A stretch of DNA of 64,000 nucleotides. Origin: Trichodelitschia bisporula (Eukaryota). Positions 1 to 64,000 of the stretch are shown in pieces (within the stretch, counting starts at the first letter, position 1; every line of letters starts with the position of its first letter). The notes under the pieces were generated by a model, which was not told the origin of the DNA, did not search any database, and saw only the letters and a program-made list of their open reading frames with translations. A program made the translations under genes and the position numbers. The DNA lies in NCBI GenBank assembly GCA_010356995.1, contig ML996708.1, positions 62,001 through 126,000 on the forward strand, written 5' to 3'.

Positions 1-642
1 CGTCGAGGGCGGCGCCGAGGAGGAGTGTGGAGAGGGGGAGGGTTTGTGGGAAGTTTGCGACGAGCACGGTGATGGTTTCGTTGAGGAGCATGCCGATGTT
101 GGTCCAGATTAGAAGGGGGAGGCGGCCGTGTCTGTCGCTTAGCCGGCCCAGGTGCGGGGAGATGAGAGAGGCGAGGGTGCCGCTGGTTAGGCTGTAGAGG
201 AGCTTGAAGGTTGCGACGCGGCGCTGGATCTCCGGGGTGCGGCAGTGGTCTGGGAGGGTGGCGCCGGGGGTTTTGAGTGCTGCGGTGGAGAAGGTTGCTG
301 GTGAGGAGTAGTAGTCGTCGCAGACGAGGGCGAGGACGAGGTTGACTTTGGGCACGATGAGCCCGCCGAAGGAAATGGCCGTTAGGGCGAAGGGAATAAG
401 CAGCCAGTAGACCTGGGTGGATGTCAGCCTCGTGCTCTCAGCGTGCTCCGACGGCTGGTATGTGGAATGATAAGACGCACACTGGGCCGCCGGTGCCACG
501 GCAGTTTCTCCCACGCCGCTTCGTCCATATCGTCGTCGGTCTTCGCGCCACCCAGCAGCGGCGACGCTTCGTTCTGCTCCGTCTCCGCGCGTACCGCGCA
601 CGTATCTACCCCGCTGAGCGGATCTACCACGGCGCGAGGCAT
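1..642 (-). CDS. MFS transporter, 5' part (continues beyond the window start)
   Basis: ATG at 642. Intron 413-480 (GTGCGT...GCTGAC...CAG). Spliced product reads ...LPWHRRPSVYWLLIPFALTAISFGGLIVPKVNLVLALVC...ISPHLGRLSDRHGRLPLL, containing MFS motif A (GxLSDRxGR). Confidence 0.85.
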
Positions 643-1917
643 GGTAGGCGAGGTAGGCTCGCGGTGGGGATGGAGAGGGTGGGCATTGACGTTGAGGCGG
701 AGTATGAACTGGATTGAACGGCCATGGCGGGGTTATCAACGGCGTATCTGGCTGGCGCAGGGCGGTTGGTGGTGAGCAGCACATCGGACAGGGGTCAGAT
801 CTTGGAATTGGAGGATGCCGGACCGGGATCGGGAAGGAGCGGTTGGTGGGGGATCGGCCCGGTGAGATCGCACGGATGGGACCAGGGGATCATAAACGAT
901 AGGGTGCATGTAATGACGCGTCCTTTTCACTTCACGTGCACTGCATCCCGTTTCCCATGGAGCTCGAATAGGTATCCTGCTTTTTGGAGCCATCTTAGCC
1001 GCTGATTTTGCCTGGACGAATTGTTACTGAACCACTCATAAAATGCGGACGATAGCATAGGGAGAGTTAATTGTCGACCTTGCAATCGCGAAGAACTTAC
1101 TAACATAGCACCTAACAACCGCATCCCTCTTCTCGTATGGCGCTTCCAATATGCACCTTCAAACCTCAGCACGCAAGTGTAGCAGGCTCCATGTGGTCTT
1201 CGCGGCATCTTACCTCCCCGAGCTAGTTGCGACGTCCATGACCTTCATCTCAACCGCCTCAATATCTGGCGCATCTCGTGAGTGCTTGGATGCCTTAGCG
1301 ACTGATGGAAGGATAGACTTGGTATCTGCAATGGCTACGGCTTGAAGTGAAAGGTTGATAGAAGACGAAGAGAGGAGAGAGAGAGACAGAGAAGCTCGAC
1401 AACGAAATAAATAGTACATTGTGGGTGCCTTAAATTCTCCGCTGCTCCTTCCTCCCATGTCGTGAGCACATTACATCAAGTACCTTCCTACATAGCAATG
1501 CTCCTGCCTTGTCTACATCAGCGGCTCCGGGAAGGTACGCGACCGCCGTCCATTATGGGTGGTACCTTCCTCGACGAGAGATGCGACAGAATGGAGCGTC
1601 ATTGGAGAGCATCAATGGTGGTGCCAGTCGCTCGTCCTAGGTGAAGTCGAAAACACAGCGCTTCTAGTCATCCAGCCGTCCATTTCGAAGACGAGGTCAG
1701 CAATTTATCGTTCAAAGATTCTATCGATGATTTGTCGTTGATCATTCTGACGAGTGACGTACCGCCCTTGCCAAGAAGCTAGTCCCAGTGTTGAGACCAA
1801 GCGATTCGCGAAAGTCGCAGCCCCACATGCCTCAGGATCTTGCGGTGAAAGTAGCCACAATTTTCCCCTGGCCTCTAGCTCAGACCTTCGCCATCTCAAC
1901 CTCATCCAACCCAAACC

Positions 1918-2826
1918 ATGCGCCATTCACAACCTCTCCGCGCCGCCCTGCGCGCCGTAGCCAACACCACCACCAAACCACACTCTCCGAACCGCTTTCC
2001 GCAACCCGCCTCCAAACCCACCGGCAATGCCTCTCCCCCGCCCCACCCGCGCGCCCTCCCCTTCATGCTCCTCCTCACAGGCACTGGCTTCTTCACCCTC
2101 CTCTCCCTTTACGGCGCCTCCTACTACCGCGTCCTAACACAACCCTGCCCCACCCCCCCCTCCGACATCAACCTCAACGCAATCTACAACGCCACGGCCG
2201 GCGGCTTCGACGCAAAAGTCGACAGCGCCGAGTACTGGTCCGGGCTCATGCGGTTACGCGCAAGGCTGGTGCGTCAGGCAAAGGGCGATGTGTTGGAGGC
2301 GGCAGCGGGGACGGGGCGGAATAGCGAGTTCTATGATTCAAGACGGGTGCGGAGGTTGGTGCTTGTGGATCGGAGTGCGGGGATGCTGGGGATTGCGAGG
2401 GAGAAGTGGGAGGGGCAACAGGGGGCGGCGGAGTGGGGAGGTGGACGGGTACGGTTTTTGGTGGGCGATGTTGCGGCAGGGGGAGTGGAGGATGTGCTTA
2501 GGGAGGGTGGGGAGGGGTACGATACGGTGGTGCAGACGAATGGGCTTTGCTCGGTGGAGGATCCGGTTGCGATGCTGAGGAATTTGGGACGGTTGGTTAG
2601 GAGGGATGGGAGGGTGTTGCTGCTGGAGCATGGGCGGAGTTATTATGAGTGGGTGAACCGGCTGATGGATAAGACGGCGGCGCAGCATGCTGCGAGCCAT
2701 GGGTGCTGGTGGAATCGGGATGTGGAGGGGATTGTGAAGGAGAGTGGGTTGGAGGTGGTGAAGATGAAGAGATCGCATCTGGGCACGCATTACTGGGTCG
2801 AATTGAAGAGGCCGGAGCAGAATTGA
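1918..2826 (+). CDS. OMS1: OMS1-like mitochondrial SAM-dependent methyltransferase
   Basis: 302-aa ORF with an Arg-rich presequence-like N-terminus and one TM segment. Motifs VLEAAAGTGRN, YDTVVQTNGLCS, LLEHGRS and GCWWNRD. Confidence 0.85.
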   Translation: MRHSQPLRAALRAVANTTTKPHSPNRFPQPASKPTGNASPPPHPRALPFMLLLTGTGFFTLLSLYGASYYRVLTQPCPTPPSDINLNAIYNATAGGFDAKVDSAEYWSGLMRLRARLVRQAKGDVLEAAAGTGRNSEFYDSRRVRRLVLVDRSAGMLGIAREKWEGQQGAAEWGGGRVRFLVGDVAAGGVEDVLREGGEGYDTVVQTNGLCSVEDPVAMLRNLGRLVRRDGRVLLLEHGRSYYEWVNRLMDKTAAQHAASHGCWWNRDVEGIVKESGLEVVKMKRSHLGTHYWVELKRPEQN

Positions 2827-2926
2827 GGCTCGTGGCATGGCTCAGCGAGCATCAGCCGTGGATGAAGTAAATATGTATCTGGTCGCTTGCGGAACTTCGA
2901 ACATCAGCGGAGCACGAGACAGCCTA

Positions 2927-3026
2927 AGGGCTGGTCGAAAAAGTTAGTTGTGCCTCCCCTCTACCAGACTTTGGCAGAGGGCTAGAACTAGTCGCCGGAG
3001 GGGCATACCTTTTTTCGATGAGCCCT
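2927..3026. repeat. Imperfect multi-tier inverted repeat / stem-loop downstream of OMS1
   Basis: AGGGCT/AGCCCT, TCGAAAAA/TTTTTCGA and TGTGCCTC/GGGGCATA stems, plus an inner CCCTCT/AGAGGG hairpin. Confidence 0.6.
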
Positions 3027-5521
3027 GAGCCCTACCAGCGCAAGCATACCCAGTGAAAGCACCCGGATGCTCCACCAGAGCCTCACCTCTCCTCACCATA
3101 GGTCGCACCGCTGTCCCGCCAACTGCTCAACCACAACAACAAACAAAACCCATCCTCTCCATCCAACCCACGTGCCCTGCAGCACGAACGCCTGCACCCT
3201 GACTCGCCCTGCGCCGGGAAAAGCCCTGGAGAAAATATTTGCTGTACATTTACGCGCCCGCTCCGTGCAACGAAGCAGCCAGGCCCAGGCCGTCGCTCGG
3301 GTGTTCAACGCGCTGTCGGCCGTCGGCTGTCTTTCGTTCGCAGGCCTGCTCCTGCTCCCCGAACGAACCGTCAGCATCCGCGCAGGGATACGCCCGCTCG
3401 GGATTGACTGGTGCAGCAAGGAGCTTGCATCGTCGTACATAATATATTCTCCTTGCGCACGACAGCGGGAACGGGACAGGCGAGAGCTTACGAAAAAAAA
3501 TCAGTATCAAAGAAGGAATTCACAATCCCGTGGCAGATGTCGATTGTTGAGGAGACGAGGCTGGCCCAACCGCGACGCGGTCAGAATATGATGATGCAAA
3601 TGCATCCCGCCCCGCAGTATTCGCGGCCGGTGGCGCGGCGTTCTGGACCGGGGAGTGCCCGGCGCCGCGGGTGGGCTCCCATGTGGCTCGGATCGGGGTC
3701 GCGGTGGGCAGGGGGGGTTCGTTGGTGATGGTAGAGTGCAGGTTGATAGCGAGCTACAGTGCGGAGAGCAGAGAAAGTGGAGAGTGCATACTGTAGCAGT
3801 GGTTTAGTAGCTTCGCAAGTGCGCGGTGTGTGGTGTGGCAGGTGGTGAATGGTGGGATTGAGGGTGTGGGTTTGGGAAGTGTGCGGATCGTGGCTGGCGG
3901 GGGCAGTTTGGGAGCGGTGTAGGAGGGATTGACGAGTAGTTGCGACGTGCTTGACGTCGGCGCGTCGCGGCGAGCGATGGTGAATATCTGGGTCGAGCAT
4001 TACTGCATGGCTTCGCGGAGATAGAAAGTGAGCGACGAGAGCAAGCATACAGTGCCGATAGCCGAGGCCTGTCGCTTTGTTCATAACCCACCCAAATTTT
4101 TTTTTTCGCCCTCGCGCTTCATTCCGGATTTTTGACGCAATTTTGACAGCGCGGCGGGGGAAGCTGTGCGCGTCTTCCCCCGGCTCCGGTGGGCGATCCG
4201 GGAATTTAGGCGAGCCGCTGCGGCGTTTTGGCCTTCCTCGTTCCGCTGCCCTTCCCTGCGACAATATGCGTGGCGCTGTCACCGCCTGATGGGATGCGGT
4301 GATGGATGCAGGTGCCTGTTTCGTTAAGCTATCTGTTCTTGTTTTGATAAAGTCGTCGCGCTGAAGCCTTACTTCTTCTCGTCGTGCTCATGACTGTTTC
4401 CTCTGGCCCCCATGCCCAATGTGATGGTCACCCGGCCCTCCAGATACAGTAGTGCCTGAAACACGAAGTAGAGGGTTTCCGTGTCGATAGCGGGTAACGA
4501 TGGCGGGTGATGCGGGCGTCTATGCCGTTGAGCTGGGCGCAACGCAGCCTGTTTGGGCGGCAGGCTGGTCGCGCACCAATCGGGGCAAAGCCATGAGAGC
4601 TGACTGGCGGATCACTCAGCATACCTTTCATGATTGGGGTGTACTTTGGAGGGCTTGATGCCTTGGGCCTCCCGGTGGCTGGAGGTGAGGGGAGGGGAAG
4701 GAGAGGAGGGGAAGGAGAGGAGGGGAAGGAGAGGAGGGGCAAAGGGCGAGGACTTTCCAGTCGACTATTTTTGCCATCTCCATCGTTGTTGCCTCACCTT
4801 TTCATGCCACCTTTCATCAATCTCATTCCAACCGCGAAGCAACTCAACACCACGCCGATCCACCATCGTCACCTTCATCATCACGATGCTCATCAATGAA
4901 CTAGCGCAACCCATCATCCATCACTAAAACTATCTTCTCCCACTAGGTTGGCTCGGGCCAAGGCTGTCTCACCGTCTGCATTCTGCCCTTCCAGCCTGTC
5001 CTCCGTCCAATCACGCCCGTGTCGCACACCCCTCCCATCCACACTACCCCCCCCTCCCCTCCCTCTCCCCTCGCCCCCATCCACTCCCATCTGTCCTTCC
5101 AACCTTTTTCCGGCGAAAAAAAAAGAGAAGCGCAAGAAGCAGAAAACAAACAAGACTTCTTTCCGTTCCGCGCCAGGCTTCTCCCCTAAACTCAACATCA
5201 ACAGGAAAAGTGTCGGGTGGAGAGTCTCACCATCTGCCCTCCCCTCTCCTCCACTCACATTCCATCTATTCCCATCAACCTCCAGCTCCAACCCTTCCTT
5301 CCCCCCCCAAACACCCCGCCCTTGCCGCGCCCTTTCCACCCTTCTCGTCCACTCCCACCCCCTGGACCTTGCCTTGCCTCCGCTTGTCCCGTCCTTTCCA
5401 AAGGTGGAACCCGCGCCCACTTCGTGCTGATGCGACTTCTGGCTCGCGACCACTGAATCCATCAACATCCTCCGCCATCATCCGCATCCCCATCATCCTC
5501 CACCCCTCACATCATCAGAAA

Positions 5522-6682
5522 ATGGCATACAACACGCGACGAAAGTCAGTCTCGCTCTCCCAACTCGGCATCCGCGTGCCGGCCGGGTCGCGCGCCGCCC
5601 CCCGCGCTGCTCCTCCCTCGACTGACGAACCACCCGCGAAGAAGGTCAAACGCGCGCACGACCACCACCGTAAACCCGAACGCCGCCGCGTAGAACACAC
5701 GCCACCACCTTCGCCGGGCGAGGATGGCGCCTTTGTCGACACTGAGGGCATCGATGACGAGATCGTTGTCGCCGTCATCAAGCAACTCGAAAAGACGGGC
5801 AACCGGCCACACCTGCTGAAGGAGCTAGCGGCGGTGCTGTGTACGAGCATCCCCATTGTGACGAGGTATGACCACCACCCGCCTTCTTCCCTCCAAGCTA
5901 ACGCCCGCAGCTCCGCCAACCAGTCCGCCATCATCTCCTCCCGCCTCGCAAACTACCTCCGCCGCTCATGGACCGCCATGGCTCCCTGCCCATTGGGCAA
6001 AGAACTCGTCGGCACCCACCCGAAGCGCATCTACTTCTTCCTCACGACGCAACCGCGCCAACCCCTGCCAGCAGCACCAGACGCGCCCCTCCCCATGGCG
6101 CGCATAATCTCGCCCTCGTTGACGTCAGCCGATGACGAGTCGGACCCGGACTCCGACGCCGAAGACCCCGCCCTGCGCGCACGTGCCGAGCTCTCGCCCT
6201 CCCCCGAAGTCGATCTCTCAGCACCAGAACTCGAGGGTCCGGAGGTTCGGTTCGATCCGCACGGCTTTTCGGGCGTGCAACCGCCGGCGCCGCCGCATAA
6301 TGCGCTTGGTGCTAATACGCCCCCGCTTGAGCGTGACGAGCGCGAGTTTACGGCTACGGCGTGTAGTCTGCAGAGGCGCCGGATGGCGCCTTCGGTGCCG
6401 GTGGTGCAGATCCAGGGGAGCATGGAGCAGAGCTTTGTGGAGGAGAGTGATGATGGTGCGGCGTGGCGGAATAAGGAGAGCGCGGAGTTGTTTGGGTTTG
6501 GGCGCGCGCTTATGCCTGTTGGTTTGCCGCTGCCGCTGGCGAGGGCGTGGGCTGGTGCCGATGCTTCATCACCCATGCTGAAGCCTGCAATGCACGCAGG
6601 CGATGTGGAAGCGAGGGCGTACGCGGTGTGTTGTGAAGCGGTTCAACTGGAGGAGTTGGAGGACTTGTTTGAAGCTTATTGA
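5522..6682 (+). CDS. GDS1-like winged-helix protein
   Basis: Starts MAYNTRRKSVSLSQLGI. Conserved block GIDDEIVVAVIKQLEKTGNRPHLLKELAAVL...IISSRLANYLRR...HPKRIYFFLT. C-terminus ELEDLFEAY. In-frame intron 5866-5910 (GTATGA...GCTAAC...CAG). Confidence 0.8.
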   Translation: MAYNTRRKSVSLSQLGIRVPAGSRAAPRAAPPSTDEPPAKKVKRAHDHHRKPERRRVEHTPPPSPGEDGAFVDTEGIDDEIVVAVIKQLEKTGNRPHLLKELAAVLCTSIPIVTRYDHHPPSSLQANARSSANQSAIISSRLANYLRRSWTAMAPCPLGKELVGTHPKRIYFFLTTQPRQPLPAAPDAPLPMARIISPSLTSADDESDPDSDAEDPALRARAELSPSPEVDLSAPELEGPEVRFDPHGFSGVQPPAPPHNALGANTPPLERDEREFTATACSLQRRRMAPSVPVVQIQGSMEQSFVEESDDGAAWRNKESAELFGFGRALMPVGLPLPLARAWAGADASSPMLKPAMHAGDVEARAYAVCCEAVQLEELEDLFEAY

Positions 6683-7828
6683 AGATTATTTTTCGGGTAG
6701 ATTTCGCGGTGGTTGGGTGGGTGGGGTGGGTGGTATTCGGCGGGAGATTTGGAGTTTGAGGTCCGGTGCTTCTTTTTTTTTTTGTACGGGACACTCCGCT
6801 TTGATTGTGGCGATGTGTGTGTGGAGGGGGGTGCATTGTTTTCGCGCTGCTAGTTCTGGTGCTGCGAGTTTGCTTCGACGCCTGCTTTACGGTCATCGCG
6901 ATTACCCGGTACATGGTTACCGGCTGCGCCACTCAGTGTGGCTGAGAGGGGGAGATTTGTACGATACTGCTGCGTTTGCGTTGATGGGGCGGAAACGTGG
7001 TAGTTTATGTATTGGGGGGACTCTTGTACGATAGGGGATTCGTACGGGACAGTTTTATGATCATGAGGGGAGATAAAATTGACATGTTAAGCTTGTGCTG
7101 TGGTTTGGCTTTGGTGATGGGCGTGATGGTGAGTGGAGGGGGTGGGGGTTGAGGCTAGGGCAAGGCTGAGAGGCATGTCACATGTCTTTAAACCTCAGGG
7201 CGCGAGATCTAAGATCGTGCGATTCGTGATTTTAAAGTTTGATAGCAATGGTTAGGCTTCATTTAAGCTCCTTCATCCTGCCTGCGGAGAGCTGATGGGC
7301 GACCAGTAGGGTACAAGAGTCACGTGTTCCCTTCGTCAAGCGGAATCCACGGCCTCAATTCCGCACGGCATCAACTTCGTCTACTGCCCCGCTATTCGAA
7401 GGACTCGCCTGCCCACATCATCCCTGAGCGCAGAAGCACCGGCCTGTACAGTCAAGCGGACACCTTATGCTTGCAGGACCTGTGTCTAACCGGGCCGGTC
7501 GGGATGCCGGGCGTCGGGCCGAGTGGATAGGGCGGGGTGTCGAACCACGCTCTACATGTCGGGTCAACGCACCTCAGTTTTCGGCCTATTGCCCACTGTA
7601 CCCGTTCTCACGTGGGATGGAAAATAGATCCGCACCATCTCCCTGCAACAACAAGGGCCCCGTTGTCGCCGCGCCGGCTGCACACGCGTCCAGTCACGTG
7701 TTCTCCGGGGATGGAGAATACGAGCGGGGGCGGAGTCGGGACGAGGGGTGCTGCTGCCTGAGGGCGGGGAGTATATATGTTGCGCTGGTCTGCGTTGGAC
7801 ATAAAGATTGGGCTTATGGGAAGACGTC

Positions 7829-8353
7829 ATGGCGACGGGGCGGGATGCGCGACTGGAGCGGCGTGATGCGGAATCCGATTACCTGGCTCTGAGCGGAAAT
7901 GATGATGGACATGGGGACGATGCGGAAGAGGCGGTGGACAGCAAACACGGCGAGGACGTTGGCCACGGAAACGATGGCAGATGTCCGGAAGCTGCTGACG
8001 ATGCGGCCGTGGATGGGGAGGTCGAATCGCGGACAACCATCGAGCTTCGCACACTCGGCGAAGAGCCCGTCGCGGGTTCGCAGGACGGATATACCCCCGA
8101 AACTGCACGGGCCGAATCAACGCCAGACCTCTACGGCTTTTCCTTCGATACCTTTTCCAGCCAGGCGGTCGCGTACCTCAAGAGCCAAATCGAAGCGGAA
8201 ATGCAGCTTCGCCGCGTTCCCGGAGATGGGACGGATGGAATCTCAGATGATGGGAATGGGTGGCGGGAGGACGACGCGGTGCAATATGCGCCCAGTGGGT
8301 ATGACAGCCGGTACCGTGCTGAGGAGGTGAAGGGGCGGGATTTGGTGGTTAAT

Positions 8354-8403
<50 letters not shown>

Positions 8404-8596
8404 AGAGGCGTGGTGGCGGCGACGGCAGGCGTGTGAGATGACTGGTGTGAGGACTGAGGAGAGGAGTGCTTTTAAGGGCGCGAAGATGGATTTGACGGAT
8501 AAGTTTGCGGACCGGGTGGAGGGGGAGAAGATGGAGGGGAAGGGGCGGGCTGCGTGTGGGGATGATGCGGGGAGGGGCGCGGTACTGTCGTTGTAA
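7829..8596 (+). CDS. Hypothetical acidic low-complexity protein containing poly-Gly encoded by a G47 run
   Basis: Open frame of about 255 codons from ATG 7829. No recognisable domain. The frame across the G-run is uncertain. Confidence 0.5.
8356..8402 (+). repeat. Poly-G homopolymer (47 nt)
   Basis: Directly visible uninterrupted G run. Confidence 0.95.
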
Positions 8597-9082
8597 ATGG
8601 GAGATGGGGAATGGTAATGGTTGCTTCCTGTTCATAGGCGTAAGGGTATCGTCCTCTTTTGGATTCCGAGCTCAAGGTATCGGGGATTGGGCCGCTGCTT
8701 TGTGTCTTTCGGGTCCGCCCGTGGCTAGCGGCGCAAGGCTGAGCCGCGAGCTGGGGCGGAGGGGACATCTTCCTTCTGCAGTTGCGACAACCAACCTTCT
8801 TTGTCAAGAAACTGAAACAATTTGAATCCAGCATGTCACACAAATACTTCAAATCTCCAAATCCAGTGTCCTCTCCACTGGTTTCAGCTTATCACGTGCC
8901 TTCAGCATGCGCCGCGATGTGTGGGGCTGAGCCCTCAGCCCCCGCCGACGTCAGTGAGGCGCAGCCGGGGCAGCACTGCATAAAGTCAACATAGCACCTT
9001 CCGTTGGTATCTCCGCAATTTTTTCGCTCGCATCGATCTCTGAATCTTTATCTTCCGCCAACTGTCTATCGTTCTTGAAATC

Positions 9083-10099
9083 ATGTTCGTCGTATGGAAT
9101 TCACGAATGGACCAGGAAATCGAGGATGATTCCCAGCCGAATCCAAACGACTCTCTTTTCTCGAGACCCGACGGTGAGAATGCAGCCAGGGAAAACGACA
9201 CGAGCGAAACTGCAGCTTGCTATCCAGGCAAGAACGTCGGCAACGGCACGGATTCCCATTCCCAAAAGCGGAAACGGGACGCCTCGAACTTGGACTTTGA
9301 GAATGTCGATAGCAACACGGATTCCGACTCCCGAAAGCGAAAACGCGACGACTCGCACTTAGATCCTGAAGAGGACGCGCGAGTGGGAGCCGACCCAGAG
9401 GAATGGAGTGGAGGATACGATTACAGGGAAACCACTTCAGAGTCCTTCCTGGACTTCGAGGAATACACTGTGGACTTCGAAAAATACGCCGTAGACCTTG
9501 AACAAGACCACCAACACCTCGAGGAACACTACCGCCTGTTCTTCGAGGATGTAGAGCCAAGTTCGGAGGCGACGAGCCAGTCGGGCAACAAGAGTGTCCA
9601 GATTTCCGAGGACTCGGCAAGCCGACTCTTCGATACTGTGGAGCCCAAATTTGAAGCAACTCCTTTCGCCGCATCCGGTGAGCCTATCTCTTTGGGCGAT
9701 GTGTACAGTCGGTTCCGGGACGAGAAATGGGAGGGAAGAGATGCAGCGCTTAATGAGTTAAGGGAGAAAATACTGGCGAAGGATAAATACCCAAAGAACC
9801 CTGAGATGCAACGGGAAGAGCGGAAGTTAATCCGGCTGAAAGACCAGACGGGACGCGAGAGGAAGCGGCAGGGAAGAAGTATGTGGATACCCTGGAGCGG
9901 CTGGGGGTACCTGGATCCACAGGACATGACGCCGCTGGTGGATCCCAGCGATGCTGCGGCTACAACGAAAGATGCACTGGATGTGAAGAAGGGCGATTTC
10001 GAAGCCGCGAGGCTGGCTCAGAACGACAAAATTGCAGATCGGCTGGATACGAGGAAGGCTGAGAGCGCGGGCGCGAGTATGACGGAGCCTGTCGGGTAG
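9083..10099 (+). CDS. Hypothetical acidic protein with duplicated KRKRD NLS-like motif and 7-aa repeats
   Basis: 338-aa uninterrupted ORF with coding-like composition. Internal repeats TDSHSQKRKRD/TDSDSRKRKRD and DFEEYTV/DFEKYAV. Confidence 0.7.
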   Translation: MFVVWNSRMDQEIEDDSQPNPNDSLFSRPDGENAARENDTSETAACYPGKNVGNGTDSHSQKRKRDASNLDFENVDSNTDSDSRKRKRDDSHLDPEEDARVGADPEEWSGGYDYRETTSESFLDFEEYTVDFEKYAVDLEQDHQHLEEHYRLFFEDVEPSSEATSQSGNKSVQISEDSASRLFDTVEPKFEATPFAASGEPISLGDVYSRFRDEKWEGRDAALNELREKILAKDKYPKNPEMQREERKLIRLKDQTGRERKRQGRSMWIPWSGWGYLDPQDMTPLVDPSDAAATTKDALDVKKGDFEAARLAQNDKIADRLDTRKAESAGASMTEPVG

Positions 10100-10483
10100 T
10101 GTTAGGTTAGGCTTTGCAAGTTGTGTGCGAGGCAAACTGATTTGCCGCCCTGCTGTACAGTACTACCTGAATGCGGAACTCCAATCGTGATGCCCGAAGC
10201 GCGCCGAAATAGAGCGCGTCATGCAGTCTCTTACTGCATTTGGGACGGAAGCTTTGGCGCATTCCTCTCAGCCTTGTAATTGGCAGCTTCGTGGGCATAC
10301 CTTTGACATCCCCACGCTCAGCCACCACCTTGCAAGGACAGGGAGCTGCACCTCGCATTCTTCTGCTGCGGACAAGGCAGATCGCGAGTATCCTCGTTTA
10401 AAATATCCACGACACTTAAACCGACATGTCTCTCGCTCCTAGCCTGATGCCCTCCGACGACTTGTTCCGTTTTTACGGCCACG

Positions 10484-12732
10484 ATGAACGCGACACCGCA
10501 CCCAACGCAAGATGATGAGAGTTCTATCGTCCACAGAAACTCAGCCAGACGACCCAGGAGATCAAGAAATGCCGAAGCCAGTCGCCTTCTCGTGGGCTCC
10601 ACCGACTTTGAACTCAATGAACGACCCGTGCGCTCGGCTAACTCTGGGACCGATGCACTGCCTGCGAACTCTGCCAGCTCTGAAAGCGAGCGACCATCAA
10701 TGAGCCTCGATGGATCCGAGATCAAGCCAAAGAAACGTATCTCCAGCTCCGGAGCAGTTGTTTTGTTGGCCTGTTGTGTTATTACCCTCCCGATGGTGAC
10801 CATCTCCGGGGCTCTTCTAGGTCTGATCCTCAAACATCGCATCGCTACAAGTACTCTGCGATTTCATAATACGGAGTTGAACTCCGACCCAAGCTCATCT
10901 TCTTACTATATTGCCTTCCACTCAAGCACCCTCGTTGCTTTGGCTTCGTGGTCGAGTACCATCGCCCCATTTCTGGTTGGCTTTGCCATCACTCTGGTCT
11001 CTTACCCGGTCGCGCACGATATTTTACCTACCTCGAAGTTGAGGGATCCTCCCGCAGCCGAGCTTCTATCGCCATATCAGTTCTCTATGTTGGTGCGCAT
11101 GTTGCTGAGCAGTGGGCCTGTTTCAATGTTTCACTGGGGGGCGTCTGTTGGCTGGTCCAAAGAAAAGCAACCCAGGGCCCTAAAGACAATGGCTGCCCAT
11201 CTGGCTTTCGGCTTGTTTCTCAGGTTCGTCATGCGAGGAGTCCTCAGCTAAGGCTAATAGTGCGGGGTAGTTGGGTTATCATCATCTCCGATACTTGGTT
11301 TCACTTCGCGACTACTACCATTGAGTGCCAGCGGGACAATCCGTCTTCAGCCTGGTGGAAAGGCTATCCCGGGGGATGGAACGGCAGTTTTGCTATTCGC
11401 CCTGAGTGTAGCAACATTGCTACAGCAAAAACGGAGGGCTGTACGCTCGCCAAAACAGATAATGGAGTTCTTGCCCTCGTCCCCGGGAGGGTCGCTGCGA
11501 ACCTACTCTACAAACCCGATGGGTACCGGCCCGCTGGGGGCGAAGTTGAGGTCTCGACGACGAAAGCAGACATCATCGGGGAGGTGATTGTCGACAAATC
11601 TACCGGGGGCAAAGTTAAACGCGCGACGAGGAGAGATCTGGAACTCCCACCGTTCCTTCACTGGAACGCGAGTATGGATAGCTGGGTGACCAAAAATATG
11701 CCAATTGAAATGGCCTATCTCGCAGTGGCCTCTGGAGCCAGCACTCTGGAAATCGACTCTAATTCTATTCCCGATGGAACCAGCCCCGACAAGCGTAATT
11801 ACCTTGAGTATCATGCTCACTCCTGGGGCGTGGTGACGACCTGCATCAATGTCACTTCCCAGTGCCAGAATACAACAGCGGCGCCCAGTATAAACGGTGT
11901 AGGGCAGAACTTCCGATGCAATTTCCCCTTCGAAGGCGGCAATGACTTCTGGCGAATGAACTATTACACGAACTCCAGTCTTTTGGATACCGGGACAGAT
12001 GATGTTGCTACCAATCCCTACTATTTTGCCGCCTTCATCCCAGCCAACCCGATCGTGTCCGCGCCCCACTCATCGGCTGTCATAAATTGCAGCGTGGAGG
12101 TTTATGACGTGGAATTCAGGACCAGCAGGGTCGACGGCCTTCTCCGTGACAGCTGGACAGGAAGCTTCCAAAGCAATCGCACCCTCAGCAATACCACCGT
12201 GACCAACATCATCAAAGGTTCGCAGCAGTTCACGTCCTTTGGTAACGCTTTGTTTATACAAGCGGCCGGCGCTGAAAGCTTCTTCGGGACTGGACGTTTT
12301 GAAAGCATTGCCCTCGCCTATTCCAAGACGGCTCTTGCCGTCGCTGCTGATGCCTTCAGAACAGTTCCCCCGCGTGATCTCCGCTACATTGAAGAAGTTG
12401 CGGTCGTTCGCGTGAGCATCCCCGCCCTCGCTTTTCTTCTTGCCGGAAATCTTTCGTTTGTGGCTTACGGCATCGTGCTCACTTACATGGCGTACAAGCC
12501 TCACATCATGGATGGCGATACGGGCGAGGTCCTGGCCCGACTCAGTGTCCCAGCACTCGCTGCAACACTGTTTGGACAGGCACGCACGCGTGAGCCTGTA
12601 GACGAGGTGGAGGAGATGTTTGACGAACGGTATGGAATGGAAGGGCCCCTAGTGAAGTTTAACCGTACATCAGAGGGAGGTTGGGCGTTTGAAGCTGTGT
12701 CTCAAGAAGAGATATCATGGGAGGCTCATTAG
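10484..12732 (+). CDS. Uncharacterised multi-pass membrane protein with a large N-glycosylated luminal/extracellular domain
   Basis: Two ORFs joined in frame by intron 11224-11270 (GTTCGT...GCTAAT...TAG). N-terminal TM helices, SDTWFHFATT motif, many NxS/T sites, C-terminal TM followed by ARLSVPALAATLF. Confidence 0.8.
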
Positions 12733-13795
12733 TTCATGCTGGGTTTGCTGAGTGAGATTTGTACGGCGCGATGTTGATTATTGTACGGGAAGGCTGAGTT
12801 GATGATGTTTTCTGTATTTGTTCTGCAACTCATGCATCACGGTAGTGTCCCCATTTCCAAGATCGGTTTGACTGCACCCGATTAGTGATCTCTACGGGCC
12901 TTCACGCATGTATGTGATGATGTCTCAAGCTCACCATCTCTCCGACATCCTCGAGGAAGACCCCCCGCAGCTTCATCCCTCACCGCCACGGAGAGCGGAG
13001 GGATGGTACGGTAAAGCGAACTGCAGCAATGAGGTTGTGGTTGTCATGAAGTTTGCGAGTCAAAGGCGAGGGGGAAGTTGGGGACGCTTTCCCCGCAGCA
13101 TTGATGAGCTGGTGGGGCTGTGACTTTCCATGAATCGCAGGTCTTACTACGTGGAATACCGTCTCGGCATTAGGGGAACAAACATGAGTAGAACCAAAAA
13201 TGTCATGGCCGGCCCGCCAGGTATTTTACCGGACAATGATGGCCACAGCATTCTCGAGTGGTCCTTGGTATGGTACGTCACCGTCAGCAAAAGCATGGAG
13301 GCATCCTCAACCTCACAACATAGCAAAGACGAAGAAATGCAACCTCCATTCTCCAAATCGCCTTTTGCCTCGAGCGGTAGGGCCACTCTGAGCACCCCGA
13401 TGTCGCACTCTTGGAAGCCACGTGTACTCATACCGCGAGAACCCTCTTAAACGTCAGATTCCCTCGCCTTATCGTGCTGGGCAATCACGTGCGTGTCGCC
13501 AGCCTCCTTCTCAGCTCGGTGAAGGGAGTACGGAGGCGGAGCTCAGCCGCACTTCGACGTTGGTACTTAAGGTATATACGACACTAGAGACGCACTTCAC
13601 GAACCATACTCTGAGTATAAGTGCCACGACACTTCGCTCGCATCGAAAAGTAGCGGAAACATCCAATTCCAACACAGAAATCAACACCAGACGAAGCAAC
13701 GCGGGCTTCTCTACCTACAAGAACAGATCTCAGACGTCGACAGGCCTACAGTTTACGTAGTACATTGCAGTACAAGATAGACGGGTTTGGTGATT

Positions 13796-14230
13796 ATGGA
13801 CTACCCGTCCCATTTCGACCACCCACCCATGTATGCGGCGTCTGGGGATACCAGCTATTTTTTGAACAAGGAGTGGGATGGAAGGGAGCGCCTTGCTAAT
13901 GCCTATCCATGGCGGGAGCGGGAGGAGATGGACGCGCGACACGTGCCCCCGCCCCCGCCCCAGCTGCGCGCAGAGCGGCGAGGCGGAGGGCCGGCAATGT
14001 GGCAGCGCCCGCAAGCGCGGGACCTGATCCGTCCGAGCATGGTCGAAGAGCTAGGCTGCCACGGGAACGTTGCGCGGCGGGTGAGCACGGTGATGGAGCG
14101 CCGGGAGGAGATGGAGCGCGTTGGCAATGATGCTCCGGTTCCAACGAAGGGGCCGGAGGAGATAGAACGCGTTGCCAGCGGTGCTCAGGTTTTACGGAAG
14201 GAGGGTGGGGAGATGGAAAGCGTTTGCTAA
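13796..14230 (+). CDS. Hypothetical protein (frame continues past the TAA to 14467)
   Basis: ATG 13796, E/R-rich ORF, no domain recognised. Confidence 0.45.
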   Translation: MDYPSHFDHPPMYAASGDTSYFLNKEWDGRERLANAYPWREREEMDARHVPPPPPQLRAERRGGGPAMWQRPQARDLIRPSMVEELGCHGNVARRVSTVMERREEMERVGNDAPVPTKGPEEIERVASGAQVLRKEGGEMESVC

Positions 14231-14537
14231 TCACCCTCCGGTTCTGACGGACTTGAAGAGGATGAGAAGCGTGGGCGACGATTCTCCAGTGAGAAAGAAG
14301 AAGAGAGGCTTGTGGGCTCGACCGAAGAAGATATGTGGAAGGTGGGGGGTTCACCTGGGCGAGGGGCAAGTGAAATAAGGGAACCGGAGGAGGTATGTGG
14401 AGACGTCAATGAATCTCCGGTGGGCACTTATCACACTATCAACGCTCGAGCTGATTTGATGGTTTAGGGCGTCATGTTTCTGTCTAGGCCGTGTCGACCG
14501 CTATCCCTACGAAATCAAAATCAAAATCCACCCCCCA

Positions 14538-16658
14538 TCAGTCATACAAGCTCTGACTTCCGCTCCCCCGCTTCGACGCCTGCGGCGCCGTCACCTTGAT
14601 CCCGCTTTCCATGCGCGCCAGCGTCATCTCGTACCCCTTGACATTGCACCAAGTACGCACCGTATGAATCGCATTCTTGATCTCACGCCCGTTGAGCTCC
14701 CACTGCGCCAACTCCTTGATATCCTCCTCCGTCATCCCTGCAAGCGTAGCCTCGCTGTCGCTGTCTCCACCACTCTTACCTCCAGGCAAGCGCTCAAGGA
14801 ACTTGCGCCAGACGAGGGCGCGCGCCTCCGGCGCCAGCGGCGAGAAAAGCAAGTGGATGTTGACGCGCGAGCGGAAGGCCGCATCGATGGTGTGGTACAG
14901 GTTGGTGGTCAGAAAGATGATGCCCGAGAAGTATTCCAGCTCGCGCAGAAAGATGGACACCAGCTCGTTGCGCACGATGTCGTTGGGCGACCGCTCCGCC
15001 ATGAAGACATCCGCTTCGTCCAAAAGGATCACCGCGTCCCAGTCGGTGGCCAGCTCGAACACCTTTTTGATCTTGGGGCCCAGCTCGGCGGCCACAATTC
15101 CCAGGTCCTCGGCTTGCAGGTAGAAGAGCGGTCGGCGTGTGCGGTCGGCTACCGCCTCGGCCATCAGCGTCTTGCCTGTGCCTGGCGGCCCGCTGAGCAA
15201 GGTGATGAGGCCCTGCCCCTTGCCGACAATGACGTCTTGCACAACCTGCGTCCCGGGCCGGCGGTGGTTTTCGACAAACGACAGGATCAGATCCTTCTGC
15301 TGCTCCGGGTACACAAGATGGTCGTACGCCTCGTCGTTCCACACCATGGGCTTGATATCGTCGAGGAAGAACATGAGCCACTGCTTGTTCTTCAGCGCAT
15401 ACCCCGCCAGCGTCGGCGCAACGTAAACGAGATCCTCCGGCCGAGCCAGCATGTCCGCCTTGTTCTTCGCCTGCGCCGCCTCATCCAACCGGTGGATATA
15501 CGGCTTCTCCGGCTCCTTCTTCTCCTTCTCCTTCTTCTCCTCGTCGCCCTGCATCACCAAGCCCCGCACCCGATTCAACTCTTTCAGCCGCCGCTTCTCC
15601 TGCCGCACCCAATCATCCCCCTCATTATTCTCCCGCTCCTTCTCCGTCTCCCCCCGCCCAAGACCCAGGAAGTGCTTCTTGAACCCAAACACATCGACCA
15701 AAATCCTCCCCTCAACATTATGCCGCTCCTGCCCATGCATACTATCACACGTCGCCACACCCGCATACATCGCATACGCCAAGCCCTGAAACTCCAGCGC
15801 GCGCGTCCCACGATCCGCAAGCCGCTTGCGCACCGCATCCGGCGCCTCATGACAACTCAGCGGGTAATGCTCCAAATCACGCACGGGCCTGTTCCCAGTA
15901 AAAATGCCCACCCGCGCCTCACTCGCGCTCCACGCAAACTTCCGCCCGTCAAACACCACCTCCTCGCACTCGAGCACCAACGCCCCGTTCTTCCGATCGT
16001 ACCGTGTGCTCTTAACGCGGCGGATGCGCTCGCAGTCCGGGCCGGGCGTGTACACGTCGCAGCCGCGCGGGAAGAAGGCCCAGGCTAGGTTGTACGTGAT
16101 CAGGCTTGCGGCCTCGAGGGTTTTGATCTGCGTGCCGACGCTGCCGAAGAGTTCCGCCATGAGGCTGAGAAGAAGATCGGTTTGGATCTTGAGCTGGCTG
16201 CCGGCGGCGGCGTCGGCGGAAATGCGCTTGATGTCGTCGCGGCGGAACCAAAGGGGCTGGAAGGGGGCGTGGAAAGTCGCCGTGTCGCCGTCGGCGAGGT
16301 ACGTGCCCTCCTTTGCCAGAACCGGGCGGAGCGCATCGAGCAGCGTGTAATTCTGCACTTCGAGCATGAACGGCGCGAGGCTGACGCGGCCCTTGATCAC
16401 GGGCTTGGAGTAATCAATGATTTTGTACAGCTTCAGCGCGACGCGGTCCTGCTGCCGCGCGACTTTGGCGCTGATCTGCTTCGGCGGCGTGTCGACCCAG
16501 TCGCGGCATAGCGGGGAGGAATTCTTGCTTTCGTAGAAGTATTTGATTGTGGCGTCGATGCCGCGGGTGGGGTCTTTGGGGGCTTCGCCGGGGGGTGGGG
16601 CGGGGATTTTGTTGCGGGTTGGCAGGGAGCCCGCGAAGCGAGAGAGGAGGGGAGGCAT
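14538..16658 (-). CDS. Fungal AAA+ ATPase (single C-terminal AAA domain, long N-terminal region)
   Basis: 706 aa from ATG 16658. Walker A GPPGTGKT, Walker B ILLDEAD, LRELEYFSGIIFLTTN...IDAAFRSR and NGREIKN. Confidence 0.92.
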   Translation of the reverse strand: MPPLLSRFAGSLPTRNKIPAPPPGEAPKDPTRGIDATIKYFYESKNSSPLCRDWVDTPPKQISAKVARQQDRVALKLYKIIDYSKPVIKGRVSLAPFMLEVQNYTLLDALRPVLAKEGTYLADGDTATFHAPFQPLWFRRDDIKRISADAAAGSQLKIQTDLLLSLMAELFGSVGTQIKTLEAASLITYNLAWAFFPRGCDVYTPGPDCERIRRVKSTRYDRKNGALVLECEEVVFDGRKFAWSASEARVGIFTGNRPVRDLEHYPLSCHEAPDAVRKRLADRGTRALEFQGLAYAMYAGVATCDSMHGQERHNVEGRILVDVFGFKKHFLGLGRGETEKERENNEGDDWVRQEKRRLKELNRVRGLVMQGDEEKKEKEKKEPEKPYIHRLDEAAQAKNKADMLARPEDLVYVAPTLAGYALKNKQWLMFFLDDIKPMVWNDEAYDHLVYPEQQKDLILSFVENHRRPGTQVVQDVIVGKGQGLITLLSGPPGTGKTLMAEAVADRTRRPLFYLQAEDLGIVAAELGPKIKKVFELATDWDAVILLDEADVFMAERSPNDIVRNELVSIFLRELEYFSGIIFLTTNLYHTIDAAFRSRVNIHLLFSPLAPEARALVWRKFLERLPGGKSGGDSDSEATLAGMTEEDIKELAQWELNGREIKNAIHTVRTWCNVKGYEMTLARMESGIKVTAPQASKRGSGSQSLYD

Positions 16659-17384
16659 GGTTGGTCGGGTGGGGTTGTGGGGTTGGGAGATGTTCTCCAG
16701 ATGAGGCGGAGCAGCGGGGAGCACGAAGATAGGCCGGGCGAGAAGTGAGGACCAGGAAACTAGGAGACTTGTCCGTGACGTCTGATCTAGACAGCGGGAA
16801 GCGTCTTAAATGCAATCCTGCAGCCTTCCGCCCCGCATCAATACCCCTCAAGGCAGCAGTAAACACAGCTCGCGGTGCGCGCGCCACACCCCGGCTGAAA
16901 GCGCCGCGCGAGGCTGATTCGTTTCTCGGCGCGCAGCCGATCTGCAGGTTCAAGGTCGGAATCCCAATGCCCAAGAGGGGAATCCCGATGCCGACACCGC
17001 AGGCGCCTCGTTTATCCAGCCACGTTGCGCTTGTTATTGTGCAGTTTAAGCGCGTGGTGTGAATTCTGTAGCCTAATCGCCGGTTGCCCAGTTAAGGAGG
17101 GGAGGTTCGATCAAGCTCCTCGCTAACGATTCGTGCGGGGTTAGGCTGACACAGCCACCGTGGCTTTATTGGTGTGGCACGCGAGGAGAGCCTCGAGTCT
17201 CAACGAGATGTGCGCATTATGTGTCCTTCAGCTTGCTACAGCTATCCCCGTGATATGCGCGCCCTTGACGACAGATAAGCATTCATGTGTCCATTTGGCT
17301 TCAATGACACATGCGCCCAATATGTGCTTTGCCCACTACGGCAAGTCGGCGATATCCAACGCCGTCACACAACATTCCCCGCAT

Positions 17385-19299
17385 CTAGCCCCCCCTCCTT
17401 CCCGTCCGCTCAGGCCAAAGCACCACCCTCTCCATCTCGCGATCAAACCCAAGCAACTCCCTCTCCATCCCCCACAGCGGTGCCTCAGGCAGCACCCTTG
17501 TGCTAACATTGCGCTCCTCGAACCTCGCACGCCAGTACACCTCGGGTCTCCCACGGGGTCCATCGGGATACTCAACGACCAGCTTCCAGTCAGCCAGCCC
17601 GTCGGGATCATATGGTCCATTATCATCAACCCCAGGGCCCCGGCAGACCATCCGCACGCGCACACTTGCGTGGACATACTCGTGCGTGTCGCGCAGTGGC
17701 CTGTCGGAGATATGCCCGTCCTTGTCGACGGCGTAGTACTCGCCGGGATGGCGAGCTGTGCCGCCGCCTATGGCGTACACACCCTTCATAGAGTTCGTGA
17801 TCTTCCCAAAGCCCCAAGGGCGCGGTTTCCGTCCTGTGGTCAAGTAGTACTGGTGGTTGTCAATGGCTTGGTCGCGGATGTAGCCCGTCTGGATGTCGAG
17901 GAAGGGTGCGATTTGCGATAACATCCAAGCCAGACTGATATTGGCAAGGTTTTGGTCGTCGAGGCCGCCGCCCACATTGGAGTGCACACCTGGGAACCAG
18001 ACTTGGCGGAGGCGCTGGTGGGGTTAGTCTTGCGGGATGAGAGGAAAGGGAAGGTACCGTCCGGTTGCCGCGCGGCTTCTCCCACACGGCCGGCGCAAAT
18101 GCGGTGCGCCGCTCTTCCAGCGCGAGCGCTTGAAATGCATTCTCGATACAGTCGGACAGCTTCGTGTCCCAGAAAGACATTTCGCGGGACTCATCACCCT
18201 GGATTCCGATGCGGGTGAGGACGGGGATACGGGGTAGGCCAAGCGAGCCTGGCAATCAGCACTGACAGCGCAACTCAGCCCGTAAAACTCACCAACCGTG
18301 TCCCATACCCCTACCACCTTGATGTCGACATCCAGAATCGTCATACCTCGGCGGGCCAACCCATCCTTGTACGACGGATCTGAAGCACTGGGCTTATTCT
18401 TATACGGCTGATCCGGTGTCATAGGCTGGTAGTGCGGATCATGACGATGGCGCACATCGCGGAATATCTCCGGCAGATACGGCAAGCCGCGCTTGGTGAG
18501 CAGCCCGACCGCACCGATGAGGCCCGCAATCGAACGCGCGGTAAAGGCGCCGCGCGAGAAGCCGAAAATGAAGATCTCGTCGCCGGGCGTGTAGTTGTTT
18601 GCGAGGAAGGAGTACGACTCGCGCACGTTCTCCGCCAGTCCGACTCCAACGGCCCCCGCCACCACGCGGTTAATGATGCTCCCGTGACTCCCAACGCCAG
18701 AATGATACGACACAACCTGCGGGACGTTGTCGTCGCTCTCCGCCTTAATCGCACGTGCCAGCCGCGTCACGTTGCTCGGCGTCGGAATCTCGCCGTTGAG
18801 ATTGCCGTTATCGGAGTCGAGCCAGGTGCCTATGCCATCAGTCACGCATCACACGTACTCGAAGCAACCCACCATCAGCGCAAATAATCAGTCGCTTATA
18901 CGGCTGACTGGTATACCGTCTCGGACACACCCTCTCCCCCTCCCGATCGACGCGATCCCGTCCCCCCCTCTCCCCATCGCGGATCTGCATCGACCCGGCC
19001 CGATCGACGAGCACAGCCACATCCCGATCGTAAGTCTCCCGCTCCTCATACTGGCCATCGCGGCTGCGCGACCGGTCATCGCGGCTCCGCTCCCGGTACT
19101 CAGACACCTCGAGCCGGTCGCCGAGGCGTCCATCCCGGCTGCGGGGTCGCTCGTCGCGCCCGGCGTTGAGGCGCCCATCTCGGCTCTGGGGCCGGTCGTT
19201 GCGTCCGTCGCGGCTGCCGTCGCGGCGCCGCTGCTGCACGTATTCTTCTCGTCCGTCTGGCCCGTCGCGCCGGACGATGACGACTTCGTCGCGGGGCAT
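17385..19299 (-). CDS. DUF2235 / Tle1-like alpha-beta hydrolase (putative phospholipase) with R/D/S-rich N-terminus
   Basis: Motifs KRLIICADG^TW, SNVTRL, GFSRG, GVWDTVG^SLG, QALALEERR and VWFPGVHSNVGGG. Introns 18830-18872, 18249-18292 and 18015-18057. Confidence 0.92.
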
Positions 19300-20144
19300 C
19301 GCCGCGTTATCTTGTCAAAGCCGAATCACTCAGAGCCTAACCGTGCCGCAAACCGGTGGTAAAGAAACTGTGCCTTCTTTTCCCAATATCGCAAGTAAGC
19401 ACGTGAGTGTAAGACGATGGACTATAAATGATGGAAGACGAAATTCGAGAGGCACGCGGTGGGATTTATGCGCGATGTCGAGAGTAGGTTAGCATCGCCA
19501 TGCGCGCCGAGCCTCAGCCCCGCCTCGGGATCCTTGCCGATGATCTCGGCGGTGCCGGGCCACGTGATATTTCAGCTTTGCTGCAAGACGAAGTGCTCTC
19601 ATCAATCCCGATAAGAATGAAAGCATGGGCTTCCTTTGCAGGTACCGTAGAGCTGTAATTCGATGGATATTGTTCCAGACAATTCCAGACCTTTTATCAA
19701 AATCGGTGAGCGCCAAAAGCGTGTCATCCGCTGCGCCTCAGCCTTGTCTTCGCCACAGTCATTTGAAGGCAGACGGCAGCTGAACCTTGTGAATAAAAGC
19801 TTGCTGCATGACCAAATTTTGGAGGTCTTGGTGCTGGTATGGTTTTTCTGGCACTGGAAGAAGATAACTGCATGAGCTCAGAAGCCGGGCAACACAGCCG
19901 CCCTCCGGGGATTCAGTCAAGCCGGGCGTCAATGCCTTCATGCCCATCCCTTGACCCCACCGATCAATGGTCCATGCCAATGCGGAGAAGGAAGAATCAT
20001 CATCCGGCCGCCCAATCTCAACCGCAGCAGCATTCTTGCCGGCGACGAGCTGCGAGTGCAGTGCGGGGCACCCTTTCAACCCCGCACCAGCCATCCTTCA
20101 ACCCCCAAAGCCCAAGCAGAAACTCAACCCCCCCCCCACCCAAA

Positions 20145-20864
20145 ATGCCCCTCGAAATAGCCATCTTCTCCGACATCTCCTTTAACCCCGCCCTCTCCAG
20201 CTTTCCCCCCGACCGCATAGAAGTATGCACCAACTACGCCGTCGGCGGCCTCACACCCCCCCGTAGCCTCCTCGATGCCCTCTGTACGCAACGCTCCCAC
20301 GACTCCCGTCGCTACGACATCCACGCACTCATCCGCCCGCACGCCAATGGGTTCGTCTATAGCGAGACGGATATCGAGGCCATGAAGGCCAGCATAGACG
20401 AGTTGGGGCAGTATGTGGGCGGATATGTGTTCGGTGTATTGCGTGAGGGGGAAAATGGGCTGGAACTCGATGTGCCGCAGTGTAAGGCGCTGATTGCGCA
20501 TGCGCAGAGCAATTCACTTCCATTGCGCAAGAAGTGCGTGCTGCACCGCGCGGTTGACGAGATAGTCTGCGAGCCGAGCGATTTGGTTAACCAAGTGGTT
20601 GCAGCGGGCTTTGACGCTGTGCTGATGAGCGGGAAGGCAGGTACAGATGCGATAGAGAGTGTGCCGCGGATTAAGGCGGTTGTCGAAGCGGCGGCGGGGC
20701 GGTTTGAAGTCATTGTCGGTGGCGGAGTGAGAACCGAGCACATAAAGGAGCTAAAGCAGACGGGGGCAAAGTGGTTTCACTCTTCGGCAATTCGGAGCAA
20801 AAGTACTGATATGGCTGATGCGAGGGAGCTGTATGACTTGCTAGATGCCGTAGGCCGAAACTGA
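20145..20864 (+). CDS. cutC: CutC-family copper homeostasis protein
   Basis: Motifs DRIEVC, GGLTP, LIRPHANGFVYS, GYVFGVL, LHRAVD, VLMSG and GGGVR. Confidence 0.88.
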   Translation: MPLEIAIFSDISFNPALSSFPPDRIEVCTNYAVGGLTPPRSLLDALCTQRSHDSRRYDIHALIRPHANGFVYSETDIEAMKASIDELGQYVGGYVFGVLREGENGLELDVPQCKALIAHAQSNSLPLRKKCVLHRAVDEIVCEPSDLVNQVVAAGFDAVLMSGKAGTDAIESVPRIKAVVEAAAGRFEVIVGGGVRTEHIKELKQTGAKWFHSSAIRSKSTDMADARELYDLLDAVGRN

Positions 20865-20955
20865 GAAGATGGACGCTCTGGCGTTCCTATCCTCAACATC
20901 ACGAGAATTGTACTCCCCAGACGTCGAATCACCATTGTTACCCCATCCCGCCCGC

Positions 20956-21894
20956 TCAAGTCCCGACAACGCGCCATTGGGAAGCACCAGCCTCTCTCCC
21001 AGTCGCTTGAGCGACCAGCTCAGGACCCGGCTTCCTCGCCGTGACCACAGTGTACCGATACACCCCCTTGACAGCAGACCGATATGCCTCAACGCCCGCC
21101 ATAGTATTGACAAACCGCTTTTGCAATCCCAGCGCCTTGATGACAAGATAGGGTATATACCCAACGACAAAAAATAACCACAGCAACGGCTGCGTCCTCT
21201 TAGACAAGTCCCTCACCACAACATCCACAAACCCAGCCTCAGCAAGCATCCCGTCCAGCACGCCCCGCGAGAAGCGCTGATTCGCCGGCATAGCCGAAAG
21301 ATCGTTAATCGCCTGCATCGACAGCCGATCCTCCTCCGGCAGCGTCTCAACAGCGATATGGTCGTACTCATACAGCGCAAGCCGACCACCGGGTCGGAGT
21401 GTGCGGTAGAACTCGGCAAGCACCTTCTCCGGCTCCGCAGCATGCACCAGCGTTTCCATGGTATATATGCCTTCGAACCGCCCCGTCTCAAACACAGACA
21501 AGTCATGGTAGTCGCCCTTCCTTACACGCACTCTGCCCTCAAGTCCCCGCCCCCGCACCGTCTGCCGCGCCCGCACAACATGCCGATCCACAATATCAAT
21601 TCCCTCGACGCGCAGCCCGCGCGCCGCAAGATTTGCCGCAACATAACCATGCCCGCATCCCGCGTCCAGAACCTCGCTCTCCTCCGGCAGAGCCAATGAA
21701 TCGAAGAGATGGTCCTCCATGCGGCGCAAAGCAGTACCAATAGGCCATGGCCAGGCGTTCTCGTTTTCGTAGAGCCCGAAGTGCCGTGTGCCGCCTAGGA
21801 AAAGCCGGTATCCGAGGCGCGATTCGAGGGAGTTGTAGTATCGCTGCAGTTTGGTGTGATGCTTGAGAAGGGACTTGCGCTCTGGGGAAGACAT
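20956..21894 (-). CDS. SAM-dependent methyltransferase (sterol C24-methyltransferase-like class I MTase)
   Basis: 312-aa ORF with motifs GGTRHFGLY, VLDAGCGHG, YTMETLVHA and LRPGG. Confidence 0.9.
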   Translation of the reverse strand: MSSPERKSLLKHHTKLQRYYNSLESRLGYRLFLGGTRHFGLYENENAWPWPIGTALRRMEDHLFDSLALPEESEVLDAGCGHGYVAANLAARGLRVEGIDIVDRHVVRARQTVRGRGLEGRVRVRKGDYHDLSVFETGRFEGIYTMETLVHAAEPEKVLAEFYRTLRPGGRLALYEYDHIAVETLPEEDRLSMQAINDLSAMPANQRFSRGVLDGMLAEAGFVDVVVRDLSKRTQPLLWLFFVVGYIPYLVIKALGLQKRFVNTMAGVEAYRSAVKGVYRYTVVTARKPGPELVAQATGREAGASQWRVVGT

Positions 21895-22553
21895 GATGAT
21901 GATGGTTGGTACGTTGGTAGGTAATGTGGGCCCTTCGGGCTCGTAGCCGCGGGCTTCCGGTGAGCGGTCCGCTATGCGGTCGCTAGCTGCAAGAAGCTGG
22001 TGCCTGTCGCGAACCCCATGCCTCCCGGGAGTGGCTTCAGCCTAGCGCTAACTCCCACCGGGCCGCTCCTGCCGCTGTACCTCATGCGTTCTCCGAGTTC
22101 GCGTTTCGCTTCTCCGTTCTGCTACCAGTCAATGTTGTTGTTGTACTTCGAGGAAACTAAACCTGAGCATCCAGCGAACTTGCCGGGTACGGTAATCCGC
22201 TAACCTACAGATGTACTTTCACTCGATGCGACATGCCTTAGCCTTTGCCTGCAGCGTCGGAACACTGGTGCGATACACGTTCTATTCATGACTACTTTAT
22301 CCTCACTGCTCAGCTCGCGTCGACATTGGTGCAGCCTTGTCCTACCAAAATTTTTTCGCTGACGTTACTGGGGGAAAGCTGCACAATCTGGGCTAGGTGA
22401 AGAGTGAGCTCGCTTTGCACCAAGGGAAACAATGATTAAGATTCGGTTCGATAGATCTAAGTATGAGCCGCTGACACCATCACTCCTTCCTGCCAGCCGT
22501 ATGATACCTGCCGTCCACACGTCAACCGTACCGATGGTCGCTTCGCACTATGC

Positions 22554-23367
22554 CTAATACCCGCCCCTGACTGGAAAGGGGGGTTAGCTGCGGAACGAAA
22601 AGCTTAGGTGGAGTTATTTTCATGTACATACTGGTCATCAATAGTTGATTCCGCTGACAGAGCGCCGTTCGTGCCGGGCAGTGCTCGTCGAACTTGTCCG
22701 TCCAGGCTTCGACAATCCGGATCGCGTGATGTTTCCTAACCTCGTTTTCGAGACCTTGGATTTGGTCTTCCGGGAAGGTCTTGAACACCCTCTTAGCGAC
22801 TTCCAACTTATTCCGATAAATCTCGTCGAATTTGTCCGTGAAATTTTTCATGACATCATCCGTCAGGACTTCTAACACGTCCCTCCTGAGACCTGCCGCT
22901 AGCATATCGGTAAGGTCTTTGATGCCCTTATTTACGACGCTGTTGATGATCTTATCCCTGAGATTTTTTTGGCGCGTACTCCAGTGATAGAGGAGCTCGT
23001 CAATGAACTCGTCGGACATTTGTCCCAAGGCATCCGCTGGCGCTTCCATGAGGACCTCGAGCATCGCATTTTTAGCCTCCTCGTACTTAGTTCGAAAATC
23101 GTCGTCCAGCTCGTCCATGAACCTTTCCATGACATCATATGTCAGGACTTTCTCAACGCGTCTCCTGAGGATCGTCGCCAGCACATCGGTGACCTCTGTG
23201 ATGCGCTTGTTCACGAAGATGTTGATAATCTCATCCTTGAGCTTTTCCTTTCGAATATCCCAGAGGCATTTGACGAGCTCAATTCTGAACTTTTCAGTCT
23301 TTTGTTGAACCTGATCCGCGATATCCTTCGGCGTGCCATCGGGCCCGGGCAAAGGCGGTTCAGCCAT
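22554..23367 (-). CDS. Hypothetical helical protein with an internal domain duplication
   Basis: ATG 23367 and a long ORF. Probable terminal intron 22571-22631 (GTATGT...GCTAAC...CAG) gives ...LLMTIRGGY*. Confidence 0.65.
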
Positions 23368-24739
23368 GACTAGGTCTGCCACGTATACACTCCAAAACTG
23401 ACTATCTTGGCTCACTGGATGGCGTTGATTGTTGACGGCGACGAGCGAAAGGAGAAAACGAGATTGCGGGCGCAGACTAGAACTAGAGTTGTTAGCTTTG
23501 CCCAGTGGTTGTTCAGAGGGACAGACGCTGTAGTTTGATGGATTGCCGGTCACTGAAACGGCGTCTGGAGCAGTACGGAGAGGTGTGAGCGAGATTTTGA
23601 CTGTGATGGCGCATTTTGAGGAAGGGGCACTGAGCTGAGATTAAATATTCAGTTGGGACAATGCATACGTGGCTCCGAGATGTGACTGCTGAGAAAATCA
23701 AGGACCCGGTACAAGAGGGAAAAGCCGAGCGGAGATCTATAGCTAGTCTACCGTGGTACTCACTGTTTCAGGTCATTAGGCAACGAACCTTGGTTTGGCA
23801 ATGGCGTGCTGCCCCGGGGTGAGTTTACGTAGTATGGCCGGTGTGTACGCATAGCTGAGGCGTAGGACTGCAAAAAGGGTTCGAGCATCGTCTTTGACTG
23901 CATCATGCTTTGGGCATGTATGCCCGGCTCTCTGGGAACGATGAGCCGTTGGGCCTGGTGAGAGTATGGAGCTTACTGCAGGATACCGCAGTAGTAAGAC
24001 GTTCAGCAGAGATTGAACGCTTTCGGAAGTTTCCTTTGGCATTGCAAGTTTTCGTCGAAGCAACTGAGCGGTAGCAGCATGCCCACGACTGTCACCGGCA
24101 TTCGTTTGTACGATCCTGACTGGTTGCGCGTCTGTCCTGTCCGCATCGTGGCACAGAGCAAGATCAAAACGGTTAACAAGAAACAGGGGCGTAGAATTAA
24201 GATTCTGGTGTCTTCTGTTGAATGGTCAGCAGTAGAACTCTGGTATGCGGTCTGGATCGGTCCGTACTACGTAGCCCGATATCAGGTTATTGGTATCTGT
24301 CTACCAGGGAGATTCGCCGGCGACGTAACCTGTTTGGTACACGGTACGTACTGCTGTCTAGGCCTACACGTGGGAGTGGCGATTTTGGCTTCTATGCCCG
24401 ATTCCGGACACCGGACGCCGAATGTCGGACTCCCGAACGCCGATACGGTACCGCACGTGCTGGGAACCAAAGATACATGTCAACTCCGAAGCAAACCTCA
24501 CACACTCAGCCTGGTCAAGGTTGAATCAAGACGCCAGAAGATCAGCGTGCAAACAAGACCTCAGCAAAACGAGCACCAAAGGCAGCAATAGGTAAAGTCA
24601 TAAAAAAGGTCAAAGATGTTAGTTCCTATCGGCCTAAGCAATGACAAGCGCCTCCCGATACCGCCCAGAAGCCACACCGACATCAAGCTACCCAAATTCC
24701 GCACAACGAAGCTCCATGAACACCGCTCTACCACCAAGC

Positions 24740-26466
24740 CTACGACCCATGCCCCGCCGGCGGTGGCGACCGGCGCCTCCACGCCGCGCCCTTAACCTGC
24801 GTCAACACAACGGGGCCAATAAACGCCGCCACAATAACCGCCTGAAGACCAAACGTCATCGCCGGCCCGCTCGCCGCCACCCACTTCATCTGGAAGTAGA
24901 CTACACAGAAGCCGCCAATCGTGCGGAAGGTATTGATCCAGGCGCTCGCCAGGGCGGCATGCGCCGGGAACACATCCAAGATATAAGCCGAGATGGCGAC
25001 CGTGGTCCCAAGGGTTGAGAAGCAGTTAAGGGCCCAGCCGAACGCGAGCCCGACCCAGGAGAGGTGGTGCTGCAGCGTTTGCCCGAAGAGGACGAGGCCA
25101 GCCATGCCCAGGATCCAAGGGGGGTAGACGCCCCAGAGCCGGTTCTCAGGACTGTAGGTACCGCCGTGCAGACGCACATGCCGCTCGAAGAGGAAGTCGT
25201 TGAACCAGTGGCCCCAGACTTCGGCGATGAGGGTGCCGATCATGGGGGCGAAGAAGAGCATGGCGACGGCGGTGTCGGAGAAGAGGTACGGCGGGGGCTT
25301 GACGAATTGGGTCATGGTGCTGACCAGGCCGATGGTCCACATGGTGATGAAGGTTACGAAGAAGAAGGCTGGGGGGCGTTAGTGAGGTCGATGATGGGAC
25401 AGGGAACGGAACGTACTTGGTAGGAGCAGGTACGGCCGCAGCAACAGGCCGAACAGATCGCGGAACACGCGCATGACGCTCGGGCGCGTCTCGGCGTCAC
25501 GCCAGCCGGCGATGCCGGTGAGGCGGAAGATGCGTTCGACGGTCGGGTTCGGGTGGATGTGATACTTGCGGGGGCTCTCGCGCTCGTACAGCGTCTCATC
25601 GCCCACCAACAAGATCCCCAGCACCGAGAGACCGTAGAAGCCGCACAGAACGCCAAAGTTGTCACGCCACGTCAATTTCGCCGCCAGCAGGCCCGAAATA
25701 AACGGGCCCAGGTAGGGCCCGATGAGAAAGCTAAACGCCCACAGGTTAATCTTGCGCGCACGCTCGTGGAAGAAGAACATGTCGTGGATGATGCTTAGGC
25801 CGACTACTTGGGGCGGCGCGCCGAAGAAGCCCTGTAGCGTGCGGCATGCGGTGAAGCCGGAGTAGGATGAGGCTTGGGCGGCGCCGATGGTGCAGATGAG
25901 CGTGAGGAGCTGCGACCAGAAGAGCACGGGGAGGCTCGAGGGTTAGCCGATGCCGACGACGGGGGACACACGTACCGCCCGTAGCGCTGTACCAGCGGCA
26001 CGGCGAGCAGACCACCAGGGCCCTGCATGAAGATAGCGCCGCTGATGGAGTTGGCCACGGCGGGAACGGGCATCTACTTCGTCAGCTTTTGCGGGGAGCT
26101 GGCCGGCGCACGAACCTTCCAGTCCATAGCTTGCTGCTCAAAGAGCGTCGTGCCCCACGTGATGACCCAGTCAGTGAGAAAGCAGCCGGGTAATAGCGAG
26201 GCGAACACGGCGTGCTTCTTTAGCCATGACCAGTTGAGGGGGTCTTGTGGGTCGTCTGACGGTTGCGGGATGAGCACTGTCTGTCCGTCTGCCATGGTCT
26301 TGACGTTCATGGAGTGACGCGAGCGCCGCACGCTCTGCCGTTTGCTGCCGACTTCGCTGTCCAACGGTGCTTCGCGTACAACGTACACGCCGGACATGGT
26401 GTCGAATTCATCAGGGCCCTCGTAGACGGGGTCTATCAAGGGTTCGTGCTTGGTTGTAGAAGACAT
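24740..26466 (-). CDS. MFS transporter (DHA1/HOL1-like)
   Basis: Multi-exon gene. Motifs LIPQPSDDPQDPLNWSWLKK, VQRYGR, IHDMFFFHERA, IGPYLGPFISG and PENRLWG. Confidence 0.9.
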
Positions 26467-28738
26467 AGCGGAGACAATAGGGGGAAGTAAATGCCGTGCA
26501 GGCTACAAGAAACGAATAATCTGTAAGATGCGATACAAGAGCGGTAAGATGCGAAGGAATGCGAAGAAATGGGGAACTTAGGGTCCTGAGGGAGAAGGGA
26601 GCTTTATCGAGGGCAGAGGTGGGGAGTGGAGACGGTGGATGGAGACGGAGGAGAGCAGAACTGAGGGTACTTTTGACGTAAGGCCCACGTCCGAGGACCA
26701 AACAAAGCTCCCTCGGGAGTTCCTACCACAGTACCTCGCAGCGTAGGGACGTTGGAGTGCAAGCTGTGGAATGTGCGATTGGAGCACTTGCTGAACAGGG
26801 CAAGCTCTCACCATGCCTCTAGATAGCTAAGACCGCAGGAGTGGGGCCGAACAGAGCGTCACCGTTCCAGCCGGCGACATCACTTCGGAAGATGTTGAGC
26901 AGACCCTGCCGATACTGGGCCAGACTGTCGGCGTACAGCTTGTCCTTCAGGCCGCCGATATACCGCGTCTGGTAGGGATGCAGGCGCACAAGAAGCCGAT
27001 GAAACGATACCATACACAGAAAGGTCGCTCAGGCGCCCTGCGCTTCCCGTTTCGTACCGCTCGAGGTGATTGGCGGGTACACCAGATGCGCCTTCAGCTG
27101 TGGTGTTTGTATCCTGCCACGAGAACAAAGGCTCCGACGTGCAGGTTGTGATACCTGCGTCAAGGCTGAAGCTAGTGGCCGACGAGCACCCGGCGTCCCA
27201 TCACCACTCAGGTTGGATTCCAGACCGCGCGTCGTCTAATCGGATGCGAGACATTTCTGGAGTATTTTTGAGAGTCGATCCGCAGGGTCCAGGCCGCCCG
27301 TTGGAGGCCCAGACGGCCAACGGCATCGATGGCTCATGGACGCCGCATTCAGCCTGACGTTTTCTGTCCGATTGGGACATGGCGCTAATCCTTGTATCAG
27401 CTGGCTAGGGTCGGGGTATATTCCAACGACAGCGAAGAGTAGCGGTGCATCTCGCTGCACCATCTTGCTTGCTTATTGTCGGGGGTTTGCTTGCAACAAC
27501 GTCGTCTGTGACCTTCGCGGAAGCTCACAACCAATCGATAAGTTCACAAAGCTTGCGGTTTTGAATAAAAAGCGAGTTCTTTGCTGACTCTTAGCAGAAT
27601 CGAGCAAATGTACGAACGTCCGGTGGTATGATTTGCCTCAGGCGAAGATGCTTTCCCATTAATGACGAAGTTGGCATGAGTTATCTGACTGCCCGCCTTC
27701 CTCCTTCGCCTCGGACGCGTGATGAGCACACATCAGTCGATGCGGAACTGCTGAAAGCCTGACCTCTGTCAACTCAACCGGACGATCCAGGGCTTGAAGC
27801 AAGCTGGCTTGGCCTGGTATACCCAAGTGTCGAAGGTACTCTCGAGTAGCGGCTTTTAGAACTAGCAGCTCCGCATCAACTGATCCGTTCTCGTCACGCG
27901 TTCGAGGCAAAGGAGAGAGGACATCAGTCCGACAACTCATCCTAACTTCGTCATTGACAGGTTATGACTCCGGGCCCATGAATTGTCGATGACCGAGCGG
28001 TCAAGCTTTTCTCTCAAGTTCCACCACCAAAGGGATGCCTGTCGCTCGGGAAACATCGTCGCCGCAGCATCCTCTCCGATTACGCGAGGACGGGTCGCGC
28101 GGCAAGATCTCGATCGCCGCATTCGGGGCCCTAAGAGCCGAGATGCACCGCATCGACGGTTTCAATGAACGGTACTTGCGTCTCACGGTACTGTCTTTTC
28201 CGCGCGGGCAAGTTAATATCAGTTTAGGGTTCGGCAGGGTGGGATGCTAGCTGGGTTCAGGTTTGGGAAGCGCGGGAGGAAGGGGTCTTTGGAGGGTAGG
28301 GAGTTGGCCTTGGGGCAACAGGGCGTTGGATGTGTTAAACCTCTGTGTTTTGCAAGCTCTGACGATTCTGGATTACGGTCAGTCTTACTTCGTTTCTTCA
28401 GAGGCCGTCCCTACCGACGACTGGCACTCACAGCAGCCCGCACGAGAGCAGTCGTCAGCCACACGTCAGCATGGATTGTGACTAGTCAGCCTACGCTCGT
28501 ATGTACGCAACCAACGCCCTCTGCCTTTACATACCGTGTTATCCGACCGTGCCTAGCTGACCACATATGCCATCCCACCCATCATTATCCAGCCGAAATG
28601 CGATCCTGATATACGATCCCGCAATGCAAACGCCGCCCGCCATCCAGCCGATCCGATTATGCCGCCCAATGCCCGGGTAATCCTTCAACGCCCGCAATGC
28701 CGAAAACACATAAACCAGCCCAACGCCCCCACGAAAGC

Positions 28739-29717
28739 TCAACAACACCCCTTCCGCACCGGCCTCTCCGCCTCCTCCTCGCTCACCCTCGCCGTCGTAC
28801 CCCCAGAGAAACCCCCAAGTCCGAGCCAACTCCTCCTCCGATCCCCCGGCCCAAGCCGAAAACTGCCCGTATTCCCCGCCGACGCAGGATCGTACTCGCC
28901 GAAAAACGAGCTCCGGTCGTCAAGTCCCGGTGTACGCCCGCCCAGATCGGCAGCGAGGCGGGCTTCGAGGGCAGCGCGCGCGTTGCGCTGGTCCACAAGG
29001 CGGCGCGTGATGACGCGGAAGACCTCTTCGACACCTTCGCCCGTCGAGGCGCTGATCTCGTGGCAGCAGTCCCAGCCCAGGTCTTGGCCCCAGAAGCCCA
29101 TGCTGCTGCGGTTGGAGCTGGGCGAGGCGAGGGGTTGGTTGTGGGAGGGTGGGGGTTGGGTGAAGGGGTTTGTGAGGAGGGGGGAGGGCGAGGTTGCGCT
29201 TGCGCTGCTCAGCGCGGCGGGGTGCAGGTTTTCGGCGACGTAGGCGATGCATTGTTCGAATGTGACTTTGCGCGACGAGGGGTCGGCGGCGACGATGTCG
29301 CTCTTTGTGCCGACGACGTGTAGGATGGTGTCCGAGGGGAGATTCTTCCTTAGCTCGTGCAGCCAGTGACCCATTTCGACAAACGACGGCTCGGATGTGA
29401 TGTCGTAGCAAAGCAGCGCAGCATTGGCGCCTGGGATCGTCAGTCGCACAGCGCCGTGCCGGGAGCCCTGGTCACTCACCTCGATAGTACAACTTGCTGA
29501 TACTGCGGAAGCGTTCCTGGCCCGCTGTATCCCAGATCTGCAGGCGCACGACCGTCGCACTGTCGATGTCTACGACGCGCTTGGTCACGAAGGACGCGCC
29601 GATGGTGCTGTGCAGTGAGGCCGCGAAGGAGTTCTTTACGAACCGCGTCACGAGCGATGTTTTCCCCACGCCTTGGGCGCCGAGCACCACGATCTTGGCC
29701 TCTAGATCGAGACTCAT
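28739..29717 (-). CDS. Rab-family small GTPase (Rab5/21/22-like) with extended insertions
   Basis: Motifs [28 protein letters not shown]^A, GTKSD, EISA and C-terminal CC prenylation motif. Intron 29431-29479. Confidence 0.92.
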
Positions 29718-30186
29718 GGTGGGCGAGGGAGGGAAATGATATGGAGGAGACGGGGCGTGCGCGTGTTTTATGGGTGCGCTGCGGAGGCTGACCGGCGGAA
29801 GCCAGTGGCGAGGCGCCTGTTGCACGGGGACAAAGTGACTACTTTGCAAGCTTTATTTGAAGCCTGCGAGTATGCGCGGTTCGAGGGCCAGTGATAAATC
29901 ACGAGGGTAAATCGTGCGGCGCTGTTCCTGAATTGATGTGAACGTGCTGTGAGGCTGTCGCGGCACAGACGGTGAGAGGTTGCGTTCGAGGTCGAGGATT
30001 GCAGTTGGTGGAGCGGGCACAGATGCAGATGCTTGGGGGCATTGGAGCACGCGCCTCAATCACATGTGAGACATTGCAGCTTGTGATGCCTGGGGTGGAC
30101 CATGCATGGATGCCTTACGGATATTCTGATCCTCACATCTTCTCGAATTCATCTCAGCGCAACGTCAGAGGCACAAAAACGAGTAT

Positions 30187-31723
30187 CTACAAGAACCACC
30201 GAAACTCGGGTACCTTCGGTCCGTCCCTCAACATTTCAGTTGGAATATCGCGAACCGCAATCTTGCGTCCCTGGACCCGATCCCGCCGCTTGTTGTCAAA
30301 CATCATATACGTCCCCAGCAGCAGCGTCAAGCAGAAGCCCGTCGCTCCAAATGCCGCCGTTGTCGCCAGAGCCGGAATGTACTTCGGCGCGTCTTGGTTG
30401 CGGAATATGTTGGACGACACTACGCCCATCAAGTTCGCCAGCGGCACCGCCAGCGACGTCAGAATCAACCGTCTGCCCTCGTGCGCGGTGTTGTTGTTGT
30501 ACCACACGTCCAGCAGCACCGACGGCGCCGATGTGCCCCCTAGCTTGTCAGTAACCCCACTGTTTGCATGGAGCGGGTAACATACAGGTCATCATGAAGG
30601 AGGCAAAGTATGCCACATGCAGCTGGTGCTCGACATCAATCCCGACGTAAATGATCATCCCAATAAATGTAAACAGGAAGCCCGCCGCGATGAACGGGAA
30701 CCGCCACCGCGTGTAATCCGACGCAAAAGCAAGCACCAGCAACATTATCGCGCCACTCACATTCGGCGCCACGGTGTACAGATTCGTCTTGACAGTGTTG
30801 TACCCCAGCCGGCCGATAATCTGCGGCAGGAACAGCTGCACCGCCTGCAGCGGCACGCCGAGGCAGATCTGGATCGCCAAAATGCACCACGAGGTCGGGT
30901 GCTTGAGAATAACGAGCGACTCGCGGATGTTGAGCTTCTCGTTGACCTTGGACGAGGAGTCGAGGAGCATGCGCTCGTACGCGAGCTTCCTCTCCTCGGC
31001 GTTGAAGAACTTCGCTTCCGACGACGACCGCGGCAGGTACCAGAAGGCGAAGCAGGCGAAGAGCACAGTCCCAGTACCCTCGATTAGGAACAGGTACCGC
31101 CAGTGTTCCAGGATGCCGCCTTTGATCTGGAACACGCCGAACGAGAGCAGCCCTGAGAAAGCCGACGCGATCGACTGCGCGGCGTAGAAGATAGCCAGGC
31201 GCCGCGCCAGCTCGCCGCGGCGGTAGAAAGTCGTCTGGTAGTAAATGACGAGTGGGAAGAAGGCACTCTCGCTCATGCCCAGAAACCAGCGTATCGCCAT
31301 CAAGCCGCTGAAGTTCTTAACCGCCGCGACGCACAGCGTGCAAGTCCCAAACGTGAGCATCATAAGCGGCAACACGCGATTCGGCCCATACTTCTTGCCC
31401 AAAATACCGAGAAACGGCGCCGTGAGCACGTACGGCACGAAGAAGATGGACAGGATGAGGTTGTACTTGTTTGTGCCCGCCATGCCGAGCGACTTCTCCA
31501 GCCCCGCTGTCTTCGCGTTGCCTAGGTTGGATTTATCGAGCGAGTTGAAGAGGTACATGACGGCCAGGACGGGTAGGATCCGGAGGTCGATTTTCCACAC
31601 AAGCGCGCGCTCGGCGACCGGGTCGATTGTGTAGGTTGAGACAGTTTCGCCGATGTGCTTGTCCGAGCTGCCGTCTGAGACGTGCGTCTCCACGGGCTCC
31701 GTCTTCTCAAATTCCTTGTCCAT
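30187..31723 (-). CDS. MFS transporter, anion:cation symporter (allantoate/nicotinate permease, Dal5/Tna1-like) family
   Basis: Motifs KIDLRILP, LDKSNLGNAKTAG, TFYRRGELARR, WRYLFLIEG and C-terminal FRWFL. Intron 30540-30585. Confidence 0.92.
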
Positions 31724-33757
31724 GGCGGCTGACGTCGCGTATAATTGCTGGGAGGAGGAGTAGAAGCAATGTGAAGCTGCGAGGCTGCGAAACAGCGCAG
31801 CCTTGCTCTTTAAAGCGCACAATGACGTCCACGGCCCATAATCTCCAAGCTACGATCGTCACTCGCCCTACGTAAAGCATCGTGATAACGATTCTCCCCC
31901 GCAACGGAGCTATCAGCGCCCCCGCACCAACCAACCACACCCTCGGGGACTATCCAGATTTTCACCACCGATCCGATAAGAGTTAGAGGCATACATCCCT
32001 CCCCCGCGTTCGCCGTAGTGCCATGCAGCACAATCGCATCATGCGAAAGAGCCAATAACAACCCGCCTTTTGCGCGGCCTTACAATGTTCCGCACGTCTA
32101 TCCCGACCTCCACACCTTGTCCATGCATGCTTCCCGCTCTTCTTAACGTTACCGGGCGCTAGGGCGCTGCGGGATGCTCGATGCAGCGCCGAGGCCTGCT
32201 GGTGTCGGTACTATGCCGTGCGACGATAACTTTGGCGAAGATGGTAAACACGCAGGAGGTTCTGGTTGGTTGCACAGATATTTCCTAGATTCGTCCTAGA
32301 TATGTGGTTTCCGTGCTTCTGTCAAAAGAATGACAGAATGAATGGTTTTTTGCGAGACCAGGCTGTTGCTGCAAATGCCGTGGCCTTGCCGGAATCGGAG
32401 CTCAACGTTCTTCCTAAGGATGGGAACTATCGCAACTCGCTAGTTAGAAGATAGCAACTGCTAATCTATATATCGTGAAGAGATGAACTGCTTGTACCTC
32501 ACCAACACCCAAATGTCCTCTTACATTTTGATGCGTTCTTACATCTCTATGTTGGACAAGCCAAGCGCAGATCTTCACAGTGTACACCGTCTTTCACTCT
32601 TCCATTCATTCGGTATCAACTGCCCCGCCCATTGACTGACAAGCCTTTCCATTCCGTGCCGCGTTACCGTTAGCTTATACGGTACAAGAAGGTTCCACTT
32701 GCCACGCGAATGCAGGAGTAAGCTGTTAGCACTTCCTGTGGGGCGCTTTGAGATACCATCCCGCGCACGTTGTGTTCCAGGCTCGGAGTATACAATACCA
32801 ATTTTATTGATAACGCGATGCATCATATCGAATCCGTGAATATGTTTTGCTGCAATTCGACGAAAGTAGCAGTACAAACTATTCCTAGGTGCCGTGACGT
32901 GTCTGAAGCAATTGAGGGCGCATACCATGTTAGCAAAGTACTCCCTGTCCAAATCGGCGAGCATGATACAGCACAAGGCCGTCGTACACTGCATGTCAAG
33001 TGCCACTCGTCATTGCTGACGGTTTCTTTTTTGCAATTTTCTCAAACCGTCTCTATTTAGACCCGACGGGAACAAGGGTGACGCTTAACTAATCTTTGGC
33101 GTCAAGAACTAGCTTCGAGAGATACCGCTTGCAGCACATCCTCGTATGACGGCCCGAATCCGCCAAAAAGTCGGCGTCTCGGGACGAGGCTGATATCTAG
33201 GCGGAAAATGGTTCCCCGTCGCCTACCGAACGTCCTTGAAGATTTCAACTGTTCGGATTATTGACACAGCAAGCAGGATATCAACGCTTTTATACCCGGC
33301 TTGTGCGTATTACCGGCTGATGGCAGCATGCTGTCGTCCAGGAAGGTAGACAGGCTGCCGGGCTGCCCTACATACACAGTCGCCGTTTCGATAGAAGCAG
33401 GCTTCAAAAGACACAGCAGAGTCAACGCAAGTGTTTTTGATATTGGACAACGGATAGAGGTCTCGATGAAAAAATTCGTGATTTGAGGGGCAAAACTTGG
33501 CATTGCGGTTCCCTCAGACCCCAGACCCCGGACCGAGACCCCAGCCTCCCACTCGGCCTCTCTCGTCATCACACAGGCCCATCGGCCTGCTCCCCTCGGC
33601 CTGAACTTCCGTTGCCCCAGCTTCCTTCACCCGTTATCCGCAAGCGCAGTATGTGTCCAATCCCGTAGTCTCGAATGTCATCGTCTCAGCATCCCCATCT
33701 TCCCACTTCGTGACAATAATCCCCGTCCATTCCCAGTTCTCTCAAGTCTCACCCATC

Positions 33758-35381
33758 ATGTCTCCCAAGCTCACTGGCGCCGATGTAGCGCAGCACAGCT
33801 CCGCAGACTCGTGCTGGGTTATTGTTCACGGCCGCGCTTATGATGTTACCGAGTTCTTGCCTGAGCATCCGGGTGGTTCCAAGATTATCCTAAAGTATGC
33901 GGGCAAGGATGCGACGGAGGAGTTCGATCCCATTCACCCGCGCGATACCCTCGACAAGTACCTCGACCGCTCGAAGCACCTCGGCGAGGTGGATATGCAG
34001 ACGGTGAAGGTGGAAGCAAAGGATGAAGACCCCGAGGAGGCGGCGCGGTTGGAGCGCATCGAGCGCATGCCGCCGCTGGAGCAATGCTACAATCTCATGG
34101 ACTTTGAGGCGGTGGCAAGGAACGTGATGAAGAAGACGGCGTGGGCGTATTATTCGTCGGGTGCGGACGATGAGATTGTAGGTTTTGCCTTAATGCTGTA
34201 AGGCGTTGCTGACCGAACAGACTATGCGCGAGAACCACTCGGCTTTCCACAAGGTGTGGTTCCGGCCGCGTGTGCTCGTTGATGTCGAGAAGGTCGATAT
34301 GTCCACCACGATGCTCGGCACTAAGGTCGATATCCCGTTCTACGTCACCGCCACTGCGCTCGGCAAGCTGGGTCATGCTGAGGGCGAGGTGTGCCTCACG
34401 AAGGGCGCGCGCAAACACAATGTCATTCAGATGATTCCCACCCTGGCATCGTGCTCGTTTGACGAGATCATGGATGCAGCAGAGCCAGGACAGGTGCAAT
34501 GGCTGCAGCTCTACGTACGTTCCGGCGAATCGACACATGGACACGGGCTAACGGCTTAGGTCAACAAAAACCGCGAAATCACCAAGAAAATAGTCGAGCA
34601 CGCCGAGGCGCGTGGCTGCAAGGGCCTCTTCATCACCGTCGACGCGCCGCAACTCGGCCGCCGTGAAAAGGACATGCGCTCCAAATTCAGCGACACGGGC
34701 TCCAATGTGCAGGCGCAGTCGGGCGACAACGTGGATCGCAGCCAGGGCGCTGCGCGCGCCATTTCGTCCTTCATCGACCCGGGCCTCAGTTGGAAGGACA
34801 TTCCCTGGTTCCTGTCCATTACCAAGATGCCGATTATCCTCAAGGGTGTGCAGCGCGTTGAGGACGTGCTCCGCGCCATTGAGGTGGGTGTTCATGGCGT
34901 GGTGCTTAGCAACCACGGCGGGCGGCAGCTGGATACCGCGCGCTCGGGGATTGAGGTGCTGGCTGAGGTTATGCCCGTGCTGCGGCAGCAGGGGCTGGAG
35001 ACTGCGATCGAGATCTATATTGACGGGGGCGTGCGGCGCGCGACTGATATTCTCAAGGCGCTGTGCCTGGGGGCCAAGGGCGTGGGCATCGGGCGGCCGT
35101 TTTTGTTCGCGATGAGCGCGTATGGGCTTGCCGGTGTCGACCGTGCGATGGCTCTGCTTAAGGAGGAGATGGAGATGAATATGCGGCTCATTGGCGCGGC
35201 GAGTATTGCGGATTTGAATCCGGGCCTGGTGGATGCGCGCGGTTTGATGGGTGGACACGTGCAGACTGTGCCGGTGGATACGCTGGGGCTCAGTGCGTAT
35301 GATGCGTTGAGCGGGCCGCGCGAGCAGGCGCGACATGCGGCGGCGGAGAAGGGGGGTATGGGGCCGAAGGCGAAGCTGTAG
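33758..35381 (+). CDS. CYB2: Flavocytochrome b2 / L-lactate dehydrogenase-like (cytochrome b5 + FMN-dependent alpha-hydroxy acid dehydrogenase), C-terminal -AKL
   Basis: Heme-binding HPGG motif, plus YYSSGADDE, LSNHGGRQLD and DGGVRRATD. Introns 34178-34220 and 34515-34559. Confidence 0.93.
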
Positions 35382-36365
35382 TGTGTCTGTATATCACTGT
35401 TGGTCGGAGGGTGTCGTAGTATGTTGGATACATGCAGCGTTTTGCGCGAGTTTCTGATCGCCACCCGCATTCTGCAGCGCTTCTGGAACTCTTCCACGTC
35501 TCACGGATTGGGCAGTTTGGGCAGTTGGTAGTCCATTGCAGTGAAGCGCGTTTAATATCTGCCTCAATCTAATGGATTCCCCGCGAACCACCTATCCGAA
35601 TCAGGACAGTGATGACCGTGGCACTGGCTTTGTTGTTTGGCCCGTTTGACGGGAGTTGCCTGAGGCGACAAATAGCATCATGGTGTGACCGGCCCGGGCA
35701 GTGGGCGAAGCAACAACTTCCCGCCCCAAACTCGCCCCCCCCTCCATCCAAGGCCAGCCAGCGAGCCGGTGAGAGAGTGCGAGAGTGCGACAGCGTGCAG
35801 CGACAGCGAAGCCACCGGATCTTCCATTCCCCAACGGCGTCTAGCAAATCTCCAGCAAACCTCCTCCGCCAACTTTCCCGGTATCTTCAATCGTGTCACT
35901 TGCCATCTTCCTTCCACTCTGGACTTCTCCAGCTATCTGAGACACCTCACTAAGTGACCACACCTCCTTCACTCCCACACACACACAGACCAGACCCCAC
36001 ATCCCACACACCCCAGGCGCCGGCGATCCTAGATGGAGGCTGTGAATGCCGTTGTCCTTAGCACACCTGCTCTGCATCAAGTGTCCGTGTGACACGCGCT
36101 CGCCTACTCCAACCAGCGATAGCAGTATTATCGCAACAGTTATCGACGCTACCCCGCTGAGCTATCTTCCTATCCGCCCTGCGAGTCTCGGTCTCAAAGC
36201 TCGAGAAGAGGCCTAGAGTTCCGTCCACCATTCACACCCAATATACACTCACTCTCTCCACGCGAAAACGTACCGTTGCAGCATCATTGCCCGCCCAACC
36301 CAACCCCTCGCCACACCACAACCGCACACCTCAACCACCGGTAGCGCACCACTACTACACACACA

Positions 36366-38659
36366 ATGGGCAACAACTCCACCAAGGAAGCGCGCTCGCA
36401 GCACTACGCCACCCAGGCACAGGCCCAGCAAGCCTCGGCCACCGTTCCGCCAGCTTCCGCCCTCCGGCCCGGCGCCTCGCAACACCGCCGTCCGTCGCCA
36501 TCAGATACGTCCCGCGCGGCGCGGAGTCGCCATCCGGGTCGTCACGAGCTCTCGATCTTTGGACTGGGGAGCCATAACGATGCGGATCCTGCTGCGCCCG
36601 AGGCTCGCCGCGAGACGCGCGCGGAGCGGGATGCACGGAGGCTGGAGCGGGAGCGGGAACAGCGCAAGAAGGATCGGGAAAGGAGTATTCAGGAAGAGAA
36701 TGTTGATGGAGGATACTTGGTTACGCTGGGGACGTACACGGGTACTGAGGATTTTAGCAAGCCTGTTGTGCGCCAGTTGATGGTATGCTGACCCTGCTCG
36801 GATGTGAGCGGTGCTGACCGTTTAGATTGAACGCCGCCTGGCACCGTTCTGGAAGGGTCTCAACGATCACGATGAGTCGTGGTCCGAAGCCAAGTTCATT
36901 GCTACTGTGCGGGGCATTTCTGAGTCTGCCGCCGAAGATGTGCTCAAGGAGTACCGGGCAAAGTCGAAACCCACCGACAGCAGCCCGCGGGGTTCGGACA
37001 CCAATCTCACGCATCTCACGGTACCTATCTCCTCGCGCTCGCCTTCCGTAAATTCCGACGTGTCCGCTCGCTCGCCGTCCCAAGCTGCCCTTTCCCTTCC
37101 CTCGCCTCCGTCGCCTTTTGGATCTCCACCATCACAGTCATCATCGCCCTTCTTCCGCGGCCGCGCGAAGACACTCGCCGCACTGACCACGTCATCGCGT
37201 AACAGTTCACAAGTTGACATGATGCCGCAGGAAATCCAACTACCGCGCGAGCCCTACGTGCACGGACACCCGCTCGAGGTGTTCCTTTACAAGGACGCTA
37301 CCGAGTGTCCCATCTGCTTCCTCTCCTACCCGCCCTACCTGAACAAAACACGCTGTTGCGACCAGCCCATCTGCTCCGAGTGCTTCGTCCAGATCAAGCG
37401 ACCAGACCCACACCCACCGGAGCACGCCGATCCGACCGATCCCCACGCCCCGCCGCCCGAGCCTCCGTCCGGCGCAGAGGACTTCATGCTCGTGTCCGAG
37501 CCCGCAACATGCCCCTTCTGCAAACAGCCCGAATTCGGAATAACATACGACGCGCCGCCCTTCCGCCGCGGGCTCATATACGCAGCATCCGTCAACGGCC
37601 ACCCCCTCGCCACCGTCACCTCCGCCATGTCGTCAAGCAGTTCACTCAACAGCCAGAACCTCGCGCCGCCCGCCGCGACCAACCGGCGGCGCACGACGTC
37701 GCTAGGCGCGAATTCACCGTCGGTTATTACGACGGATAAGATCCGGCCTGATTGGGCGAAGAAGTTGTCTGATGCGCGTGCTCATGCTCTGCGGAGGGCG
37801 GCGGCTGCGACAGCGCTGCATAATGCGGCGTATGTGCTCGGCGGTGCCGGGGAGGTGGGTGGGCGCTTTACGCTGGGTCGGAGAAGGCGCACGCTGTTTG
37901 GGGGTGAGAGCGCGGATTCGCCGGCGCTGGGGCAGGTGGGTGCGTTGCTTGCGGCGGCGGAGCGGTACGGGGCTGCGGCGCCGGGGCCGGGGAGTAGTGC
38001 AAGGGCTGCTGCTGCGGCGGCGGCGGCGGCTGGAAACTCGGGGGGTGCGGAGGGGGGCGGGGATTTATTCCCTGGGAGGCATAGTAGCCGCAGGAGCAGG
38101 ATGGAGGATTTGGAGGAGATTATGATGATGGAGGCGATTAGGCAGAGTTTGGCGGCGGAGGAGGAGAGGAAGAGGAGGGAGGAGAAGGTGGCTGCTAAGG
38201 AGGCGAAGAGGGAGGAGAAGAGGGGGGAGAAGGCTAGGGTTAAGGAGGCGAAGAGGGCTAGGAGGGAGGGGAGTGCGGGGGAGGGGGCGAGTGTGGTGGG
38301 GGGGGGGGGGTGGGGGGGTGGGGAAGGGGAAGGAGGTTGTTAGGGGGGAGAGGCATCGTGGCACGCTGAGGGGGCTGGAGGGGGCGGGGGGTTCGAGTGT
38401 TGAGAGTGTTAATTTGGGGGGGAGTGGTGAGGGGGGTGCGCCGGTGGAGGGCGATGGGGGATTGGGCGTGCCGAGTGTGGTGACGCCGGGGCTTTCGGCT
38501 GGGGCGAGCGCGAGTTCGTCGGAGACGCCGACGCCGGGGACGGAGCCGCTGTTTAACTTTGGGAGTTTGGCGGCGGTTGTTGGGGCTGAGGGGGTGAGCG
38601 TTGAAGGGAAGGGGATGGGGGAGGGAGAGGGGGCGGGGGCGGCTGAGGCGGCGAAGTAG
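36366..38659 (+). CDS. SIP5: SIP5 (Snf1/Reg1-interacting protein), with apparent frameshift in a G-run near 38300
   Basis: MGN N-terminus, VDGGYL and RQLM^IERRLAPF (intron 36783-36825). RING-like ECPICFL...[11 protein letters not shown]...CPFC and MEAIRQSL. The C-terminal GKGKE...[11 protein letters not shown] lies in another frame (38273-38659). Confidence 0.88.
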
Positions 38660-39087
38660 TAACTTCGTGGTTATCGAAGAGATGCATGTCATGGAGGGAC
38701 TGAAGGGATGAGACTTATGAATGGCTCGGGCGGGAGATACGGATGTTTACGCGATACGTGGTGGCGGTTCGGACCGGATGGGATGGCTTCTTACTTCGGC
38801 TGTTTTCTTCGGCTGTGGGATGGTTTTCATGGGGAATGATGAGGAGTTTGGGGGGTCGGTCATGGGGGTGTTGAGCGATTTATGTATGGGCTGTAGATTG
38901 TATGGTTTGCTACTCTTCTTCAATGCCGCTGCGGACATGTATTGAGGTCAAGTCGGAGATGTGCCACGCGCGTTTTATGCCGGGTAAACATCTCCTCTTG
39001 TCAAGGGATGACAGCGGGCGATTCGTCCTCCCAGACCTTGCAGTGGACGGACAAGAAGCAACCCAAGCCCTCTATCCCAACAAGCAC

Positions 39088-39173
39088 GGGCGTGTGGTCT
39101 AGGGGTATGATTTTCGCTTCGCATGAAATGCGGAACCTGTGAAAGGTCGAGGGTTCAATTCCCTCCGCGTCCA
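39088..39173 (+). tRNA. tRNA-Ala(CGC) with a 14-nt intron
   Basis: Acceptor stem GGGCGTG/CGCGTCC with G3:U70 and discriminator A. Anticodon CGC at 39120-39122. Intron 39124-39137 after position 37. T-arm GAGGG-TTCAATT-CCCTC. T6 Pol III terminator at 39176-39181. Confidence 0.95.
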
Positions 39174-39583
39174 ACTTTTTTGCCCTTTCCATCTCATCGT
39201 GTCCGTCAGGACATCATTCCTCTTTTTGTAGGGGAATTGAGGACGTATGTTCAGTAGCTGTGGTACATGCATTGTGGGTGTACGAACTACTGCAGGTGAG
39301 CGACATCACGCCCTACAGCTATTGTACTCCGGAGTATGTAGGTAGGTATGCACTACGACGCCCTTATGCATACGGGTTAGGTTGACATCTGATGACCCCG
39401 CGGCTCGTGATACAGCCTACGGACATAACCCCTCTTCCTTACTACCATATATCCCCCCCTCCAACGTCACTCACTCCTCGCTCCTCCTGATATCCCATCT
39501 CCACTCACCTTCCACATCCCATCTCCCCATCTCCCCTCACCCCGTATCCAAACCCCTCACCCTGCATCGAAGCCCCGCACAAA

Positions 39584-40925
39584 ATGCCCCGCCCAAACAC
39601 CTCCTCCCCCCCACGCTCAATCCTCCTCGTAGGTTCGGGCGTCTTCGGCCTCAGCACCGCCGCCACCCTCGCCGCCGACCCTTTCTACGAACACACATCC
39701 ATAACGGTCGTCGACCGAAGTACCTTCCCCGCTGCGGATGGCGCTTCCGTAATCCCCCCCCCCCCCCCCCCCCCCCCCCCCTTCCCCGCTATCACCACCT
39801 AACTCACGCCCACCCGCCCGCCCTTAGATTGATTACTCCCGCTACATCCGCGCCGACTACCCCCAACCCCTCTACGCCTCTCTCGCACTCAAGGCGCTGG
39901 AGACATGGCGCACGCTGCCAGAGGGGATCTTTCATAATACGGGGCTGCACCTGTCCGCTCCCGCCAGCAGTGATGCGTACTTGAGGAGGTCGCTGGCGAA
40001 CATCCGCGCCCTCAGTCCCGATGCGTTGAGTGGGGTGGAGATGAAAGAGGAGGGGCAGGGGGGACGGTATACCAATGCCGAGGCGGGGTGGGTCGATGCC
40101 AGGGGGGCGATGGAGTGGTTGAGAGAGAGGGTGGAGGGGACGGGGAGGGTGAAGTTCGTCGTGGGGAGGGTTGTGCGGTTGGCGTTCGCGGGCGACACCG
40201 TACGCGGCGCGCAGCTTGAGAGCGGAGACATACTGGAAGCAGACGTCACGATTTTGGCGGCCGGCGCGTGGTCCCCCTCCCTCCTCGACCTCGCAGACCG
40301 CGTACGCGCAAGCGGACAAGTCCTGGCCTATATTGCAGTCGAGGGCGCGGAGCGGGAAGAGGTTGTGAGGAAGGGCTGCGTCATGGACGTCGGCTCCTGG
40401 ATCTTCTCCACGCCCCCTCCCCCCTCCGGCCCCGGGTTCCTCAAAATCGGCCGCCACGGGCACGGATACACCAACCCCACAACCATCCCGCACCCGGAGT
40501 CTCCATCCCAAACCCTCAGCGTCAGCCTCCCGCATACCAGCCCTCACACCCCCCACGCCAGCACGCCCATCCCCGCCGAAGCTCACCACGAACTGAGGGC
40601 CTTCCTCGCCCAAGCCTACCCCTCCCTAGCGGACAGGAAATGGTCCTTCACACGCCTATGCTGGTACGCAGACACGCCCACCGGCGACTTCCTGGTCGAT
40701 TGGCATCCGCGCTACGCAGGGCTGTTCGTGGCGACGGGGGGGAGTGGGCATGGGTTTAAGTTTTTGCCTGTGCTGGGCAGAGCCGTGGTGGATTGTATGA
40801 GGGGGGAAGGGGGGGAGGTAGGTGAGGTTTGGAGGTGGAGGGAGGAGGCTGTTCCCGGCGTGTGGGAGCATGAGGGGGAGAGGGGGGGCGTGAGCGGGAT
40901 GGTGCTTGGGGAGGAGATGGGGTGA
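39584..40925 (+). CDS. FAD-dependent sarcosine/L-pipecolate/fructosyl-amino-acid oxidase family protein
   Basis: Motifs GSGVFG, DGAS^IDYSRYIRADY, AAGAWS, RLCWYADTPTGDF and TGGSGHGFKFLPVLG. Intron 39749-39827 contains a C28 run. Confidence 0.92.
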
Positions 40926-41391
40926 GGGAGGGAGAAGCTTTGATGGGATGACGCTGGCGATGCATTGATATCAAAGAGTCCGCTGCCGCAGCAAGTGGTA
41001 CGAGACGAACGCGCTAGAACATTCAAGTTGGCAATCCTTGGAACAATGAAGCAGGCACCAAGTCACATCAGGCACCGTTATAAAAAGAAAGATCAACTAC
41101 CGAAGCAGCTAATCCACATTACTTCAGACGGCGGACTTCCACAAAGCGGGTCCATAATCTGTCGCAGCACCTCACGCCTTGTCGCCACACACCCCATACA
41201 TCCATCCATCTAGCCATGATCCACTCAAGTTCCATCCATTCCGTAAACACTCGGTACGCCAGTCCATGCAATGCAATGTCGCCAGGTAACATAATCACAA
41301 GGTAGGTGAGAGTAGCACCACGCTCTCATCCCACCAAGAGTACATCCGCCACACGGTGCCTCGTGAAGTGTGTAGCGTCGATGACGTCCGT

Positions 41392-42344
41392 CTAAGACTT
41401 GCGGAAGTCTACAATGTCAGCACCGCTTCCTTAAAGCATGGACAGTATCGCTTACCGTTCAGAACCGGGTAGATCAGCTCAAAGGCCTGGTAGATCTCCT
41501 CACGAACTTTCGCGCCAGTCAGGACAATCTTGCCGCTGACGAAGATGAGAAGGACGATCTTCGGCTTCATCATGCGATAGATGAGACCAGGGAAGAGCTC
41601 GGGCTCATAGCTGGAGAAAGTGTGATGCTTGGAAGCCAGGCCCTCAAGACGAATCGGGAACTTGATGTCACACGAGCCAACGATGTTCTGGATCTTGAAG
41701 TCGGTGAACTTGGCGTTGAAACCAAGCTTCTGGATGATGCGGGCGTACTTGCGCGAGGCAAGCTTCGAGTCGTCCTCGGACTTGGCACCGGTGACAACCA
41801 TCTTGCCAGACGCGAAGATGAGAGCAGTCGTCTTAGGGTCGCGGATACGCATGATGACAGCCGCAAAACGCTGTGTTGTCAGCAATCAGACGCCCATGAC
41901 GGCAATCAGCGTACCTTGGGGTTGTACTCGGCATTACGAGCGTGAAGCGCAATGGTCTTCAGGTCGAGACGGCAGTCAAGGTTCACGGTAGCGACAAGAT
42001 TCCTTGAAACCCGTTAAGCACATAGGTTCGCCGTGTATGCGCGACAGTGCAAACTTACTGCAGCGTCGGAACGATACCGCTGACCGACTGGGCCGACCCA
42101 GGAGTCGCAGCAGGAGTGGCTGGAGCAACGGCGTTGGCTGTGCCAATGTTAGCCTTATCGCAACAAACTCTCTCCCTCAGTGTCGCGCACCAGCCTGCAT
42201 CTGACCATCCTTCTCGGACGGAGGCGTAACCTCAGCCGCGCCACCGGGGTAGGACAGAGAGTGAGGCGCCGTAAAGGCTTTCGCCTGCGCAGCGGTGGAC
42301 GGGTGAGTGGTGAGAGTGAGTCCCTCCATGTTGATCGCAGCCAT
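41392..42344 (-). CDS. SPT15: TATA-binding protein
   Basis: Multi-exon gene reading SGIVPTLQ^[29 protein letters not shown]^[23 protein letters not shown]...[13 protein letters not shown]...DFRKS*. In-frame ATGs at 42344 and 42329. Confidence 0.97.
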
Positions 42345-44888
42345 GTTCTGGTGTCTTGTTCAGAGAGTCGAAGAGGACTACCGCTTCCGAAAGGTCAATC
42401 TGCCAGGAGAGGGTTCGTTAGAATCAGGGTTCTCTTCAGGTGGCAACGATGAGGGTCCGATTCAGAGTCAACGACGAAAACGACGATGTGCGTTGTCGGT
42501 CGAAGGCAATCAATCGGGTGACCAGTATCGCGCGCTTCGTAACTGGGTCCGCGTACCGTGCAGTGGGAGATGAACAAGTGAATGTCTCCCTCACAGCCGT
42601 TGCCCGAGAAATTGGTATGGAAACGGCAAGTGCGCGACGCAACACCTCGAGTATGCGCTCTTCAGAGATGAACTTCGCGACAACGATGAATGGTATGACG
42701 AGATTTCTTTGGAATTGAATTCGGTGTGCGCGCGATGGCAGCTGCACGACCCGATCGCTCGAAGACTATTGTTGGTATCCACGGACTGCTAATGACCGGC
42801 GACGACAATAGCAGAAAGAACGTGTGGTACGAGATTGGGATTTGCTTGTCGGCTTACACAGAAGAATTCTGTCGAAAGGGAATGGCTTGCACGTCGTAAA
42901 CACGCGCGCGACTACTGAAGTGGAGTCGACAGGACCTCCTGCTCTGGCTGTCGTCGGGTCCGCAAACGTCCTGCGCTTTTGGCAGAGAGAAGCTCTTTTT
43001 CGTTTTCAAAAATCAGCGATTACTGCAGTGAAGCAGTGCTCTCTGAATGCGACGAATTTCGGAAGAGGAGGTTATGTGGGGGGGATGGGAGAATCGGCAG
43101 AGTGGTGGGTGTGGGGGTTGTTTGTGGTTGTCGGAACAGCCAGGCTTTTTGAGGAGGGGGAGCGAGAGAAATTGGAACGGCGGGACTCCCTGGCTATTTA
43201 TCTTCCGTGACTCACCCCATTCACCAGCCGCCGCACGGACCGCCCCTCGCCCCCCCCGCGCCTCCTGAACCCACCCGGTGAATGTGCCAAGCCGACGCTA
43301 ACACTCCCACTAACCAATTGCGGCAGCTTCGAGCCTCTTCGATCGAATCGAACACGCACGCTATTCGACAAAGCTGACAGGGACTCCCTGTGTCTCCCTG
43401 GTCACTCCCTCCCAGGCTGCAACACAACCCATCAACCCGGCAAAGTGCGAACTGGGAACCGTGTCCTTTACGTGTGTGTGTGCGAGAGACGAAGCAAATG
43501 AGGGCAAAAAGCGTAGGGAAGAGGTTGAAGAGAGAGGGCATGAAGAAGGGCTGCGCAAGACGAACGCGACGAAACGGAAGAGTGCGTTCATCTCATTTAT
43601 CTACTGCGCATCTTTTATGTACCGGTATGCTGTACTCAGCCTTGTCTCCCCCGGTCGCATCCATCATCCCCGCTTCTTTATCGCGCCCCCGCCGCCCTGC
43701 TTTTTGGGCCTCAAAACGTGTGTCTCACGTCAGGCCCTCCCTCTGGTCAATTTTGCGCAGGCTCGCAGTGAGCGACTCATCGCGCTTCGCACCACTGGCA
43801 CAGGTTAAATAGTCCCGCCACCCTCTGTCCGTGACTGCTTTTGAAAGGGTACCGTAGCTGCTACGTGAGCTTTGACATGTCCTTTTTTTCAAGGGGCTCG
43901 ACTGCAGCGATGACTGAGGGTCGTTTCGACCGCCTTCAGTGCTTCCTTTCAACCTTTGCCGCGCGCAAACTCAAAGTACGTATGTCAGTGACGACGACAG
44001 CCAACATCAAAATAAAAATTGTGTGATCCGACAGGCCATTTTCGCCTCACAAATGCAAACTACACGTGACGGCGCCACGCAGCGGATTACAGTCGCCGGA
44101 CTGGGGTACCGATGGTTCGATTGCCGACTCGATGGAGTGTCGGTTGAAAGTCACTACCGTGATCTTCACCGCTGAAGGGTTTTCGTTACTTCATCAGCGC
44201 GAGGCTCGGACGGCGTCGCCAACGCTGCAACTTACCGAAGAAGTCACTTTTTGCCCTTTCCGCATAACCGGAGGCAAGATCGGTCATTCCGCAGTCTCCG
44301 CGCCTCGGCAGGCGTCTTCCGATCGCCACGGCATCTGCACTCGGGGGTGCCGTCAAACGCACAGTAACAAACACTGCATGCCAGCATCGTGATTCGACAT
44401 CTCGAACCACACCCCGGTGAACCACTCACCAGCTCCCAAATAGCCCTCCTAAATCCGCCCAATTTGTTGCCATGGCGCTGACAATTGATCGCCGCCAGGT
44501 CCTGGGTTGGCCGCTGGCGGGCACGCGAGTGACAAGCACCCGGCGACTGTAGCCTGCAACCCGGACGTCGGCTTGCAGCGTCAAAACTTGATGGCCGGCA
44601 ATCGGAGTGCATCGAGAGGCTTGGCGGGCAAGCTTGCCTTTCATCGTGCAGCGGCCTTTTTATCCTTTACTGGCGGAGCCGCGGGGCTGGGTGACCCCGC
44701 CATACGTCATCGGAACGTCTTTGCCGTAGCGTGAGGGAGGGATTGGTGCTGTTTACTGTGTGGTACGCTGGAGGCTACCGGGACTGGTACGCAACGTTCC
44801 AACGTAGTGTCTTTGTAGTTGGGCTCCGCTCAGGTTGTACCATCGTACCTCCGCGATATTTGTCCCCTCAATGCAGCCGAGTACGCGG

Positions 44889-45102
44889 TGGAAGGAAAGT
44901 GTCATACATAGCCCCCTCTATACTGCAGGGCCTACAGGTCAACGATGCCTATACGGCCCCAACAACGGATAGAGGTATACAAACTCGGTCTGGGGATGCA
45001 TCTTAATGCTGGGACTACACCTAACAAGTCCATTATATATCTTTGCGTTGTTGCAAGCTGATATCCTTTCCCGGGCTCAGAGTGTATGACCCTTTCCTTC
45101 CA
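44889..45102. repeat. 20-bp inverted repeat (19/20 identity) with ~175-bp spacer
   Basis: TGGAAGGAAAGTGTCATACA (44889-44908) pairs with TGTATGACCCTTTCCTTCCA (45083-45102). Confidence 0.85.
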
Positions 45103-45405
45103 ACAGCGTGCGGGTTAGGGTTTCCCTTGAGGCTTTGGCCCCGATCGCGGTACCTCCTGGTACCTGGACGATACATCAACTACGGTACCGTACAGAGGTA
45201 CATACTGGATGATGCATCATTGACGGTACAGCGGTACTACGTACTGGGTGGTTCATGAATCACACTACACAGTCACTGGCCAACCGAACGCCGTATCCCA
45301 CTCAGATCAAAGACCGTACCAACGTACCAATATGTGTAAATCTCTCAACACGGCACAGTAAACCATGACTCAAAGATAAGAGAAGTTTAACTTACGGAGT
45401 CCGTG

Positions 45406-45485
45406 AAGGGCCAGCCATCGCAAGGGTCCAGCCTACGATGAGTCCGACGTCGGTAAGGGTCCAGCCGACGATGTCGGACGTCGGC
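45406..45485. repeat. Degenerate tandem repeat (2 copies of ~32 bp plus a partial copy) containing the palindrome CCGACGTCGG
   Basis: AAGGG(T)CCAGCC starts at 45406, 45422 and 45455. Confidence 0.8.
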
Positions 45486-45567
45486 AAACGTTCCGCCTAC
45501 GTGATACAGCAGCCTTTGCAAAGTACATAAACCCCCATCCCCTCCCCCCTCTCTCCCTTTCTCTTCC

Positions 45568-45768
45568 TCACGGCGTGTGCGTGAAAATGTGCGGGCGTCT
45601 GAAGGGCGGTGGACTGTCAGTCCTTCCAGGGGGTTGGTGTGCCAGTGTGAGTATCGACGCTGTTCGAACAGAACACCGTCTACACTTTCACGGGAACACC
45701 AACCCCCTGGAAGGACTGTCGGTCTTCCGCCCTTCAGATGCCAGCGCACCTTCACGCCCACGCCATGA
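45568..45768. ncRNA. Long ungapped hairpin (98-bp arms, 5-nt loop); candidate microRNA-like RNA precursor or foldback element
   Basis: Position i pairs with 91336-i throughout. Manual count on the + strand gives 80 Watson-Crick pairs, 5 G:U pairs and 13 mismatches. Perfect 23-bp core at 45618-45640/45696-45718. The hairpin is certain; its function is inferred. Confidence 0.6.
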
Positions 45769-48178
45769 CACATTGTGAGTTTGTTCCCTTTGCAAGTCGG
45801 AGAACGGGGGCTCCACTAACGGCTTGAGCATCGACCTTCACGCCTTCGAGACGCTGCCCGGTTTGACACTTACATCTCGATGCGAACAGGGGAAGGTGCG
45901 TTGTGATTTCAGGAAGGAACATACTTACTGGAGAAAGAGTCTTATGGCAAGATTCAAAGGAACTTCAGTGTGAGTTTGAAAGGAGGATACGTGGCAAACA
46001 TTGCGCTTAGACACGAATGGGTTCGCTGCTGATCTTTCTTGTTCTCCGTCTTTTTACGTACCTTCAACATGCCCTCGTTGTTCTGCACACGTACGATGGT
46101 GATGCTCCCATTACACCCCTCGGCACCATGCAACGGATATGGCGCCTATGATACTGACAGCACAACAGGGTGGCTTCCGGCGACCAAGACCCGAGTTTAC
46201 ACGCGAGAGAGTCAAAGCTAGAGGCATATCCGTCGCCGGAGGAACAACAAATCGAGTTGTGGAACCGCCCCGTTTATAAAATAGATTGTCAGAGGAGCAG
46301 CACCCAACCGGACACCGACAATGCCGCAGTGTGACTCTGATCCTCACACTCTTTACCTGGAGTTTTGTCTATCTCGTCAGTCCAGAGGATCTGATCCCAT
46401 CGATCTGATATCCTGGACGTCAGATCAATTGGACCAGATCAATTGGACAGACGAGACAGAAAAAAACTTCATGCGAACATTGAAAGAAATGGATCGCACA
46501 TCGACCAGATCTGAACCGGGTACCGCCCAGCTACTCCCTCAGCCATCCGGAAGTTGAACTCTGGCCCCGAAAATGAACCACTGATTTCCAGTAGATTCTT
46601 CCAAAGAGTTTGATTATGATAGGCTTGATGACGACCAGTTTGAACTGACAGCGAGAGCAAGTCGTCGAAGTACCACCAGGAACCGACCACTCCATCCGGG
46701 ACGTTGAAGCATTACCAGTCGTGTGCCGCCGTAAAGCATGGAACTGACCGTTGCGCTCCAGCCGTTCCTCCTGTCCATTATTCCTTGGGTTCAGTTTGCC
46801 TCGCAACAGCACGTCGAGGCGTAATCTCGTAGCGCTTCCTTGTTACTGGAGTATCCATTATTCCATAGAGGCAAAATCAGTTCCGAACTGCCACCTCCAT
46901 TCTCCGGGCAAGATTCGAGAGGTTTACAGCTACTTTTTATCTGCTCACATTTAGCCCTTGGATACCTCGACTTGTGCATTCTGGATAAGCGTTGTCCGAT
47001 TAGGACAGCTGTTGGCTGGAGCTGGGACGCGAAATGGAAACGGCTACACAAATAACCTAAAGATCATCGGCCTGATCTTCTGCCAGGTGAGGATTTGGTT
47101 CAGGGCATCGAGCGCCCTCCCGCAGACAATGATATGCGGACCGTAGTCTGGAAATGGCTCCATCGGAATACCGTGTAGGATCTTGCGTGTCTAACACTCT
47201 TGACATCAGCATCTCTCTACTAACGATGGAAGCTCAACGCACCTTTCCGCACCGCGCTTCCCATCGCCCCAAGCAGCCGGTTTAGCACTTTTGAATCAGG
47301 CCCTCCAACATCAGAACCAATCCACCCCACCAACCGAAAGCCAAAATCACCCAGCGTGCGAAACAGCAAACGTCGTACGGTTATCTCGGGTCTCCCCGCC
47401 AGCTGAAAGATCCCGGCATCGTTCAGCTGCCCGTGCACCTCCCCTCCCGCAGCGATCATCAGGGCCCAACGTCACCCTAGACGACGTCAACCCTTCCCCA
47501 TTTCCCTTCCACTTCTACACCAGCATCCTCACAACCCTCTCCAAACCATCGGGCCTCAACCCCTCCTCATCCAGCTCTACCCTCCATCTTCGCATCAAAA
47601 CCCCTCACTTCTCACTCAACACATGCAACATCTCAGCCCCCCCCCCCCTCCATGCACGCCCCCCGTCATAGGTCAAGTGCGCAACGCCGCACCCCAGACG
47701 GGCCTCATCGTTCACGCCGCACCGTGAGGCTGAAGGCTGAACCTTACCGTACACCGCGCTTTCCTCCGTCGTCGCACACGCTACACGACCCTTCTGCGCG
47801 CTAGAATGGCGCTGTGCGAGGCCAAAGGCTGGGCGGAAATTTTCTAACTAGCCTGCAAAAGAATAGTACCCGGCTTTTGATGAGGTCTTTGCTGGGTACG
47901 AGGCAGAGATTATTGAGTGGGGCGGCTATGATTTTTGGGTACCCCGCCGCGGGGCGCAGGTCCAGACCCTCTGCCGCTGCGATGCCCCGCTGAAGGCTGA
48001 AGCTGAATGAGCGGCTGAGGGGCACGTTGCCGGATTTGGCTTTCAGCGCAGTGGGGTCGGGATGGATGGGAGATGCACTATGGGGTATATATGCTGACGA
48101 TGAGGGTGGGGCTGGATTTGGGTTTGGAAGTGCAAAGCTGCTATCATCGCCATCTTAAGTAGTTTTGAAGTTCACAAT

Positions 48179-49763
48179 ATGGGTTCCATTAGCAAGAAGA
48201 AGCTTATTGTGTGTTGTGATGGTAGGTGGATGCCTTTCTTCTACTATTGTTAAAGCTTCAGCGATTGCGATGCTACAATTTCGGCTTTTACGGTGACGAA
48301 AGCTAACGTCCCTAGGCACATGGATGAACGCGACAGGCAGCCCGTCGGCGAAAGACATATACGATCGGCCCACAGACCCAATCCTCCAAACCCCCAGCAA
48401 CGTAACGCGCATCTGCCGCTCGCTCACAAAATCCGACGACGACGGCATCGAGCAAATCACCTTCTACCAAAGCGGCGTCGGGTCAGGCAACATCGTCAAC
48501 TCCGCCGAAGGCGGGCTCGTCGGACAAGGAATCTCAGAAAACATCCGGGCCGCCTACCTATTCATAGCTGCAAACTACAATCAGCAGGCAAACGACGAGC
48601 TTTACCTCGTCGGCTTCAGCCGCGGCTCCTTCACGGTTCGCAGCATCGCCGCCTTCATCAGTGACGTCGGGCTCCTCACCCCGGCTGGCATGGTGCACTT
48701 CTACCCCATCTTCCAGGACTGGGAGAACCAGATCATGCCAGGCTACAAGACCAACTTCCCTAGCCGCCCGTTCCCCCCCGCGCCCGGCAAGTCTGCGCGC
48801 CCGAATCTCTTCTCCGAGAAGGCGGCGTACGTCGCCGAGCTCCACCGCCTCGGGTTCACAACTCGGGATGTCAAGATCAAGGTCGTCGCCTGCTTCGACA
48901 CAGTCGGTAGCCTGGGTATCCCGCGGATCGGCCCGTTCAGTACCGAGCACGCGGTACGGGGGATGGACTACGCGTTCGTGGACACGGAGCTCCCGCCCGC
49001 GGTCGAGCACGCGATCCACGCGCTCGCGCTTGACGAAAAGCGCAAGCCCTTCGCACCCACGATGTGGAAGCTGCCCAACCCCCTCCCGGGGCAGTCCCTC
49101 CTCCAGGTTTGGTTCCCGGGCGCGCATAGCGATGTCGGCGGAAGCTACCCTGATACGCGAAGCGCGGATCTGACGCTCGCGTGGATGGTCTCGCAGCTGG
49201 AGCGGTTCCTGAGCTTCGATGAGAAGGTGTTGCAGATGCAGTACCAGTTGCCCGCGAAAGATAAAGACCCGCGGCCGTGGGGATGCGGTACGCCCTCTCT
49301 GCCCCCATATTAACCCAAGCTAATCCCCTTCCCAGGGCCGATCCACAACTCGTCAAACCCCACATATTGGGCGTTCGGCACGGATCCCCGCACGCCGCTC
49401 GACTACAACGAGTACGATCACACCACGGGCAAGGAATACCAGCCGGAGATCCCGCTGATCGAGACACATGAGTATGCGCATGCCTCGTTGCGCATCCGCC
49501 AGGGTGTGCCGGGGAAGGACATCGAGGACTCTGGCCCGTACCGGCCGGGTTCACTGTCGGGATGGAAGTTGCAAGGAGCGGCTGCTGCGCCGCTGCCCTC
49601 GGGTGCCACACTGACGCAGGTGCAGGAAGCACAGCGGAATATCTGTTGGGTGAAGGGCGAGAAGAAGTTGAAGGAGGCGGTGTTGGAGGAGACGGAGTGG
49701 AAGTTGCTCCAGCTGGTGGAGCCGGGGTGCGAGGTGAAGTTTTGCTGTGTAGTGCCGAAGTGA
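48179..49763 (+). CDS. DUF2235 / Tle1-like alpha-beta hydrolase (second paralog)
   Basis: Motifs KKLIVCCDG^TW, SNVTRI, GFSRG, CFDTVGSLG, HALALDEKR, VWFPGAHSDVGG and THEYAHASLR. Introns 48222-48315 and 49288-49335. Confidence 0.92.
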
Positions 49764-51208
49764 GTGTTACCGATTACTGTAGTTTCTGGAGGAAGTTAAG
49801 AACATCTGCAGGCATGGCGTGAAGTCTGCGCTTGGGTGGGGACTGGATAGGGTTAAGAGGGGGGCGTGGTGACAATTAATGAACCCTACCACCATTCTTC
49901 AGGGTGGTCTTGTGCTGTTCCTCTTTCTCGCCATTACGCCGTCTTTTACTGTTGTAGCGAGATTCCGTAGTATCTTTCGAGACGGGTAGTAGGGCCACCG
50001 AATGTCGGCGCCAGGCGTCTTGCTTTACGGCATCTGATAGCGGTACCGTTATGTACAGGTAACTAGTGGAATTTCTTCACATTGCTGGTATGACAACTGC
50101 GTGATCAGCCAAGTTGCAACCGTCGGCTCACGTGTGCTGTAACGGAAGCATAGGCGTGACGCACGTATCCTCTGCAGCGTGAAGTGGAAGATTGTGAAAA
50201 AAAAAGATGAAGAGAGGAAGTGGAGAGGGAGAGAGGCGATTCCAGGCTAAATACCAGCGTTGGTTCCTGTGTCTTTCCTCCGATATGCACCTTCCTCCCG
50301 TCATACGCACCTTCCGTCGTGTGTGCCTTCCCCATTACCATTTTCTTTCCCAAGACTAACCTACTCCTTCCCAGGACTTACCTACTCCTTCCTAACGGTC
50401 CATATGTTGCCTTGGTGCCATACTTGCCTTAGGTCTCTGCGTTACAGCAATCGTCCGTACCCCGGAAAGTATCATATGACGGGGGCGAGGTGGAGTTGCC
50501 CACCTCTTAGGAACGTTCAGGCATCACCAGAGATCAGTAAGCGAGTAGGCCGCCGTACACATGCGGAGACACTTCAGCTCATGCTCCAAAGGTAACGGTA
50601 CCCGGTATCGGCTACCACACGTCAGGGCTGAATCATCAGCCTCACCACGCCAACCCCTCCTTCCAGATTCGGCGCTGAGTCACCAGCTGAAAGAGCACGC
50701 CTCATCGCAAGCACACACATCTCGAGCAACATCAACTCAATCAATTGCCCACCGCATGCCCACCTCCTCCTAGACAGCAAGCGTACACACAAAATCCCGT
50801 CATGCTACAGTAGAATCGACCTGGGGTCCACTCATAGTGTCGTCTGCTAAGACCGCACCCTAACCGACGATTAGCGCTTCCATCACCGCAACCACACTGG
50901 CCCAAAAATAAGACTGCAAGCGCGTGCCTGCAAGACCTCCCACATGACGAAAAGCACAAAGTGTACAGGACGTAACACGAGTAGCCAATACCAGCTGATC
51001 TAACTACTGTTCCACAACAAGCTGACAAAACAGCCCTGCCCGCCGTGGCCGCAGCCAGAGAGACACGCCCAAACGCCGCTATGCCCGTACGCTAAACCGC
51101 CAACCCGTTCGCAGAATACCCACGAAATGGCAAGAAGCTGTAGTAGGAAAAAGATCCGTCATCGGCCGTCAACTCGGTGACGTCATTTCAGTCGTGTGGC
51201 AATGAGCA

Positions 51209-52201
51209 TTACTCGACAGAGGAGTCTTGTGCTCAGGATGTCAGCACGCGGGAGGACGGAAAAGGTGGGTACGGTATAGACGTACTGTCCGTCTCTGACT
51301 TCGAGCCCGCGTACAATGCTGCAGCCTGCAGGCCAGGCATCACGTCGGTGGCCTTCTCCGCGGCGGCAGCAGCAGCTACAGCCTGCAGCTGGTTGACGTC
51401 GTTCGAGGTCATCTGCGCAGGCGGGGCAGGTTGCTGGTGCGCATTCGGCGGGCGCGAAAGGTCGATGGACTCGGGAGGCGGGGGAAGCTCGGTGTGCGAC
51501 TCGAGAAGGCGGCCCTGGAGAGTAATGATATACTCGCGAAGCTGGTAGTTTTCTTTCTGAATCGTTTCGTAGTTGTTGAGGAGCACCTGGTACTCCTTGA
51601 CCTGGTCCTTCAATGATTGGATGTACTGCTCTTTGCGTTGACGAAAGGCACGCTACGCGGCGGGACAAGGTTAGCTAGTGCCGATGCGGTGCGCCGGAGC
51701 GGCAAGGCGCATTGCGATGCGACGTACCTGAGCCGCGCGGTTCTGTGCCGCACGCTTCGAGGTCGAGAGCTCGCGCCGACCCTTGCGCGACTCGGGCGTA
51801 TGGTCTTCCATGCCGGAGTCCGTCACACCCATCTGGTAACCACCGCCCGCAATGGCCGGGTCGATCTGGTGGTCATGGTGGGTAGGAGGCGAGTGGTGCA
51901 TGTCGTGCGCGGTGGGGGAGATGGAGGCAGAAGGCGAGGGCTGGCCGGCCTGGATGGCCTGGAGGTGATCTCTGAGACCTGGAGGACGGAGCCAGAGTGT
52001 AAGTTGCGCGATGCGCAAGAGCGGAACGGCGGAGGAGGGAGAGGAGTGTAGAGGGTAGAGGTGGGTACATGGGGATAAGGCTATTACTAACTCATTATGT
52101 CTGTTTCCTTGGGAGGAAGAGATGCGTCAGCAAGTTCCGCGGCAGATATGTTTTCGAACATCCACAGCTCGGCATTGGCTTACCTCACGCGACGTCTGCA
52201 T
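51209..52201 (-). CDS. kapC: KapC-like bZIP transcription factor
   Basis: Reads KRAAQNRAAQ^RAFRQRKEQYIQSL...ENYQLREYIITLQGRLL. Small 5' exons give MQTSRE^ETDIM^SLRDHL from ATG 52201. The last exon and stop position are approximate. Confidence 0.85.
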
Positions 52202-55200
52202 GATCTTGGGTTCAGACGCGGCCTCTCTGCCGCATAAGACGGGTTTCCGGGCGAAGAGAGGGTGCGCAATCTCTCTGCCGGGCCAATTGCGCGTAGACGC
52301 GAGCTCAGATCTAGTTGTGGGAGGAGGGAAGCATTAGAAGAGTGCGGGGGAAGCTGAAAGATAGTCCAACGCGGGGGGACGAAGGTAAACGATCAAATGC
52401 GCCAAATGGCGCGAGCAATGGCTTCTTTCGTGCACCGGCATCCCCACCCTTGACCGAATGAGGCGTGCAAGACACCAGGCGATTGGAACGGTTGGAGAGA
52501 AGGAAAGGGAGGCATTGATGGACGTACATTGATCTCTCTGCTTAGTGAGGAGGGGCTGCTGCGGGAGCTCGGGGATGGTTGGAGGGGGATGACAAAGATG
52601 GTTTGATGACTACGCAGATTTCTTAGGGGCTGTCGGGGTGCGCACGTCTTACATACGTGGACGGAGAGGGCGAGGCATAAGCCGCGCTTACTCATCGTCA
52701 CCCAATGGCCGAAGGCGTTGCCGTCACTGCGGAGCCGGAATAACAAGCGTGCCGAGCTGCCGACGGGTGCCGATCGCCAAGAGCAGGGATAAAAGGCCAC
52801 TGGGCCAAGACCTGCATGCTTACCACAGCAGTATCCTAACAACCACAGGCGGAATGCACTATCCCCGTGGGCCGCCGTTCGTGAGATCACGTAATGCAAT
52901 GTTATGGAACCATTCCCATGGCTCCTGGGAAATGATATATTGATCAGACTCTTCTCACTTCTGACCAGCGATAAGTAGGCGATGGTACGTCGCCTGGTTG
53001 GCCCCCCGGACTGCTCTCTGTCTGACTGACGAACCATCGACCCGATCCGAGTCCGGGATGCCATATCCTAGCCTATCCGATGTCGTGCTATGGTGAAAGG
53101 TACCACTGACCACATCCGCTCCGCCCACAACACCATCCACGGTGCCCACTCTACGAGGCCGTATATATGCGCAATCGAATCCACGCAGACGCCAGACTTG
53201 CTGGGAGAAGGTGATTGGAGCAGGAAACGTGGTGTCCGTGGAGGACGATTTGTCAGCCTCGGACGGGAATTACGTGGCTGGGGAGCGGATGGGTGTGGAG
53301 AACGGGAATCGGAGGCGGAACGTCCTGGGGGTGCGAGGCGGACGCTAACACGGCTAGATGCTAGAGCCCGCCGTGGAGATAGGGCTCTAAATGCGAGCCG
53401 AGGATTATTAAACGGCACGCCTCGTGGCAGCGGACAAAACATCTCCGGTGGGTGTTGGCGGTACCAGGTATGGTGGGTTAGGTGGCATGGGGCGCTATGA
53501 TTCGGCTGCTCGAGACCGGTGAGGCGACGAGAGCGCTTCATGGCAAGAGTGTCCGATTGAGAAGTCGGCTGTTACTTCTAGCTCAACTGACTGATGGCAG
53601 CTCTAAGCAATTGATCACCCCTCTCGTTGTCGAAGAGAGTACGATCTCCTTAGCTGTCATGACAATCACTCTGACCAGATTGGACAGTATCCCATTCCTA
53701 TCGGGCCTTTGGTGCGGCAGTCTCTCCGCTGCCGCATCCTTGCGACAAGAGATGGCAGCCAGACTCGTCCGTGCCGATCAGACTCCGGGGCGGAGATACC
53801 GCCGTCGGAAGGTTATGCAGCCTCGCGTAACACCGACGCAGTTTGATCCTAGATGCGCAACGGAGTGCGCTCCGATCCTGAGGAACGAGGGTCCCTCGAA
53901 GCTCCTGCTGCCCATTTTGATTCTGTGGGACCTCTTTACGACCTCCGCCAGCAAGCACTAAGGATGCTCTGTCAGTCCGTACGAACCGACTACCCTCCCT
54001 CATCTGACATCTCTGCCCGGCCCTCCGGCGTGTGTGTAGAGACCCCTAGGACAACCTCCGGAACATCCGAAAGCTGATCGACGCAGTCAACCATGCGCCC
54101 CGTTTCCATACGATGGCACCGATTGCTTTACTTGACGTCCACGGCACCTTCTCGCTTCACCATGCGCTTTGGTCCCGGTATTGGAAAACCTGTGATCGAG
54201 AATGAGGGCTCAAACTCCACGTTCCGGGGCCTAGGAGAGGGTTGTTGATCCGTTTCCCTGCGAAGAGGCAGAAGACATCGAGTATGCTTGGGCACGCCAA
54301 AAGCCTACTTCCAAACTTTGGAAGTAACGCTTCCAATCCGCTTGCCACCCTGGTCTCTAGGCCTTGCTCGTGCAATCATGGGATACCTGCCCTGGAACCC
54401 ACACGAGATACACTGGGACATGATTTCTAGGATGCTGGAAAGCCACTAAGGACGAATGCCGCCGACCCACTAGCTCCCCTGGGGAAATACTAGACGGTCG
54501 TGGAAAGCTTGCCACCTTCCTTGCCGCGAGGCCTGAAGCCTGTCACTAAGCCCGTCGTCAGCAAAGTATCCATGAAGCGCAGCGAAGCCTAAACTCACGA
54601 ACAGAACCATCACACTCCAATGAGAACGCAACTCTCCACCGTAGTGCATCACTAGATCGCTCTGCAAGTGCCGTGCCAAAAAGCGCAGGCGCCAGACCTG
54701 AAGGCAGCAGTTCCCGCCCACTCACTCAGCAGGCATCACCAGCGCACTCACCCCTAGCAGGCATCCAAACCCACTTCCTCCACTTTCCTCGCCTTCCTTA
54801 TTGACAGCCAAACAGGACAGCCCCGATCCAACCGTCCTGCAACCGCATCCACTGCCGTCTTCTGCGTGGCGATGCCGCGATGCCGCACTGCCGCCTCCGC
54901 CCGCTCAGTCATCCCGCACCATGTATGCACGAGACCAACTCGAGCATCGCATACGAGCTCGACAACGTAGTTTCATGCACAGCCCAGTCGCCCGGTAAGA
55001 GGGAAATCCAACGTGGAGCGCACCGTCAAGGTCCGGAGTGCCAGGGGGAATAGATAGCCAGATAGCCACACCTCACAGTAGCAGTCGCTTGATAAATCCA
55101 TATTCACCGCATCTATTCTGCGCACCAGCGTAGAAAAGACATCCTCCCACCCTATGAAACTCTCTTCACCCCTCCGCGCGGGCCATCCTTTATCAACAAG

Positions 55201-55775
55201 CGCACGCGCCAGCCAGGACAGACAGACACACAACACACATAGCAAAGGAGAGAAAAAGTATGAACCCAACGTTAAACTCAAGAGAAAAACACACGGCACA
55301 AACACCCCCAGAGCCATAGGAAGCGCAATATACAGATGCCTTTCAACTCGACGCCGACGCCTCCGGCCCCTAGCCCGACCTCCCACCAGCTCCAACTTCG
55401 CCCTCCACTTCACACACAACCCCGCGCGCAGAGACAGCAATCGAGCAAAAAAAAAGCGCACAGAAACCACATTACCCATTTCAATCAAAAGAAACTAATC
55501 CGCTTGCCAACCAGCAATCGATCAATCAACTACGGCAGGCGGATGTTGCCCCTTCGCCAAGAAATGTAAAATCCAAAGATAACACAAAAGCTCCCTGCCA
55601 GTTCATCCATCGTATCGTTGAATGCGTCGCCAGAGTCTTTTCGTAAGAAACACGTACAGTATCCTGCAAATGTTGGCATCTTGCAGAACTTGGCCTTTCT
55701 CTAGACACGCTGCGATCCGTCATCCCTCAGCTCCCAGCCTCAGCCCCAGCCCCAGCCCCGTTTCTCTCTTCATCC

Positions 55776-56525
<750 letters not shown>

Positions 56526-57187
56526 CTTGAGAGCCGAAGTAGTGACGTTGCCGTTCTAGGCTGCGACGTGGTTCAAGAATCGGGGGGGTGGCGGAAGAAA
56601 AGGCAGAGATCGGGGACGAGCGTTCGAGCGTAAATAGCGGAGCGGCGTATTCGGAAACCAGCAACAGTTCGTAAATCAGTGAATAGCGTCGAGTTTCGGG
56701 GCGAGTTTGCGACGTTGTTCAGGTGCGGGAGGCAGGAGGAGCGGCTGGGTGTGACCGCGAATGTGGCTTGTGGAAGGCCAACTGAGGTCGTCCCAACTCC
56801 CCAAGGGCTGGCGTTGACGAGCGCCAAGGCTGTCGACCACCGAGCCAGCAATCAAGATCCCGGATGCACAGACGCCCTGAACAACGAAAGGCTGCTGAGA
56901 CACCACGACGAATGCACCGCGCTGTTTAACAATTCCGCATAGCGCGCGGCACGCAACCAGGGAGAGGTAAGATGAAAAGGCAATTGAATGGACTTTTCCG
57001 ACCCGAAGCATCTATTTCCCGTGTGTATCTATGGTGGCAACCGGGCCGCCGTCGCCCCTGACCAAACTCCTCGCTATGCACCGTGCAGCACCGCATGTGC
57101 AGTACAGCCCAAAACGAATCGCCCAAACATTCCAGCTGGCCATCTGAAACTGCAACGCTTCACCCTGTGGCTGATAGGACATGGGCC

Positions 57188-59331
57188 TTAAAACCACTTG
57201 GAATATCCCCATCGCATCCGCCGAAGCACCTGCTTCTGCCGCTCGACGCCGGTCTTGATGTCGACGAGGTCGTCAATGTCAAGTAGAAACTCGCGGAAGT
57301 CTGGGCCCGGGAGTACCGATCGTGCAGTCTGGCGCAGAACGTGCGCTTCGCAGAGCAGCAGACCGTAGTCCTTGTAGTAAAGCACGCCATACTCGGACGG
57401 CTGAGCAGCAGTTAAGATGCGATCAATGTTGCTGCTTCCGTCAGTATGCTGAGAGATGAGAATGCCGCGACCACTTACCGTAGCACACCTAGCAGGCGGG
57501 TCTGTTTCTTGCCCTGCTTGATGCCTTTTCTATTGCCAAAGGTGTTGTTGAGCCAACGGACCAAGCTTACGGTGACCAGAATACCGGGGGTGAGACCAAC
57601 AAAGCTACTCATGTCAGACGTCGCCTCCAGAATCGTATGATACTCACCCAAAGACGAGTTCCTGGCTCTTGAGGAGAGAATCAATACCACCCATAGCGAT
57701 TTCGACATCCACCTTCGTCTTCTGAATCTGAATAAGAAGTCCCCGAATCAAGTTGCCTTTGATGGCGCCCATAACCGGCCGCTGCACATCCTTCTCATAA
57801 GCCTTCAAGACTGGCGTCATGTCTCCCTCGTGGATTTTGGTCCGGATATCTGCAATATCGGCATCAGTGAGCGACTGGTTGCCATCCAGGGCAAAGTCAA
57901 CAACCATCCGCTCAAGGCTCGCACGGTCACCCTCCAGACTCCGCTTGCTCATGATAGCAACCTCGCTGCCCTCGTCATGTCGGATAGTTGCCAAAACCTT
58001 CCGCGTCGGCTCAACGACCCAGTTAGCCCAGAAGTCAATGATTGTTGCTCCTAGCTCTTGCACCCATATGATGATCTCAGCTTTGCGGTTAACGGCAATA
58101 CGCAGCAGGGTGCTGGAAGACAGGATAAGTGCGGTGGCCGGAAGCCAGTAGCGGATAAGACGGGAAGGACGGCCGCACTTTTGGATGCGGGTGTTGAAGG
58201 CAGTTGTGTATTGAGGTAGGACGGCTTCCAGTAGCGAAACGAGCCGTTGTGATACTGCAGGAGGCTGGAGCCCCTTCGCCGTGGCATGGTACGGTGATTC
58301 CTCTGACGCATAGTAGCTGTCGGCGTGAGTGGCCTCGGAAATCTTTTCTTCAAAATCGCCAATGTCGGCAGCCGGATCCTTCACAAGCGACAGCACAGCC
58401 TCCATGAGCGCAATGTTCCGAAGAATAGAGCCTTTCCACTTCTGCCGCTGCTCATGCGCAACCTCTCCGCCTTCCATCGCACTGTCGATGTTCTCACTGA
58501 TGTTATCTTCACCGAGACCTTCACCTAGGAGAACACCGAGCGCATTGGCGTTGACCTCGCGCATCTGCCTCAATAGAGTTTGGTTCTTCTTCGCTTCATG
58601 CCTCACACGCGCCAGCGGAGACACCACTCTGCGCTGCAAATCGGCGATCGAGCGCTCCTGCACAACCTGCTGGACCAGACCATAGAATTGTCTCCAGCCA
58701 TCGGCCACCCCGGTGCGCCGAGCGCGCACATCGTCGAAGACATCCTTGCTCCAAGCCCAGATGCGCAGCGGCGAAGTTTGCAGCGAGTAGAGGGTGGCAT
58801 TCTGCTGCGACCCCAGGATGTCGTCCCAGTACCAAATGTGCTCGCTGATGGCCAGCGTCTGCCTCAAGATGGTCTCCAAGGCCTGTCCATAGGCCTGAGC
58901 GGTGGCCTTGCTGATAATGAGCCACTCCAGCTCACTCTCGTAGTCGGCATCTTGAATGAACGCGTATGAGACGTCGCTGTCCTGCGATAGGTCTCTGTCG
59001 CTCGCAGACTCACCCGCTGAGAACCGCGCCTCCTTGAGTATGTCCAGTATCAGCCTTACAGGCGCCAGCGAATTCGAGCCCGTGGCCGTGGTGGACAGCG
59101 ATTTAGCCAGCCCTTGAAGCTCCAAAATCCGCCCCAATGCCGTGATGCCGGGGCCAGCATTGTTTGCCTCAGCAGAGACATCGCCATGATCGGCGGGGGA
59201 CGCTGTGCTGGAGAGCTCCAAGCGATCGAGCTGGGTGTCTATTCGACGAACCTGGCTGTGAATTGTGAGCGCGGGGCGACGGTGAGGGGGAGACAATGAG
59301 CGGGGGAGACGTACTCAACTACAAATGACAT
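57188..59331 (-). CDS. NCA2: Nuclear control of ATPase protein 2 (Nca2)
   Basis: Motifs RPSRLIRYWLP, FWANWVVEP, TIRHD, SLERMVVDF, LLIQIQKTKVDVEIAMGGIDSLLKSQELVFG^FVGLTPG and NIDRIL. Three introns. Confidence 0.93.
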
Positions 59332-60273
59332 GGCGGCTAGCAGTCATTGACCGATCGTCCTCACGCACGCAGTAGGCCAGGGAATGGTGGAGATCGTGGG
59401 GTTGCGGGGGTTATTTACGGCTCTGCGGCGCAGGCCTTTTTTTTTGCGGGACAATTTGACAGCAGAGTCAGCGCTGGTGAGCTGGGATAGCTGCCCACGA
59501 AGTGACGTCGGTGCCAAGCCCGATTGAGAAGGCTGGAAAACGCTCCCCTTGTCCCACTTGACCTCTGAAACCTCACATGGCAAGCAGCTTCATGTACAAC
59601 GTACGTACATATGGTCGGATCGCCCGATCTCACAATGTAGCGGGTTGATCGTACTGAGATCAGATGCGAGATGCAACTTTGACCACAATACTCTAGCCGA
59701 TCCTCACCCCGAGAAGCCTGGAAACTCATCTACAATTCAGAAAGAACTTATTTGCACCGATAAGGGCCTGAGTTAAATCTCCAGGATAGCCTGCCCAAAA
59801 AGTCTGTCCTTGACTGATCGGTACAAGGTGCAGCTTAGGCACAATGAACAATGCCTGCGTCAACCGGAAGGGCGCGGTATATGTACTGCAGGGCATGGAA
59901 GACGGATTAGAAGGAAGACCATCGGCTGTGAGCCACTTCGTCATGATTTGACCAATTCGAACCGCTTTGAACTTTCGCCTGGCAGGGCATAATGGTAACT
60001 GCGTCTTCAGGAAGCAACCCTTGGTGCAGCAAGATGGCATTTTTGGCGTCTGACACGCTTCAGCGCCGTGAACGACAAATGGACGGCACAGGGGACGACA
60101 CATCATCAAGGTACTTGACAAGATTCGCATTACAGCAGTAGACACATACAATCATACACCCCCCATGCCCCACCTAGGGAACCGGAACCCCCTCGAACTT
60201 CTAGAACTTCAAGTCCCAAAACCTAACACCGCGCAAATGTGTTTCACGAAAACAACTAGGAACCGAACCTCAT

Positions 60274-63200
60274 CTAAGCGGCAGGCGCCGCCTTCTGCTC
60301 CCGCTCTTCGTACTTGTCCCAGTTGGCCAGAATGTTCCCAATCTTGGGCGAGCTCGTCAGGCGGTACACGTCCTCAAAGTACTCCTTGGTGAGCTCGAAC
60401 GGCCGCGCAGTCACGTTGGGAATATATTTCCCAATCAGCTTCTGCGGGTCGATGCTCGTCTTGTGAATCTTCTTGAGCAGGAACGAGCGGAAAGGCTTGA
60501 CGCCAGACCGCAGGAAGGTGCTATGGAACGGCACATCGATGCCCTTGAGCGGAATCGTGGCAAAGCCGCGCTCAAGGTTGAGCGGCTTCGGCTTAGCCTC
60601 GGTCTTCTTGGCACACTCGACGATGATGTCAACGAGGTGCTTTTTGACGTCCTCAAGAGACATGCTCTGAGTGAGCTCCTGGATGTCGATCGACTGCACC
60701 TTCAGGAAGTTGGTGACATTGGCGAGGCAGTCGAGCGCGCGCAGGTCGCCGGCGCACACATACTGCTGGTTGGCGATGTTGTAGTTGACAATCTCCAACA
60801 GCCAGCCGGTCTGCTCCGAAATATTTTCAACCACGTATTGCAACGCTTGTTCATTGAAGGTCTTTGAGATGCGGCTCGGGTTGACGGCGCACATGGAGTA
60901 GTTGGAACGGCCGGACTCGTCACGCTCGACGGCGACCTGCATGGTAAGGCCACGGTAGAAGACGACGGACACCAAGCTCTCAATGGGCATGACCTCGGCA
61001 AGGGCAGCCAGGGCAGAGTATTCGCCGAGGGAGTGACCGGCGAAGGTGCTGTCGTTCTGCACAAGACCCTTGGAACGCATGTCCTCGAACGAAGCCTTCT
61101 CCATCAGCGTCAAGGCTGGTTGGGTAAACTGCGTGGCAGACAGCAAACCGTTCGGCGAGCGGTAGGTGTACGAGGTTGTGGTCTCGTCAATCTCCTTGAA
61201 GATCTTCTCCGACCGGACGGTTCCATCAGCGGCGACTGTCTCGAAGGTCATGGACATATAGTTCTGGCGGATGGCCTTGCCGCGAGGACCACCAAAGTGG
61301 ATGGTGAGCTCCTGAGGATTATTCTTGACAATGTTCGTGATGGCGAACCCTGAGACGTTAGTACCATAGAAGGATTAACAGCACCAGAAACTTACCGTAG
61401 TTATCCATGAAATGCTTGTCGGCGCGGTCCCAGACCTCCCTGGCCACGGGGCTGGTGGCGTACAGGTCCATGCCCATGCCCTGCTCCTGGGAGCCCTGGC
61501 CAGTGAAGACGTAGGCCGACGTAGGCTGCTCAACTTCAGCCTCGGCGATGAGAACCTTCTCCTCCGTCTCCTTGTTGCTGGCTTCGATCTTAATGATCTT
61601 GCGGCCAGACACCATACCAACGTGATGGAGCTTGACGCTGATCTGGTCGTCCGGAAGTACCATGCCTACAAGCGAGGCATGGAAGCTACGGACGCGACCG
61701 ATGTGGTTCTCGGCTGCCCAGGTCTCTACCAAGCTGCGAACAGCGGCACTCGAGTACATGCCGTGGGTGATGGTACCGGGCAGACCGGCGTAGCTGGCGA
61801 ACACCCGCGACACGTGAATCGGGTTGTAATCACCCGAGACACGAGCGTACGTCTCATTGGAGGCCGGCGCCTTGAGTGTGAGGGGAGTCTTCCCATTCAA
61901 GGGAATGGGGTTCTCGAAGTTCACGGGCTGATCAATCGGGGTGCCATTACGCTTCAGGTAGTCGATCACAGGGTTGCCGTGGGAGACGCCGGCCTCGTAG
62001 TCCACAGAGGCGACCGTGATGATCTCCTTGGTGGGAAGCTCGAGCAGGACCTCACCCATGGTTTGAACCGAGCTGAACACCGTCTTGTTCTTGAAGCGGA
62101 CGAAGCTCTCGAGGCGGAAGGTTAGCGTCTTGTGAAGGAGATCAGTGTCGGGATCCTCGAGGCGGAACCATTCCTTCGAGCGGAGAATAGCGACCTCCTT
62201 CGGCGATGACAGGTGCAGCTGCATCGGGGTCTCGGTCTTGCGCTGGAAGGTGTTCTCGAAGTCATTGTAATCACCGCGGTACAGGAACTGGCTGGTGACT
62301 TCCATGACCGCCTCGCCATCACGGGTAATGGTACCGCAGACCTCGACCATCTTGCCAGAATCCTGGTTGATGACAGCGTTGACCTGGGCTGTGGTGTCGA
62401 GTACGTCGCCCTTCTTGAGAGGCTCGGCACCCGGAAGCATGCGGAAGCTATTGGACAGATGCACGAGACGGAGAAGATCGCCATCGATAACGCGAGGGAA
62501 AATAGGCTTGGTGATAGCCTTCCAGCCGACGACAATGGCGAAGTCCATGGGAGCAGAGGCTTCCCTGCCGGGACGGTCGACGAAAGCTTCGCCTGTGTTG
62601 CCCACCGCGTGGACAAAGTCGTTGATGGCCTCACTGGTGATGGTAGCTCGGCCGCCATCGAACTTGGAGTCGATGGGCGTGTCGAAAGGCACCTCCTCAC
62701 CATCGCCGAACCAGATACGGTAGTAGAACTCCTTGATCCGGTCGTTGCGATCCCCCATGACCTCGTGAATAGGTGCGTAGCCACGCTCGGGACGGTAGAG
62801 GAACTTAAACGTGAGGAACTCCGGCTTGCCTGATGCCGACCTCCGCTCAATGAGGCTGAGAGAGATCTCGTTCTTCTTGCTCAGGCGGATCTCAATGGTC
62901 TGGAGGGGATCTTTTGCACCGTTGAAGTTCTCTGAAACGGAGATGACGGTCCGCTCGGGCTCGTTGGGATGGTCGATCTTGACCACCATCCCCTGAACAG
63001 GATTGCACACCCGACGCATGGGATTCGTCTGGAAGCGTTGTCCCTGCGTAAAGACTTCGGCAGTGAAAAAGGCGTGACGCCAAGAGAATGTCTCTCCGGC
63101 AAGGAGCTGCATCCAGTCGTCAACAGACGGCAGGGGAGTATTTGGTTCCAGCTTGAAGCAGAGGAGATCATTAGTGTCAACCCAAGTAAGCGCTTTGACG

Positions 63201-64000
63201 TCCAGGGACTCGCTGATACCGAGGAGCTTGCCGCCAAAGTATTCGATGACGGGAATCTTCTTCACGTTGCCGCCATAGCGGTCGCGTGTCAGCATTTTGA
63301 TGTGGCCTTCATGGATGCCGTCCAGAATCTCTTTGACGGGCTCATCGACGACAGTGGAGTACTTAGCCGCCATGGGCCCGTGCAAGATGCAAACACGGCC
63401 AACATCCCGGCCAACGATGGCGTCCAAGTCCTCAGACTGCCACAGCGAGTCCTTCTTGAAGTAGTACTCAAAGTTGTCATCAAAGACAGGCACGAACGGA
63501 ACCGGCTTCTGGAAGCGGTTCTGGGCAAGCATCAGGAAGTGCTGCACGTCCTGCGCGTTCATGATCTGCGTCTTGGCCTGCGGGTACGTGTCTAGGATCT
63601 TCTCCACAAGTGGGAAGATGTCATCAAGGTCCGAGTAGCTTTGGATGAGAGAAGCCTGACCGGCAGCGGTGGCAAAGCGCTCCTCCACGCGGCGGAAGAA
63701 ATTGCCGGTCATAATCTTCAGGCTGACGTCGAGCCAGCGAGATTGGTGCTTGATGTACATCAGCTCAACGCAACGGTGAATGACCTCTGCATAGGTCATT
63801 TCTTCGAGGTCCACAACTTCGCCGGCCGAGTTGCGGCCAAACCACACCTTCTGGTAGTCGTCATTGAGCTTCTTGATGATGTAGTCACGGTTCTTCTCGA
63901 GCTCCACTAGCCGCTTCGCCTTGTCCAACGAGAAGATCTTCTTGTCCATCTCGGCCCAAAAAATCACACCTCGGGTCGCCAACTTGTGAATCGGCTCGCC
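60274..64000 (-). CDS. FAS1: Fatty acid synthase beta subunit, 3' part (start lies beyond the window)
   Basis: ATRGV, MaoC-like dehydratase motif [10 protein letters not shown]...HGM, and MPT domain motifs [28 protein letters not shown] and IDVPFHS. Intron 61350-61395. Confidence 0.97.

What the first reader, a model, noticed from the sequence alone, without database searches (positions are those of the whole stretch)
45524..45820. Ungapped ~200-nt hairpin with a perfect 23-bp core, behind a Pol II-like promoter: candidate milRNA precursor gene
Seen: 45568-45665 pairs without any indel to 45671-45768 around the loop GAACA (80 WC, 5 G:U, 13 mismatches). CAGTCCTTCCAGGGGGTTGGTGT (45618-45640) is perfectly complementary to 45696-45718, and a second perfect 12-bp block lies at 45598-45609/45727-45738. 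Just upstream are a TATA-like TACATAAA (45524-45531) and a CT-rich tract (45532-45569). Just downstream are a splice donor GTGAGT (45775) and a branch ACTAAC (45815), though no clean nearby YAG acceptor. No credible protein is encoded. Known: filamentous fungi produce Dicer/Argonaute-dependent microRNA-like RNAs from long imperfect hairpins. Inference: scattered single mismatches around a small-RNA-sized perfect core, with no gaps, fit a selected RNA fold better than a decaying duplication. G:U counts (5 on +, 4 on -) do not settle the strand.
Basis: partly seen in the sequence, partly recalled or inferred. Interest (0 to 1): 0.8.

Follow-up and report, generated by a model that had tools for sequence, protein, structure and literature searches.

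The report
Transcribed fold-back hairpin among transposon relics
A fungus carries a single old inverted duplication that is copied into a non-coding RNA able to fold into a 98-base-pair hairpin; it could feed the RNA-silencing machinery, but nothing yet shows it is a selected microRNA-like gene rather than one of several decaying fold-backs in this genome.

Summary
The hairpin is real, exactly as described (98-bp arms, 80 WC/5 G:U/13 mismatches, z -17), single-copy in a 25.8-Mb Dothideomycete genome that has Dicer- and Argonaute-like genes. So strand and transcription are supported. Selection is not: G:U vs A:C is 5:4, a 23-bp perfect run (p 0.08) and no indel (p 0.20) are compatible with neutral decay, the centre is a spacer-less palindrome plus a 5-nt duplication, the core has no near-perfect target, and the locus sits between three transposon relics. 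Five similar fold-backs (one enclosing copia RT, one a dispersed loop-less repeat) were found in the window and in repeat-rich loci. Best reading: an old DNA fold-back (template-switch inversion) at the 5' end of a lncRNA, probably an incidental Dicer substrate; a selected milRNA stays possible (~20%). Small-RNA data and close relatives were not available.

The parts
45524..45531 (+). TATA-like TACATAAA
   Evidence: with the CT tract the only such pair on either strand of the window (post hoc motif); function not shown
45532..45569 (+). 38-nt pyrimidine (CT) tract abutting the hairpin foot
45568..45665 (+). 5' arm of the fold-back (98 nt)
   Evidence: RNA contig of X4 holds 45585-45610
45618..45640 (+). 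5' half of the perfect 23-bp block
   Evidence: no other match with up to 3 mismatches in the genome
45660..45671 (.). perfect 12-bp central palindrome; GAACA is tandemly doubled at 45666-45675
45671..45768 (+). 3' arm of the fold-back (98 nt)
   Evidence: RNA contigs of X3 and X4 hold 45713 onward
45696..45718 (+). 3' half of the perfect 23-bp block
45611..45720 (+). 8-nt direct repeat (45611-45618 and 45713-45720); 102 nt between them are skipped in one RNA contig, no GT..AG in any register: reverse-transcriptase slip across the folded stem
   Evidence: table 5 (X4 only, absent from DNA runs X1, X2)
45765..45820 (+). ATG ACA CAT T followed by GTGAGT donor (45775) and ACTAAC branch (45815): looks like a mini first exon/intron of a decayed gene; not spliced in the RNA contigs
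   Evidence: sequence; contigs run through unspliced; origin is inference
45585..46098 (+). exon 1 (RNA-supported part) of a spliced non-coding transcript that carries the hairpin
   Evidence: records 15 (X3) and 18 (X4); longest ORFs 63 and 78 aa, no coding signal
46099..46168 (+). GT..AG intron of that transcript; donor lies in the solo-LTR-like relic
   Evidence: (joint in X3 and X4)
44889..45102 (.). MITE-like relic, 20-bp terminal inverted repeats (19/20), 6 other copies at 72-78%
45422..45484 (.). two 33-bp tandem copies just upstream of the TATA-like box
45875..46115 (+). ~240-bp dispersed relic with TG..CA-like ends (solo-LTR-like, by eye), 5 other places at 67-77%
46363..46465 (.). 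second, smaller loop-less ungapped fold-back; 1 other copy at 87% that is part of a 231-nt palindrome

Best explanation
An old fold-back inversion of local DNA (template switch at the short palindrome 45660-45671 during replication or break repair) made a ~200-nt near-spacer-less palindrome directly behind a TATA/CT-type promoter-like stretch in a transposon-relic-rich intergenic block. The arms have since drifted ~18% apart with no sign of RNA-level constraint. The locus is read by Pol II on the + strand into a spliced non-coding RNA whose 5' part folds into a 98-bp imperfect stem. Because the genome has Dicer- and Argonaute-like genes, the stem is probably cut into imprecise hairpin-derived small RNAs that have no near-perfect target except their own locus: an incidental endogenous hairpin RNA, raw material for a milRNA rather than a proven one. 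Shown: palindrome, single copy, relic neighbours, + strand spliced transcript with both arms, RNAi gene homologues. Inferred: template-switch origin, the start site, neutrality, dicing.
For: Centre is a perfect 12-bp palindrome with GAACA doubled. Transition mismatches split 5 G:U: 4 A:C, no strand bias; likelihood ratio 8.7 for 50% against an assumed 85% G:U share (the 85% is my assumption). P(perfect run >=23 | 18 mismatches in 98) = 0.079, 0.39 that one of the six fold-backs examined does as well. Neighbouring relic families give 33 indels per 366 substitutions over 11 pairwise alignments, so P(no indel | 18 substitutions) = 0.20. Five comparable fold-backs: window 27661-27955 (92-bp ungapped arms, 18 mismatches, z -13, copia RT piece in the loop), window 46363-46465, L010, L021, L024, all with balanced G:U/A:C. 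Relic families on both sides. Core has no match with <=3 mismatches elsewhere in 25.8 Mb. RNA contigs of X3 and X4 with the 46099-46168 intron and the 45610->45713 slip. Three Piwi and six RNase III domain matches, four of them in two tandem pairs. Template switching creates whole hairpins in one event (PMC10710096, abstract) and homogenises arms (PMC8604942, abstract), which can give perfect blocks without selection.
Against: This hairpin has the longest perfect run of the six (23 vs 7-13 bp) and no gap; the two p-values multiply to about 0.016 if taken as independent, so a selected core is not excluded. It is the only one known to be transcribed, and the only TATA-like + CT-tract pair of the window abuts it. 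Fold-backs are not everywhere: 0 of 4 arbitrary 10-kb stretches had one; the comparators come from loci picked for repeats. Compensatory changes are invisible without an outgroup, so a balanced G:U/A:C count of 9 is weak. No source sequence of the arm was found, so the origin is inferred.
Confidence: 0.55

Rival explanations
1. Selected milRNA gene: a Pol II pri-milRNA, perhaps born by template switching, whose 23-bp block yields one Dicer/Argonaute-dependent small RNA that represses a partly complementary target.
For: + strand spliced non-coding transcript with both arms; promoter-like motif flush with the stem foot; single unbranched stem, z -17; longest perfect run of six fold-backs; RNAi genes present; intergenic, no Rfam match. 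Pol II is linked to some Neurospora milRNA loci (PMC3547838, abstract).
Against: No G:U bias; run length and lack of indels each within neutral range; 55 nt lie between the halves of the core whereas the best-supported fungal loci have under 20 (PMC9757828 section 11); no near-perfect target; same design recurs in transposon debris.
Confidence: 0.2
2. Last recognisable copy of a loop-less palindromic MITE/fold-back transposon that landed at an old promoter.
For: Length and whole-length complementarity resemble the dispersed palindrome family of 46363-46465/L010; the block has collected three other relics.
Against: No second copy by DNA, pattern or translated searches; the terminal 24-mer has 1 extra 3-mismatch hit that does not extend (23-26 of 74 identical beyond it) and has no inverted repeat; no exact TSD of 4-10 nt; no similarity to the other five fold-backs. 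The same 4.4-kb search found the neighbours' copies down to 67%.
Confidence: 0.15
3. Killer-type hairpin (Mu killer-like): inverted duplication of a transposon or gene fragment, kept because its siRNAs silence(d) the parent.
For: The genome makes such structures from copia elements: 27661-27955 encloses an RT fragment (PF07727, E 5e-6); 3 of 10 fetched RT loci hold inverted duplications (L024, L025, L030). ATG-donor-branch signals behind the 3' arm suggest the 5' end of a decayed gene.
Against: No parent for this hairpin: no hit in 10 copia loci, in the genome, among 1.84 billion protein representatives for the one frame tested, in the Atlas for the 63-aa ORF or Pfam; no coding signal or homologue downstream.
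Confidence: 0.1

Closest known systems
Fungal mi/milRNA hairpin loci (Johnson et al. 2022, PMC9757828; seen: abstract, introduction, search passages, section 11)
   Same: Intergenic, transcribed, unbranched imperfect stem, no Rfam or CDS overlap, Dicer/AGO homologues in the genome.
   Different: No small-RNA evidence; stem far longer, 55 nt between core halves against under 20 in tier 1-2 loci; conservation unknown; would be tier 3 at best.
Neurospora crassa milR-1 to -4 (Yang et al. 2013, PMC3547838; seen: abstract and section list)
   Same: Hairpin precursor in a filamentous ascomycete.
   Different: The major Neurospora milRNAs are Pol III products; this RNA is spliced, so Pol II-type, like the less abundant class.
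Template-switch-born hairpins / de novo miRNAs (Monttinen et al. 2023, PMC10710096; seen: abstract and opening paragraphs)
   Same: Lineage-specific hairpin made in one DNA event inside a transcribed region; over 6,000 such hairpins gave at least 18 miRNAs, so most stay non-functional.
   Different: Described in primates, much shorter stems; origin there shown with ancestral sequences, here only inferred from the centre.
Mu killer of maize (PMC3440606; seen: abstract) and Ac killers (bioRxiv 2020.01.07.897926; seen: search listing only)
   Same: Natural inverted duplication read by a host promoter into a hairpin RNA.
   Different: Those are kb-long and match an active transposon; this one is 98 bp with no parent found. 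The hairpin at 27661-27955 is the closer analogue.
Falsitrons (Schulz et al. 2021, PMC8240250; seen: search passages)
   Same: The 45610->45713 joint: stable hairpin flanked by 8-nt direct repeats, no canonical splice sites, seen in cDNA only.
   Different: Explains the joint, not the locus; not checked by direct RNA sequencing here.
Whole-length palindromic MITEs / fold-back elements (class recalled, no call)
   Same: Short, non-coding, self-complementary end to end.
   Different: No TSD, no second copy.

Membership tests
fungal mi/milRNA locus | transcribed precursor holding both arms | tested here: met
   spliced + strand contigs in X3 and X4 (one sample, one study); both arms joined in X4
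fungal mi/milRNA locus | [quoted passage not shown] | tested here: met
   criterion from PMC9757828
fungal mi/milRNA locus | no overlap with CDS, Rfam RNA or transposon | tested here: inconclusive
   no Rfam (8), no CDS signal (24, 72), single copy (7), but relics 107 nt downstream and 466 nt upstream (20, 71) and origin unknown
fungal mi/milRNA locus | short inter-duplex distance (<20 nt in tier 1-2 loci) | tested here: not met
   55 nt (45641-45695) if the 23-bp block is the duplex; a duplex nearer the loop is not excluded
fungal mi/milRNA locus | stranded, discrete 19-25-nt reads from the stem | not testable with these tools
   only long-RNA contigs among the 4 runs listed
fungal mi/milRNA locus | Dicer/Argonaute dependence | not testable with these tools
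   genes present: 3 Piwi matches, 2 tandem RNase III pairs
fungal mi/milRNA locus | conservation in related species | tested here: inconclusive
   no relatives held; 0 hits in metagenomes; nearest relatives of the neighbouring protein are 56-61% identical, too far for intergenic DNA
fungal mi/milRNA locus | complementary target | tested here: inconclusive
   no site with <=3 mismatches to the 23-mer on either strand; looser pairing not tested
MITE / fold-back transposon | terminal inverted repeats, no coding capacity | tested here: met
MITE / fold-back transposon | dispersed copies | tested here: not met
   1 copy; the search gives lower bounds
MITE / fold-back transposon | target-site duplication | tested here: not met
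   no exact 4-10-nt direct repeat within 3 nt of the ends; could have decayed
killer-type hairpin locus (Mu killer) | arms homologous to a transposon or gene elsewhere | tested here: not met
killer-type hairpin locus (Mu killer) | silences the parent in trans | not testable with these tools
   needs genetics

The most novel reading that the evidence does not exclude
This fungus turns recurrent fold-back inversions into a set of endogenous hairpin-RNA genes: some folded from copia retroelements act as natural Mu-killer-type silencers (27661-27955, L030), and this one, captured at a TATA/CT promoter and given an intron by a solo LTR, is a young Pol II milRNA gene born by template switching, a route so far shown for primates and not found for fungi in my searches.
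Probability: 0.15. Interest if true: 0.65.

Novelty: new member of a known kind. Interest (0 to 1): 0.3.

Why it matters
A 2022 re-analysis of fungal hairpin RNAs says that whether long hairpin RNAs trigger RNAi naturally still needs exploring and that fewer than half of reported milRNA loci pass basic standards (PMC9757828). A single-copy, demonstrably transcribed 98-bp natural hairpin with a look-alike transposon-derived hairpin 18 kb away is a clean test pair for how milRNA genes and anti-transposon hairpins arise. If it is only drifting debris, it is a caution: hairpin strength, a perfect core and a promoter-like motif do not make a milRNA.

Tried and rejected
Lack of RNA cover: bin 45274-45564 has depth 0 in X4 and 1.7 in X3, and no listed contig covers 45611-45712 in either RNA run; contigs cannot show a start or absence, so this is not used to place the start site or to claim Dicer cropping. 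Contig depths (118 and 46.5 here, about 10,000-13,000 and 1,950 on TBP) are not used to rank expression. No run was on record as RNA; X3/X4 were judged RNA from their spliced joints. Assembly artefact rejected: arms differ at 18 of 98 places and DNA contigs show no other letters (X1/X2 may be the assembly's own source). Protein-coding reading rejected; no frame shows a clear synonymous excess between arms (best 7 of 16 changed codons). RIP-type decay rejected: 9 of 18 mismatches are transversions. Pseudogene downstream (46285-47226) not supported. A by-eye likeness of one frame to gypsy integrase and of another to a helicase motif (both recalled) found no support. The loose-end contig was traced to a copy of the solo-LTR-like family. 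Conservation: metagenome pattern scan 0 hits; anchor-protein scan 115 pattern hits, 0 confirmed. A profile search of the whole genome and a larger background sample were not available, so copy number rests on BLAST, pattern and translated searches and the background on 40 kb. Paper searches (0 papers; 15 of 21 listed, none on small RNAs by title) gave nothing on this locus. No supplements were read.

Full report
Observation. The stem folds at -156.2 kcal/mol, z -17.2, on + and -153.0, z -16.6, on -; flanks add no further long stem. It is the longest of the window's inverted repeats. New detail: 45660-45671 is a perfect 12-bp palindrome and GAACA is doubled, so the structure reads as a spacer-less palindrome with a 5-nt central duplication as well as it reads as a 5-nt loop.

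Setting. The window is G000:C22:62001-126000 of a 25.8-Mb, 44-contig genome. The DUF2235 gene to the right is 100% identical to an NCBI record labelled Trichodelitschia bisporula; the next relatives are 56-61% identical, among them Verruconis and Tothia (Dothideomycetes placement recalled and consistent with the listing). The hairpin lies in the 5-kb gap between the TBP gene (identified from its translation, family recalled) and that gene. A search with the whole gap found 13 other places: a 214-bp MITE-like element at 44889-45102 with 20-bp terminal repeats (6 copies, 72-78%), a ~240-bp solo-LTR-like element at 45875-46115 (6 matches at 5 places, 67-77%) and a small fold-back at 46363-46465 (1 copy, 87%). 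The hairpin itself matched only itself by DNA, by its core with up to 3 mismatches, and in all three translated + strand frames, which cover the six frames of an arm. Its terminal 24-mer gave 1 extra 3-mismatch hit that does not extend. These searches give lower bounds.

Transcription. Four runs hold the region. X3 and X4 (one sample) lack the five TBP introns and two DUF2235 introns that X1 and X2 keep, so they are RNA. Further right the same contig carries a - strand intron (47191-47242), so it merges two convergent transcripts. In X4 the contig continues through a joint 45610->45713 into 45585-45610. That joint skips 102 nt between two copies of an 8-nt repeat, has no GT..AG or CT..AC in any of 9 registers and is absent from both DNA runs: the pattern of a reverse-transcriptase slip over a stable hairpin (PMC8240250, passages). 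It shows that both arms were on one molecule and suggests the RNA was folded. The spliced + RNA has only 43-78-aa ORFs, no codon signal and no homologues for the frames tested. The start site is not shown; the 5'-most supported base lies 16 nt behind the CT tract, and the TATA-like + CT-tract pair is the only one in the window (defined post hoc). The genome has 3 Piwi matches and 6 RNase III matches, four in two tandem pairs as in Dicers.

Is the fold selected? With 18 mismatches placed at random in 98 pairs a perfect run of 23 or more arises in 7.9% of 200,000 trials. Eleven pairwise alignments of the neighbouring relic families give 33 indels per 366 substitutions, so 18 substitutions without an indel has probability 0.20. 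Transition mismatches are 5 G:U to 4 A:C; selection on a + strand RNA should favour G:U (likelihood ratio 8.7 for neutrality against an assumed 85%). Five other fold-backs were measured the same way: window 27661-27955 (92-bp ungapped arms, 18 mismatches, z -13, single copy) whose loop is a copia reverse-transcriptase fragment (PF07727, E 5e-6), window 46363-46465, L010 (231 nt), L021 (179 nt) and L024 (129 nt, at the end of a copia-locus segment shared with L032). All have balanced G:U/A:C. Self-inverted repeats were seen in 6 of 22 non-window loci, which were picked for repeats (4 further loci of that scan overlap the window and were dropped), and in 0 of 4 arbitrary 10-kb stretches. Against neutrality: this hairpin has the longest run of the six (23 vs 7-13; 0.39 for one of six to do so), the two p-values multiply to about 0.016, and compensatory changes cannot be seen without an outgroup. 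Template switching can also homogenise arms without selection (PMC8604942, abstract).

Mechanism. Most likely (0.55) a template-switch fold-back at the central palindrome, now drifting, sits at the 5' end of a spliced Pol II non-coding RNA and is an incidental Dicer substrate with no near-perfect target but itself. Origin, start site, neutrality and dicing are inferred. ATG-ACA-CAT-T followed by donor and branch signals just behind the 3' arm hints that the folded DNA was the 5' end of a now decayed gene, but nothing downstream confirms a gene. Rivals: selected milRNA (0.2), lone palindromic MITE (0.15; no copies, no TSD), killer-type hairpin (0.1; no parent found, though the genome makes such structures from copia elements).

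Comparison. It works like a fungal hairpin-RNA locus but cannot be filed as a milRNA: small RNAs, Dicer dependence and conservation were untestable, and the 55 nt between the core halves exceeds the under-20 nt of the best-supported loci (PMC9757828). The major Neurospora milRNAs are Pol III products (PMC3547838, abstract), so a Pol II promoter is not diagnostic. Birth of hairpins by template switching, few of which become miRNAs, is documented in primates (PMC10710096, abstract); Mu killer is the model for silencing fold-backs (PMC3440606, abstract). Transposon-derived palindromic siRNA loci of budding yeasts are recalled, not read (one search listed 1 paper, not opened). Searches listed nothing on this locus or on small RNAs of this genus. 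Conservation scans of metagenomes were empty.

Verdict. Real, transcribed, single-copy hairpin; a new member of a known kind; interest 0.3. It is a good candidate for a small-RNA experiment, best run together with the copia-derived hairpin at 27661-27955.

Noticed in passing
window 27661-27955: Second ungapped hairpin (92-bp arms, 74 WC, z -13, single copy) enclosing a copia RT fragment (PF07727 positions 112-148); by eye the arms continue the RT frame (motif recalled, not confirmed by tblastx). Possible natural killer-type hairpin; transcription not tested.
   Followed up: partly
L030 981-1507 / 2092-2615; L024 1-373 / 2966-3343 and 2917-3045; L025 360-444 / 665-748: 3 of 10 fetched copia RT loci hold inverted duplications (93-95% arms); in L030 527-bp arms bracket the RT fragment. 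L024 and L030 lie 13-20 kb from an Argonaute-like gene on C24.
   Followed up: partly
window 46363-46465; L010 1430-1660; L021 1629-1807: Loop-less palindromes of 103-231 nt; the first two belong to one dispersed family, the third abuts a copy of the MITE-like family.
   Followed up: partly
window 43304-45037 (+): Spliced RNA (intron 43976-44034) running away from the TBP gene, ORFs up to 104 aa, no Pfam match or codon signal; ends inside the MITE-like relic in the contigs. Likely lncRNA from a bidirectional promoter.
   Followed up: partly
window 46169-47640 (-): A - strand RNA with intron 47191-47242, divergent from the DUF2235 gene, overlaps the hairpin transcript as a possible natural antisense pair; spliced ORF of 116 aa not searched.
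   Followed up: partly
window 45422-45484: Two 33-bp tandem copies (87%) with CGACGTCG palindromes 40 nt upstream of the TATA-like box.
   Followed up: no
window 22793-22984 / 23072-23263 and 41509-41550 / 41782-41823: Direct repeats: a 192-nt pair at 70% (not examined) and the internal repeat of the TBP gene.
   Followed up: no
window 39088-39173 (+): tRNA gene (Rfam RF00005, 46 bits).
   Followed up: no
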